A stretch of DNA of 63,766 nucleotides, counting the filler, from Reticulomyxa filosa (Eukaryota > Protista > Foraminifera): the NCBI GenBank assembly GCA_000512085.1. It is 23 parts of 23 records of this genome, joined end to end, with 100 filler letters (N's around TTAATTAATTAA, not from the genome) between each part and the next. Parts side by side here need not be neighbours in the genome. Positions count along the whole stretch, not along the records: positions 32,410 to 42,153 come from ASPP01019429.1; 22 more parts are not named here. One strand, given 5' to 3'. Below the pieces are notes generated by a model that was given only the letters and a program-made list of their open reading frames with translations, was not told where the DNA came from and did no database searches. Both the position numbers and the translations under genes were made by a program. Position 1 is the stretch's first letter. Each line of letters opens with the position of its first letter. Shown in pieces: positions 1 through 63,766 of the stretch.

Positions 1-592
1 AAATCATTTGAACGAATGATATTTTTCTCCAACCCAAAAAAAAGTTATTCAAAAATCAATATCATATTTAAAAACTACAAGACTTGTAGATATTTTTAAA
101 AAAAAAATTAGGTCTAAATGTTGATTTTTCATTGAGAAAATCAATTATCATCATAAGATATTGTTTTAGGCGTTCAGTTTTCTTTGCAACATACTGTATT
201 AAAGGCAAGATGATCTTTAACAGTCAGACTTTAATCTGTTGATCCATGTCGATGAGCAACTAAAGCCATAGAAGCGTACGTAGCATTAAGCCTTGTGCAA
301 TGTGTGATTGACCACTAGAAATTGGAATGGATTTGCTTTTGGCTGTACTGATCAAGGCCATTTACTTGATGGTAAGTTGTTTTTTTTTTGACAAAATTGT
401 TGTCATTTTGATTTTAATTTTTTTAATTGATTTCATGAATCGTGCACAAACTTCATGCAAAATATCCATATCTTTGAAACAAAGACGCAGCCCTTTTTAA
501 TCAGAAGATTATCTTCTTATAACTTTGAAAAGTATGGCACGCAATAAAAAGTAGAACTTCAAACCAAACTTTTTTTTTTGTTACAAAAATGA

Positions 593-1774
593 TTATGGTA
601 ATAATTGAACATTGATCTCGCCTTCAAAAAAACCTTGTTTGGTTGTTGCCAAAGTGACATCTCGTTTGAACCGGAGAAAGCCATGTTTTTGATAAGCAGC
701 TTTTTCTTGGGTAATATCCTTTGCATTTTGTCTGGAAGCCCATTCGTTTTCATTCCAATCAACACTTTGGCTCCAGTTTTTTTTAGCTTTCAATTCATGG
801 AACTGCTTTGACTCCATTAAATTGTGAAGATCAACCAAAGGGACAGCACAGGCTCCAATATTATCGGCATCACCAATTAAAAAGCTATCTCTGAAAGTGA
901 TCCACAAGCACCCGTTTCCAATGGTGGCAACGGAGTCGGCAATTACAAAAAATGGATTTAATTCAAAAGTGTAGACACTCGAATATTCAGTGCATTCTTG
1001 AGCCAAGCGATGTCCAAGCGTGCTCTTGACCTGAACAGGCAAGGCGGGGCCACTAACGGTAAAATAGAGCATCAAATACTCACTTTTGGAAATGGTCGAA
1101 GCAAACACGCCCGACCCTTTGGGTGAATGGAGTGACTTGTTGGAAGCATTAGCCAGTTTGGCTCTATCTTTTTCCTTTGGAGCCTCTCCGAGACTCTCAG
1201 TCCCACTTTTATGTTTGCTGCTCTTTTTATGTTGAACATCGAGCAGCTGTGCAAACAAATGTAGCTTCAAATAGCGAAGCGTGACGACGTAACGCGAGGG
1301 TACGCTTGGATTCCATAAGGCATCGTAGCACACTCGGAATTGGGCAAAGACGGGTCTGTGATCACTCTGTTTAGGAGTCAGCTTGCTGCATTCGTATAAA
1401 GACTGTGAAATGGTCACGCAAGGGTGTGGAGGCGTGGCCCACAATATGCGATCGCACCACGCCGGCACACGCTTCTTATGGTACTCGTTGCTCCCTTTTT
1501 GGAACTTGTACGTTGGAGGCCACTTGATTTGTCCCTCCACAAATTGTTGCAGCACCGGCGACACCGTGGCCGTTGCAAACGGCAGCTCGTCATCGGTCAT
1601 TGAAAGATGTCCTCCTGTCGAATATGTCCTCTTATTGTCCTCTGCTCTTTGCTCCTTATACTCGGTTTTGTCACTCATCCCTTCCAAATTGCTGGACACC
1701 ACACTATTCAACAAATAGCAAAGCAATAAGTCTGTTCCATTGTCATTATTATTTGTAAAGACAAGCAAACTCAT
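593..1774 (-). CDS. Inositol polyphosphate 5-phosphatase, C-terminal catalytic part plus C2-like tail (5' partial)
   Basis: IPPc motifs EGQIKWPPTYKF, KKRVPAWCDRILW and SDHRPVFAQF, followed by a beta-rich C2-like region (LWITFRDSFLIGDADNIGACAVPL). Confidence 0.88.
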   Translation of the reverse strand: MSLLVFTNNNDNGTDLLLCYLLNSVVSSNLEGMSDKTEYKEQRAEDNKRTYSTGGHLSMTDDELPFATATVSPVLQQFVEGQIKWPPTYKFQKGSNEYHKKRVPAWCDRILWATPPHPCVTISQSLYECSKLTPKQSDHRPVFAQFRVCYDALWNPSVPSRYVVTLRYLKLHLFAQLLDVQHKKSSKHKSGTESLGEAPKEKDRAKLANASNKSLHSPKGSGVFASTISKSEYLMLYFTVSGPALPVQVKSTLGHRLAQECTEYSSVYTFELNPFFVIADSVATIGNGCLWITFRDSFLIGDADNIGACAVPLVDLHNLMESKQFHELKAKKNWSQSVDWNENEWASRQNAKDITQEKAAYQKHGFLRFKRDVTLATTKQGFFEGEINVQLLP

Positions 1775-1812
1775 TTTCTTTTTCTCTTTCTTTTTCTTGT
1801 TCTTGTTCTTGT

Positions 1813-1912
1813 NNNNNNNNNNNNNNNNNNNNNNNNNNNNNNNNNNNNNNNNNNNNTTAATTAATTAANNNNNNNNNNNNNNNNNNNNNNNNNNNNNNNN
1901 NNNNNNNNNNNN
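1813..1912. other. Artificial contig-joining spacer (first of 22)
   Basis: 44 N + TTAATTAATTAA + 44 N. Copies start at 1813, 3966, 6142, 8461, 10007, 11228, 12368, 13755, 17341, 19089, 21417, 25101, 28359, 32310, 42154, 43488, 46590, 51016, 52168, 53794, 60980 and 62496. Confidence 0.99.
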
Positions 1913-1913
1913 A

Positions 1914-3549
1914 AAAGAAGGAGTTGCTAAGAGAGGACGGATTGATAACATATCCAAAAGATTATCAATTGTGGGAAAAAAGATTGAAGCAACTGCCAAA
2001 GAACACGCCAAAGTCGGTGTTAAACTCACAAGTCTTTCAACTTCTTGGCACACCACAGCAGCGTGGCTGGCATTATTTCCTGCCAGGTGTAGTACGACAC
2101 TAGCAAATAAATGCATACATACATATATATATATATATGTATATGTATATGTTGTGCATTTAAAATAAAAAAAAATAAAAAAATAAAAAAATAAAAAAAT
2201 AAAAAAAAGGACGAATTAAATCAATCGCGACAAACGGATACATATTGATCTTGCCTTGGCAAGGCGAAGACATTCTATTAGACAACCGACTGGCATTCCC
2301 TTATCCGGACGCCGTGTTGCGCGACTGGGACCGTGGGATGAAAGTGGAATACTTTGATGAAAACCAGCAACGATGGTCGACCACGACATATGTTATTGAA
2401 GGTATCATCGACTCGTCGTTGGTATTTTTAGAAAACTTTGGAGAGCCTGTGCCAATCACAAAACTGCGTTTACAGCGAAATGAAGAGCAACCAAAGTCTG
2501 TTCAATTCACATCGTCACAAGTGAGTAGAGACAGTAACAATAGCAATAATAATAATAATAATAATAATAGGAATAATAATAATAATTTCAATAGAAATAA
2601 CAATAGGGATGATAACAATAACAACATCAATAATAATGATAATAATAATAATAATAACGAGATATTGATAATGGACACAACGATAATGTTTGAGCTTGAA
2701 TTGTCTCAACGAATCAACAGTTTCAAAATTGAGGATACGGTGTTGTATCCGGATTCGTATCGATCTTGGACAAACCGATTGAAGCAGATGCAAGACTATC
2801 ACTTCGACTTGTTGTATTTGGAAGTGTTTGTCAAAATCCCAAGTCCATTGGAGCACAGAGAATTATACATTCCTGGTTTCGTATGCATATATATATATAT
2901 ATTTATATATTTATATGCATATACATATATATATATATTTTATTTTTTTTTTTTTTTTTTTAACTCAAACGTGCACACATGCCGAAAAGGAACAATAATG
3001 CAAATGGAAACCAATACGAACAACATTTGGATAAAAAACATATTCGACCAAACGGAGGTGATGGACATTCGCTTGCTTTACAGCGTGAAAGTGCTGACGG
3101 ACTTGTCGCGACTGCCGACGGCGAGGTATGTGCAAGTCTACGACAAGCAGCTAAAAACGTGGGGAGGGTGTGACGGGAAGGAGTACTTTGAAGTCGATTA
3201 CCTCCTTGGAGATATGGGCGTATTCCTGCGAGAAGGAAGTGAAATGGTCCCCGCTACTTGCGTCAAGCCATTGTTCGATGAGGACGTTCGACAGCTGAGA
3301 CAAGCGAATGATGGGCCTGCCAATGAAAATGGCGACGAATGGGCTGATGTCAATGACTTTGTCTTCAAAGAGTATATCCACGATGTTTGCTTGGATTTGA
3401 TCAAAGCAAATAAACAAAAGAGCGCACTCGAATCTGATCATAAAATTGAGTCTATTGATGATGATCTACTTCCTGACCAGGTGTCCATTGATGTTGCACA
3501 ATTTCAAGCTGCTATGGATGCATTAAGTTATTATTAAATTATTATATAC

Positions 3550-3583
<34 letters not shown>

Positions 3584-3899
3584 GTATATACATACTAAAC
3601 AAGATATCAAGTCTGAGATCAGTCGCAGTCGAGCATGGGAAGTTTGCCAGTCGATACAAACACAAGTGTATCTGCAACACTTGCAAGACCTGGAAAATCA
3701 AAAGTGGACAAAAATGATGCTGTTAAATGATGAAGGCATTTTGCTGGAAAACTTTGATTGTGTGGTTTGTAATCAATCCAAATCCAGTGGACTTAGGCTT
3801 ATCAATTGCGGACATTGCATCTGCTTTCCAGACATTGAAAAATTTGTCAAACAGTGCGTGACTGATGTTAAACCACCTTTATGTCCCAAGTGTAGTCAG
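1914..3899 (+). CDS. Multi-exon protein with a duplicated Tudor/SH3-like module, a poly-Asn linker and a C-terminal RING finger (possibly RBR-type E3; partial)
   Basis: GT-AG introns 2087-2209, 2876-2989 and 3527-3603 give a continuous frame; RING-like CVVC...CGHCICFPD...CPKC; another donor at 3900. Confidence 0.7.
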
Positions 3900-4119
3900 G
3901 TTTGTAAACATTTATGGGTTTATGTATACGTATACGTTGTTTGTGTGTGTTTTTTTTTTTTTTTTNNNNNNNNNNNNNNNNNNNNNNNNNNNNNNNNNNN
4001 NNNNNNNNNTTAATTAATTAANNNNNNNNNNNNNNNNNNNNNNNNNNNNNNNNNNNNNNNNNNNNAAAATACACGTACATAACGTGCAATATATAGAGAT
4101 GTATGTTCTATATCTTATG

Positions 4120-4981
4120 TGTGGAACACTCGAAACGTAGTTATAACAGTCCCCTGCAGCGACCATCGCGGTAGAGCGGCGATCCCCAAAAAATTGGAGG
4201 CACTGTAATGTACACGTGTTCTGTGAACCGGAAAGTGTCGTTCGCAGCTGGAATTGGGTTGCAATTACACCCTTCTGTCCATTCAATGTGCTATATTCGA
4301 GAGTCAGATCGTATATTGCCACTTGGTTGTGGAGCATACCAATCGCGACTTCGTAGTTTCTTTTTTTCGATCCTGATGACGATATGCTTGTGTCACTTCG
4401 CAACAACGTGCAATCCAATATCCAGTCCTTCGCTATCAATGGCACCTTTAGCAACGACGACAGTCGTTGGCTCTTTCCGTATACACAGTCATGTTTTGTT
4501 CGCGTGCATTATGTGTGTACATATTGTATACCACGTTATTAAGTCAAGTTTTGATTGTCATTGCGAAAGTCGTCAAAAAAGGGGGGGGGGGGGGAAAAAA
4601 ATAAATTATATTCCTATTGTAATGCCCATTTTGGTTCAATGTTATACTTATGTACACATACTTCCTTTCTTTTCCTCTGTTCTCAACTTGGTTGTAATAA
4701 TACAATAATTGCAATTCTTTCCCACCTCCACAAAGAATTATGTTGTGTTTACATGTATCCTCAGCTTCTGATTTGGATTCACTCTCAAACTCCAATGAAA
4801 ACACTCGAATAATGTGGATTTTATTTGAGGTCAGCACATTGTGACAAGACAGAAAACTGCCATCGGTTACATCATAAAATGTTAGAAATGAGCCCTGTCC
4901 CGACAATAAAAGTCGGCCATTTTCAATAAATTTCAACGCTGTTACTTCACATTTACAACTCAATTTTTGAAGATTGGACAT
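4120..4981 (-). CDS. WDR6/Trm734-like WD40 protein, N-terminal exons (3' partial)
   Basis: EVTALKFIENGRLLLSGQG, NKIHII, GGKEL, DWILDC, IGMLHN, MVAAGDCYN match the order of WDR6 N-terminal motifs as I recall them; one intron near 4470-4660. Confidence 0.65.
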
Positions 4982-5303
4982 GAGTGGTTCCTGATATCAA
5001 TTTCTGTGACCTTTTTGTCTGCAAGTACTCTCTTAAACACCTAAGGAGGCTTAACTAAATACTTCAACAAACAGAAGTAATTGCAAATTCAATTGGTTTT
5101 TTGTTTGCGATATCATTTAGCATTGATGCTCGCGTTACCGCTTTCTTTTAGCTTACAAAAATCATACTGAATATAGAGGTATCATTCCCGACTCGGGTCA
5201 TCTAAAGATCACAGGATAAAACTGCAAGCAAACCCTTGGGTTCAAATGTCGAACAAAAAACTAAAATTTGGTCCCCTCTAAAAAAACGTAAGAAGAAAAC
5301 CAA

Positions 5304-6100
5304 ATGAGTGTATCAAGTACTACTATTGAGCGTTTTTTCTTTGATTACTCGCCATTTTTCGATACCATGGCAGGATTTTTAAATTGCTTTTTATTAATCG
5401 TTTGGTTGACCGATTCGTGCTGCTTGCGCCAAAAAAATGCAGCCAATTTCCAGGAGCATATCGAGTGTTTACGTTATCACTGGGTTGTCAGTGATATGTT
5501 CGTGTTCATCAACGGTGCTCGAGTTTTTGCTATGGACAACGCACAGATTGGAGCCGGCCATCCGAGAGCACAAAGAAAAAGAGACCGACTATAAAAATAT
5601 ATGCAAGTACATGACAGTGAGTGTTTTGTTATTACAATTGTCAATCAAATTCTGTATGTGGGCGTTTTTCATCATCCGTGGACGTATGGTCATTTGTGCT
5701 TTGCATCCATGCTTATCCAGTGTTGTTCGAATTTCGCCCTACATCCTGGTACTGTGCTTGTTGCTTTCTTCAATTTCTGGAAACTTTTTCGATTTCAAAA
5801 GAACAAGACGTATACTTCAAGAAAAATTTTTTTTTGTGCTCTTTTGTGCTGAAATGTTACTTAATCAGTAACACTTGAAATGCATATCCTTTCTCAAATG
5901 AAACAGCTCATTGTGGGGTTTTATGGTTGTAATAGAGCGTCCATTTCATGTTTTCATGCGGGATAATTGTGTATTTCTCTCAAGGTTACTATGACCATGG
6001 TAACAGAATATGTCAGAACTATCTGCCTTTGTGGGTCTTTGCAACGGCCTTTGTCAGTGGGGATATTCTTTATGGGATTGGTTTTACGTATATCTTTTGG
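5304..6100 (+). pseudogene. Multi-pass membrane (GPCR-like) protein, frame-disrupted
   Basis: Successive hydrophobic helices spread over three overlapping frames (5304-5594, 5437-5871 and downstream), with stops. Confidence 0.35.
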
Positions 6101-6241
6101 GCTGTTTAGTTGTGTTTTTTTTTTTTTTTTTTAAACACTTTNNNNNNNNNNNNNNNNNNNNNNNNNNNNNNNNNNNNNNNNNNNNTTAATTAATTAANNN
6201 NNNNNNNNNNNNNNNNNNNNNNNNNNNNNNNNNNNNNNNNN

Positions 6242-7110
6242 CGACCCTCGTGTGCAACACATGCTATTGGTGGGAGAAAGTCGGAGGCGTCCTCGAAAAG
6301 TCGGAAGACAACTGCCTCATCTTTAGCATCACCACCCCAATTGTGGCCACACATAACTTTAAGATTTTCTTGTTTGCAAACAAAACGAGCCATTGTTGCT
6401 GTTGAAATTGTCTCGCATTAGATTGTATCTTTTCCAAAGTCATTCAAAGCTTTCCTGAAAAATCACAATCGAATTTGGGGAAAAACGCAACTCGAATTTC
6501 TCCAAGCGATGGCAAGTGATTCAATCCTTTTGTGAATGGTGGTCGACTTATCCTTTTATCACAATGTCTTGAAGCACTTGATCGACAAGACATTTATGGA
6601 AAGCCAGATGAAAATGGAAGATGTGCTGGATAGCAGCAATATCGTAGAAAGCAAAACTGTCCATTCCATCTCCGAAAATGAGTTGCTTCTGTGTTGTCCA
6701 GAGTCTTCAACACGATCAAGCCATCGTCCGAATTGCACTTGTTCGACGCGTTTGTATGTTATTTAAATGACATGTTTATCAAATCAAAAGACACAATGGA
6801 ATTTATTCAAGTCAAATGCAATGACAAAAAAAAGTTTTTTAAAAAATACATACATATATATATATGTGTATGTATAGTGCTTGACTTTGTATCTATCGGC
6901 TAGCCAATGTGGACGATATTGCAACAATCCTCACGATATTAGCGAATGCTACCCGCAATGCAGTGAATCTGCTGTTTTCAACTCGTAAGCTGTCGAATCG
7001 AGACAATGTAATACTGGAAACTGATATCGGTGATATTATATTGTCTCTGGGTGCATTGCTTCGCAAACTGGATTTATTGATGGACTGGTCTGTGTTGTCT
7101 CAATCTTTGC
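6242..7110 (+). pseudogene. Disrupted helical-protein gene fragment abutting a LINE relic
   Basis: Coding-like segments (6536-6766, 6691-6810, 6909-7110) with frameshifts, an AT-microsatellite intron, and an abrupt switch to LINE sequence. Confidence 0.35.
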
Positions 7111-8460
7111 GAGTTTGTCAAGTGAAAGAAACGGGAATTCACAAATACTTGACATACTTGACTTTTTGAATGTAATGGATTGTGTCTTATCGGGTGCCAA
7201 TAATAATTTCCATTTGGTTTCCCTGATATAAATAGATGTCCATAATGCAGCAAACATTCCACATTGGATTGAACGCTGAACTGCTTGATATCATTAATAT
7301 ACAACAGGAATAGCAAATGAGATAATAATGAACATTGTGATACTCCTGTATTGGATTGTTTAAATCTTGGTTCCATTTAATACCAATTGTCCAATTCGAT
7401 CAGATAGAAAACTATACGACCACCAATACAATCTTCCTTTTAATCCAAATTCATGTCGCATTTTATATCTTAATCCATCTATCCAAACACTATCATATGC
7501 AGATGAAATATCAAATAGCACTGCATACGTGACAGCATTGTGATCGAAGGACGCCAGAACTTTCTTTTCAATCGATGCACATTCTTTCTTTTCCTTCGTA
7601 ACGCATCACTCTACCATGGTTTGTTTCCTTTCACCATGATTCTACTGCTGAATCCAATGTATTTGAGTCATCAGGATAAAGTGCTTTTCCATTCATTTAA
7701 TTTTTTGTTTAGATTGTCTGTATTGTTCCCATTTATCACTTATTAAATTCCAAATTTCGATACATTTAATTCGTCGTTATATGTTCTCCAATTACTGCAC
7801 CAACTTGCAATTGATTCTGAACAGAGTATAATATCAATTGATGATTTTCCTCCATCTTTTTCAAATGTATGATTGAATGGGACTGAGTATAAAATATGCA
7901 AGTTGTTATTCGTAATGATGTCAATATTATCATCCAACCAAGTAGGATTATGTGAATTCCAAATGACTAACCTTTCTAGCTTCTTTTAATTCTTTTTCAA
8001 ATACATCCAAATTATCTTGTTGTTGCTGGAATGCAATAGCAAATTGCTGAAAGAATGTCATCATTTCTGGTATTTGACCATTGGTAAACCTTTAAATCTT
8101 TCCACTTTCTCAATATTAAACCCCAACTCTTCAAGAGTTTCTTTTATTTCTTGTTCTGATTCTCGAATGGACACATTCTTAAACAGAACAACTTTGTTGC
8201 TTTCTGGATTTGTTATTTCTTCTTTTCTTCTCTGTTTCTGCTCTTCTACATATCCGAAATTGTAGATAGAGCATTTTGGAGTTTTTTGTTCATGTTCTTT
8301 TTCATTGTATTTCATTGAAATGATTCACAAGATTCTCCAATTGTTGTTGGGTTGTTGAAGTTTGAAAATGCACAAATACAGCGTGTGTTGATCGAGTTTG
8401 CCAATGTCTTTCCTTTTTTCCCAAATATCTTCAATATCAATGTTTGAATGTCCGTTAACA
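7110..8460 (-). mobile_element. Degenerate non-LTR retrotransposon (ORF1 / APE endonuclease / RT relics)
   Basis: ORF1-like VVLFKNVSIRESEQEIKETLEELGFNIEKVERFKGLPMVK; endonuclease WNSHNPTW and HTF...SSIDIILCS; RT AVLFDISSAYDSVW, SFLSDR, TGVSQCSLLSHLLFLLYINDI, KTQSITF and VKYL*I, with many indels. Confidence 0.9.
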
Positions 8461-8560
8461 NNNNNNNNNNNNNNNNNNNNNNNNNNNNNNNNNNNNNNNN
8501 NNNNTTAATTAATTAANNNNNNNNNNNNNNNNNNNNNNNNNNNNNNNNNNNNNNNNNNNN

Positions 8561-9990
8561 GCAAATGTATGTTTGTGTTTGTCGTTTTCTTTATTACATT
8601 GACGTGTAAATATGAAATGCATATGATATTCATAGATTTTGTGTCTTTCGACATACCTTTCATCGACTCTCCACGCGGTATAGATACATCACATTCACTC
8701 GACTCTCGTTGCACATCTCTTAGCAATGATCTTATGATATGTGGCATCCACCCTGTATTGTCGTTTTCCACTTCCGGTTTTGTTTTCAAGTCGTCCAATG
8801 GTGCTGTTTCCACCACTGGTTTTTCAGAGTTTTGATTGGTCGATGTTGTCGTTGTTGTCATTGTTGTCGTTGTTGTCGTTGTTGTCGTTGTTGTCGTTGC
8901 TGTCGTTGCTGTCGTTGCTGTCATTGTTGGTTTTTCTTCGTGCTTTATGTTTTCATTTGATGGCTTTGGAATTGGGAAGTACTCCAATTTCATTGAAGGA
9001 GGAGCCGAGACAAAGTGCTGATCCAATTGCGTTTGAAAGTGATTTAGAATTTGAATCATGGCCAAAATGAACACAGGGGATCCCATTCGAATCGAAAAGG
9101 CCAATAACGCACTAATCATTTTGCCTTTTGTCTGTATGCACACATAAATATATATATACATATATATTAATTGCATTAACATGTCCTCCCTCTGTTGATA
9201 TGAGAGCCTAACTTTGAGATTTTCATGTTCGTTTGCAATACGTTGCGACACTTTTTGAAAGAATTCGTTCATAACATGTCTGCGTTCATTGTATAAATCC
9301 AAGTTGGGCATTGTGGCCATGTAATGGATAAAGCCGTCTAAATGTTCGGGCCACTTGGAAGGGTCGTTACCTTGAGATTCAAAGCAAATGTAAACATTTA
9401 TTTTTTAAAAAAAAGGATGGGATTGATTGTGTTGTACCTTACCTGGAATTTGCTCCCAAAATTTGATAGGACTTTAACAGACGAATAATCATTATTTGCA
9501 GAGTTGGAGCGAACAAAGCGCTGGATGGCATTGTCCAAATTGTTGAAGCACGTGGGGACAATGCGATTGCGCTTTTGTTGGTCAAAATATTGGAACAAAG
9601 ATTTCATCACGGTCGATCTCACCTCAAATAGTTTGGCAAAACTTGAGTCATTCAATGACAAGCTATTTAATTCCGTTTGCCATCGAGTTTTCATTCGTTT
9701 CACTGGCATTGAAGCAGTTTTCTAACGTTTTTTGTTTTTGTTTTTGTTTTGAAACTACCATCACACGTCTTTCCATGCACAGAAGAAAAGATTACCTCAA
9801 AATCTAAAAAATTAGAATGATGTTCCGCATCTAAAGGAAATGATTTCAACTGGATGTCAAATTCCTCCAACAATCTCTGTTCCAATTCTTTCGCTGAATG
9901 TAGACTGTTAATGGACATGTTTTCATTCCCACCATTCTCGTTGTTGTTCGCTGTTCCTGATTCCTCATTGTCTACCTCTTCATCTGCAAG
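8561..9990 (-). CDS. Hypothetical multi-exon helical protein with poly-Thr tract (internal fragment)
   Basis: ORFs 9700-9918, 9398-9709 and 8505-9320 separated by GT-AG introns; 9-bp repeats at ~8840-8925 encode poly-Thr. Confidence 0.5.
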
Positions 9991-10109
9991 GTCTTTTTTT
10001 TTTTTTNNNNNNNNNNNNNNNNNNNNNNNNNNNNNNNNNNNNNNNNNNNNTTAATTAATTAANNNNNNNNNNNNNNNNNNNNNNNNNNNNNNNNNNNNNN
10101 NNNNNNACT

Positions 10110-10946
10110 CACCTTTAAAATAGATTGCATTTGTAATGATCATGCGCACTCTTTCGTCAATGTCGGAGATATCTATTATTTTCGATATATTTTACCTTGT
10201 GTCTGCTCATCTGCCCAGCCATTTATTATCGACGCAATCCGAGTGCTTGTTAAGGTCGACATTATAGCGGTACAACCAAGTTGCAATTTTTGTTCTGACA
10301 ACTCTGAGTGAATGACTCTATCTTTTCCAAATACTCTTTTTTTAACAGCATAAATTTTTTTTTTTTGTGCATTTTTTTTTTGTAGCCATTAGATTTTGCA
10401 AAAAATATATATATACAAATACATATACAATATATAAACATATATATGTATATATATACGTATATAAACTGCAATTGATCCAAAGTCGATTGATAGTTGT
10501 CAAAATTGGCTTCCTTTTTCATCATTGTGCTCTTCGGGTCATTAAATCGAATTGCTTCACTAACCATTGGAGATGCTCACACATTCCATACTTCTCTTCG
10601 CCAAAGTTCGTTTTACTTGTTTCCATATTTGTCTCCGTATCTTCGTTTGTTGCATCACTTTCCCTGATTCGGCTCATTTGCTCATCTACCACCAATATCT
10701 CTCTTCTGCCCTGCCACGAGTCCCGAATTTTTGTAGCAACTTTGCCTCTGGCAAAAAAACTCTTTCACGTGTTTGCTCTCGTGCTCCTGCTGCTGCAATT
10801 ACTAGTGCAAATTCCAGACTAAAAGAAGAAATGACCACCTTTTCATTTTTGGCTTTTAAGTCGTTCAAAAGGTACTTTGCATACGTAATTGAGTCCATAC
10901 TTTTTGCAGTTTCCACATTTTCTGAATTATTCACAAATTCGGACAT
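10110..10946 (-). pseudogene. Serpin (serine protease inhibitor), N-terminal half, frame-disrupted, 3' partial
   Basis: KVVISSFSLEFALVIAAAGAREQTR (helix B region), INGWADEQTQGK (helix F), IITNAIYFKG (strand 3A signature) followed by a GTGAGT donor. Confidence 0.8.
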
Positions 10947-11351
10947 GATCAATTTCAAGACGTTCAAATACTGATTTCTCCTCAAAATAAGATAGGTTTT
11001 GACAGCGTTAACTTTTTTTAGGTATTTAGATTAAGAGAAAATGCAACACTACTGGGGTCCTTCCCCCCAAAGTTCCGTATTTAGTGAGAAGCATTTTTCT
11101 TGGTGTTGCAGTTTACAATTGCACCTAGTTCTCGTCGTTCACTTATAATAAAAATAGAATTGCTTTATCTTTTGTAGAGATACAATATTTCACCAAAATA
11201 CCATTCAACAACCACTTTTTTTTTTTTNNNNNNNNNNNNNNNNNNNNNNNNNNNNNNNNNNNNNNNNNNNNTTAATTAATTAANNNNNNNNNNNNNNNNN
11301 NNNNNNNNNNNNNNNNNNNNNNNNNNNTCTCAGGAATTTCTTGATCTAATT

Positions 11352-11760
11352 ATGTATCAAGTACCAAAAACTAAAAAACATGAAAATAATAGTAAAGGTA
11401 TGGAAAAACTTCCAGCTCTAATTATTGATTTTACTAGTGTAAATCCAAAAACGTCGATCAAACTGTCAAGATATATCAGAAAAGTCATTGGAAAACCATA
11501 CGAGAAGTTGCTGGATCACGTGCATTCATTCAAGATCACCAAGTCAGGAAAACTTGCTACGACTGACCAAATATAAAAGTGATTGTCGATCAAGTAAATC
11601 AAGTAGCAGGAACAAATTTAACATGTCATATAGTCGACAGTGAATACAAATGACATGAAATTGAAACGATCACAATCAGTTGTCCATATTCACTACAAAA
11701 CAGCAGAAAAGGCTAAGCAATTGAAGCAGCAAGCAAAGTTGCGTGCACCTTTTTTGGTGA
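11352..11760 (+). mobile_element. Probable LINE ORF1 (gag-like) relic
   Basis: Broken ORF; the VVHIHYKTAEKAKQL segment resembles the LPIVRVLL/GLPMVK motifs of the other ORF1 relics in the window. Confidence 0.4.
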
Positions 11761-11953
11761 TGCTTCCTTCTGTTATTCCTTTGATTTCAACTTTAGCCTC
11801 TAAAAAAAAAAAATAAATAATTTGTGCAGAATAATCTTTTCAAATGACTGTACATTGACTAAGTCACGTAAAAATCTCTTCGGATGTCGTTGGTCCAGTT
11901 CTATTCCATTCGGAAGTGGATTTAGGCCCTGCATGTTCAGAAACAGAGCTGAT

Positions 11954-12367
11954 TTATCTGGCCTGGTTGATCCATTTCGGCTCTGAATCTTGCCACGATA
12001 TGTGACCTTTGATCTGTTCGCCGAGATCTTTCATGAATATTTGGAAATTGTAAGCTTCGAAATTGCACTTATTGAGAATGGATTCAAATACAAACTTGCA
12101 GTCACTCAAAATAAGCAATCTTCTGTTCTGTATATTGTCGCGAGTAATACTCCAATGCTTGGCAAATGGCGCAGTTGTTAGTCCTTTAATAGGAAACTCC
12201 AACCCTTTCCAGTTGTATCACTAATCCTGCTCCGCCAAGTCCTGGCTCTGGTTTCGTGCTGCCATCTGCAAATATCACTACAGTATCTTGTTGCAACGAT
12301 GACAAGATCTGATCAGATGTTGGTTCGCTCCATTTTGGAAATGGAGACTTGGATGGGTGAGGAAGCC
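11954..12367 (-). mobile_element. RNase H domain relic of a non-LTR retrotransposon
   Basis: TVVIFADGSTKPEPGLGGAGLVI, then after a frameshift RLLILSDCKFV...IKGH (RNase H D..., SD and KGH motifs). Confidence 0.8.
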
Positions 12368-15300
12368 NNNNNNNNNNNNNNNNNNNNNNNNNNNNNNNNN
12401 NNNNNNNNNNNTTAATTAATTAANNNNNNNNNNNNNNNNNNNNNNNNNNNNNNNNNNNNNNNNNNNNCCGATTATCTTTTGCCAAAAACGCAAGGCACGA
12501 GACTCTTACAGTGATGGAGTCAGAAAATGCAACTATCTTTTCTTCGATCATCAATACTTATATCACGCGCGAGATCACCATTACTTCAATCAACAGCACA
12601 CGAACGACTCGAAACCCAAAGTTGCGAATATGCACACACATACGACCAGTCTCGAAACGAATAGTTAGCATCATTTCTATAACAACCTTGTTTGTTGGAG
12701 CCGATAGATTGCAGTTCGACGCATATCCGTAAACGTAAAGTCGCTAACTCGCGGGCGTGAAGAGACAATAACCGAAATCAGTAAATCTGGCAAACTAGTT
12801 TTTTTTTTTTTAAGATCCAACGTGATATGATTTAAGTAGTTTCTTTCTTATCTCCATCATCATTCTACTAATCATCTTTTCTTCTTGCTTGCCTGTGTGT
12901 TGACGGAGTATCACACAACTCCTCCATGGAATTGGACCACTTTCACATGGAACGATTCTCCCGATGTGGCGATCGTAATGAGCGGAGATTTTTTAACAAC
13001 GTCCTCGCCTTCTACTTCTTTTCTTCCTTGTATTTCGCTTTTTCTCTGCAGCCATTGCGACACTACAATGTCGGAATCATTTCTACTTTGCGCGTCTTTT
13101 CCTATTTCTTTTTTTTCTTCTTGGTAATTTTGCTTTCGTCGTTTAGATGCCAAGATCTCGATTGTCCAGATTGAACTATGAACATCTTTATCCATGAGAG
13201 CTGATGGATGTTGTACTTGAAGAAATCATTGCTCTTGTAATGAGAGACACGTTCTGCGCGGGTATTTCCAATTTATCTAACGTTTCAATTGGCGATCTGA
13301 CTAGCGTTCTTCTTATTTTTTTTTTCATTCTTGGGAGTGTTCGCTGCCTCTATCGGCATAAGCACGATCAAAACTCCAAAATTGCGGATGTGCGCATGTA
13401 TACGACCAGTTTTTTTTTTTTTTTTGCACGATATTTTCAAATTTTTTCTTTCTGGCTGTTAGTGCTGCCCGACCACGAACGAAAGATTGTCCTTGATTGA
13501 ATTGAGACAAATTTTTTCAACTATTCCAATTCCATCATATGGACGGATATTTCTAAATACAAAGTTCTTCCACTCTCATCGCCCTTGTAATGAGAGGGAT
13601 ACGTCGGGTAATGATTGTTTTTGGAAATTTCTGTATCAATTACAATGCGTGTCCATTCGAAAATATTTGGCTTATCGATCCAATGATAGAGTTATGATAC
13701 AATTCGTATATCTTCTTCGTTATTGGACGTATTCGTTCTAAGTGCAATGGTTCANNNNNNNNNNNNNNNNNNNNNNNNNNNNNNNNNNNNNNNNNNNNTT
13801 AATTAATTAANNNNNNNNNNNNNNNNNNNNNNNNNNNNNNNNNNNNNNNNNNNNTTGTACTGTAAACTTCATTTCCGAAACAAAATCTCTTTTTGTATTC
13901 ATTGTAGGATGAGGCCCTACGTGTTAAGCAAAGTCCTAAGTGAACTGTGGAACCTCCAGTGTGCTAAACTCTTTTACAAAACCAACACTTGTTTTCTTGT
14001 TTTTGTTTTCTTCTTAATTTAACTTTTGTTTTATTTTGAAATTAGCTCAAAAGATCTGTTTCCTTTCCGTGTTACCTTGTCTGGTGCAAAGTAGCTGACC
14101 TCACTCTACCTACACTACACAAGAAATTTAGTGATTATTACCAACTTAAGAACATTTTGTGTAATTTGCTAATGCAAATGAAATCTTTATGTATATGAAA
14201 ATAATGTATTAATGGATAGAATAGATTGTACAGTAGAATTTTATATTATGCTTGTGGATTGTGAAAGTCATTTTCATATGTTAATGCACTATATTTAATC
14301 ACAAGATTACAAGTGATTTTGTAATCATTTACATGAAACTTCTTCTTTCACTCAAGAAACGTTTATACTATCTTAGTGCTGGCAACACTCTACATCGTCA
14401 TTAAATGAAAAAAATTATAAATCCGAATTATGTCAAATCAAGCGATCATAAACATTTTATTTTCTTGAGAAGCAAAACTTTTGGAAACGTTAAGATCAAA
14501 TAGTGTCACCTATCAGAAGAAAAAAAAAGGAAAAAAATCACACATAGCAATAAACGTAGCTATTTTGAAAAACGAAAAAAACAGCAAAAAGCACTTAAAA
14601 AAAACAAAAATTGCAATTTGTTTTTAAAAATGAGATTTGAGCTTTACGATCATTTTGACAAAGATTAGCTTATTATAATATTTAACAACGTGAAAAATTA
14701 TGCTTTAATATCTAAAAGTTGATTTTTTCCTATTGACAACATGAACAAATAACAAAACGTATAACTGCACATATGCTATTTGACACAAAAATAAAAAAGA
14801 TTGTTATAAAAAGAAAAGTACGATTCGTCTTATTGTCAATTCCGGACTTTTTCAACAAAAACACCATTAACTATCCGAAAATGAACAAATCCGTTGTTGT
14901 ATAATTCATCGGACAGTTACATATTCTTTTTTTTCCAATCAAATGTTATCATGTTGAAGTGTTTTATTGTTAACAATTGAATCTACAATAGTGAAACTCG
15001 TTGTACAAAAGAATTGACGATTGTACGTATACGTAATTTTGTACGGTAACGCAGAAGAACAAAAACACTTTTCAAAGAAGTAGATACTAAAAAAGTATCA
15101 ATATAAACAAATTAAACATTCGAGCTATTACAATTGATTTATTTGCTTTATTGTTTTAACCTTTTTCTTTGATTGTGTTTGAATCAAAATTTTTATTAAA
15201 AAATTAATTGAAATGATGGCATTGCTTTTATTTCTGTTAGTTGATCTGATATTTATACGATTAATTCAACTGAAAGTTCGACTGTTGTATGTGATAAACC

Positions 15301-16093
15301 TGTTGAATAATTGCTTCTGATATTATCATGTAAATAATAAATTAATGCCAATGTCAAATTGCTTATAAGTATTTCTTTTTGATAAAATAAGCAACGAATA
15401 TTAAATTTTTTATATATCACGCATGGCTACCCTTGTTAAATGACTTTTTTGATTGATACAAATTTTATTTTTTAGTTTTTGTAATGAAACGAACAAGATT
15501 TAGCAAAAACTTTTGAAAGTAATTTTTAAAATGTGAAATGTAATAATTACTAGCTGCTTGTGTGAGCAGAATTATGGAAAATAACGACAAACAAATATTT
15601 GACATTTAATTGGCATTGAACAAAAACAACAAAAAGCATAATAAAATTAATATGTAATATCCAAATTGAAGAATTGCATATTATCGAATGAAAAAGAAAA
15701 GTGTTCTATTTAAATTTTTATTGTTAAAAAATTATAGTTCCCAAAAAAAAAAAGATGTTAAGCTATTTAATAATTTATTTCAGTTTACAATCATGTTATC
15801 GAAGGAAAAAACGTTTGTTGGTGATTTAATAAATTTGTTTTGATTACATATCTTCAATTGATTTGTGCAAAAAGAATACAATGGTCAGGCAAATCCAAAT
15901 TTGATGAACGTTTCAAATCTCAAAAATATCTGTATGTTTATTTTTTTCATCATTCAACTGAAAAAAGAACTTGTTCTGAATGACTTTTTTTGGTTTGGAC
16001 TTCCAAAAAAAAAAAAAAAATCAAAACAAAAAAACAGCGATCAATGATTACGACGTGAAATGAAGCGATTCAAAACAACAACAAAAGGAAAAT

Positions 16094-16961
16094 TTAGTGA
16101 CTGTCGCTGTCACTGTGAGTATGTTTGCTTGTACTCTCATCTTCTGACACAACCGATTTGGGAGGACGGAAAGATTTTTGTTTTGCAGCTGTGTCATTCT
16201 CGGCAAAGTACTCAAGTTCTTCCTCTCCAAAGAAGCTCGACTGAGCCTCATGTTTGCCCTTTTTTTTAGACAAACTGCGACGATGCTCGTCTGTCAGTTT
16301 CAACATAGGAGATACGTCTTGTGAGGCCAAGTCTTTATCAGTAGTATGCACATTAAGATACACATTAGCATTTGCGTTTGTGGCAATGGCATCGGTCGAA
16401 GCATCCAAATGATGTTGGTTCTTATACTGTGAATCTTCTTTGCTGTCCGTCATAGACGTGCCTTTTTCGGTAGCTGTGAATTTTTTTTTTTGTGTTGTTT
16501 AATGTATACGTTTGGCATTGTTTGACTAGACCTCGCCTTCCAGTGGGATTCAAAAAAAAACACAATATATGGAATGGATACACAACAAATGTCAAACATG
16601 GAATCACTGTCAGATCGGAAGGCGTGATTGTATTAAAATCCATTGGCTTATTGAAATGTTCGACTTCGATTATACCGCTACCTTTGTTTGTTGCTTGTGC
16701 AGATTTTGTATCATAGTTACTTTGGTTATTCAACGCTGTCAATATCACGGTTCGACTGCGAACACGTCGAAAAATTATCGCGATGACAACACATAGCACC
16801 ACCAAAATTACTATCGCTCCTGCGGTTATTACCCCAATTACTGCCTTGCTGTTACTAAAAAAATCACTTTCCGATTTTTTTGACGACACCTCCTCTGTTT
16901 GACCCAAAACCTCTTTGAGCAAAAACAATGGAAACAAGAAACACAAGCTTTGTCTTTTCAT
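16094..16961 (-). CDS. Type I single-pass membrane protein
   Basis: Signal peptide MKRQSLCFLFPLFLLKEVLG, short ectodomain, TM AVIGVITAGAIVILVVLCVVIAIIF, stop-transfer RRVRSR, and an acidic cytoplasmic tail across one intron. Confidence 0.65.
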
Positions 16962-17440
16962 TGTTCCCGAATCATGCTCACTGAGTTTTTTTAACAGGAT
17001 CTCTGTCTTGAAACTTTGCCAACGAAAACAAGCTGTCCTCAGAAATATCAACTTGCAAAGTTAAACAATATTTCAAACGCCAGTCTTGAACAAATAGTAT
17101 GCAGAACCAAAACAATAAAAGAAAAAGTTGAACACTCTTAATTAGGATAAAGATTTCTGCCAGCTTTTGTAGAAAGTAGTTGTTCAGTATTAATACCAGA
17201 GTTGGACAAAAAAAGTCAGACATTTTGATATGATAAACTCTATCACCAAAGAAAAAGGTAAATTACCAATACGTCCAGATACTCTTTTGAAAAGCTAAGT
17301 GTTTTCATGTCCATTAAGAATGAATATTAAAAAAAAAAAANNNNNNNNNNNNNNNNNNNNNNNNNNNNNNNNNNNNNNNNNNNNTTAATTAATTAANNNN
17401 NNNNNNNNNNNNNNNNNNNNNNNNNNNNNNNNNNNNNNNN

Positions 17441-19088
17441 ACTCGCACCGGCCGTGGTTGGCGTCGGCGTACTGCATTGCATCGACATCAAGTGCGTCTT
17501 CAATTTATTGTGGTTGCTGCAAAATGTAGCGATATAGCGATCGCGTTCTGCCACTGCGTGGACGTATTCATCCAATTTTGACTATTTTATTTTTGTACAT
17601 TTTTTTTTTTTAAAGTTTGTTTAATTCTTCATCAGCAATCAAACGTTTCAACTTTCGATTTTTCTCTATACAAAGGCACGCACAATCTAATTGTCAGCAT
17701 TTTGACGCAGCAAAAAAAAAAAAAAGTAAGATAATATTTCTTCGAGACGTATCTAGACTTGAGCGAACAGCATATTGGACCAATACATCAAATTTCTGTG
17801 TGACAGGCGTATTGATGCATCAATCGATGTTTTCTTTATTATGTGCGACAATTTTATCAATATACAAAGCGAGTGATTCAACATGTTTTGGAGGCAGTAG
17901 CATTGAAGATTCATCAATTTCATTTAAACTATGTTCAATGCTATTGCAATTGCCATTGACATTGTGAAAAGTGGACATTACTTTTTTGGCCAAAATGTCA
18001 ATCAAAAACCCTTCATTGGCATTGCACGAGTTTGAGTCCAAAGCGTTATGTTCTTGGCACTTTTGCAACTGAAGGCGAAACATGGCATCGCGCAAGCGCG
18101 GAGCACTTGCAGGCACCAGTCCCAGTGCAGAGGTTTTGAAAACTGACTTTTTCGACCACGCGCCAAAAATCTGATCGGTGAGAGGCGTTGCAGGCGGCAC
18201 GTGTGTGTGCTTCTTTCGTGTATTGTCCATCGCACCTGCACCACGCGACTGCGTGATGCTGCGGAACAATTGATCCGTCAGCGGAATGGCCGGGGTGGGG
18301 TCAGTGTCTTGGGTCGGACAAGACTATGGTCATCTGCAGCACTTTTTATTTTTGTTTTGTTTTTTTTTCAAGCGCTGGAGAACCTGTCGTGTTTCGGTGT
18401 TTGTCTGTCGGCTTTGTCCTTGTCGTGATGATGTGAGCTACAAAAGGAAAGCGACAGCGATAACGATAGACGATGACTAAAATCACTGGCCATGCTATGT
18501 TGCTCTATGTCCTTCTCCAATTCATTGTTCTCATGCTCTTTCATGTTGCTCTTCTTTTCTCTCGGACAATCTTTGTCTTTGTCTTTGCTTACCGTCTTAT
18601 CTTCCATTAAGACTTCCTTTGTTAATTTGGGCGTATCGTGGACATCTGAGCCATTTGTCGTGGAACCCGAGCCCGCATCATTAGCGCGAGAACTGTTGTG
18701 TTCTGTTTCCTTGGCGTCGTGATCTTTCGAGTCTCCATCGCTTTTTTCGAAAGGAAGCGATCGCGTGCCAAACTTTTCTTTTCGTCGTTTCATCACCTCT
18801 TCGTCGGACACAGAATCACGCGTCAAATTGATTACTTTGATATTGTCTTTGTTGGAAGACTTGTCGGAGTTGGACGAATTGGCCTGTGATCCAACGCTTC
18901 CATTGTGATTGGTCATTTTTGGAAATGCACTACTGCTGCTATTGCTGCTGTTGTTATTGTTGCTGCCATTACTATTGTTGTTACTGCTATTGCTGTTACT
19001 ACTGTTGTTGTTGTTATTGTTGTTATTGCTACTGCTGTTACTATTGCTATTGCTCGTGGGGTTGTTCTTTGCTTTGGAACTGTTGGAA
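17441..19088 (-). CDS. Hypothetical low-complexity (N/S/D/K-rich) protein, multi-exon fragment
   Basis: Long minus-strand ORFs 18368-18916, 17820-18269 and 17393-17575, with N/S trinucleotide repeats at 18930-19055. Confidence 0.45.
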
Positions 19089-19188
19089 NNNNNNNNNNNN
19101 NNNNNNNNNNNNNNNNNNNNNNNNNNNNNNNNTTAATTAATTAANNNNNNNNNNNNNNNNNNNNNNNNNNNNNNNNNNNNNNNNNNNN

Positions 19189-20250
19189 GGGCCTTGGAAT
19201 AAAATCCGTTGATGTTATTCTGGAATACCAATGACTTATCATAGTCCGCAATACTTATATACTTTGTGCTTCTTTGTGCATTCACAAGATTTTGGTCTTG
19301 ATTTGACTTTGTCGATTGCTCTACTTTTACCATTGAATATCCAATCTGAATATCGTTGTCTTTCAATCAATATCTTAACAACGTCTTCAGCCATATATAG
19401 CAGCACTCTAACAATTGGCATCTTATGTAATCGTTTAACTTCTTGTATTTGATACCATAATCTTCCAATGTCTCGCTTTCGAGTTGATACCTCGAAGTTT
19501 GATATATCTATTCACTTCAGGATTAGTCAGCAGCAAATGTCTTACGATAAATGTTACATCTTGGCTGCCTTACAATTCTTTGTTTACAATCTTGATTTTC
19601 TTTTTGTTTAATTTATCCGGAAATTTCCAGAAAATGTATGCGCTAATACTTTTCTCAATCCAATGAAATTAATTACCGATATTGCTGATTTGAGTTCTTT
19701 GGAATTGATTGGAGTGACGACAATCGTTGGCTTATTCGTACACAGAATTGCCGTCGAACTTGCATTTTTTTCTCCACAAGTTTTCAAATGTGATTTCATC
19801 AATCTTCTTTCTTCACTTTGTTGCATACTTGATCTATGCAACTTGAAATGATGCTTTGCTTTCTTCACTATTTCATCCGTTAATCCATTATCTGGCTTCT
19901 TTCGTTTTGTTGCTGTTCGTCTGGTGCAATTTGTGTCAACATCCATATCATTATTCGATGTCATTTTGAACTGTTGTTGATGATTTCTGGGATCAGTTAT
20001 ATCAATACCATATCTTCCAACTCGATATCCATTTCCAATGCCACCATGTATTCTGGCATTTGATACATGTTCGGAAGTGTAGTTAACATGTCTGCCTGTT
20101 TATCGTTAAATTGAATTCTTGATCCAATTCCAAGTTGAGTATTTTGTCCCAATATAGATTACACTAGATCCGATTATGGTAAAAACACTTGCCTCGGCCG
20201 TCCTGATCGCCTTCACAAACCTTGTTATCAGCTAGTGTGTTTCGGTTTTG
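19189..20250 (-). mobile_element. Probable 5' part/ORF1 relic of a LINE-like element
   Basis: Broken ORF with MDVD..KRKKPD, PTIVVTPI..ELKSAISVINFI, LPIVRVLL and IQIGYSMVKVEQ, typical of ORF1 RRM-like/pre-C2HC regions; intronless and frameshifted. Confidence 0.5.
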
Positions 20251-21530
20251 CCAAACAGAAAAAATCGTGTATTTGCCTCGAGATTGCCAATTTCTCAAAG
20301 GCATCGAACATTCTTAAAGCAAGCAATGTTTGACCTTCTACTACAAGCCGTCCGTTCCAGTAAAAGTGTTACTATCCCAGTTACTAAGAGTTTGCACCTA
20401 CTCTTAAAGCAATTTAGGACAATACACACGTGAAGTTTAAACAAACACTTCCACTTTCACAGTCACGCCACACATATGCTGAACTGACGACAACCCTAAA
20501 ATGAATTGCAACAAAAGACGTTGCAAAAAACTGTATTTTTTTTAAGCGTGGAAGAATGTAATTTGTTGAATTGAAAAAAGGAAAAATATTGTAAAACAAG
20601 CACCCACTCAAACATGAACACAATACTAAATAATACAATACGTTACAAAAAGTAACACAATTTTATTTTAAAATCCGTTTATGTGAAGATTAAAAAAAAA
20701 TATCCTTTTATATCATTTCAAAAAGTTCTCAAAACTTTTGTGATCATCACATAGTTAGTTGCCTTGCATAAGCTCTGTGCAGTTCAGGTGGAATCCAATG
20801 GTCACTTTGTGACCACTCTCAGACTCTACGACTTCAGCAAGTGGTGATGTCGTATGCTTCGAAGGTAAATCTCAATCAAATTAAAATGGATAAAATTCAA
20901 CACTCTCCGTTGTCATTACTTACAAAATTGAATAAAGCTATTGAAGCGTTTCAAGTCGTTGGTTTCCGGCTTTCGGTTGCATTTTCTTTGGTTTCCGTCC
21001 TTCAGTGGTCTTGCCTTCGGTTTCCTGTCATTCTGGTCTTGCTCTAATCCTGCAGCTCCTTGCACGTTACTGACGCGATTGCTTTCCTCGCATCTTAATG
21101 AGATGCCTGGTCGCGATGATGAGCTGTATTTTGGCATTCTTACCACTCCCTTTTGCTAGGCTGTTACGCCTGTTGGGTTTCATCTAGCCAATGATGATAA
21201 AGTGGTATTTATATTTGGATCTGTTCACTTGCACATATAATACAAGCTTGTTTGGATGTTACTGGTTCAGTTTTTTTTTTAAAAAAAGTGGGATGTCCAC
21301 AAAAAAAATTATACATTTTATGTCTATGTATGTATATACACATATATATATGTACATACATGCGTGAAGCAAATTCATATAAACGCTACTTCCACAGCTG
21401 CGAGTACGTACTACTGNNNNNNNNNNNNNNNNNNNNNNNNNNNNNNNNNNNNNNNNNNNNTTAATTAATTAANNNNNNNNNNNNNNNNNNNNNNNNNNNN
21501 NNNNNNNNNNNNNNNNAAAAAAAAAAAAAG

Positions 21531-23201
21531 GTCGCAGCCGTGGTTATGGGTTTGTCAAGTATGAATCCCCTGAAAGTGCAACTCGCGCGCAAAAAGCGTT
21601 AAACGGTAAGTTGATGATTTGGAAGATTTTTTTAATCAAAAAAAAGTATATGCGTGCGTGTCCGCTCTTTCAAAAAAAAAAAAAAAAAAAAAAAGGTTAC
21701 ACTATTGGTGGAAAGAAATTGAAGGTGGCATATTCACGACCGCAAAGCAAAGAGATACAAAACTCGAACTTGTATGTGACCAACGTTCCATCAGATTGGG
21801 ACAATGAGCGATTGGGGCAGGTGTTCAGGCCTTTCGGCTTTGTTGTCGAAAGTCGTATTTTAGTGGATCAAGATGGAAGATCAAGAAGCGTTGGTTTTGT
21901 TCGTATGGACAACAATGGCAATGCCTTAAAGGCTATTAGTGGTATTCATAGTTATGGCATTGATGGAGGTGTTGAACTTGTCGTCAAAGTTTTGCATTTT
22001 TGTTTTTTTTATACGTTGTTTTTTTTTTTTTTGAAATTGTTTTTAAACTGCCTTCCCCTTTTTTCTTTCCATTTTCCTTCAACTTCTGGCCATTCGCACT
22101 TTATCATCACATAAACTTTGTGCAAATCCAGCTTGCGCAAAGAAAGAACCAAAACCGACGTTGGGGAATGAATCCAAGTGGAGATTATATTAGTGAAGGT
22201 GGCCATGACAACCGACAATCAGGCCATCGCAACAATCGGCGACGATCGGGTGGCATGATGCCCGACCAAAGTGGTGATCCCAACCGAAACTTTGAAGCCC
22301 AAAGTTGAAAAAGATACTTTTTTTTTAAAAAAAAAAAAAAAAAAATTTGATCAATGATTATTCTCGGTGGATCTAATTTTTTTTATTTATGTTTTTCCCA
22401 GTAATTGGAATAATCCAACACACTTTTTTTTGGTGGTTTGAACGAACAAATATCAAAGGCGGGTTTTATAGACGAGGCTCACCCAATCGCAAGCAAATGT
22501 ATCGCCCTAGAAATGATCAAATGACGGACCTTCCACCAAATGGTTTGTATGTTTATCTTGTTTATCAGGTGAAAGAAAGGTAGAGCAAACAGACGGCATA
22601 ATCGACATAGGTGAGACAGATTTTTACCCTCCTTCATATGATCCATATATGCAACAACATATGGCAGTTAAAAATTTGTGTGGGCACAAAACACGAATTA
22701 ATATTTTGAAATGTTTTGTTTTGTTTTTGAACACGTTTGACCACTTGAACAGTACTATGGTCCTCAAGGTATGAGAGAACCTGGTGCATCGTCAAACCTT
22801 CAACAAGCCAGTGGAATGAGTGCAACATCAATGGTCCCAAACAATCGACAATACACGGGACAGGCGTACAATGTCGTTGTCAGGAATTTACCTACTAACT
22901 TCAATGTTGATCATTTGATCAAATTGTATGCACCTTTTGGTCCAATCCAGTCTGTTCATATCGAAAAAGCAGACCAACACTCAGGCGGTCATCACCCATC
23001 TCCTTATGGAATTGTTTCCTACTTTTTCCTAGAAGATGCCAAAAAAGTTAATGCCACAAACTATTTGCTCCTTTTTATTCATGTCCCTCTTAGCTTCTGT
23101 CAATTTTACAATACAATACCGCATGAAACAAACAATAGGCCGTTGAAAGAACACATGAAAAAGATGAAAACGGCTGTATTTTGCACGTTTCGTGGCAATA
23201 A
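21531..23201 (+). CDS. ELAV/Hu/Sxl-like three-RRM RNA-binding protein (5' partial)
   Basis: RSRGYGFVKY...ALNG|YTIGGKKLKVAYSRPQSKEIQNSNLYVTNVP, RSVGFVRM, hinge, third RRM NVVVRNLP...YGIVSY; intron 21606-21695 and several more; stop at 23199-23201. Confidence 0.88.
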
Positions 23202-25057
23202 TATTATTTCAGAAAAGAAACCTATCAAATTTTTCCCTTTTTTTTGTTGCTGTTTTTTCGCAAATAATTGTATGACTTTTTTTTTGACTTTATATTGCTT
23301 GTGTTGCGTTTTTTATGGATTTCAACAACAAAAAAAAAAACAAGGGGAAAAAAACATTTTCAGCAAATTTGTTGATTATGAAAAAAAGAAAGGGAAACAC
23401 AACCAAAGTTGGTGTGACGGGACTGTATAAATTGTGGGCTGCTGCAGTTTAATAATAGTCATCTTTATCATTTTGATAAATATTGTCCTTTCTATGCTTT
23501 TCTCTTGATTTTAGATGCAACATCCAGATTTTGTTTTTTACTTTTTTTTGTGTGTTTGATTCTTAACGTCCATTAGGAGAAAACCAAAGAGTTCCGTTTT
23601 TATTTTTTTTGGTTTTGTTTTTTCCTTTTTTTAACAAGTTCATTTTGTTGGTGCACAATGGCCATTTGTTTGGCTTTTTTGTGTTCAGTGCTGAAATTTT
23701 TTATTCCTCTCACAGCCAATTGTTTTTTATTTATAAACACATTGGAACAAGGTTTGGTTGTGCTGGGTTTAATTTGTTGCAGCTCTCAGTTTTGTTTCTG
23801 AGCTTGAAAATAGATACCACGACTAAACAATCAAGTGATTACATCAATGAAATTTTTTAGGAAAGAACATTGTTTTTTCAAATATTTTCAATAAGAAAAA
23901 AAAAGGAAGGTTGGATAGCCTCTCCGCACCATCTGCACGCGTATGACTCCTCCAGAAACCGTGCTAGGACCAAAATCATCGGCACTATCTATTATCACTG
24001 ACTTAACCAGAAAATTTTTTGCTGTCGAAAATGCAGAAATGCAAATTTTATATTGAAAAATATCATAGATAAATTCAATGTTAGGGTTATTGTCACTTCT
24101 AATTGTTTGTGGCTTTGCTTTCAAGTTCTGCTAAGTTATCAGTCTAACCATTCATGTTGTCGACATATCCATCCTTTTTTTTACAAGAAATACTTTTGCT
24201 TCAAAAAAAGAATTATGAAATCAATTAATTGCTAAATTTAAAGCAAAAAAACGATAAAAAGCAAGTTTTAATTTGTGAAAATGTTGGAAAGTCATTACAA
24301 TGAACATTATGTTATCGTATGCACGCGTTCAAATCCTTTGTTTTCTTACGCTGATATTAAGTTCTCTGGTGGATGTCATTCACTCACAAAACTAGCGTTT
24401 TCATTGATCTGTCAATATTATATGTTCTGAATATTTTCTACAATTTTGATTGAAGTCAATCTTTCTTTTACCAGACGTCCTTCCGATAGTGGAGTTTCAG
24501 TCCTAGATGAATTACAAAATTGGACATGCCATCTTTAAATGAATAAACTGTACAAATATTAGGGATTGATACAACAGTTTTACTGAGTGTCGAATTGAAT
24601 TTAAAATTTTAAAAACATTGTGCTATGCATAAAAAAGACTTACTGGCTAAAGACAAAATTACAATATTTCGTTAAGCTAAAAATTTATCCTCTTTTCCAC
24701 GTACGAATCCTTTTTCACTCATAAAACATAAAAAACCAAAAAGGATGTCGGATTTGATGCCATTGTTCGTTCGAAGCTATGATGGAAAAACATTTTGCAT
24801 TGTAATTGATATATAATATAATGTTTCATAGCTTTGTTTGTTTGTTGGAGAACACGTTTGTACGTGCCCTCGTCTGTCCAGTTGTTGCGTCATGTAAGAA
24901 CATATTTGTGGATAACTGTGATATTGCATAGAATATAAGTAGAAACGCGTCAGTGTTGGACTTGAAAAGTCGGATTTGTGACAAATCGGGATGTCCGCCA
25001 CAGTTGCAAAGGTGAAATAACATTTCTATTGTGTTTGTGGTACGAGTAAGTTATTAT

Positions 25058-25099
<42 letters not shown>

Positions 25100-25264
25100 C
25101 NNNNNNNNNNNNNNNNNNNNNNNNNNNNNNNNNNNNNNNNNNNNTTAATTAATTAANNNNNNNNNNNNNNNNNNNNNNNNNNNNNNNNNNNNNNNNNNNN
25201 AAAAAAAAGGGGGGGTTTTTTTAAAAAAAAAAAAAAAAAAAAAAGTTAGTAAATAAAACAAAAG

Positions 25265-25761
25265 AATCAACTGCGGAGTTGATAAGTCAAATTGTTGTGA
25301 TCCTTGCACAGTTTGCACGCCGACGGGGGGTTTAATGGAGGAAGACTTTGGCGAAAAGAATTCGCCTGATGTAAAGTATGTGGACCAAGAGTGGTCGACT
25401 GATTCGGGGTTCTCCAACCATTTTGAATACAAGCTCTCCACGTATGGTCTACAGCAATGTTCCGGAAGAGGGAAAGTGAAAAGGGCAGAGAGAGAGAGAG
25501 AGAGAGGGGGGAGGGGGAGTGTTATGATGCAATCAAACTTTTCTTCTTTGATTTATCGAAATGAAACATTGAATCACAAACTCTCTTCTCCTTGTCTTCA
25601 AAGACGGAGAGTAGAAAACTTAACCCGACTGAGCCGCTCAAAAAGTCATCTTTGGAAGGGGACGAAAATTGACGAAAACTGCGCTTCATGTTCTTTTGAT
25701 TTTTAAAGTACTGCAGAGGACTGACCGACATCCCCGCAAACATGCGAGCGTCGAACATCTT
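25265..25761 (-). CDS. OGDH: 2-oxoglutarate dehydrogenase E1, N-terminal exons (3' partial)
   Basis: Removing intron 25449-25624 gives DDFLSGSVGPYVESLYSKWLENPESVDHSWSTYF (2-oxogl_dehyd_N motif), preceded by an Arg/Ser-rich mitochondrial presequence; start codon uncertain. Confidence 0.85.
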
Positions 25762-26592
25762 TCGTCGCTTTATTACTGATTGGAAACATGACAAATGCCT
25801 CTTTTTCATAGAACGCGTCCTGGAACAATGTGACAAGTGGTACATTTTATATGAGATGATATACTTTACTTCAAAAAAAAAAAGGGGGAAGAAAAAAACG
25901 TAACTAGGAACACTGCTGTATGCAAATATGCAATTTTCTTTGAGTATTAACTCGTAATTACGTGCAGTAAACAAAAAACGCTTCATATTTTAACTTTACA
26001 AAATTTAATGATAAAGCGATGTCATCATTAACTCAACCACAATTGCTAATGATCTATCTTCACTAATTTTTTTGGCTTTTTTTTTCTTGGACTAGTTATT
26101 TGGTGAATCTCAATCATTTCAAAGCATTTTCTTATCTTTTACTTGTGATAGCTCACATCAGAGTTAATTATAAAGTTTTGATCAATCATTTTTCATATTT
26201 TGAGCTTTGTCCAAAAAATCAGTTTTCATTAATCTTGTAAAAGGTTATGTAAAGCAAAAAAGTGTTTATACTTATTTCGGACTCGTTTTTAGTTGTTAAA
26301 AAAATAAGAAAGCTGAACAAAATTTAAAATTATTGTTTAATGCTTGCAAGTTGCTTCTGAACGGAGTATATTGTAACATGAAATAAAATGACTGTCTCTT
26401 TAAAAGTAAATGAATACACAATCCTATTTTATCTAAGCTCTAAACATAAGAACGCATTTCTAACTGTTTATCTTTAGGTGTATAACAAACAAGGAATTGT
26501 GACGATTAAGAAATCTCATGATCTTGCAAATTTTGACTATATTAGTTTTAGTGCGTGATAACACAAAAAAAGGGAGAAAAAAGACTATTTGA

Positions 26593-28358
26593 ATGCAGAA
26601 TTGCACTCGCTTGTACCGGAACAATTCTGTTTCTGCAGTACTAAATCAAGGTGGGATACTCAATAGCCGTCGTCCTGGTTCATCAGGCAGTTATCAAAAT
26701 CGCAATTGTGGTGTTGTACATGATGCAGACAGTGAAATGGAGGACTCAGAACTAGTGAGCGAATACCCAACACCGCGTGTGGAGTCCACGAGACCTCCGG
26801 TTGTTTATGCAGCAAATATCGCACATGACAAAACCAGTGAAAACAATGAAAACGAATATATTGTCAACAGCGACGTGATGAACAAGATGGAGGGGCTGCT
26901 ATCTTTGGATGGCTCCATTTTAAAGAGCAACGAAAAAGAAAGCAAGAGCCAGTCCTTTGATGAGAACGAAGATACAATGGCATCCAATCATCACACACCA
27001 CATATGAGTCCCGAAGAAGAGCATGAAAAAGATGACTTTTGATGAAAGATACGCAAAGGATAACAATATCATGGTAGTAGTGCGAGCACGTCCATTAAAC
27101 AAAAAAGAAAAAGCAATTGATTCAAAGAACATTTTGAAAGTGGTCGACGACCAAGTTGTGGTCATTTTGAACCCTGCTGTTGCCACTGATGACTATTTGC
27201 GTGCAAACAGAAACCGCGAAAAGCGCTACACTTTCGATTGTGTCTTTTCGGAGCAAAGCACACAACAACACGTCTATGAAAAAACGTCAAAGCAATTAAT
27301 TCATAATGTCATGGAAGGATATAACGCTACTGTATTTTGCTATGGCGCAACTGGGGCAGGGTACGTACATGTGTGTGCGTATACGTTATTTCCCTCTCTT
27401 CCCTCTTTTCAAAGAGAGTGAAGAACGTTGAACTTAAAAATAGAGCCAGTACACGCACAATGTGCAACTGCCTCGGAACTTTTTATACGTATACACCATT
27501 TTAATTTTTAGAGAAAAAGAGTCACTCCATTTTTTTTATTATAGAAAGAGAGAGAAAAAAAAGGAAAAAAATAATTTATTTTTAAAAAAAAAAACGACAG
27601 CAAAACGTATACAATGACTGGGACCACTCGTAGTCCAGGTATAATGGTACTGACAGTAGAGGAGTTGTTCCTCTTAGTAGAACAAGCATCCGAGTTCACA
27701 TATTCGGTAACAATATCATACCTGGAAATTTACAACGAGTTTATACGTGATTTGTTGGTGGACCACAGTACACATTTGAAATTGAGAGAAGACCCTTTGA
27801 AGGGAACTGTCATTGCAAACATTACAGAAATACAAGCAAGCAACGCCTTGCAAATATTGGATTTGTTGCAAAGAGGTAATGCACACAGAACAACAGAGGC
27901 AACAGACGCAAACAATCACTCTTCACGTTCTCATGCAATACTCCAAATTGTTGTTCAAGCAAAACCCAAAATTTCAGATACTCAGTCCACTATAAGAGTT
28001 GGCAAGTTCTCTTTAGTGGATTTGGCAGGGTCAGAAAGAGCCTCAGTCACTTCTAATCGAGGCATTCGACTGCTTGAAGGTGCCAACATTAATCGATCTC
28101 TCCTTTCTTTAGCTAATTGTATCAACTCCTTGGCCAAGGGACAAAAAAGTATGTTTGACCAACGTTTTATCATTGGCTTGATTCAAAAAGATCTCTGTGC
28201 TCCTCTTTTTTTTTTTGAACTGTTTTTCAAAACTGTGTAAGCAAAAAAAACTAAAACAAAGGAAGCTTTATAAATTATCGCGACAGTAAATTAACCAGAT
28301 TGTTAAAAGAGTCACTGGGTGGCAATTGCAGAACGATAATGATCGCAAATGCAAGTCC
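26593..28358 (+). CDS. Kinesin-8 family (KIF18/KIF19-like) motor protein, 3' partial
   Basis: [31 protein letters not shown]|KTYTM (P-loop split by an intron), [48 protein letters not shown]; one frameshift near 27037-27042. Confidence 0.93.
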
Positions 28359-28546
28359 NNNNNNNNNNNNNNNNNNNNNNNNNNNNNNNNNNNNNNNNNN
28401 NNTTAATTAATTAANNNNNNNNNNNNNNNNNNNNNNNNNNNNNNNNNNNNNNNNNNNNATGTAAATATTTATATATTGAAATATTTATTATATGTACATA
28501 TACATATATATGTATATATATATATATTTATCACTATTTAATATAG

Positions 28547-29623
28547 GCAAATTTTTTCTTTATGATTGATATATTTTGTTCATCATCTAAATTACTTAAT
28601 AAATTTGTTAATCATAATAATACTGTATGGAGTATTGATTGTGCAGAATTAAATGGTAGTTATTTAATTTGTTCTGGATCACGTGATAAAAGAGTTTGTG
28701 TATGGAATGTTAAAAATAATAAACAAATTCAATCATTTGATGGACATTTATCTGAAGTATATTGTGTAAAATTTTCATCATATTATTATTATAATCATCA
28801 TCGTAATATTATTTGTTCTTCATCAAATGATAATACAATTCGTTTTTGGGATATTAAAAAAAAAACGACAATCACAAATATTAAATGGACATACTCATGG
28901 TGTATGTGGAATTAAATTTTCATCATTTAATAATGGTAGATATTTATGTTCTGGATCATATGATACTACTATTCGTTTATGGGATATTAAAACATCTAAA
29001 TCATTACATGTATTTAAGGGACATACAAGTAATGTTTGGTGTGTTGATATTTCACCATTTTATAGTAATAGTAAAAATGAAAATAATAATATTGGTATAA
29101 TTGGTGGTAATGGATATACAATTTGTTCTGGGTCATATGATTATAGTATTCGTATATGGGATATTGAAACAACTAAACAATTACTTATGTTTAAAAAACA
29201 TAGTAATTATGTAAATAGTGTAAAATATGGATCAAATAGATTACGAATGAATGGTGGTATAAATACAATATTATCAGGATCAGATGATAAAAGTGTTTGT
29301 TTGTGGGATATTCGATCTGGTAAACAAACTCAAATATTTGATGGACATAAAGATGCAGTTAGAGTTGTTGAATATTCACCATTTGTAGCAAATAATAATG
29401 AAACTGGTAATGGAAATGTAATATGTTCTGGATCATATGACGGTACAATTTATTTTTGGGATATTCGATCAAATAGGAAAGCATTAAATGTAATTAATGA
29501 TAGTCTTAATGGAATAGTATGTCTTAAATTTTTACAATTAAAAAAAAAAGAAAAAGCAATAATAATTATGGTATTATTTTGTGTTATGGTTCAGTAGATG
29601 GTTCTGTTCGTGTTCGAGGATAA
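28547..29623 (+). CDS. G-beta-like WD40 repeat protein (expanded family), frameshifted
   Basis: About 7 repeats of GH...V..V.FS...ICSGSYD.TIR.WDI; frameshifts in A-runs at ~28856-28865 and ~29540-29549. Confidence 0.9.
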
Positions 29624-29859
29624 AATTTTTTCAATTATTTTTTGATTAAGTAAATTTTTCAATGATATAGTTCAATTCAATCATCCAAGATAATCTCAAA
29701 AGAAAAATGACCAAAAGTTGTGGTTATGGTTTGTCAAAAAATTTCATATTTGGAATATTTTTTGATAAAAATACAAGTAAAAATTATTCTTTATTAAAAG
29801 AATATAAATTAACATTTACTTTTTTATTTTTTAATTGATTCTTATTTGACTGATAATCA

Positions 29860-30141
29860 TCATGTGGTTGAATTATTATTGTTTTCAAGAAATGACTTTA
29901 AACAATTCTCTCCAATAATCAATGATTTATCCATATCTTTATGTTGTGAACATTCAATGTTCATAGGATTATTTGCAATTTGTTTGCAAATCAAACAAAT
30001 CAAATGCTCAATGTCTTCTTGCAATTGTGACCGTAAAAGCCAAACTTTGTTAAAGCAAGAATGCCCAAGGGAAAACGAAGTTGATTCATTTGTTGGCTTT
30101 ATGTCTTTTGATCTTTGTTTGCTTTCTTGATAATAAATCAA
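29860..30141 (-). pseudogene. TRAF-type RING zinc-finger fragment, truncated
   Basis: CFNKVW...HLICLICKQIANNPMNIECSQH...LIIGENCLKSFL; stops before the final CP.. Confidence 0.65.
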
Positions 30142-30466
30142 TTCAAAACTTCAATAACAAAAAATTGTTCTATCCCAAAAAAAACCCCCCTTTTTGTTTT
30201 TAACAAAAAACACCCTTTTGTACGAAAATTCAATTACCATCTCATCTGTTCAATGTGCTTCCTTCTTTCTAGGAAAAAGTTTATATCTCTACATCAATTT
30301 TGGAACTGATCTATTCTGTTATTTCATTTTCTTTTTATTCGTCTTATTGTTTATGTTAAACAAACTGGAAACTCAATATGAACAAATGTTACTTTTTAAA
30401 AAATTTGCCGTAAAAAGAAAAAAGGGTTCTACTTGTTTGTTTTGAAGCTAAGTCAGCCCGTTCTTT

Positions 30467-32309
30467 ATGTCCACGCAACTCCAAGAAGTTTTTCCCAACA
30501 TAGACCAGAATGTCGTCTTAAACGCATGGAACTATTGTAATGGGGACGCTGATGAGACAGCAACTTTCTTGTCTATGATTACAGAGAATACGTTATCTAA
30601 TTTATTTATTTTTTTTTTACAAAAAAAAAAACCTATTGATAATGCATATGATATTACAGTGCAGATTTTGAACAGCAAAGTCATTTAATGAGTTTATTTC
30701 AAATGTTTGCTAATAAACTTGAAAAAACAGTAATTTTACAAACATGGAAAAATTCAAAGGGACTGTATAGCAAAGCATGGAATATATTGAAAGAAATTTG
30801 TCTCACTTCTGATATCAATAAGTTAAATTATTTATGAAGTATGAAAAAAATAACTGTAAATATTTGAAATACTTAGATTGGAAAACGCAAAGAAATTAAA
30901 AATATTGAGAGAAATGTGCTTACATATCTTATGGAATATTTTAAAATATCCCAAATATATTAAATATCGACAAATTAATTCTGACACTTTATATCAAAAG
31001 TTACAATTGAAATGTAATCAATTAAGTGAAAATGTGAATCAAATATTTGGAGAAATTGAACATTATTTACAACAATTTGGATTTGAAAAATACAATGATA
31101 ATAATTGGTATTATCCAAATGATAATATTGAATTGTTACATCTATGGGAATGTTATCAAAAATGGATCAATCACCAAACTATGTTAATTGTTTTCTTTTT
31201 TTTTTTTTTTTTTGATGTTACAACACAATAATAAATGACATTTATTTCTTTTCAATAAAAAATAGATATAAAACAAGACATGGTGTACCAATAAGAACGT
31301 CAATGTTAAAAAATGGAAAATGGAGAAATTATGAAATTGCATTTGATTATGAACATCGAACAATAATGTTATTTGATGAAAACAAATTGAAAATAAAATC
31401 ATTACAACTTGGAAATCCGAATAAATCATCATTGGAATATAATGTTCATATTCAATGGTATAATCATATTGATATTAATCACACGTATGCCAAATGGGCC
31501 TGTTTCATTCTCAATCATACTTGGCACTTTCGCACAAGTAATTCGCAAGAAAGAGAAGATTTTTCATTTTACTACTCAGTTAAGCAAACTTCTTTATCAT
31601 TTATGGCAATTTATACATATATGCATATATACATATATAGGAATTTAATTCTTTTTGTATCATTTGGAAAGATGGATATAATAGAATATACAAAGAGTCA
31701 TTAAATCCTTATTTAACAACTTTAAAACAAGGACTTCAACATATAAAAGATAAAATACAAAAAAGAGATCACCTTATGTTTGGAACAGATGAATTGGTAA
31801 CTTTTCAATGTCTATTTGAAGAATGGAGTCCACAAATTGAATCAAATATGGGAGATAAAAATTTATTATTACATGATATTTACAAACATCTTCCGCATTA
31901 TCCAACGGTTCAAATATATTGGAAAGTAAAGCAAGGATTGATAGTACCTTATAAACGTACTGTTGATATAAAAAGAGTCAATTTACCAAAAAAAGGTGGT
32001 TTAGATATTGAATTTTGTCCACCAGATAAAAAGTCTACATTTAATCCGTTCTTGTATGAATGTGATATAAATAAACTTCAAATCATCCATGATGCATTGC
32101 ATTTTAAGATAAATGGAATTGATGAATTGAAAAAATTGCTACATGAAATAATAAAAAATAATTATTTGTGTGATTTAATTGCTCCAAAATACGCAAGTAA
32201 TAAAAAAGAATGTTATGATAATATCAAACAACAAATTGGTTATAATGAAAAAAATGATGGATGTAAAATAATATTAAATGATAAAATATTAACAATATTA
32301 AATGAATTG
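30467..32309 (+). CDS. CUE + PUB domain protein (multi-exon, 3' partial)
   Basis: CUE-like LQEVFPNIDQNVVLNAWNYCNGDADETATFL; PUB-like LHILWNILKYPKYIKYRQIN...YLQQFGF; several GT-AG introns. Confidence 0.7.
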
Positions 32310-32429
32310 NNNNNNNNNNNNNNNNNNNNNNNNNNNNNNNNNNNNNNNNNNNNTTAATTAATTAANNNNNNNNNNNNNNNNNNNNNNNNNNNNNNNNNNN
32401 NNNNNNNNNAAAAAAAAAAAAAAAAAAGT

Positions 32430-32629
32430 GATTTGCAAACCTGTATAAAATCGTCGTTTTGTTGTTTTCTGTTTGCTTCAGAGATTGCCTTCCATAATTG
32501 CACTTTTTTGTCAATTGAAATTTTCTTCGCTTCACAAAGTTCATTGATATCACTCCTTTCCAAATGCAGCAACATCTCACTGAGTTTTGTTTTTTTTTGT
32601 ACAGCTGTTTCTAATATAAGCTGAAGCAA
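32430..32629 (-). CDS. SAM-like domain fragment
   Basis: KLSEMLLHLERSDINELCEAKKISIDKKVQLWKAI resembles a SAM helical bundle; ends at a GTTTG donor. Confidence 0.35.
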
Positions 32630-33164
32630 AAAAAAATCAACAACCGAACATCAATTGCAAGATCAATTTAACATTTAAAAAATATCTGATGCAGTTAGGT
32701 GCATTATAAAGTGATTGTAGCTGTCTTTGTTTCCAATTGTGTTGAACACTCGATTTCATCTAACAGTACTCTTTTGTTTTGTAGTACTGTACCTTCAGAA
32801 CGTTGTTTAGCACTATGATATTTTGCAACGAAGAAAGGATTTGATACATTCTTTCCTCTAAGTTAACATAATATTTTTAGAAATTTAAAATTTCGGGGGT
32901 TCTTTGAGAAAAGATTTTGTGCTTGTACAATCTTAATAGCATACCAGTGCTTCTCCTTCAATACATATATTAACTCATGGCTTGGTACCACTTTTAGAAA
33001 AATTAATAATTATTTTATTTTATTTATTAATGTATAGAAAGATCAAGCATCAATACACAAATTTAAGAAAAATACAAAATAAAATAAAAAGATTATTCAA
33101 TTCTGATGTTGCACGATTAAAAAAAGCTTTTTTTTTAAAAAAATTATACTTTTTAAAAATTTGA

Positions 33165-33169
33165 CCAAT
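33165..33169 (+). promoter_or_regulatory. CCAAT box upstream of histone H2A
   Basis: TTGACCAATGAAAG ~155 bp upstream of the ATG; CCAAT boxes are typical of histone promoters. Confidence 0.45.
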
Positions 33170-33322
33170 GAAAGTAGCGTTTTAACTATTTAATAAGTAA
33201 AGTAAGAGATAGATAATTAAAAGCAAATTAAAGATAACATTTTTTTTTTTTTTTAAATAATACTAAATTTTGTGCTATCATTTTATTTTTACAATAAATC
33301 TAAAACAATAAAAAAATAAAAA

Positions 33323-33772
33323 ATGTCCGGAAAAGGCAAACGTGGAAAAAGTGGTGGTAAAGTAGAAGGTAAAGCAGATAGCAAAACACAAACACGATCA
33401 TCTCGAGCAGGATTACAATTCCCCGTTGGAAGATTAGCAAGATATTTGCGTGAAGGACATTATGCACAAAGAATAGGAGCTGCAGCACCTGTATACATGG
33501 CAGCTGTTTTAGAATATGTTGTTGCAGAAGTTTTAGAATTAGCTGGAAATGCTGCAAAAGATAATCAAAAAACACGAATCAATCCAAGACATATTCAATT
33601 AGCTGTCAGAAATGACGATGAACTCAATGTCTTCTTTGGAAAAGCTATCATTGCACAAGGAGGTGTATTACCAAACATCCATCCTTCGCTCGTTCCAAAC
33701 GACAAAAAAAAGAAGAAAAAAGGTGGAGAAAAAACAAAAGAAAAAGATTTGTCTTCTTCACAAGCTTATTAA
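33323..33772 (+). CDS. H2AX: Histone H2A (H2A.X-type, SQAY C-terminus), intronless, complete
   Basis: [56 protein letters not shown]; ends SSSQAY*. Confidence 0.97.
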
Positions 33773-33791
33773 TCAGCTCTATTTTTTCCCA

Positions 33792-33807
33792 GGTGTTTTT
33801 TAACACC
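33792..33807 (+). promoter_or_regulatory. Histone mRNA 3'-UTR stem-loop
   Basis: GGTGTT-TTTT-AACACC: perfect 6-bp stem and 4-nt U loop, flanked by CCCA and ACCTA, 19 nt after the stop. Confidence 0.88.
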
Positions 33808-34171
33808 ACCTAACTTTTAATTGTTGTGAACCATGGCTGTCTTTGAGTTGTTTTTTTAATTGTGCCAAGTTTATTGATTAATTTTATTTCATTATGTTCA
33901 AATGATAACCTGATTTTCAAGCATAAAGGTTGTGACTGAAAGCGTTCATTCTTTAAAATTATTTCTAGTGCAAAATATTGTCAGTGAGCTGAAGTTTTTC
34001 CGTTTAAAAGTATCAGAAAGTTTGACATTTGTTCGAAACTGTACAACAAGAAAAAAATAATGACAGAACCATCAAAAAACAAACATGCTAAAGGAAGAGC
34101 ACACTATTTATTACAAAAAACCGAAGGTCAGAAAATTCACTGGACAGTCCACATTTCGAAAATGCGGTTCT

Positions 34172-35130
34172 TTATGTTTTGTCAGTATTTTCAGTGTTCG
34201 ATTTCAAAGATGCTTGCTTTTTGACAATACCTTCAATGTGACTATCCGCAGGAGTCTTGTCCAAATTCACGTCATTTTCATCATCTTCAGTTAGGTCATC
34301 TGCAAACCCAACCCAGCCAGAAATTCCATAAATGAATTCACGGAACGTTATCTCTTGGTCATGATTGTAGTCCAACTCTTCCATTCGAAGATCCACCTGT
34401 CCATGGTAACATATGCAATGTGCAACAAAATCATGACACTAAACCTAAAAACCAAAAAAAAAAATCAATTAGTGACAATATTTTTTTTAACTAATTCTTC
34501 ATCTCTACAAATCGAAATAAACGCTCGACGGAATTCTGCTTTTGTGATTTCGCCACTTCCATCAATGTCAATGGCATCAAACATATTCTTTACAATCTAC
34601 AACAAATTACCCCAAATGTGCCCTTTTTTTTGTTTGTTTTGTCCTACCCTTCTTCCTTTTTTTTTTTTTTTTATACGTGGTTACAAAAAAAATATGCTTT
34701 TGTATACGTGTCAGAGAAAAATGATGAGAGGACTGAACGTTGAATCCCTTGGTCACGATTTCATATCTTTGTTTAGTGGTTGGATTTTCGTTCTTGTACT
34801 CTTCATTGCGTTTTTCATAATGACACTCGGCAGAACCTGTTACAGGCATTGCCATTTTATTGAAATATAAGAAAAAAATCTAGAAGATGTGTTTTTTTTT
34901 TTAATTATCGATTTTGCGTAGGAGATACATAATCAAAATTACGGACTAGGGTAGTAGCACTAAACCGACTAAAAGCCTCTTACATGTCATAGTTTCGCTA
35001 TCAGCTGTCACATCCTTCCCAAACATGTTTTTCAGTTCCTCGTTTGTCGTTGGTGGATATCCCAAATAATCCAAGAGTAGCAGAAATTTTCCTTTTTCTG
35101 CTAAACACCTAATTTAAAACTGCAAAGGGC
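34172..35130 (-). CDS. EF-hand calcium-binding protein (CML21/22-like), multi-exon; 5' end unresolved
   Basis: MFDAIDIDGSGEITKAEFRRAF and RMEELDYNHDQEITFREFIYGISGWVG in exons separated by GT-AG introns. Confidence 0.8.
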
Positions 35131-35396
35131 AAAACCTAAAGAAAACAATGAAAAAAGATGTTAAGCGGAACCATTTAAATATTTTTGTTGCTTTCTTTAA
35201 AGCGTGTAAAAATTTTAAAAGAAAGCAATTCAATTACGAAAGGGGAAAAATAAAAATATACCATTGATTTACTATGCCTTTTATATTGTCATAATTTTTC
35301 TTACAATCGATTCTAGTAGAAAAATATGTAGTTAACTCATTGAATCATTGTGAGTCGAACCAATTCAAAACTTGGGAAAAAAAAAAGTTGTATGTG

Positions 35397-36695
35397 TTAG
35401 GATTTTTTAGCGTCACGGTTTGACGAAGCCCCTGGAAGATCGGATAAAATTGCACTCGACAAGGGTTGGATATTTCGTTTGGAATTGAGTGTGATCTTGC
35501 CATTTTCAATGGCGAGAATAAGTTTTTCGCAATCATACTGAGCTTTTCGAGATATGACAATCGCATAAGTTTCATCTGAAGTATCACTCTGAGTTCCAAC
35601 CATTTTAATTTTTTCCAACAAAGTACTTGGAAGCTCAAGTATATGACTTTCTTGAGCAAGAGTCACATAACGTGCAAGCGCCTCAATCATTAAGCATTGT
35701 TCAATTGGGTTTGCAAAGAATGTGGCCAATGCACGACACTTTGACGCTTGCACTCTGTTGTAAGCCCCTTCGATGGTGCCACTAGCGCATGTGCGCGACA
35801 ACGGTGCAAGGAGAGTACTATCTACAACATCGGGCACGTACATATGTGCACTCTTATCGTCCCTACCGTGGACCATCCGAGCAGCACAAAACGTATTATG
35901 TAATATCGTTATCACCATGCCATAATAATGTTGCAATAGTTTATGTTTTTCGATTTGTGCAGTCATGTTTTTTTGGTGTGTGTTTGACTCTTTTTTTTTA
36001 TGTGTGTAATAATATTCTGCAAGGAGCACCGACCACAAAATTTCTTTCTTCGATAAACTTATATTCGAATTCAATTTTTCATTAGTATCTTCAGATTTGC
36101 CAATTCCGTCAGTATCAAAACAAGTGGACAATATCTCTTCTAAAACTTCGTCGTTGCCTTGCACTTGCACTTGCACTTGTAAAGGTAAGTCGGCTGTATC
36201 ACCACCCTTAGTAACATCTCCCGACAATAACAAAGTAGGATGACTCATCCCCTCATTATCTTCTTTTTCTCCATTTTCAGCATCCAACTGACCCTTTTCA
36301 ATTTTTTTTTTTTCGTCATCGTCGCAAGATATATACGTATATTTTTTTTTTGTATGTGTATACGTTGCCATCTTCAATTGTTGTTGCTGACACTGTTTTA
36401 TGGCATCTTCAAGTGCAAGGAATTCGGCACACTTCCAAATGTCATCTTTTGCAAATCCATGCTCCGCAATGAAGTCCTTCTCCATCAACTCTTCATTTGT
36501 TTCAAAACGGAGGCTTTCTTTCGAATCCGAGTCTTGAGATGTGTTTGTCGAGATTGCCGACATTTTGTCATCATTGCCAACAGTCTTCAGCAATGGCAAG
36601 CGCCGCAATGATCCCAATATCGCTTCCGCTTTTTCCGAAACTTTTCGATTCTTATCTTTCAATGCAACCTTCAATTGGTTCAACACACTCTGTTC

Positions 36696-36726
<31 letters not shown>

Positions 36727-39700
36727 CCAATGCAGTTCAACTGTCTCAGTAGCTCCATAATTTTTTGCAGTGGCTCTTTTTCGAAAATGTCACAAACTCT
36801 TTGGTCAAATTTTTGTAAAAATGTAAAAATGTTGTGTTTTAATTGCTGGGAATGTTCAACGGAACCGTTTTGCAGCAGTCTGTAGTAAGCCACTTCAATC
36901 TGATTAAACAGCCGGTTTTGTGGTGGATGATAACGGAAATACAACGCAGATGGACAGCATTGCACTATCGTAGGGAAGATAGTTCCCGACACTGTCACCT
37001 GTCGAAGAGGAGTTTGTCCTTCTGCCAAAACCACGCTTGCCAATCCAACGGTATTCAATAGACGACATCCTTGGATATCCAAAGTGGATAAAGCCGTGCT
37101 CCCTGTTTCAATATTTTGAATGGTGGAGCACTCACTAAGATGGAGTGACTGCAAATTCGGAGCCTTCAACTTCAGACTCCCTAATGAAATGGCACCAACC
37201 ATTTCCCATTTTCGTAAGGCGGATAAGTTTGTCAATAACTCCACTTCTTTCAAATGCTTGCAATGATTGGCTCGGAAATGCTCCAGCTTGGATGCTTTAA
37301 GCTTCAGCAATGTGACCAATCCAGATTCGTCCAGAACTAACTCCGTTACAGATGGGAATATCACCAATGGACCCGCTCCTTGCACTTTGTGACAGCGCTT
37401 TGCGATCAGAGTTTTTAAAGCTTGACATTGACTTGCGATTTTGGCCAATCGCTCATCGTCAAGTATGGTGTCACTCAAATCCAGCCAAGTTAACTCCGAC
37501 ATCCCACTCAGCAAAATGCAAATGTCAATGCTCGGCACATGTTTCGAACTTTGTGAGTTTGTCCGAGTCTTTAAAAAAAGGAGTTGCATCCGTATAAAGA
37601 CAAGTCCCGAAAAGGACGTGCTTTTACAATTTGCAACAGCTTACATTGCTGTTCGTTTGAAAAGATGCCCCAGTTCAAGTGTGGCAAGCCACTCTCTGGG
37701 TCGCCTTTCAATACAATGGATTGATGTCCCAAGGACTCCAATTCTTCGAACACTCTAAAGTTCCCGGCCGACACTTCACTGCAAATAGTGTCCAGTTCTT
37801 GGTGGTTGTAACCAAGTGAATTAATCTCCTTCAATGCCGCCTCCGGTGTCAAATCTTCGAGTCCCCAATATGTCGCTCCTAAGGTGGTCTCTCTAGACTC
37901 CACGCCGGTAGTCACATGGTACAAAGCACGGGTGTTTGATGTCAGCACTCCATGTTCATTTACTTTATACCTACCCAAGTCTGCCAAACGTTGGATCGGG
38001 GTTGTGTACTGCTTCAATGCATTGCTATATGCGACTCCAACTTTTGGATGGAGCTGAAGCAAACAGTCCAGCCCGGTCAAGTTGGGATTGCATTTTAATA
38101 AACGATGGAGCCTCAACCATCTGCTGTACACAGCAAAGGCATCACCTTTCTTAAGAGAAATGGGGACAAAGCAATGCTTTGTTGACAATTTTTGCCACTG
38201 ACAAATCGTTTCTGAAGGGAATAGCTTTGTGTACAATGCATCTTGCGCTTGCGCGTCTCGGAATATCGCTTCGATAGTGCGTCTTGCGTCCAAGTGCAAG
38301 AAGCGCTCTCTTGCGGCAGAATTGATTTGCTGTTGCATCTGATCGAGACAAAACAAAATAGTTTTCATTTGTAATGTCAGAGCTCCACTGTTTTTATCCT
38401 GGAGCCAATCCGGAAAAAATGCATGGTCGTGATCAATACTCACGAATGAGTCTCGTCCATTGCCCACATTTTTGACAATGTAATTGATTGGCAAGCCATC
38501 TTCTGGATTGGTTAGCAATGCCACAAATAAGAGCTCCGAGTAATGTTGTGGCTCCAGTTTTGTCAGTCTATCAGGCTCGTTATCAAATACCTCTTGCAAC
38601 GTAGGCCCGTGAATGGCCTCGGAGCAAAGCACTGGCAATGTGGCACTTGCACATTGCAAACATACCAACTCACTGAAGTACGTCCCATGTCCTGCAATGC
38701 GACTGTGGAACTGTTCGATCAAATAACTTACGCCCGGACGTTCGGGCCAAGCTTTGGCATAAATGCTTGGCAGCGTTTCAGAGTGCAAATAGATTGGAGC
38801 CACACTGTTTTGGTCATCGGACATTCGATAACTTTGGAGTCGGCCATTGTCATCCAACAATTGACTGGCTACGTTTTTTTTCAGAGGCCTCCGGCCACCG
38901 AGCAATGGGCTGTTGAATGTGGGTTCATTTGGGAGTGGAGGTCGATCTTCCACCAGCTGTTGGAGCATATGTTTCCAGCGTTTTTCCTTCCTCCCAAAGC
39001 ACAGTCTCTCCACATTGATCCGGCAAACGTCGTAATTTCGCCAAAACGGAGCCAATAAAGTGTTGCATCCCTTCGTCAGCCGACCGCTGCAAGATGACCA
39101 AATTCTGACAAAATGCAAGTCGAACTTCAATGCCGACCAGTTTTTGATAGATGCTTTGATACGTATCCAATTCTCGATGTTTCATCAGCAAGACATAAAC
39201 AAGTCTGGACAGGCTCGATTTATTGTTCGTGACGTCGATACCGAGCTCCGTTTCACATTGTTTGAGCAAAGTAATCTTCTGCTTGGTCACTCCATCAAAT
39301 GCAGGTCTCAGCAAAGTGAGCAAATGACATAGCGAACGAGATGGCACTGACGCAAATGCGCCTCGCTTCTGCTCACTTCGAAACCAGCTTACAATAGCCA
39401 AGTCGGCATCAAGTTTGGAGTGCTTCTTGTCGTCACTCCATTGTTGTATACGTGTGTTCCATTGCGCGTGATACGTTGCGAGTTCTTGTTGGCAGTTGTG
39501 GAGCCACTCCCGACGCAATTGGTGTCGATCCACCGTATTCGTCAAATTGTTTCTCCCGTGGACTTCCAGCTCCTCTACAAATGCTGATTTGTCTTCGGGA
39601 ATGCCGAGCAAGTCTCTGCACAGTTCCAATACCTCCAAACTCAAGTTGGACTGCACACAAGTGTATGCCCATTTGCGAGCCTGCAACTGGCTCCAAGTTT

Positions 39701-42142
39701 TCAAATACTTTGTTTTGCGAGCCACCTGCAAGTACCATGTATTATGCGTATGTACCTCCAAAAGTAGTGCCTCCAAATCGTGTGGATTCAAGCAATAGCG
39801 CATTTTATGCCATCGAATGATATGGTCAATGTCATTAAACCTTGCCTTTTCAATGGCGTCGGGTTGATACAATATTGCTTTTTTCAGACATTGCGGACTT
39901 GCTTCCTGTTCCCATTGCTTGGCACATTGATAGAGTGGCCAGAGAATGCCAAACATACCTTTTAGCACATCTTGTTCCTTTGAGCTCAGTACGTAAGGCC
40001 GAATTTCGGAGGGAGTGAACTGCGTGTTGGGTTGATGGAGCCACTCGTAAGCCGACTCATAATGCAGCTGCGTTACGAAACTCCAGTGCAAGGCCTGACA
40101 AAGTAGGTACTCCAAATGTTGAACGGAGTCAAAAGAAAGAGCTTTGAGCTCACGCAATTTGATCAATTGCGCAGAGAGATGCACTTTCTTTACCCTATAA
40201 AATAGCACCAAAGCCAACAGCATTTGTTGCGGCAACAGAAACAATTGTTCTTTCACCGATACGCCAACGCGTCCTCTTTGCAAAGCATTGGCGGCTTGCA
40301 CCATAGGATGGAGTCCCTCCACTACTTGTCGAACAAGTTCCAGAGCCAGATCTTCGCGCAAATAGCGAGGACTCAACCAACTTTGCAAATTGCTGTCGAG
40401 ACACTGGCGCAAGGTCTTTTGATACGTAGCGAACAATGGCTCCGAACCTGCGAATACGTAGCTGTGCAAGAGAATCTGTCGGTCCAGCAGCTGCCAGTAG
40501 TGTCCCTTCTGCACATTGGCGAGCTCGTCCGGAGTGCGCAGCAGCAAGTCAGGGATGCGATGCGGCATGTAATAATGATTTGCATGCAAGCCGTGGCGCA
40601 CGATTTCGAGCGCCTCAGTCGAGTTCTCGAATAAGTGAAGCAGTTCTCAGGAGTCTCGCCGAGGCCAATCAGCACCACCTCGAACATGGAGCAGGCATGC
40701 ACGAAGAAGTTGCGCACGTGCGAACTGTTTTCGGCTATCAAGCAAGCCGCCTTTACATTGCCATAAGGCGTGATATCAGCACCCAATAAGAGCATGGCAT
40801 AAGAGCAAGGACATGGAGGCAGTCGTTGCATTACAAAGCTCCAAATGCTTTCCAAAAAGCCACACAATCCCGTTGTCAATTGCACTGCAATTTGAGGATA
40901 TAAAAAGCAAGAATTTGTTGTTTTCATCGTTGTCGCTGTCGTTATTGTCGTTTCTGTTTCTTTGGTGACACAATTGGCTCTGAGTTTGGCCAACCGCTCC
41001 GTCCACGAGTCGTATACGTTGTCCGGAACGGAGTGTGTGGATTCGGGCAGAGCATGTGCTAAAATTCGGAGTCTCTGCGAGTATGCGTAGCGACTCCAGA
41101 GCCAGAAGGCAGTGTCGGACTTGGCATGTTGTTTGGCCACCACGCATGCAGCGGCAGCATAGCCCATGGCCTGTCGATACAATGTGTGAGCAATAAGATT
41201 ATCCGCAGTATTAGTAGTAGTAGTACATGCCACATGTGCAAGGACGGCATCACTAACGGCTAGCAAACATGCCACAGCTACCTGAGGCGCTGTCTGCAAC
41301 GTATGTGCAATCAGCGCTACGTACTCACTCCGACATGTCAGCAGCTGCGTCCGAAAGAAGCTCTGTAATTCATTACCGACAATGGAGGAGGATTTTGGAA
41401 AAGCAAACTGTGTCGCCTGCGCGCGATCGAAACGAACCTGCCATGCAATTTGTGTATTGGCATCGATGACGACACTCCAATCAATGGTCGGACGTATAAA
41501 CGACGCCAGAGCTACATGCCCAGACTTTAGAGCCTCATGCTCGGCACGGTCTCCATTCACCGTCAGCAAACATATGTCCGCTCCTTGGTGCAAGAGCCAT
41601 TGCACCGTGCTGCGCTGTCCATAACGTGCCGCCTTGTGCAGCGCCGTATATCCATAGCGATTGGCTTGGTTCACGTCAAAGCCTGGTAACATGTCCAACA
41701 TCCATAACATTACTCTATGCTGTCCGGTTGCTGCCAAGGCGTGCCATACGGTGCTCCCTTCCTCGTTTGCTGTGTTCAGCATGCTCGCCATCTGGTGCAC
41801 GTCCATGTGCTTGCGCAACCATGACGTCGCTGCCTCTATATTTTCACTGTTACTGCGCTGCGCGCCGTCTGCCCAATAAAAACAAATGTTCTGCTGCGAG
41901 TCGTCACGATACTCCAATAGAGTCTTGTCTTGCCTCAATAGTACTGTCGCGCAACTCCATCTTCCTCGTCGCAGCGCCAGGAGCAACAACTTCAACACAC
42001 TCTTCTTTGCTTCCATGTGCTTCTCGAGCCATGTCTCAAGCTCTTTGCCACGATCTTGAAGTACTAAATCCTCAATTGTCAACACCGGGGGTAAGATTGG
42101 CTCTGGTCCGTCTGGAGTGACTGTTTCATCAAACATCATCAT
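35397..42142 (-). CDS. Giant multidomain protein: ankyrin repeats, degenerate DUF294-like nucleotidyltransferase with helical C-domain, PI3/4-kinase/HipA-like kinase, LRR, HEAT, C-terminal helical domain (about 2250 aa; three frameshifts)
   Basis: Four overlapping same-strand ORFs joinable by single-base shifts near 40640, 38985 and 37575. GYTALHKAARYGQ; PPCPCSYAMLLLG..TPY..LIGLGET; SVKEQLFLLP; LLTNPEDGLPINY..SIDHDHAF; LTWLDLSD/LSTLDIQGC; LKDKNRKVSEKAEAILG. Confidence 0.75.
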
Positions 42143-42329
42143 TTTTTTTTTTTNNNNNNNNNNNNNNNNNNNNNNNNNNNNNNNNNNNNNNNNNNNNTTA
42201 ATTAATTAANNNNNNNNNNNNNNNNNNNNNNNNNNNNNNNNNNNNNNNNNNNNGTGAACATTGACCTTTTCATTGTAGAATGATTTATTAGGTTTGAAAT
42301 GAAAGAAAAAGAAAAAGAAGAAGAAGAAA

Positions 42330-43487
42330 AGAAAAGAAAAGAAAAAGAAGCAAAAACTGCCTATCAATGGTATTAGAGACATAAGGACTATTTCAAGAAA
42401 TAAAGCAAATGGCAATGAATTGTGCAACAAGTATGAGCTTATCGAGTGAATCAAGTAGACATTGTAAATGAAGAGGATCGACGCAATCAATCCCTAAAAG
42501 GTATTGACACATGTCACCAAGACTATAATAAATTGTTATGGGTTCTATTTATTGAAATAAAACACAAGTAACAATCCACAGCAACATTCAGATTAATACA
42601 CTACTTCAATCAAGCCATCAATATGCACAATTTGTCCAAATATCATTCATTACTTTTCACAGTATTTGCGATATGTTATATATAGATCCAATATCGACAC
42701 ACCAAAGACGCATGGAGACATTTCCGATATTCAATTGGTATGATTTTCGTGTTGATTTGGTGGCAGATATTAAAGTCGTTGTATTTTGCAATTTGATTGC
42801 AAAAGGACTATTGCTATTGTCGTCAAAAAAGATTGGCAGGAAATGATTGAATTGGATTATTTCACTCTATGATCGAATACCTTTGAAAGATTGAAGTTAA
42901 AAAACATGGATTATTTTTGTCTTTCTTATAAAAATTTGAACTAATTTTTTATTTGTTTGTTTGTTGTTTTTACAACAACCAGAATACGTTAATCCACAGG
43001 CGGTGTATATGGTGGAATCCGCAAATGAAGAAGAAGATGATGTGCAAAAATGTTGGAGCAAATACTGCTGTCTTAGTAATAACGGATGCGTTACAAAAAC
43101 TAAAAAAAGATTTGACGTGCAAACAATATCCAGAAGGCAATAATATAGTGACTCTTCCATGATAAATAACCTCAACGACAGCAATAGTATCAGTGCAAAA
43201 GAGATTGGATCGGGAAACAATATTGGTACGTCTACAATATCGGAGGTACCATCTCCACTTAGCCAAATACAAATTGGTGAATCTTTTCAAGGGGATATTC
43301 TTCTCATAATCACATACCACATATCGTCCTTGTAATAATACATGCGTTCTCAAAGATCACTCCATTTTATCAAATACATGAACAGTCCTTCCATTGTACA
43401 TACAAGCACAATCCATCATTCTGCTTCGATCCTCTTCTCCATTAATGCCCAGACACAAAGTGGTAGCTTGACACATTAAACAATGAT
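42330..43487 (-). pseudogene. Decayed membrane-protein-like fragments
   Basis: Hydrophobic stretch IASILFIYNVYLIHSISSYLLHNSLPFALFLEIVLMSLIPLIG among short broken ORFs. Confidence 0.25.
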
Positions 43488-43613
43488 NNNNNNNNNNNNN
43501 NNNNNNNNNNNNNNNNNNNNNNNNNNNNNNNTTAATTAATTAANNNNNNNNNNNNNNNNNNNNNNNNNNNNNNNNNNNNNNNNNNNNTTAAAAAAAAAAA
43601 AAAAAAAAGGTAG

Positions 43614-46555
43614 TCTGTGGAATCGATCACAAGATATGAGACAGGATTGATCGGACTGCAATGGGACAACATCCACGAAGTTTTGCACACACACACACAC
43701 ATAAATATATATATATGTATCTATGATGTTGTGGATTGAAACGTGCAGGAATATTCGTACTTTCGTTTTCGCAATGCGATATTGATAATGGGCATGGACA
43801 CGATAATGTACATGCTATTGACGCTGTATTTGGACAGCGTTTGGCCGAGCCGCTATGGACAACGTCAGCCGTGGTACTTTGTGTTTCAGAAGTCGTATTG
43901 GTGCTCGAGCATGCAGAAGAGGCGGCAGGCATCGACGGAAGAGAAGTGCACGTTAATGGAGTCAGACGTATACGAGTCCGTGGAGGACGAGTTGGTAAAA
44001 AAGGGCGCCGCAATATCAATCCGCGATCTGAGAAAGACATTTGGCGAAGGGTTTGGTCAAGTGGAAGTGAAGGCCGTGGATGGAGTGTCATTGAACATGT
44101 ACGAAGGCCAAGTGTTTTGTCTGTTGGGACACAATGGCGCAGGCAAGACGACGACGATTAGCATGCTGACAGGACTGCTGGAGATAACCGAGGGCGAGGT
44201 GCGAATCTGCGGACACAGCGTGAAGACGAACATGCGAGACATCCGCAAGATCATGGGAGTGTGTCCACAACATGACGTTTTGTGGCCTCATTTGACCTGT
44301 CGGGAGCACTTGGAGTTGTTTGCACTATTGAAGGGCGTGCGCAAGGAGAGAGTGATCGAGGAGGCGAAGAAGGCATTGCTGACAGTTGGGTTGATTGAGA
44401 AAGAGCACGAATTCCCGTCGCATATGAGTGGAGGACAAAAGCGCAAGCTGTCCTTGGCCATTGCATTGATTGGAGGCAGTAAGGTGGGTTTTTAGATGAG
44501 CCGACCAGTGGCATGGATCCGCAATCGAGACGCGCTATATGGGATCTGATCGAACGGGAAAAGAAAAACAGAGCCATTGTGCTGACTACTCATTTCATGG
44601 ACGAAGCCGATATCCTTGGCGATCGCATTGCCATTATGTCCGCTGGTACTGTACGTTGCTGTGGATCTTCTCTGTTTTTGAAACAAAAGTTTGGAGTCGG
44701 TTATACGTTTGTCGTCTCACTGGAAGCCGGAGTTAAGCCCATCACCGTCAAGTCTGCCATTGACAATCTAGTTCTGGGCTCCGTTCAAAGCGCGTCGGTC
44801 CTCTCAGTTGCCGGAGGCGAAATCTCGTATCGCTTGCCCTTCTCCGAAACTGCCGTCTTCCCGTCAATGTTCGAGTCCTTGGACGCGCAAAAGAAAGAGT
44901 TGAAAATTACTGGCTACGGCGTGTCGGCTACCACTTTGGAGGAGGTGTTTATGAAAATCGGAGAGGACTTTGGAGCCACTCCAGTTGCAAGTGCGTCCAA
45001 GTCCAACATGGATGATGACTCCAAACTCCAAATTACCCCCGTAGGGCATGTAACAAGAGCCACAAATGCAAAAGAAAATGAAGACGATGGGGAAAACGAA
45101 GGATTGGCAAAGATGTTTGCACAACCGACCTTCCGCTTGGCACAGCAACAAGAGTGCTTCGTGCTGCTTGCACATACATGGGCCATTTTGTACAAGCGAC
45201 TTTGGTGGGCAGTCCGCGACGTCAGAGCCATGTTTTTTGTCATCGTTCTGCCATGTCTGCTTGCCGCGTTAAACTTTGGAGTGCAAAACTTGCAGCTGGC
45301 CATCGACTATCCGAATTTGATTTTCCACGTTGATCAATGGTTTATATATATATATATATATGTATATGTATGTATATATACATATATATATTATTTGTTT
45401 ATATGAATGTATCATAGGTATCCACCAAAAGAATATCAGGTCCCTTTTGCAACTTTTACTGGCTCCGTATCTTCTGTAAACGAGCTGTACAACGACAACC
45501 AATGGGAGATGACGTACGAGACGAGCTTATCAAAACAGTGGGGCTCTATTGTAAAGTATGGAGTGAACAGTGGGAGCGCAGCAAGCAATGCGACAACATT
45601 GGAGTGGAAAAGACAGCTATTCGAGAACAGAGGTGGAGATGAAGAGACACAAGCACGACATTACACGAGTGTGTATTTGGATCCTTTGAGCATCGATCAA
45701 GTGTCTGCAGGGTTTAACTTGTCCGCGTCGCATGGATTTCCTACAGCTTTGAGCATGGTTGATAACTGGCTGTTGCAATACTTGGTGCCGTCGACTGCGG
45801 CCAGCATTGTCACCTCCACACATCCATTGCCAGCGACAAAGGCCGAAAAAGTGTACGCCGGGAGCATCGCCGGCTTAACGGCATCCCTCACGTTGACAAT
45901 CGCCTTAGTGTTTGTTCCCGTCGGCATTGTGTTCCCGGTGGTGCAAGAACGGAGGCAGCAAATGAAGCATCAGCAAATGGTATCTGGAGTGTCGTTTGTA
46001 AGCTATTGGTTGGGACAATTGATCGCCGATTTCATGGTGTCTTTACCGACGTGTGCATTGATTGTAATGATGGTTCACATCTTTGACGTCACGGCCTTCA
46101 AGGGAGATGCCGAGCTTGTATTTGTCGCTGTCATGCTGTTGTTCTTGCTCTCCGTGCTGCCTCTGACGTATCTGCTGTCGTTGCTGTTTGACTCGCCCGA
46201 CAAGGCGCAGGCGTCATTCACCGCGCTGTACATCTTGCTGGGATTGGTGCTGTCCATCGTCACGTATGTGCTCATGATCATTAGCGAACAGACCAAACAA
46301 ATCAACGACGTGCTGGAATACTTCTTTCGAGCATCTCCGATGTACTGCGTCGCTCACTCATTAATCCTCGTTTCCTTCAAACCCTCCGTTTCTCCCGATC
46401 TGAGCTATTGGGACTCCAAAATTAGTGGAAGGAGTCTGTCCGCCATGGCCGTCGAGGCCGTCGTTTACTTTGTCTTGCTCTTGACTGTCGAATACGTATC
46501 CGGATTCCCCTCTTTGATGACACAACTGGGATTCACTGTCGACGCACCAAAACCA
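43614..46555 (+). CDS. ABCA-family lipid transporter (end of TMD1, NBD1, TMD2; internal fragment)
   Basis: [11 protein letters not shown] (Walker A), [32 protein letters not shown] after a frameshift at 44486-44495, [43 protein letters not shown]; introns at ~43680-43748 and ~45340-45417. Confidence 0.95.
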
Positions 46556-47299
46556 GTTCTTTTGTTTGTTTGTTTGTTTGTTTGTTTGTNNNNNNNNNNN
46601 NNNNNNNNNNNNNNNNNNNNNNNNNNNNNNNNNTTAATTAATTAANNNNNNNNNNNNNNNNNNNNNNNNNNNNNNNNNNNNNNNNNNNNTTGACAGAAAA
46701 TGATAGGGTGTAAAAGATGACTGTAATGAACAAGAATATCACGAGTGCAAATCCGTAGAAATAATGTGGAGCCATTGCAAATGTATCCACATTTGATGTT
46801 ATATTGTTCCTCGTATTGCTCTAACTCATCAATCTACTTTCTTGTTGAATGTGTCTTCGAAGTAATTGAGACCAAGGTGTCACTGCTGCACTTATCTGAT
46901 AAATGCTCTTTGTGCCCTGATTGTGCAAGCGAGCTAGATTTACTGTACTTTGCATAGCTCCTTGTCTGTGTGTTTTTGTGTTTCTGGGAAACGAAATCTA
47001 ATCAGTAAGTAATGGAGAACGAAGGGGATTACTTGTATCTTAATTAGTTAGTTTCTGAAGCAAAAATAAATGTTTTAAATGAGAGCAAAATCCTGAGTGC
47101 CTTGCCAAAAGTTCAATAATAATTTGAAAAGTTCAAACAAAAGACGCATTTGGTAATTTTTAATTGCAGTGTATCAAATTTGCAGTGATAAAGAATAGCT
47201 GACGTTTCAATGAATAGAATCATTTTTAAAAGGGTAGAGTTTCTTAAAACAACTTTTAAAATATAATGGAACAAATGCATTAATTCAGTGCTCATGTCA

Positions 47300-47792
47300 A
47301 TCAATAGCCTTTGTTTGGATTTGGCTTTGACAGTCATTGTTAGCACCAAGGCCGTCTTATCACTTCGCAAATCGAATAAAAACACTTGCGACAGCCCGCC
47401 ACGCAAACATTGGGATCCATTTTCGATCAACCCGAGCCATTGATCGTCATGGGTTGTTCCAACTTCAAATAACCGACCCGTTATTTCCCTTTCATTACGC
47501 ACTTGTCTTTACAAAAATCCCATATTTCCACAGAACGATCATTCCCACCAATGGCTATGTACGGAACAACCAGTAAGTATTGTTTTGCAAAAAGACTGAC
47601 ATTTTTATAATAAATTGAAATACTTTTCACCAATAACTTTTTTAACTTATTTTCTAAATAGCTATTAAACCCACTCAATAAAATAAACTGAAGGTCTGTA
47701 TGTACAAATGCAGTGCCATATCTTCGAAAATTGAATTGTTGAAGCAAGTAAAGCATGTTTGGAATAACACGGAAAATGTTATGTACTTTCAC
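47300..47792 (-). pseudogene. WD40-like pseudogene fragment
   Basis: PYIAIGGNDRSVEIWDFCKDKCVMK and VFLFDLRSDK in broken frames. Confidence 0.4.
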
Positions 47793-50700
47793 TAAACTAG
47801 TTTTTGTTTTTTTGAATATTTAGATTGGGCTAGTAATTAAAAATTAGACCACGTAATGCAATTCTCAAGTATTAATAAGGAAATAACTTGCTATAGCCTT
47901 TGTGTGTCGGACATTGTTTAAGTCTTAGAATAAGTGCGCTTTTGACACACAAACATATCAAATCACCATACTTTCTTAATTTTCAAGAGTGAAAGCAACT
48001 TACAAAAAACTTTAAACGTACGAGAAGACACATTAAAGACAAAAAAATAAAAAAAATGGAACCACTCCCTTTTTGAACGTCTTTTCTGTTGTCTAGTTTT
48101 ATCTCACATTTTCAACAGAATTTTAGTTTTGGTTACATTTCTGTATTTAGAACTGGTATTGAACGTTATTTTTCTTTTTCTAAAAAATGAAAATAATATT
48201 GATTTAAAGGACGCCAAAAGGGTTCAGTTCTATTTTTTAAATTTTTTTATCTATAATGCTCTGATTTGTCAACAAGTCGATTTTTGGTAACGTCTTTTGT
48301 TTTTTTTTTTCAATTAATTTTTTCAATTAAGAAATTTGAAAAATTTTGAAGAATATTTTAATTAATTATATCTATAAAAAGAGCACGATACTTGGTAACG
48401 ACAAGTTCGTCTCAAAACTTGGTAATCTCCTTTTTCACTTAACTTTTAACTAGCGTCCGCTGTACAGGCTCCAGATTTTAAATATTTATTTATTTTTAAG
48501 TTGATTAAATTATTGAAAATGTGATATTTTTTTACAAATTAATGAAAATACGTATTTCAATGTAAATGTAATCGTTCAAAGTTGAATTATTTTTTAAAAG
48601 AAGATTATTATCGCAAATGACAAGAAATTAAGAAATAAAAGTGATTGTATTCTTACGTGCCTGAAACAGTGAAAACTTTCTTGAAGAAATTTTGTCAAAC
48701 TTATGAACATTTGGAATTCTTAGTAGTGAATGATGTTTCAACTGACAAGATACTTTTTTCAGTTAAATCATTTCATAAACGAAATGAGAATTCAATGATG
48801 ACAAAAAAGAAGAGATCAAAATACGAATAATGTCAATAACAATAACAATTATACATCTGTTTGCATTTATGAAATACGGAATCTTTTACACGACATCCAG
48901 ACAATTTCGACAATGATTTGATTTAGTTATGATTTTATATCAATCATTTCAATATTTTTTACAGTAAAAATAGAAAATAGACTCTTTTGGAAAAATAAAC
49001 ATGAACATTTTCACGAAAGAATTCATTGATATATTCAAGACTTCTCCTCCACTGTTTTTTTAAATAAAAAACTGGTTTGGAACCTCAAATGAGGATATAC
49101 GATATACACCATCATCTACAGACTAGCCAAACATCTCGTGTCAAAAGGAGTGCTTTGCATGAGTTTAAAAGTTGAAGGTTGAACTTTTTCTCCCTTTTTT
49201 TTTGAAGTTATTACCTGTCGTCGTTCCTGTTCAAGTTGTTGGTGCTGTGATTACGAGTGATTGAGTGTTGATATCGTTCCGTCAAGTTAACTTAACTATT
49301 TTTCTTTTTTTTTGTTTTGTTTTGAAAAACTGAAAGTTTGGAGTGTGTAATAAAGTTGCGCATCAAATAAAATAGGACTAAGATTATATTCGCAGTGGAG
49401 ATAGCAATTGTGGATTCCTGGTTATTTGAATTGTTGTGCGTCCCAGTGTTTCAAGAAGTCAGCTATCGGCGCACTTTTAAAAATTATTTTCGTTGCGATC
49501 AATAATCGCAACAAACAACACTGTAGGCAAGCCGATGATAACGAGCAGCTACAACGTATTCAATCATCAAATGTTTATCATTTTTCAATGTATTCTGAAA
49601 CAGAGAATACAAAAAAAAAGAAACAACAAACTCTATTAAAAGAAATTGAATAGTGAGCATAAGACATAGCCTTTTAATTAGGGTCTTATGTGATGTATTG
49701 CATATTTTATTTTTGCTCTTGCCTTTTTTGTCTTCACGAATTAAAGTGTACCATTCTGAAAGATTTTAGCTTTCCAGCTTAGTAGGTCAATTTTGTAAAA
49801 ATTTGCAACGGACAAATATCACTATTGTAAGACTTTTTCATGTTTTTTTCATCAGAAAGACTTTTTTTGTTACATTTTCTTTTCTTTGTTGTTTGCATTG
49901 ACGATAATGATGGTTGGATAAACAAACAACAAAACAGACCTTCGATTTTCAATTTTGACGACCGCTAAAGGACTTGAACGCATGTGCTTATTTCTATTGA
50001 TTATATCCGATGTGTGGATAGCAAGTTCAAGTTTTGTTGTATATGCATAATTTGATCACAGAATAAACTAACTAAAATATGCAATTATGGAATGTTGCCA
50101 GATAAAATGGAAATAGCGATATTTCATGCAATATACTATGCACATTTGTTGTATGGTATTGGCAACATTTTTGAATACAATGTATTAGCACGTTTGTATA
50201 CAATGACTTCTCCGACATGTTTGACAATTAGTTCTCTTTGATTACTTATTTCCCTTTTGATATTCACACATACATGCAATTATTACATTGCGCACGTAGT
50301 TCGTGTGAAATGGTTTACGTACTTTTTAGTATACAATGTTTCTGCTAGTATTAACTTACTTTTTTTTCTTTTTTGCCGAACAACACTTTTTTTAACTTAT
50401 AACAATTTTTTTTGTATGTACTGACCAATACAGGAATATTCGATTTGGAATTAATGATAATGACTTATATAATCATTATAATAAGTACTAACATTCACTC
50501 ATCGAGAAATTTTTATTTTACTACAATAGCTCCGCTTTCGATAGGCATCTCTACATTGGATCGAATGATAAAATTACTTGATAAAAATTCACACAAAAAA
50601 GCAGTTGATGACTTGAAGCTTACGTGAGATCTCATCAACATTGTACCGGTTATCAAATCTATTTGATAAAAGCCACAAGCGTTGAACTAGAAATTAAATG

Positions 50701-51118
50701 GTAAATATTTTTATTATATACACATTGTAAAAAATGTACAAACTTCATCAGCACTTGGAACATGGAATTATAATTCTTTTTTGGTACGTATGTACAGTAA
50801 TTATTTAAAAACACTTATGTATGTACATAATTTTTTTTTTGCCTGATAGTGAACAGAAAATTATTGTCAAAGACTAGTAATGCAATAGCAATTACTTATT
50901 TTAAAAAATTTAGTTATGAAGTGATTTGTTGCAATATGAAGTGCAACATTGCAAAAAAAATGTGTTTGATTTATTGTTTCATTATATTCCATCCGCTGTT
51001 TTTTGCTGTGGTGTTNNNNNNNNNNNNNNNNNNNNNNNNNNNNNNNNNNNNNNNNNNNNTTAATTAATTAANNNNNNNNNNNNNNNNNNNNNNNNNNNNN
51101 NNNNNNNNNNNNNNNTTA

Positions 51119-52148
51119 TCGTACTAAATACTCATTTCCTTTTTTTTTTTTTTTTTTTTGCGTGCATACATATAGTCATATTAAGTTTTTTTCAAAAAAA
51201 AAAAAAAAGACACACCAGTGTGCCAACCAACCCACCGTCCGAGGGATAGCAAACAGAACAGTGAAAAAATCGGTTGGGAACCCGAGCGCTTTGTAAATAA
51301 GTCCGGAATAGAAATCGATGTTTGGATACAAGTTTCGCTTGACAAAATAGGGATCATGCAAAGCAGTTTTTTCGAGGTCTTCGGCGATTTCGATTAAGGG
51401 TTCCCTGCCGACAATTGAAAACACTTGGTCAGCTATTTTGCGAACGACTACAGCTCTGGGGTCGTACGCCTTGTATACGCGGTGTCCAAACCCCATTAGT
51501 TCGCTTTCTTCGCTTTGACTTTTTCAATAAATCCGGGCACATTCTTTCGGTCGCCAATACTCTCAAGCATTCGTAATACCGCCTCACTCGCCCCTCCATG
51601 TAAAGGACCGTACAACGCGCCGATAGAACCGGCCAAAGCAGTGTATACGTCCACACCTTTTTTGTTTTTTTTTTTAAATAAAAAAATCAATACGTATAAA
51701 TATATAAATAAATAATTTTTTTTTTTAGTGTGCCCCCCCCCCTTTATTCATTTTTTTTTTTAAATTAAAAATAAATAAATAAATACACACAACAAACAGA
51801 TGAAGTGGCTTTACCAGATGAGGCCAAATGTCTCATCGCGGCAGTGGAGCAATTGAGCTCGTGGTCGGCGTGCAGTATGAAGAGCACTTCCAACGCCCTC
51901 GCCAAGGCCGGATGAGGCTTGTACGAGTCGTTGCTGTAGCGGTCGAGCATGTACAAGAACTGCTGCGTGTAAGTCAGTTTTTGATGGCTCGGGTACACGT
52001 ACGGACGGCCTTGTCTATGGCGGTACGCAAAAGCGGCAAGCGTGGGCATTACTCCGATCAATCGATGAATTTGTTTATTTCGAACTTTTCGATCGTTGTA
52101 TACATCCGATCCTGACAATGATGGATTGGCTTCAGGATGCACCGTACC
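51119..52148 (-). CDS. Citrate synthase, peroxisomal/glyoxysomal (bacterial-like) type, internal fragment
   Basis: [24 protein letters not shown]|[64 protein letters not shown]; frameshift at ~51496-51501. Confidence 0.95.
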
Positions 52149-52599
52149 TTTTTTTTTTTTTTTAAAANNNNNNNNNNNNNNNNNNNNNNNNNNNNNNNNN
52201 NNNNNNNNNNNTTAATTAATTAANNNNNNNNNNNNNNNNNNNNNNNNNNNNNNNNNNNNNNNNNNNNATCTTTAAGGTTATTTTTTTAAATTAACAGTAA
52301 CACCTTTGTATTTGCGTTTTTTTTGTCATTTAACAAGAAAAAAATAAATCATTGCTTATTACTTGGATCATTTTGATCAAGGCAAAGATTATGCATACGA
52401 TATTAGACCATTGAATATAGTGATATAATTGCATTTACACAAATTTCAATATATTTTTCATCATCCAGATATCCATTCACATATCATCGATTAAATTACA
52501 TTTTTTGTGTATTTCTACAGAAATTTCAAGTATTGTTATAAAATGTTATAAACAGAGTTTTTGGGAACAGATTTTTTCCTATATATTTATTTTTAAAAT

Positions 52600-53360
52600 A
52601 TTGGGGAAATTGAATGAAAAACAATTGGATGATGTTTTAGAATTGTTGATGGATGGGCTTGGTGACAACTACAAAGATATTCACATTAAGTGTGCAAAAT
52701 TACTTGCAAAATGGAATTGCTTAAATGAGAGACAATTGAATAATGCCTTTGACGATGGAAAAAATCAAATTTGTGATAAATGTATACATACACTTGCAAT
52801 GCTTTCATTACAATTGGGAGGAAAACAATTAGATAATATCTTCCAATATTTGATCAATAGATTTATGTATATTTACGAACATTTACCACATTTACTTGAA
52901 ACAATTGCGATGAAATTAAGTGAACAAACAAGTCGATGCTATCTTCAAGTGTTTGATCAATGAACTCAAAAATAACAATAGATGTATTCGTTATTTCTGT
53001 GTAAAATCTATTAGATATCTCACAATAAAATTAAATAAAGGACATTTGAGTGATTCTTTCCAACACTTGATCAATGTATTAAAAGATAAAAGTAGATCAT
53101 GTGTAAAAGTACTTGGACATATTTCAGTGAAATTGAATGAGAGGCAATTGGAGGAAACTTTCAACGCATTCATAAAATTTTTGAACACAATCAATTGAAA
53201 AAATATCTGTTGTTTGGGAATATGAAAAAAGAAATCAGAATTATTTGCATTTGATTTGCTGACATATAATCCTCGTATCCCAATTGAATTGCAATAATGA
53301 TAATATCATTTTGGATACCATTGAATGAGTTAATAAATTATTGTAATAAACAGACCAGTG
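52600..53360 (+). pseudogene. HEAT/PBS-lyase-like repeat protein (expanded family), frame-disrupted
   Basis: Repeats of KLNEKQLDDV...L..GL.D....R..C...L..I across broken frames. Confidence 0.7.
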
Positions 53361-53893
53361 GATGGGATTACTCATGTCATCAATCAAAATGAAATTTTAT
53401 TGTAATAATGAAGATATTGCATATCCTTGCTCGAATAATAATGCTCTCCACCATTTAAAAAATGAAAATTCATGCAATGGTCATTACACTGTTCTGTTTT
53501 TCATAAAGCAGCATGCAATGATTATAGTAAATAAAAAAAGATTTGATGAAGAATGGCTTGAATATTTTTATTATTTGAAATATGTATCCAATTGAAAAAA
53601 AAAATAAATTGTATTCGATTGCCAAGAGATACAATATTTGAATAAGTATATGAAAAAGGAATGAAAGAATTGCAAGTGCAATTGATAACTTTATTGGGAT
53701 TATGTTATCACTGACGAACTTAAATATAAATATCCAGATTTGATTGAATATTGGAGTTGCAATGTGGTGGATCATTTGATGAATATGAAATCANNNNNNN
53801 NNNNNNNNNNNNNNNNNNNNNNNNNNNNNNNNNNNNNTTAATTAATTAANNNNNNNNNNNNNNNNNNNNNNNNNNNNNNNNNNNNNNNNNNNN

Positions 53894-56800
53894 CAAAACT
53901 CGTGGCGCGACTACACTTGCAATGGAGGCAACAACATCGTGAATCCCCATTGGCTGCTCTTGCCGGACTTGAAGAAGGTGAATGCCATGGACGCCTCGTT
54001 CCATGCCACTTTGGTCCGTCACTGCCAAGTCTATGCGTCCGAGGACGAGCCAGACGTCGCCGTCAAAGAGTTGCGACAGTACATTTACAAGCATATCACC
54101 GGCATTTACTGTGATCAACATCACCCCTTTGGTTCGGTTGTTTTGATTCATTTCAATACTTGATTTCGTTGTTGTTGTTGTTATTTTGTAATATACATAT
54201 ATATATATATATATATACTATATATATTATTTTATTTTTTTTTTTTGTAGGTAATATATTACATCAAATTGGAGAACATCTCGGCTACTTGGTGTTAACG
54301 ATTCGGAGAGAGGTGGAGGAGTACAATCGTGAGAAGGAGAACGACGATGAAAGCGACTCGAAAGAGGCCTTTACAAGGAAGAACCATGGATTTCCTGGCC
54401 ACACGTCGTTTCTGTTTTCGAATATGGAGACGTCCATTGGCTTGAACATGAACGAAACGATGCGGAAAATGGTCACGTTTTTGAAAACTTATTTGCAAGC
54501 GCAGCAGACCTATGTGCTGCGCGCGTATCCCCACATTGGCAAATCACGTGCTTGTGATATTGTAAATATCGCGATCAGCGATGCCGTGTTGGCTTGTCTT
54601 CATGATGAGTTAATCAATTTGTATGATTTGGTGTTTGAATGGAATGATGAAAAGTTTGAATTGGATGTAATCAAGTTACGCAATGTCGATTCGTCCTCGT
54701 CTTTGTCCACAAGTAAGGATGCCAAAGGAGCCGCTATGCTATCTCTTGACAACATGAACTTTTTTGGAATTAGCAAAGAGTTGCAAAATCCATGTCGTTT
54801 GTATCACAATCCTGTCGACGGCTCCCATGACCGGTTCACGGATGACATAGATTGCAACGCATTGCCGAATTGCGCATGGATGCGTGCATATCAAAGTCCC
54901 ACCCAAGCTCAAGCTCAAGCTCAAGCTCAAGCTCAGGGTAAACACGCTCGCAAACACACTCCCTCTTCGACGCAGGGAGGTAGCAATTGGATCCACGATC
55001 ACATTCAATTCGATGAGTGCTACTTTGCCAAAGGGGGGTTGGATGACTGTGCGAAAACGATGCGAGCAACGCCGTTCAAAATAAGTCCGACCACTGCGTC
55101 CCCCTTACAAACACGCAAGCAAGAAAAGAACAAAGAGACAAAAGAACAGCAAGTCAAACAAGAAAAAGAAAAAAAAAAAGAAGAAAAAGAAGTAGAAGAA
55201 GAACAAAAACAAACACAAAACGATTTGGAATGGACTCACAAACCCAAAGCATATCTCGAGTATGACAACGAATCCCCAGCCTATCAGCAGATGATTGACA
55301 TGTTTGACGAGTTGGTTGAACTGAAAGTGCTTAGTGACAAATTCGAATTGCTTATTCAAATCTTCCATTTGATACCCTACTGTCTGCACAATTTGTACAA
55401 CACCTTCATCACCACCGACGACTTATCGCCATCTTGTCCTATTGCTTGTCGCGCACCAAAAGCAGCAAAATCACCGCAAACTTTCGACTGTTGGCTGACT
55501 TTATTGATGACAAATCGTGTTACGTTATTGTTATTATTATTTTTTTTTTTTTTCTTTATTGCCCCATCTTTGTTTTTGTTTTTGTTTAAAATGTTAAAAG
55601 ATGTATGCGTGTCTATGTGCATGTGGTATGTATGGTATGCGAAATAGCGTTGGGAGAACGTGGATTTGCTATAACCACATTCCAATGTTGCTACGCATAT
55701 TTGCGAAGCCTGTGCAAGACGCAGCTGTCAAAGTCGGAGCGCGAAAAGCAAAAGCGGAAAAGGGAGCATCGAGCCAAGCTGCGCAGACAGCAACTCTCGC
55801 AGCATCAGCGGCGTGAAAAGTTGTGGTCTCGACGGGCGAACCAAACCAACGCCCGCAAGAGTGTATGCATGTCGCATTCGTCCAGGGACTCATCGAGCAA
55901 CAATGCGACAGCAGATGGCTCTGCTGTCGTCGGCGTTCCCTCGGGCAAAGAAGTACAAGATCTGTCCAAGACTGCCAGTCGGAATCAAAGGCCAGGTGAA
56001 TCCATTCTGCATTCGAGCGGAGGCACAGACTGGGTCGAGGGCCAATTGTCGTCGGAAGTTCATTTGAATACGCCAACATCAATAGATCATCCGCATTCGC
56101 ATTCACATTCTCATCCTCTCCAACTTCATCACAACGGCGAAGAAAGTCAGCGTGACATGACCAATCATCGTGCTGTCGTTGTTGTTGTCGATGTCGATGT
56201 CGATGTCGATGTCGATGTCAATGTCGATGTCAATGTCGATGACAAGAAAACAAACGAAAAGATAGGCCAGAAATGCTGCGCGTGCTCGTGTCATGACGCG
56301 AATAAAGTAAATGGAAATGACAATGCTCACTCGAATTCGAATACCTTGCTTTCGCTCCCAAATGCGGGCAAGCCGCCGCTTTGGGGCGACTTCCACGTCG
56401 ATCATAGCGAGGTGGAATCGAGTCTAAGCAAGAGTATTCACACCGGAGATGAGTCTGAAGAAACCATCAATGAAAGACATTCGGGTCAAAAAGCTTACTC
56501 AAAGCAACAATTGCAATCACAACAACAACAGCAACAACAACAACAACAACAACAACGGCAGCAATCACATTACAAACATTTGAACGAAAAAGAAGAGAGC
56601 TTGTCGTTGTTAGCCAATGACGAGCCTTTCAACGTACATACCTGGTGCTTCTTAGTCACACCCATCCCTCAATCCTATCAACTCTATACCAAAATCATTG
56701 AACGCTTGGAAAGAGAATTGATCAAATATTCTGACCCGTCTAGAATCAAACAAGATGGATGGCAGTTTGAATCTTTTTATCGCATATACACATATACATA

Positions 56801-57720
56801 TATACATATACATATATACATATATATGTGTGTATATATATTCACACAATATCTTTTCTTGTCGTTCATATTATGTATTTGGATTTATACTTCCCTCTCC
56901 CCTCCGTCCTTGGACTTTGGCTGTAGGTTTATCCATGAGAAAAAAAAAATAAGCAATACACACAAGAAGCGATGTACTTGACTCGGCGACGTGTGTGAAA
57001 GGATTTGGAATCATTGACGAACCTGTCCATGTCATTGCCAGGTTTTTGAATGATCATTCACAACGGCGGAATTACGACACGAGTCTTTGTGGCGCAAACA
57101 TTGTGGAGTGCTTGCAAGGAGGAGCCATTCAGGTCCTACATTTGCAATTCAAAGCCACCAACTGGGTCGTTAACAGCGCCAAACGAGATTTTTGCCTATT
57201 GCGGGCTTACAAAATACTGGCTGATGGAACGCATATCATCATGGCTCAAAGCATCGGCCATGCTGGCTGTCCTGAAGATCCAAATTATATTCGATGTTTG
57301 TATTGCACATTATAATACACAACATATATGTACATATATGCATACATAATGTATTCATATGAAATGTATTTACATTTGTTCTGGTGTCTAAATGGACATA
57401 GCTCATCTTTTTGTGGGTGGATGGATCATTCGGCCGTTGGCCGACGATCGCAATCAGTCTGACGTCACATATGTGTATCATTGTGACATGGGAGGCAGTA
57501 TTCCTAATTTTGTTCGAGTTACTTGTTGACATACTAAAAAGTCCAGGCGCAAAAAATATATATATATATAAATTTTTCTATGTTCTTCATGTTCATCAAC
57601 ATCCATATATTTGTTTGTGCGAATAAAAAAAAAAAGAACGTGATGTCTGAAAGACAGCCCATGATCATTGACGGGGTGCGAACATGTTTAGCAAAACTGC
57701 GAGAAAAGTCGGTGAAGTGA
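53894..57720 (+). CDS. VPS9 (Rab5-family GEF) domain plus C-terminal START lipid-binding domain protein (5' partial)
   Basis: VPS9: KFELLIQIFHLI..ITTDDL(frameshift)AILSYCL..FIDDK|ALGERGFAITTFQCCYAYL. START: VKGFGIIDEP..RRNYD..KRDFCLLR..SIGHAGCPED..GGWIIRP..VTYVYHCDMGGSIPNFV|NVMSERQPMII; stop 57718-57720. Confidence 0.82.
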
Positions 57721-58615
57721 CCAGACCGATGATCATTGCAAACTTGAGAAACCTTTGCATGATTGAATTGCCAAAGAAACTCTTTATTACCACACTACAA
57801 CACATTGTCTCTCTCTTCCGTCAAATTGTTCACAAGCAGTCAAAAGAAAGAAACAACCAAACAATAAAAACACGAATCGAAAAAAAAAACTCTTGGCTGA
57901 AACGAAGTTTTTCGTAGCTCCAAGTTTCATATTATTTTCTTGGAAAGTGTCAATCATATGTAATCCAATGATGAAAATTACTCATTTTTTTTGTTTTTGT
58001 TTTTCTTGATCTTTCTTTCTTTGTTTGTTTTAATGTTGTTAATATTCTCGTCTTCAACTGGTATTACTTTCGATTTAGTCCATCACAAAAAAAAAGATCA
58101 ATATGTGGTCATACATACCATGTTACACGTTTTTGCTAGTTATGCGATCGTTGGGTGGAGTAAAATTTTAATTTTTATTACATTATTTGTTAGCAAGCCT
58201 CATTGTTTTTGTTGTTTTTGCGAAAGGTTGAATTTACTTGAAATCAACATTTTCAACAAGTTGGAGTTACATGCACTAATTTCAAAATATAATGGATTAA
58301 TATTTTTTTCCGCACTATTCTCGTCTTAATCTTCCTAAAATTCGATTATCACTATATTATGGACTTAATCATTTTGTATGCAAAGAAAAGTGGTATGGTC
58401 CATTCATGATGGTATTTGTTATTCAAATTTACAAAAAAAAGAAATAACAAACTGATAAATCTCTGACAAAAAAAGACACCACGCACATTGCAACCGTGCC
58501 TCATCTTTGATCTGAAATGAAAACGAAAGAAGAAAGTAGTAGCATTTTTGCTGAGATAAACTTTCTTCCTTTTCCCTCCCCTCATGATCCCCTAACATTT
58601 GCATTGCCAAGTCGG

Positions 58616-59787
58616 TCAATAAGTCCACGTGGCAATAATATCAATGACATCAATAGGAATTGATTTATTGTTTAAACTTGCCACTGTCTTGATAATCATA
58701 GTATGCAAAGAATTTTTCATTTGTTCGATAATCTCCGTGTTAATTTTATTGCGAGCGTGGTCCAACACATTTTTTTCAGTCGAGTCCAACAACCAAAGAT
58801 GACACTCATGTGCCAACAATAGTTTACAAATATTATCGAATTTTTTATGTGCCGCCATCATTATGCACGTTTTTTTGGTCTCCGGCTTTTTTTTTTTTTT
58901 TTGAAAGGATCTTATAAAGCAAAAAAAAAAAAAATCGATGAAAAAAAATAGACAAACCTGGGTACGATTAATATCCGGTCTAGGTACATGAGCCAATAAC
59001 AGATCAACAATTTCGCTGGAACCTTTGGTACATGCACGCATAATAACCGTCATTCCGCTCTATATTTTGTGAATAAGCTAGTTTTTTTTTTAAATTTGCG
59101 CAGGTGATTTTTAAAAATTAACTTTAGTCGCACATTCAACATCACAATTGGTATGACGCAACAAATATTCGATCACTTCTTTGTGACCGTTTTCCACAGC
59201 AGCAAACAAAGGCGATTTACCTTCTTTGTTTGTTTGATTAACATTACATGGAATCAAATAAAACGCGTCCGATGGATTCAGATCTGTCGATAGCAGCAGC
59301 TTTACAATTTCCAGTTCTCCTTTTTGACATGCATAAAACAATGCTGTCCCGCCATCGTTGTCTTGGAGATTTTTTTTTGCACTTGGGGTATTCAACAGTA
59401 ATAGATTTACCATTTGTACTTTTCCTTTTTTTTTTTTGGTTTGTTTTTGATTAGTTGCGATTAACACTTAGGCTCTTTTTTTGACGTACCTTTAATACAG
59501 CACTCAATAAGTGGAGTACGATTAATTTGATCCTGAAGGTTTGGATCGGCACCACGGCGAAGTACTTTCGTCACAAATTCTGGTTCATCCACTTGGCATG
59601 CCATACTTAATATACTGCGCAATGGCTTCACTTTTGTGTTATTTACATCAACTGTTGGCAATATTTGCTCGAATTTTTCTAAGTCTCCGTTTATCATACA
59701 CGCAAATAAGTCCTGCTTTTTGCGCTCTTCTGGAGATATTTCCTCGTTTTCCCGTTTTAGGCTATAAAACGATTGCTCTACAGACAT
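58616..59787 (-). CDS. Ankyrin repeat protein, four exons, complete
   Basis: GADPNLQDQINRTPLI, GGTALFYACQKG, GKSPLFAAVENGH, GMTVIMRAC, KTCIMMAA; introns include 58886-58957. Confidence 0.9.
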
Positions 59788-61079
59788 TTTTCTCTCTACA
59801 GACGATATTCAAATAAAAACAGTAAGTTCAATTCAACAAAAAAACCAAAAATCACACGTATTCGGAAAAAAGAAACTAAATATTTTAAAAAAAAATTAAG
59901 AAAAAACAAATTACAAAAGTTTAGATATGCAGGCATAAATGCGCCACCACATTTAATTTTTTAATATAATTTTACCTTTTTTTATTTTTTAACATAAAAG
60001 AAAGTTAACACACAAAACAATATCGTATAGGACTATTGATTTCTTCATGAAGAATCAATATTTAATTAAAATTTTAAATATTTACATATCACGTAACTTT
60101 TAAATATGATTTTGATTTTTTATTATGTACTTTTAAAAAATGAGACTTTTATCTTCGTAGTTTTGAACAATCCAAAACTCAAAGTTTAGCTTTTTGAAAT
60201 TTTTTTGTGAAATTTGCATTTTATCTTTAAAAATTTATTTAATGTTAAATTTTTTTATTTTTTTTTGTTATTTCGCATGTTTTTTTAATTTAATTTTTTT
60301 CTGCATTTACTCAAGTGTATGTTGTAACTTTTTTTTTGTTCTAAAAAAAAGGTTGTTGAATGTAAGAAAATGATGTAACAAGTCAAACGCGCTAGAAACA
60401 ATATAGCTTGCACCAATTGCGTTACAATTCAAAACTGTTAGCAAATGAAAAGAATATATTTCACGCTACAATGGGGTCAAAAGAAAAAGACACAAAGCTA
60501 GAATAAAGACAAAATGAAAACTGTTATATCATAGAAGGCATTCAAGTTGCGTGAAAATATCAAAAAAAGACAGTCACATAATTTGAAGAAACTGAATAAG
60601 AAGAAGACAAAGATTATTGTAATTAATGTGAATAATTATGATAATTTTTTTGTTTATTTTAGGCTATTTATGCAATTCAGTATATGCTAGTCCAAACAAG
60701 TACACAGTCACAAACATGCATCTGCGGCCAGTGGCCAGATAGTAAGTGTAAAGTTAGTAAACTTAAATTAAATTTTAAAAAACAAATCTTATCATATTCA
60801 GGCAACCACAAAAAATTTTTTTAAAGTAAATGAAAGAATAAAATTTTGAAAAAATTGTAAAGACTTAATAAAAAACTAAATTCAAAATGATATTTAAAAA
60901 CTACACGATTCGTAGATATTTTTTTAAATAAAAACAAAATTTTGATTAAATGTTGTTTTTTCATGGAGAAACAAAATAANNNNNNNNNNNNNNNNNNNNN
61001 NNNNNNNNNNNNNNNNNNNNNNNTTAATTAATTAANNNNNNNNNNNNNNNNNNNNNNNNNNNNNNNNNNNNNNNNNNNN

Positions 61080-61120
<41 letters not shown>

Positions 61121-61133
61121 TTATTTTATTTTT

Positions 61134-61917
61134 TTGGGAAAAAGAGAGACAGGTAACGAAAACGATCCAAAGGCATTTGTGCCAGCACAAGCAGAGAATA
61201 TGTATTGGTTGTATGGACGCATATTGTGCGAAATGCAGCAATATGACCTGAGTGAGAAATACCTCTGCAAGGCCATAGAAATGCGAAATGACGATCCCGG
61301 ATACATAGTGGACTACATGCTGTTGCTTGCCCAGTCCGAGCGTTATGAAGAGGCCTTGCTTCAATATGTGAAGGCACGCACGTTGATGTGTGACGAGGAG
61401 AACCTCATGATTGGAGTTGAGGAAGAAGAAGAAGAAGAAGAGGAAGAAGTGGCTGATGATAATGATGATGAGAATAACAGTGATGACGACAATGATAATA
61501 ATGATAATAATGATAACGACGACAATGACGACAATGACGACAATGACGATGACAACATCACCGACGAGTCCTCTTTGTCTCGACCACCACAGCGACAGCA
61601 CTCACGTCAATCAGAAAGAAAAAGAAGAGGATGAGGAAGAAGAAGAAGAAGAAGAAGAAGAAGAAGAAGAAGAGAACAAAAGGGTCGACAGACGGTCTTT
61701 TCGTCAGAGCAATCAAAAAGAGAATGCCAAAAGTGTCAGTAATAAAAAGAAAGTAAGCAACAAACACTTGACAGCAAAACCGGAAAAAAATGATAGGGGA
61801 AGCGACAGCGATCAAGACAATGGACAGTTTGTATTTGTGAGGGGACAATCGTCACAAGAAATTGTCTTCCGTGACGAAGATGAGAATGAAACTCATACTA
61901 TCAATAACAATAACAAC

Positions 61918-61971
<54 letters not shown>

Positions 61972-62394
61972 CACCACGTCCATAACCGCGAAAAAGAGGA
62001 AGAAGAAGAAGAAGAAGAAGAAGAAGAGCAGGTAGAGGAAGAGGAAATAGATGAAGATGAGGTACATGGCAATAACAAAAGAAAAAACGCACGCAATAAC
62101 AGCGGGAAACACAAGGACAGAAACCAAATCAAAACAACGAAATACGACAAGTCCCACGGTATGCAACGCGTCGGCAGCAGCCAAAAAAGCAATAGCAAGC
62201 AAAGCAATAGCAAGCAAAGCAATAGCAAACGAAGCAATAGCAAGCGAAGCAATAGTCAAAAGTACCAATTTTCGTGGGAAAAACTCGATCAGTACAAAGC
62301 CATTCCTTTCCATCGCAAAAATGATTTTAACATGATCTATTTACAATGCATTTATGGTCATTGCTTGTCATGTATGAACCGAATACAGTTTTGA
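61134..62394 (+). CDS. TPR-containing protein with long acidic/Asn low-complexity insert (fragment)
   Basis: TPR-like MYWLYGRILCEMQQYDLSEKYLCKAIEMRNDDPGYIVDYMLLLAQSERYEEALLQY; poly-E, (DDN)n and poly-N tracts; frameshift near 61615. Confidence 0.6.
62188..62262 (+). repeat. 15-bp coding tandem repeat, 5 copies (SNSKQ/SNSKR)
   Basis: AGCAATAGCAAGCAA x2, AGCAATAGCAAACGA, AGCAATAGCAAGCGA, AGCAATAGTCAAAAG. Confidence 0.85.
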
Positions 62395-63766
62395 GTTGTC
62401 ATCACGACATTACAATAAACATATATGCATATATGTATATGTACATATACATATATAACATTTATTACTAGCTTATTGTTGTGTGTGTGTGTGTGNNNNN
62501 NNNNNNNNNNNNNNNNNNNNNNNNNNNNNNNNNNNNNNNTTAATTAATTAANNNNNNNNNNNNNNNNNNNNNNNNNNNNNNNNNNNNNNNNNNNNAGACG
62601 TGCTCTGTATTGGCAGCGAATAACTGAACTTTTTTTTTTTGACTTAAACTTGGCATTGTAAAAAAGCAAAGATGCCACTCTTTTTCGTAAATTGCTTGTT
62701 TGTTGTACTGGCGTGAGCGCGTGAACAAAGTATATGCAAGTACAATAAAGAAACTGACCGATTTTTGAAAGAGCAAAAAGACTCGGAAAAAATATTTCGA
62801 GTCATTTTCACGTAATTAGTAGAAACAAGGTTCCTCTACTTCACTCAGCAGCCCATATTGCAATTTTTATTTATTTAACGGATTTTGTGTATGTATACGT
62901 ATGCACTACACTCCATTCCCCCTTTTCCTCTTGCCTTTGCAAAGCATGATCAAGTTTTAAACGCGCCCCAGAAATATTTTGAAGATAATAAAACAAAGTA
63001 TTGACAATGTTCGAAACACTTGCAAGAGAAAAGTTTTTTTTGACAGAAAAGCACTGTATTTTCTTATTTAACAAATTCGGTAATTGCTTGTTCCCTCAAC
63101 ATATATATCCTAAAATCAGCATATTTGTTTTGCTCAAAGACGCCAAGATTGATACGATCTATCCAAACAGACCTGTCCAGACAAAATTTATTGAATCCTA
63201 AAACCAAAAGAACATTCGATCTTGCTTTGAAAAAGTGGTTTGTTCATGGGCTTGACTGATTTTTTTAAACAAAAAAAGGACTATTGGAAAGACATTTTCA
63301 AACTGATTGAAAAAGTTCTTTAAACGTTAATTCTTTTTTTTTACCATTTTTGGAAAAGATGAAAGTAGTGTGGATTATGTTAATTGTTTTGATTTTGTTT
63401 AAAAAAAGTGGGATAGATGTACAACAAAAGATCCAACTCAAAGGAAAACGCTTTAAATATACCTTTTTAAGCATTTAATGAAAAATAACATGTTTAAAAT
63501 TAGAACGAACATATGCAAAAAAAATTCTCCAATTTTATCTTTTTTTAAAAAAAAACTAGATAAAAAATTAGATTGAAATATACTCTTTTAAGAACGAATT
63601 ATTTGTGTTTTCAATAAAAACTTGACCTTGTTTGAAAAATTTAACTTAAAACAAAAAGTTCTTACTCCTACTTGTACAAAAAAAAGGGGAAAAAAAGTTT
63701 AATCATGTTAATCTTGCAAGCAGAAGAAGGCGAAACAGTAAAAGTAAAAAGCTTAACAACTTTCTC

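Follow-up and report, generated by a model that had tools for sequence, protein, structure and literature searches.

We describe a giant gene of the foraminiferan Reticulomyxa filosa (positions 35397-42142, minus strand, of the window, by which we mean the whole 63,766-nucleotide stretch that was analysed). Its product belongs to a large, uncharacterised family of giant proteins that otherwise occur in bacterial lineages known as protist endosymbionts. The overall reading that we propose, with about even confidence, is that the gene is a nuclear, diverged R. filosa paralogue of this bacterial family, acquired by transfer and kept as a kinase with a pseudo-nucleotidyltransferase (pseudo-NTase) domain. 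The evidence comes from the layout of the locus, from comparison of each domain with paralogues, bacterial relatives and solved structures, and from a tree of the family.

Results

The locus encodes one collinear frame

Four overlapping open reading frames on the minus strand (40373-42142, 38925-40601, 37571-39130 and 35397-37589) make up one collinear frame of about 2,247 codons. Their order matches a single 2,551-aa R. filosa paralogue, P0003, and no intron-type gaps were found between the four pieces, each of which was searched separately, with no joined or repaired frame used. GenBank models divide the gene into separate hypothetical proteins, RFI_22222 (P0167 here, 977 aa) and the 417-aa P0001. 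Both match the contig at 92-100%, which identifies it as R. filosa DNA. The same 9,744-bp contig carries a histone H2A gene and is therefore nuclear. An earlier note, made from the sequence alone, had described a single nuclear gene lacking introns, with an H2A neighbour and a poly-Q tract; the collinearity with P0003, the gap-free pieces and the located features (Table 1) agree with this description, and the domain order that it gave was correct as judged from the paralogues, the family profile and the structure model. We treat the four pieces as a gene that would be expressed as one protein. Its N-terminus lies 11 bases from the edge of the piece and may be truncated. Rfam and tRNA scans of the piece containing H2A and the giant gene gave no match.

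Table 1. Features of the giant gene and its contig, listed from the 5' end of the gene, with H2A last; positions count along the window.
Feature	Position	Strand	Basis or remark
Whole giant gene	35397..42142	-	About 2,247 codons, four pieces, intronless
Ankyrin repeats, 2-3 units	41567..41785	-	Pfam Ank_4 1.1e-10, Ank_2 2.9e-10, Ank 7.3e-10
Degenerate DUF294/DrrA-like nucleotidyltransferase core	40649..40822	-	Alignment with paralogues and bacterial kin
Frame break 1, single-base	40644..40648 (~40646)	-	P0002 reads through gap-free
Helical NTase C-domain, DUF294_C-like (HEPN-related substrate-binding)	39903..40469	-	phmmer to DUF294_C-bearing relatives
Helical linker, NTase module to kinase	38986..39902	-	Conserved among R. 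filosa paralogues only
Frame break 2, single-base, in A5 run	38981..38985	-	P0002 reads through
Type II PI4-kinase-like (atypical protein-kinase-like) catalytic domain	37934..38983	-	AF2 model, Foldseek and VIA-align
Helical C-terminal extension of kinase-like domain	37574..37933	-	Belongs to conserved family domain
Frame break 3, single-base, in T7 run	37573..37579	-	Homopolymer run
Cys-containing leucine-rich repeats	36945..37523	-	Pfam LRR_4 7.7e-5 and homology to relatives' LRR regions
HEAT array remnant, 1-2 units, with poly-Q tract 36691-36726	36555..36737	-	Comparison with P0003
Low-complexity acidic/Lys-rich stretch	35985..36554	-	No detectable relatives
C-terminal domain, fold unassigned	35436..35981	-	Conserved only in R. 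filosa paralogues
Histone H2A (context)	33323..33772	+	Same contig, about 1.6 kb past the giant gene's 3' end

Ankyrin repeats precede a degenerate nucleotidyltransferase

At residues 120-192 of piece 1, three Pfam ankyrin models exceeded their gathering scores (bits/cut-off: Ank_4 41.9/22.7, Ank_2 41.0/27.3, Ank 39.0/21.1), as expected from the note. The NTase core that follows can be aligned, column by column, to those paralogues and bacterial relatives that score above the cut-off of Pfam DUF294 (PF03445), a model that was found in relatives P0003, P0009 and P0011 and gave no match in any of the four pieces scanned. When the family NTase profile was compared with Legionella DrrA, two stretches matched, the catalytic core and the helical C-part (6yx5_B, E 1.7e-9; 3nku_A, 2.5e-5). 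In the copy studied here other residues stand in place of the family's G-S...S-D-x-E motif, four residues are deleted and both acidic residues are gone, and the alignment shows that the G-[SG] ... D-x-[DE] motif of Pol-beta-fold NTases is absent. Paralogues P0003, P0157 and L044 retain this motif, as do seven bacterial relatives, and it is lost only in this copy. These results uphold the proposal of a pseudo-NTase of DUF294/GlnD type, and the domain is predicted from its sequence to be catalytically dead.

The helical C-domain was recognized through its relatives. Residues 45-233 of piece 2 match P0009 543-724 (E 4e-8) and P0011 502-687 (2e-9) in phmmer, and these regions carry Pfam DUF294_C (PF10335). 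In Pfam scans PF10335 gave no match in this copy, and in paralogue P0002 it scored 3.7e-4 and 20.8 bits, below the 22.5 cut-off. The module as a whole resembles the AMPylation domain of Legionella pneumophila DrrA/SidM, a GlnE/GlnD-like NTase with a helical C-domain, and, as in DrrA/SidM, the family relatives pass the Pfam cut-offs for both DUF294 and DUF294_C. Unlike DrrA/SidM, this copy lacks the Gly-Ser and Asp-x-Glu catalytic motif, Pfam scans of its pieces and of the relatives scanned found no Rab-GEF or P4M domain, and the NTase module is placed inside a giant repeat protein with a kinase-like domain after it.

The kinase-like domain is predicted to have a type II PI4-kinase-like fold

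An AF2 model of the kinase-like domain, built from a 67-sequence alignment, reached a pLDDT of 91.7 and a pTM of 0.89 (single-sequence AlphaFold of piece 3 gave a pLDDT of 32). Foldseek, a check that the note had recommended for each domain and that was run for this one, returned PI4KIIalpha with probability 1.0. VIA-align placed 4pla_A first (Z 17.4, rmsd 3.3, 251 residues) and 4hnd_A second (Z 17.2), with the next tier at 12.1, and the top rows of an ESM Atlas shape search were type II PI4K clusters from plants. The PI3/4K/HipA-like kinase predicted by the note is thus best matched in fold by type II PI4K. Residues K77, D162, N167, D184 and D186 (family alignment numbering) are nearly invariant in the family and kept in this copy, and the ATP-binding Lys, the catalytic-loop Asp...Asn and the metal-binding Asp are all present; paralogue P0006 has lost the kinase motifs. 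Fold and motifs together suggest that the domain would be an active kinase, and its class of substrate can be predicted on the same basis.

At the level of sequence the domain stands apart from solved kinases. Pfam PF00454 had no match at E<=10 in the scanned piece of this copy or in P0002, and none at E<=0.01 in P0003, P0007, P0009 or P0011. The kinase family profile gave chance matches only against the PDB, with no sequence-level match to a solved kinase, phmmer of pieces 2 and 3 against the PDB gave nothing meaningful, and the Pfam version searched holds no model for this domain. Its catalytic-loop Asp/Asn and metal-binding Asp motif are at the places expected from PI4KIIalpha/beta (Pfam PI3_PI4_kinase), its best structural match; unlike these enzymes, it has its own helical extension of about 120 residues and does not match PF00454 in sequence. 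The LepB N-terminal PI 4-kinase domain and the MavQ lipid kinase of Legionella are, similarly, atypical kinases of intracellular bacteria. Among named clusters, those bearing LepB_N came closest in language-model features (0.91), Pfam LepB_N (PF18640) gave no match even at E<=10, and MavQ aligned to the model with a Z of 8.3, far below PI4KII.

The C-terminal half carries an LRR pattern and a HEAT remnant

Cys-containing LRRs had been reported in the note. Their repeat pattern can be seen in the sequence, and the LRR regions of P0003-P0006 and of the bacterial proteins P0007, P0012, P0014 and P0017 are homologous to this part of the gene. The LRR_4 score of 23.3 bits is under the curated 27-bit cut-off. 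The note's HEAT region was found in part, as a remnant of one or two units. About 390 residues of the P0003 array, where HEAT_2 scores 2.3e-48, are missing, only the array edges align, and Pfam HEAT models had no match in this copy. The repeats may seem to be lost because the fragmented assembly collapsed them. The C-terminal domain has counterparts in P0003 (2383-2549) and P0005 (1327-1719), and gave no Pfam match and no ESM Atlas lead.

Checked relatives are bacterial, and R. filosa has several copies

The kinase-like domain defines a family of 849 representative clusters (50% identity) at E<=1e-3. Outside R. filosa, the members come from bacterial genomes and from metagenomic contigs. Most matches are unnamed, and our taxonomic statements rest on the named matches and on the neighbourhoods that were checked. 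In a genome scan with a narrowed family alignment as query, all 39 of the labelled loci were MAGs of Chlamydiota, Dependentiae, Holosporales/Paracaedibacteraceae, other Alphaproteobacteria or Gammaproteobacteria, and none of the Rickettsiales-labelled MAGs had the giant-kinase family; an IMG/VR scan found no giant-virus relatives. Bacterial genes surround P0009, P0015, P0158, P0017 and P0021, P0008 lies in prokaryote-like gene packing, P0011 comes from a Gammaproteobacteria MAG, and one relative, at a P0009-type locus, is inside a T6SS cluster. The domain is also borne by the Neochlamydia protein P0161. It is often tandem-duplicated or fused to a DrrA-like AMPylase, and a tandem-kinase subfamily occurs on the bacterial side. 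These MAG loci and the bacterial nature of the checked subfamily members fit the likeness to large repeat proteins of amoeba-associated Chlamydiae and Legionellales that the note had pointed out.

A paralogue count, also proposed there, gave at least seven loci within the R. filosa genome, on different contigs and all with AT-rich flanks. The nearest relatives outside R. filosa are at most 39% identical, and each one whose neighbourhood was checked has prokaryote-like surroundings. In the tree, all R. filosa copies group together (support 100/100) within the NTase-linked subfamily, which is itself supported at 100/100, and their clade is nested among bacterial subfamily members with a support of 65/85 (unrooted tree). 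The copy studied here has a terminal branch of 0.43, the longest among the catalytically intact copies, and the sequence tree places it as the earliest-branching of the at least seven paralogues.

The note's term, a candidate new system, goes too far; the gene is one divergent paralogue of a family with at least seven R. filosa loci and hundreds of bacterial clusters. The architecture, too, is partly precedented. The Neochlamydia NEX2 family (F-box - DUF294 - TPR; Domman et al. 2014, PMC4209131), in which DUF294 was noted within giant repeat proteins, is likewise a large, expanded family of repeat proteins from a protist symbiont, and its DUF294 NTase, too, is in the middle of the protein. It differs in its flanking repeats, F-box/TPR rather than the ankyrin, LRR and HEAT repeats of the R. 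filosa family, and the word 'kinase' occurs 0 times in the text of that paper.

Discussion

The R. filosa gene was likely acquired by transfer from a bacterium to the protist, as judged from sequence comparison. Ankyrin-, LRR- and HEAT-bearing eukaryote-like effectors are usually assumed to have been acquired by bacteria from their protist hosts, and the same direction could hold here, with intracellular bacteria having taken the family from protists and the R. filosa copies being vertical descendants. Each repeat type is typical of eukaryotes, as is type II PI4K, the solved fold that comes closest. The tree has no root, and it places the R. filosa clade within the subfamily with weak support. 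We nevertheless consider this origin improbable. The giant gene is intronless, while a neighbouring gene appears to be split into exons, and its GC3 (0.40-0.54) is far from that of the host H2A (0.17). Bacterial diversity of the family is far larger, including the tandem-kinase subfamily, and the checked relatives, already distant in identity, are prokaryote-like in setting. The DrrA/GlnE-type NTase is a bacterial domain (PMC3710099). No other eukaryote appeared among the named matches or checked neighbourhoods, a weak argument because most matches are unnamed. The difference in GC (41-51% in the gene, 25-33% in the flanks) raises the question of whether a gene of a bacterial symbiont was misassembled into R. 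filosa DNA, since a Midichloriaceae symbiont of R. filosa was co-sequenced with its host (PMC10847448). That explanation is extremely improbable: H2A lies on the same contig just past the 3' end of the gene, the seven paralogous loci are on different R. filosa contigs with AT-rich flanks throughout, low-complexity inserts and a poly-Q tract interrupt the gene, the genome scan found the family in none of the Rickettsiales-labelled MAGs, and GC declines gradually toward the 3' end without a sharp junction.

A more serious question is whether the locus is a true unexpressed pseudogene, a decaying paralogue with three real frameshifts, a dead NTase and a collapsed HEAT array. Three frame changes occur within 6.7 kb, the NTase motif was lost in this copy alone, some 390 HEAT residues are gone, the terminal branch is long, and the loss of kinase motifs in P0006 indicates that the family does shed functions. 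But there are no in-frame stops across 2,245 codons, and in a stop-codon simulation about 97% of the trials with 1% unconstrained substitution acquired one stop or more. (Simulation was used to gauge selection instead of dN/dS because synonymous sites are saturated at the roughly 60% amino-acid identity between paralogues.) Unconstrained, neutral divergence is therefore below about 1%, and the breaks are either recent or sequencing errors. The R. filosa assembly is reportedly derived largely from 454 reads. Homopolymer runs hold two of the three breaks, and the best-conserved paralogue loci, L044 and L045, show frame changes too, all but one at such runs, which makes sequencing error as likely as decay. 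The breaks would then be either homopolymer-type sequencing errors or very recent inactivation. The absence of stops and the intact kinase residues, alongside the retained LRR pattern, argue for a diverged paralogue that was under selection until at least very recently, and we regard the pseudogene as a genuine but minority possibility. The note had read the protein instead as an NLR/ROCO-like innate immune receptor, with sensor repeats around enzymatic modules and possibly an integrated decoy. The layout of repeats on both sides of enzymatic domains is indeed shared with ROCO and NLR (STAND) receptors, and the distant member P0168 combines a Ras-type GTPase with DUF294 and LRR. However, Pfam and NCBIfam scans of the four pieces matched only the ankyrin repeats and the sub-threshold LRRs, with no NACHT, NB-ARC, AAA or Roc/COR and hence no NTPase switch domain; a defence-gene context is absent, nothing links the gene to defence, and the closest relatives are effector-type bacterial proteins, including the one in the T6SS cluster. 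A receptor of this kind is very unlikely.

The family core is a DrrA/GlnE-like protein nucleotidyltransferase (DUF294 and DUF294_C) followed by the type II PI4-kinase-like domain, with ankyrin, LRR and HEAT flanking this core as interaction repeats. The history that we favour is acquisition from bacteria. Most likely, a single transfer from an intracellular bacterium to the foraminiferal lineage was followed by duplication. The copy studied here has lost its NTase catalytic motif, lacks most of the HEAT array and has kept its kinase catalytic residues. Its product is predicted to be a kinase scaffolded by repeats and carrying a pseudo-NTase domain, and its substrate would be a phosphoinositide or the hydroxyl group of a protein.

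GenBank annotation of the family needs correction, as its loci are split into entries that look unrelated: 'HEAT repeat PBS lyase', 'peptidase C14', 'serine/threonine kinase', 'LRR protein' and hypothetical proteins. The kinase-like domain offers a candidate, open to experimental test, for a major class of enzymes that manipulate hosts and have so far gone uncharacterised. We suggest, tentatively and as a rather doubtful proposition, that foraminifera captured and multiplied a bacterial secreted-effector gene fusing a Rab-AMPylase-type NTase to a PI4K-like kinase, and that the host now uses it. If so, the domain would represent a family of effector kinases that is widespread among protist endosymbionts and had gone unrecognised. 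The host, whose membrane and vesicle traffic is very active, may use the proteins to control that traffic, or may turn the tools of intracellular bacteria against them. Intronless and present in several copies in a foraminiferal nucleus, these genes are a clear candidate for the passage of effector-type genes from bacteria to their protist host.

The giant gene and its frame breaks

Each of the four ORF pieces of the giant gene was used as a separate query in all searches. All-frame translation at their overlaps located three single-base frame changes. All four pieces are collinear with P0003 (ETN98834.1), a 2,551-aa R. filosa protein. P0002 (RFI_17107), a partial R. filosa protein identified by searching words of piece 3, has a frame that is continuous across the positions of breaks 1 and 2, and break 3 is spanned in other paralogues by a spacer of similar length. 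Because the pieces are collinear with P0003, the breaks are bridged by paralogues and comparison with the paralogues revealed no intron-like gap, the locus is, by sequence comparison, a single gene about 2,247 codons long. In GenBank it is covered by RFI_22222 (P0167, 977 aa), which crosses break 1 via a 167-nt 'intron' that excises part of the nucleotidyltransferase (NTase), and by a separate 417-aa model, P0001, spanning most of the kinase-like domain.

The same piece carries a histone H2A gene; therefore the contig is nuclear. GC3 is 0.40-0.54 in the giant gene compared with 0.17 in H2A, which has an extreme third-position AT bias. GC along the giant gene declines steadily from 54% at the 5' end to 35-40% at the 3' end, and the R. 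filosa paralogues are likewise richer in GC than their own flanks. The interval between H2A and the giant gene holds short ORF pieces that look EF-hand-like and presumably belong, as exons, to a gene with introns; the single piece tested had no Pfam match.

Coordinates and neighbourhoods of the giant gene and its relatives
Feature	Position	Strand	Description
Contig piece	32410-42153		9,744 bp
Histone H2A	33323-33772	+
Short ORF pieces	34172-35074	-	EF-hand-like look
ORF piece 4	35397-37589	-	long ORF
Poly-Q tract	36691-36726
ORF piece 3	37571-39130	-	long ORF, overlaps piece 4
Frame break 3	37573-37579	-	single-base change within run of seven T
P0001 model	37574-38824		417 aa
ORF piece 2	38925-40601	-	long ORF, overlaps piece 3
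Frame break 2	38981-38985	-	single-base change within run of five A
ORF piece 1	40373-42142	-	long ORF, overlaps piece 2
RFI_22222 'intron'	40509-40675		167 nt
Frame break 1	about 40646	-	single-base change
R. filosa paralogue locus	L044:7712-15316
R. filosa paralogue locus	L045:552-8397
P0009	L042:10001-18520		within T6SS cluster
P0015			adjoins LolA and FtsK
P0158			adjoins dcw cluster
P0017			amid IS elements and MerR
P0021	L049:70-5483		adjoins P-II and TetR genes
P0008			close tandem with other giant genes
P0018	L001:2398-24205		on 212-kb metagenomic contig, 30% GC

Domains of the protein

The ankyrin repeats of the window copy score above Pfam cut-offs. Its LRR region has a sub-threshold Pfam match and shares homology with the corresponding regions in the paralogues and in several bacterial relatives. 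P0003 has a strong HEAT array (about residues 1830-2300), to which the window copy aligns at the two edges only, flanking its poly-Q tract, so that about 390 residues of the array are absent. The final roughly 180 residues are conserved in R. filosa paralogues only, and no relatives of them were found elsewhere.

P0003 scores above the Pfam cut-off for DUF294, as do two bacterial relatives, P0009 and P0011, both of which also pass DUF294_C. A profile of the NTase module from nine family members matches the AMPylation domain of Legionella DrrA/SidM across both its catalytic and helical parts (6yx5_B, E 1.7e-9; 3nku_A, 2.5e-5). The DrrA NTase adenylylates Rab1 (summarised in PMC3710099). Members of the family share an invariant Gly-Ser and Ser-Asp-x-Glu motif. 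The window copy has other residues in its place, together with a four-residue deletion and loss of the acidic pair; all three other R. filosa loci examined retain the motif. The term 'pseudo-nucleotidyltransferase' in the earlier note fits this copy and not the other three.

The kinase-like region (piece 3) had no sequence match in Pfam, NCBIfam or PDB. At E<=1e-3, exhaustive searching with HMMER yielded 849 representative clusters (488 at E<=1e-10), mostly proteins of 1,500-5,000 aa with the domain mid-protein. In a 67-sequence alignment, K77, the D162...N167 loop and the D184/D186 motif are near-invariant, and the window copy keeps them all. The AlphaFold model from this alignment (pLDDT 91.7, pTM 0.89) had PI4KIIalpha as its top Foldseek match (probability 1.0), and the best match in an exhaustive VIA-align search was 4pla_A (Z 17.4, rmsd 3.3, 251 residues). 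Z was clearly lower for CotH and actin-fragmin kinase (12.1), PI3K/PI4KIII (about 10), HipA (9.4) and MavQ (8.3). Type II PI4K clusters also head the ESM Atlas shape search. The proposed 'PI3/4K/HipA-like atypical kinase' was therefore right and can be narrowed to type II PI4K-like. Two complete kinase-like domains in tandem stand in place of the NTase and single kinase-like domain in about 45 of some 200 family members (e.g. L003, L004, L005, L006, L010 and L014).

Paralogues, and gene or pseudogene

At least seven R. filosa loci belong to the family (the window copy, P0002-P0006 and P0157), the paralogues being annotated under unrelated names. In P0006 (ETO30327.1), Asn-rich sequence at about residues 620-660 takes the place of the catalytic-loop and metal-binding motifs. 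It is likely a pseudokinase, so different paralogues would have lost different activities.

Two of the three breaks in the giant gene fall in homopolymer runs, and the paralogue loci on L044 and L045, annotated either as several genes (Ank, DUF294 and HEAT proteins) or with short 'introns' as bridges, carry 2-4 frame changes, all but one at such runs; both observations count toward sequencing error. Counting toward constraint, no in-frame stop was found across the 2,245 codons of the four pieces, and only about 3% of simulated trials with 1% unconstrained substitution left the frames open. Therefore almost all of this copy's considerable divergence, including loss of the NTase motif and HEAT array, arose while the frame was kept open. 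We conclude from these sequences that the window copy is probably a paralogue that has diverged yet kept its function at least until very recently, and that the three breaks come either from sequencing error or from lesions of very recent date.

Bacterial relatives and proposed origin

Among GTDB species genomes, all 39 loci are in MAGs, often with several copies per genome, of Alphaproteobacteria (Paracaedibacteraceae, Holosporales), Dependentiae, Chlamydiae and Gammaproteobacteria, lineages known for protist endosymbionts. Named matches include Neochlamydia and Pseudomonadota MAGs; an IMG/VR scan found no relative. The closest non-foraminiferal relatives lie in bacterial or prokaryote-like neighbourhoods. 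P0009 (2,839 aa; Ank-DUF294-kinase-like-HEAT) has Hcp, TssE/F/G and ClpV upstream, and a DUF4280 (PAAR-like) gene, VgrG, VipA/B and ImpA downstream; its place inside this type VI secretion cluster suggests that it may be T6SS cargo. P0021, in which the NTase motif was not found, overlaps a P-II (GlnB-type) gene by one base; P-II proteins are modified by GlnD-type NTases. P0018 neighbours a 1,993-aa ankyrin-WGR-PARP protein, a Ras/Roc-VWA protein, a P450-reductase fusion and a RING-finger protein. Close to P0017, a TIR-NACHT protein (L047:22013-25288) has the same C-terminal domain as P0017, CBUA0006_C, and in another family member, P0168, DUF294 and LRR occur together with a Ras-type GTPase. 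The Neochlamydia NEX2 family, with F-box, mid-protein DUF294 and TPR (Domman et al., PMC4209131), looks related in architecture; no kinase domain is mentioned in that paper.

In an IQ-TREE phylogeny of 48 kinase-like domains, the six from R. filosa formed one clade (100/100), with the window copy as first branch (terminal branch 0.43). This clade lies within a 21-member NTase-linked subfamily (100/100) in which the other 15 sequences derive from bacterial or metagenomic contigs; the position of the clade there, after P0015 and P0021, has support of 65/85. Because of that value and the unrooted family tree, the robust sequence-based claim is limited to a single foraminiferal lineage within a subfamily in which all seven members checked are prokaryotic. 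The horizontal exchange proposed earlier is plausible, and transfer from bacterium to host would be the more economical reading. A Midichloriaceae symbiont was co-sequenced with R. filosa, which documents its close contact with intracellular bacteria (PMC10847448).

Proposed working and significance

The ankyrin repeats, LRRs and HEAT remnant would bind partners, and the PI4KII-like domain, with its full catalytic set, would phosphorylate a phosphoinositide or protein hydroxyl. By analogy with DrrA and GlnE, the NTase most likely acts in intact relatives by nucleotidylylating a target protein; in the window copy it may persist as a non-catalytic domain. Pfam, the family profile, the structure model and paralogue homology bear out the domain reading of the earlier note, and the MAG loci and bacterial neighbourhoods its link to endosymbiont proteins. 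An NLR/ROCO-like receptor with an 'integrated decoy' gained no supporting feature for either part, and Pfam and NCBIfam scans of the four pieces found no NTPase switch domain. The window copy is not a new system but belongs, as one diverged copy, to a sizeable family, which had not previously been described as such.
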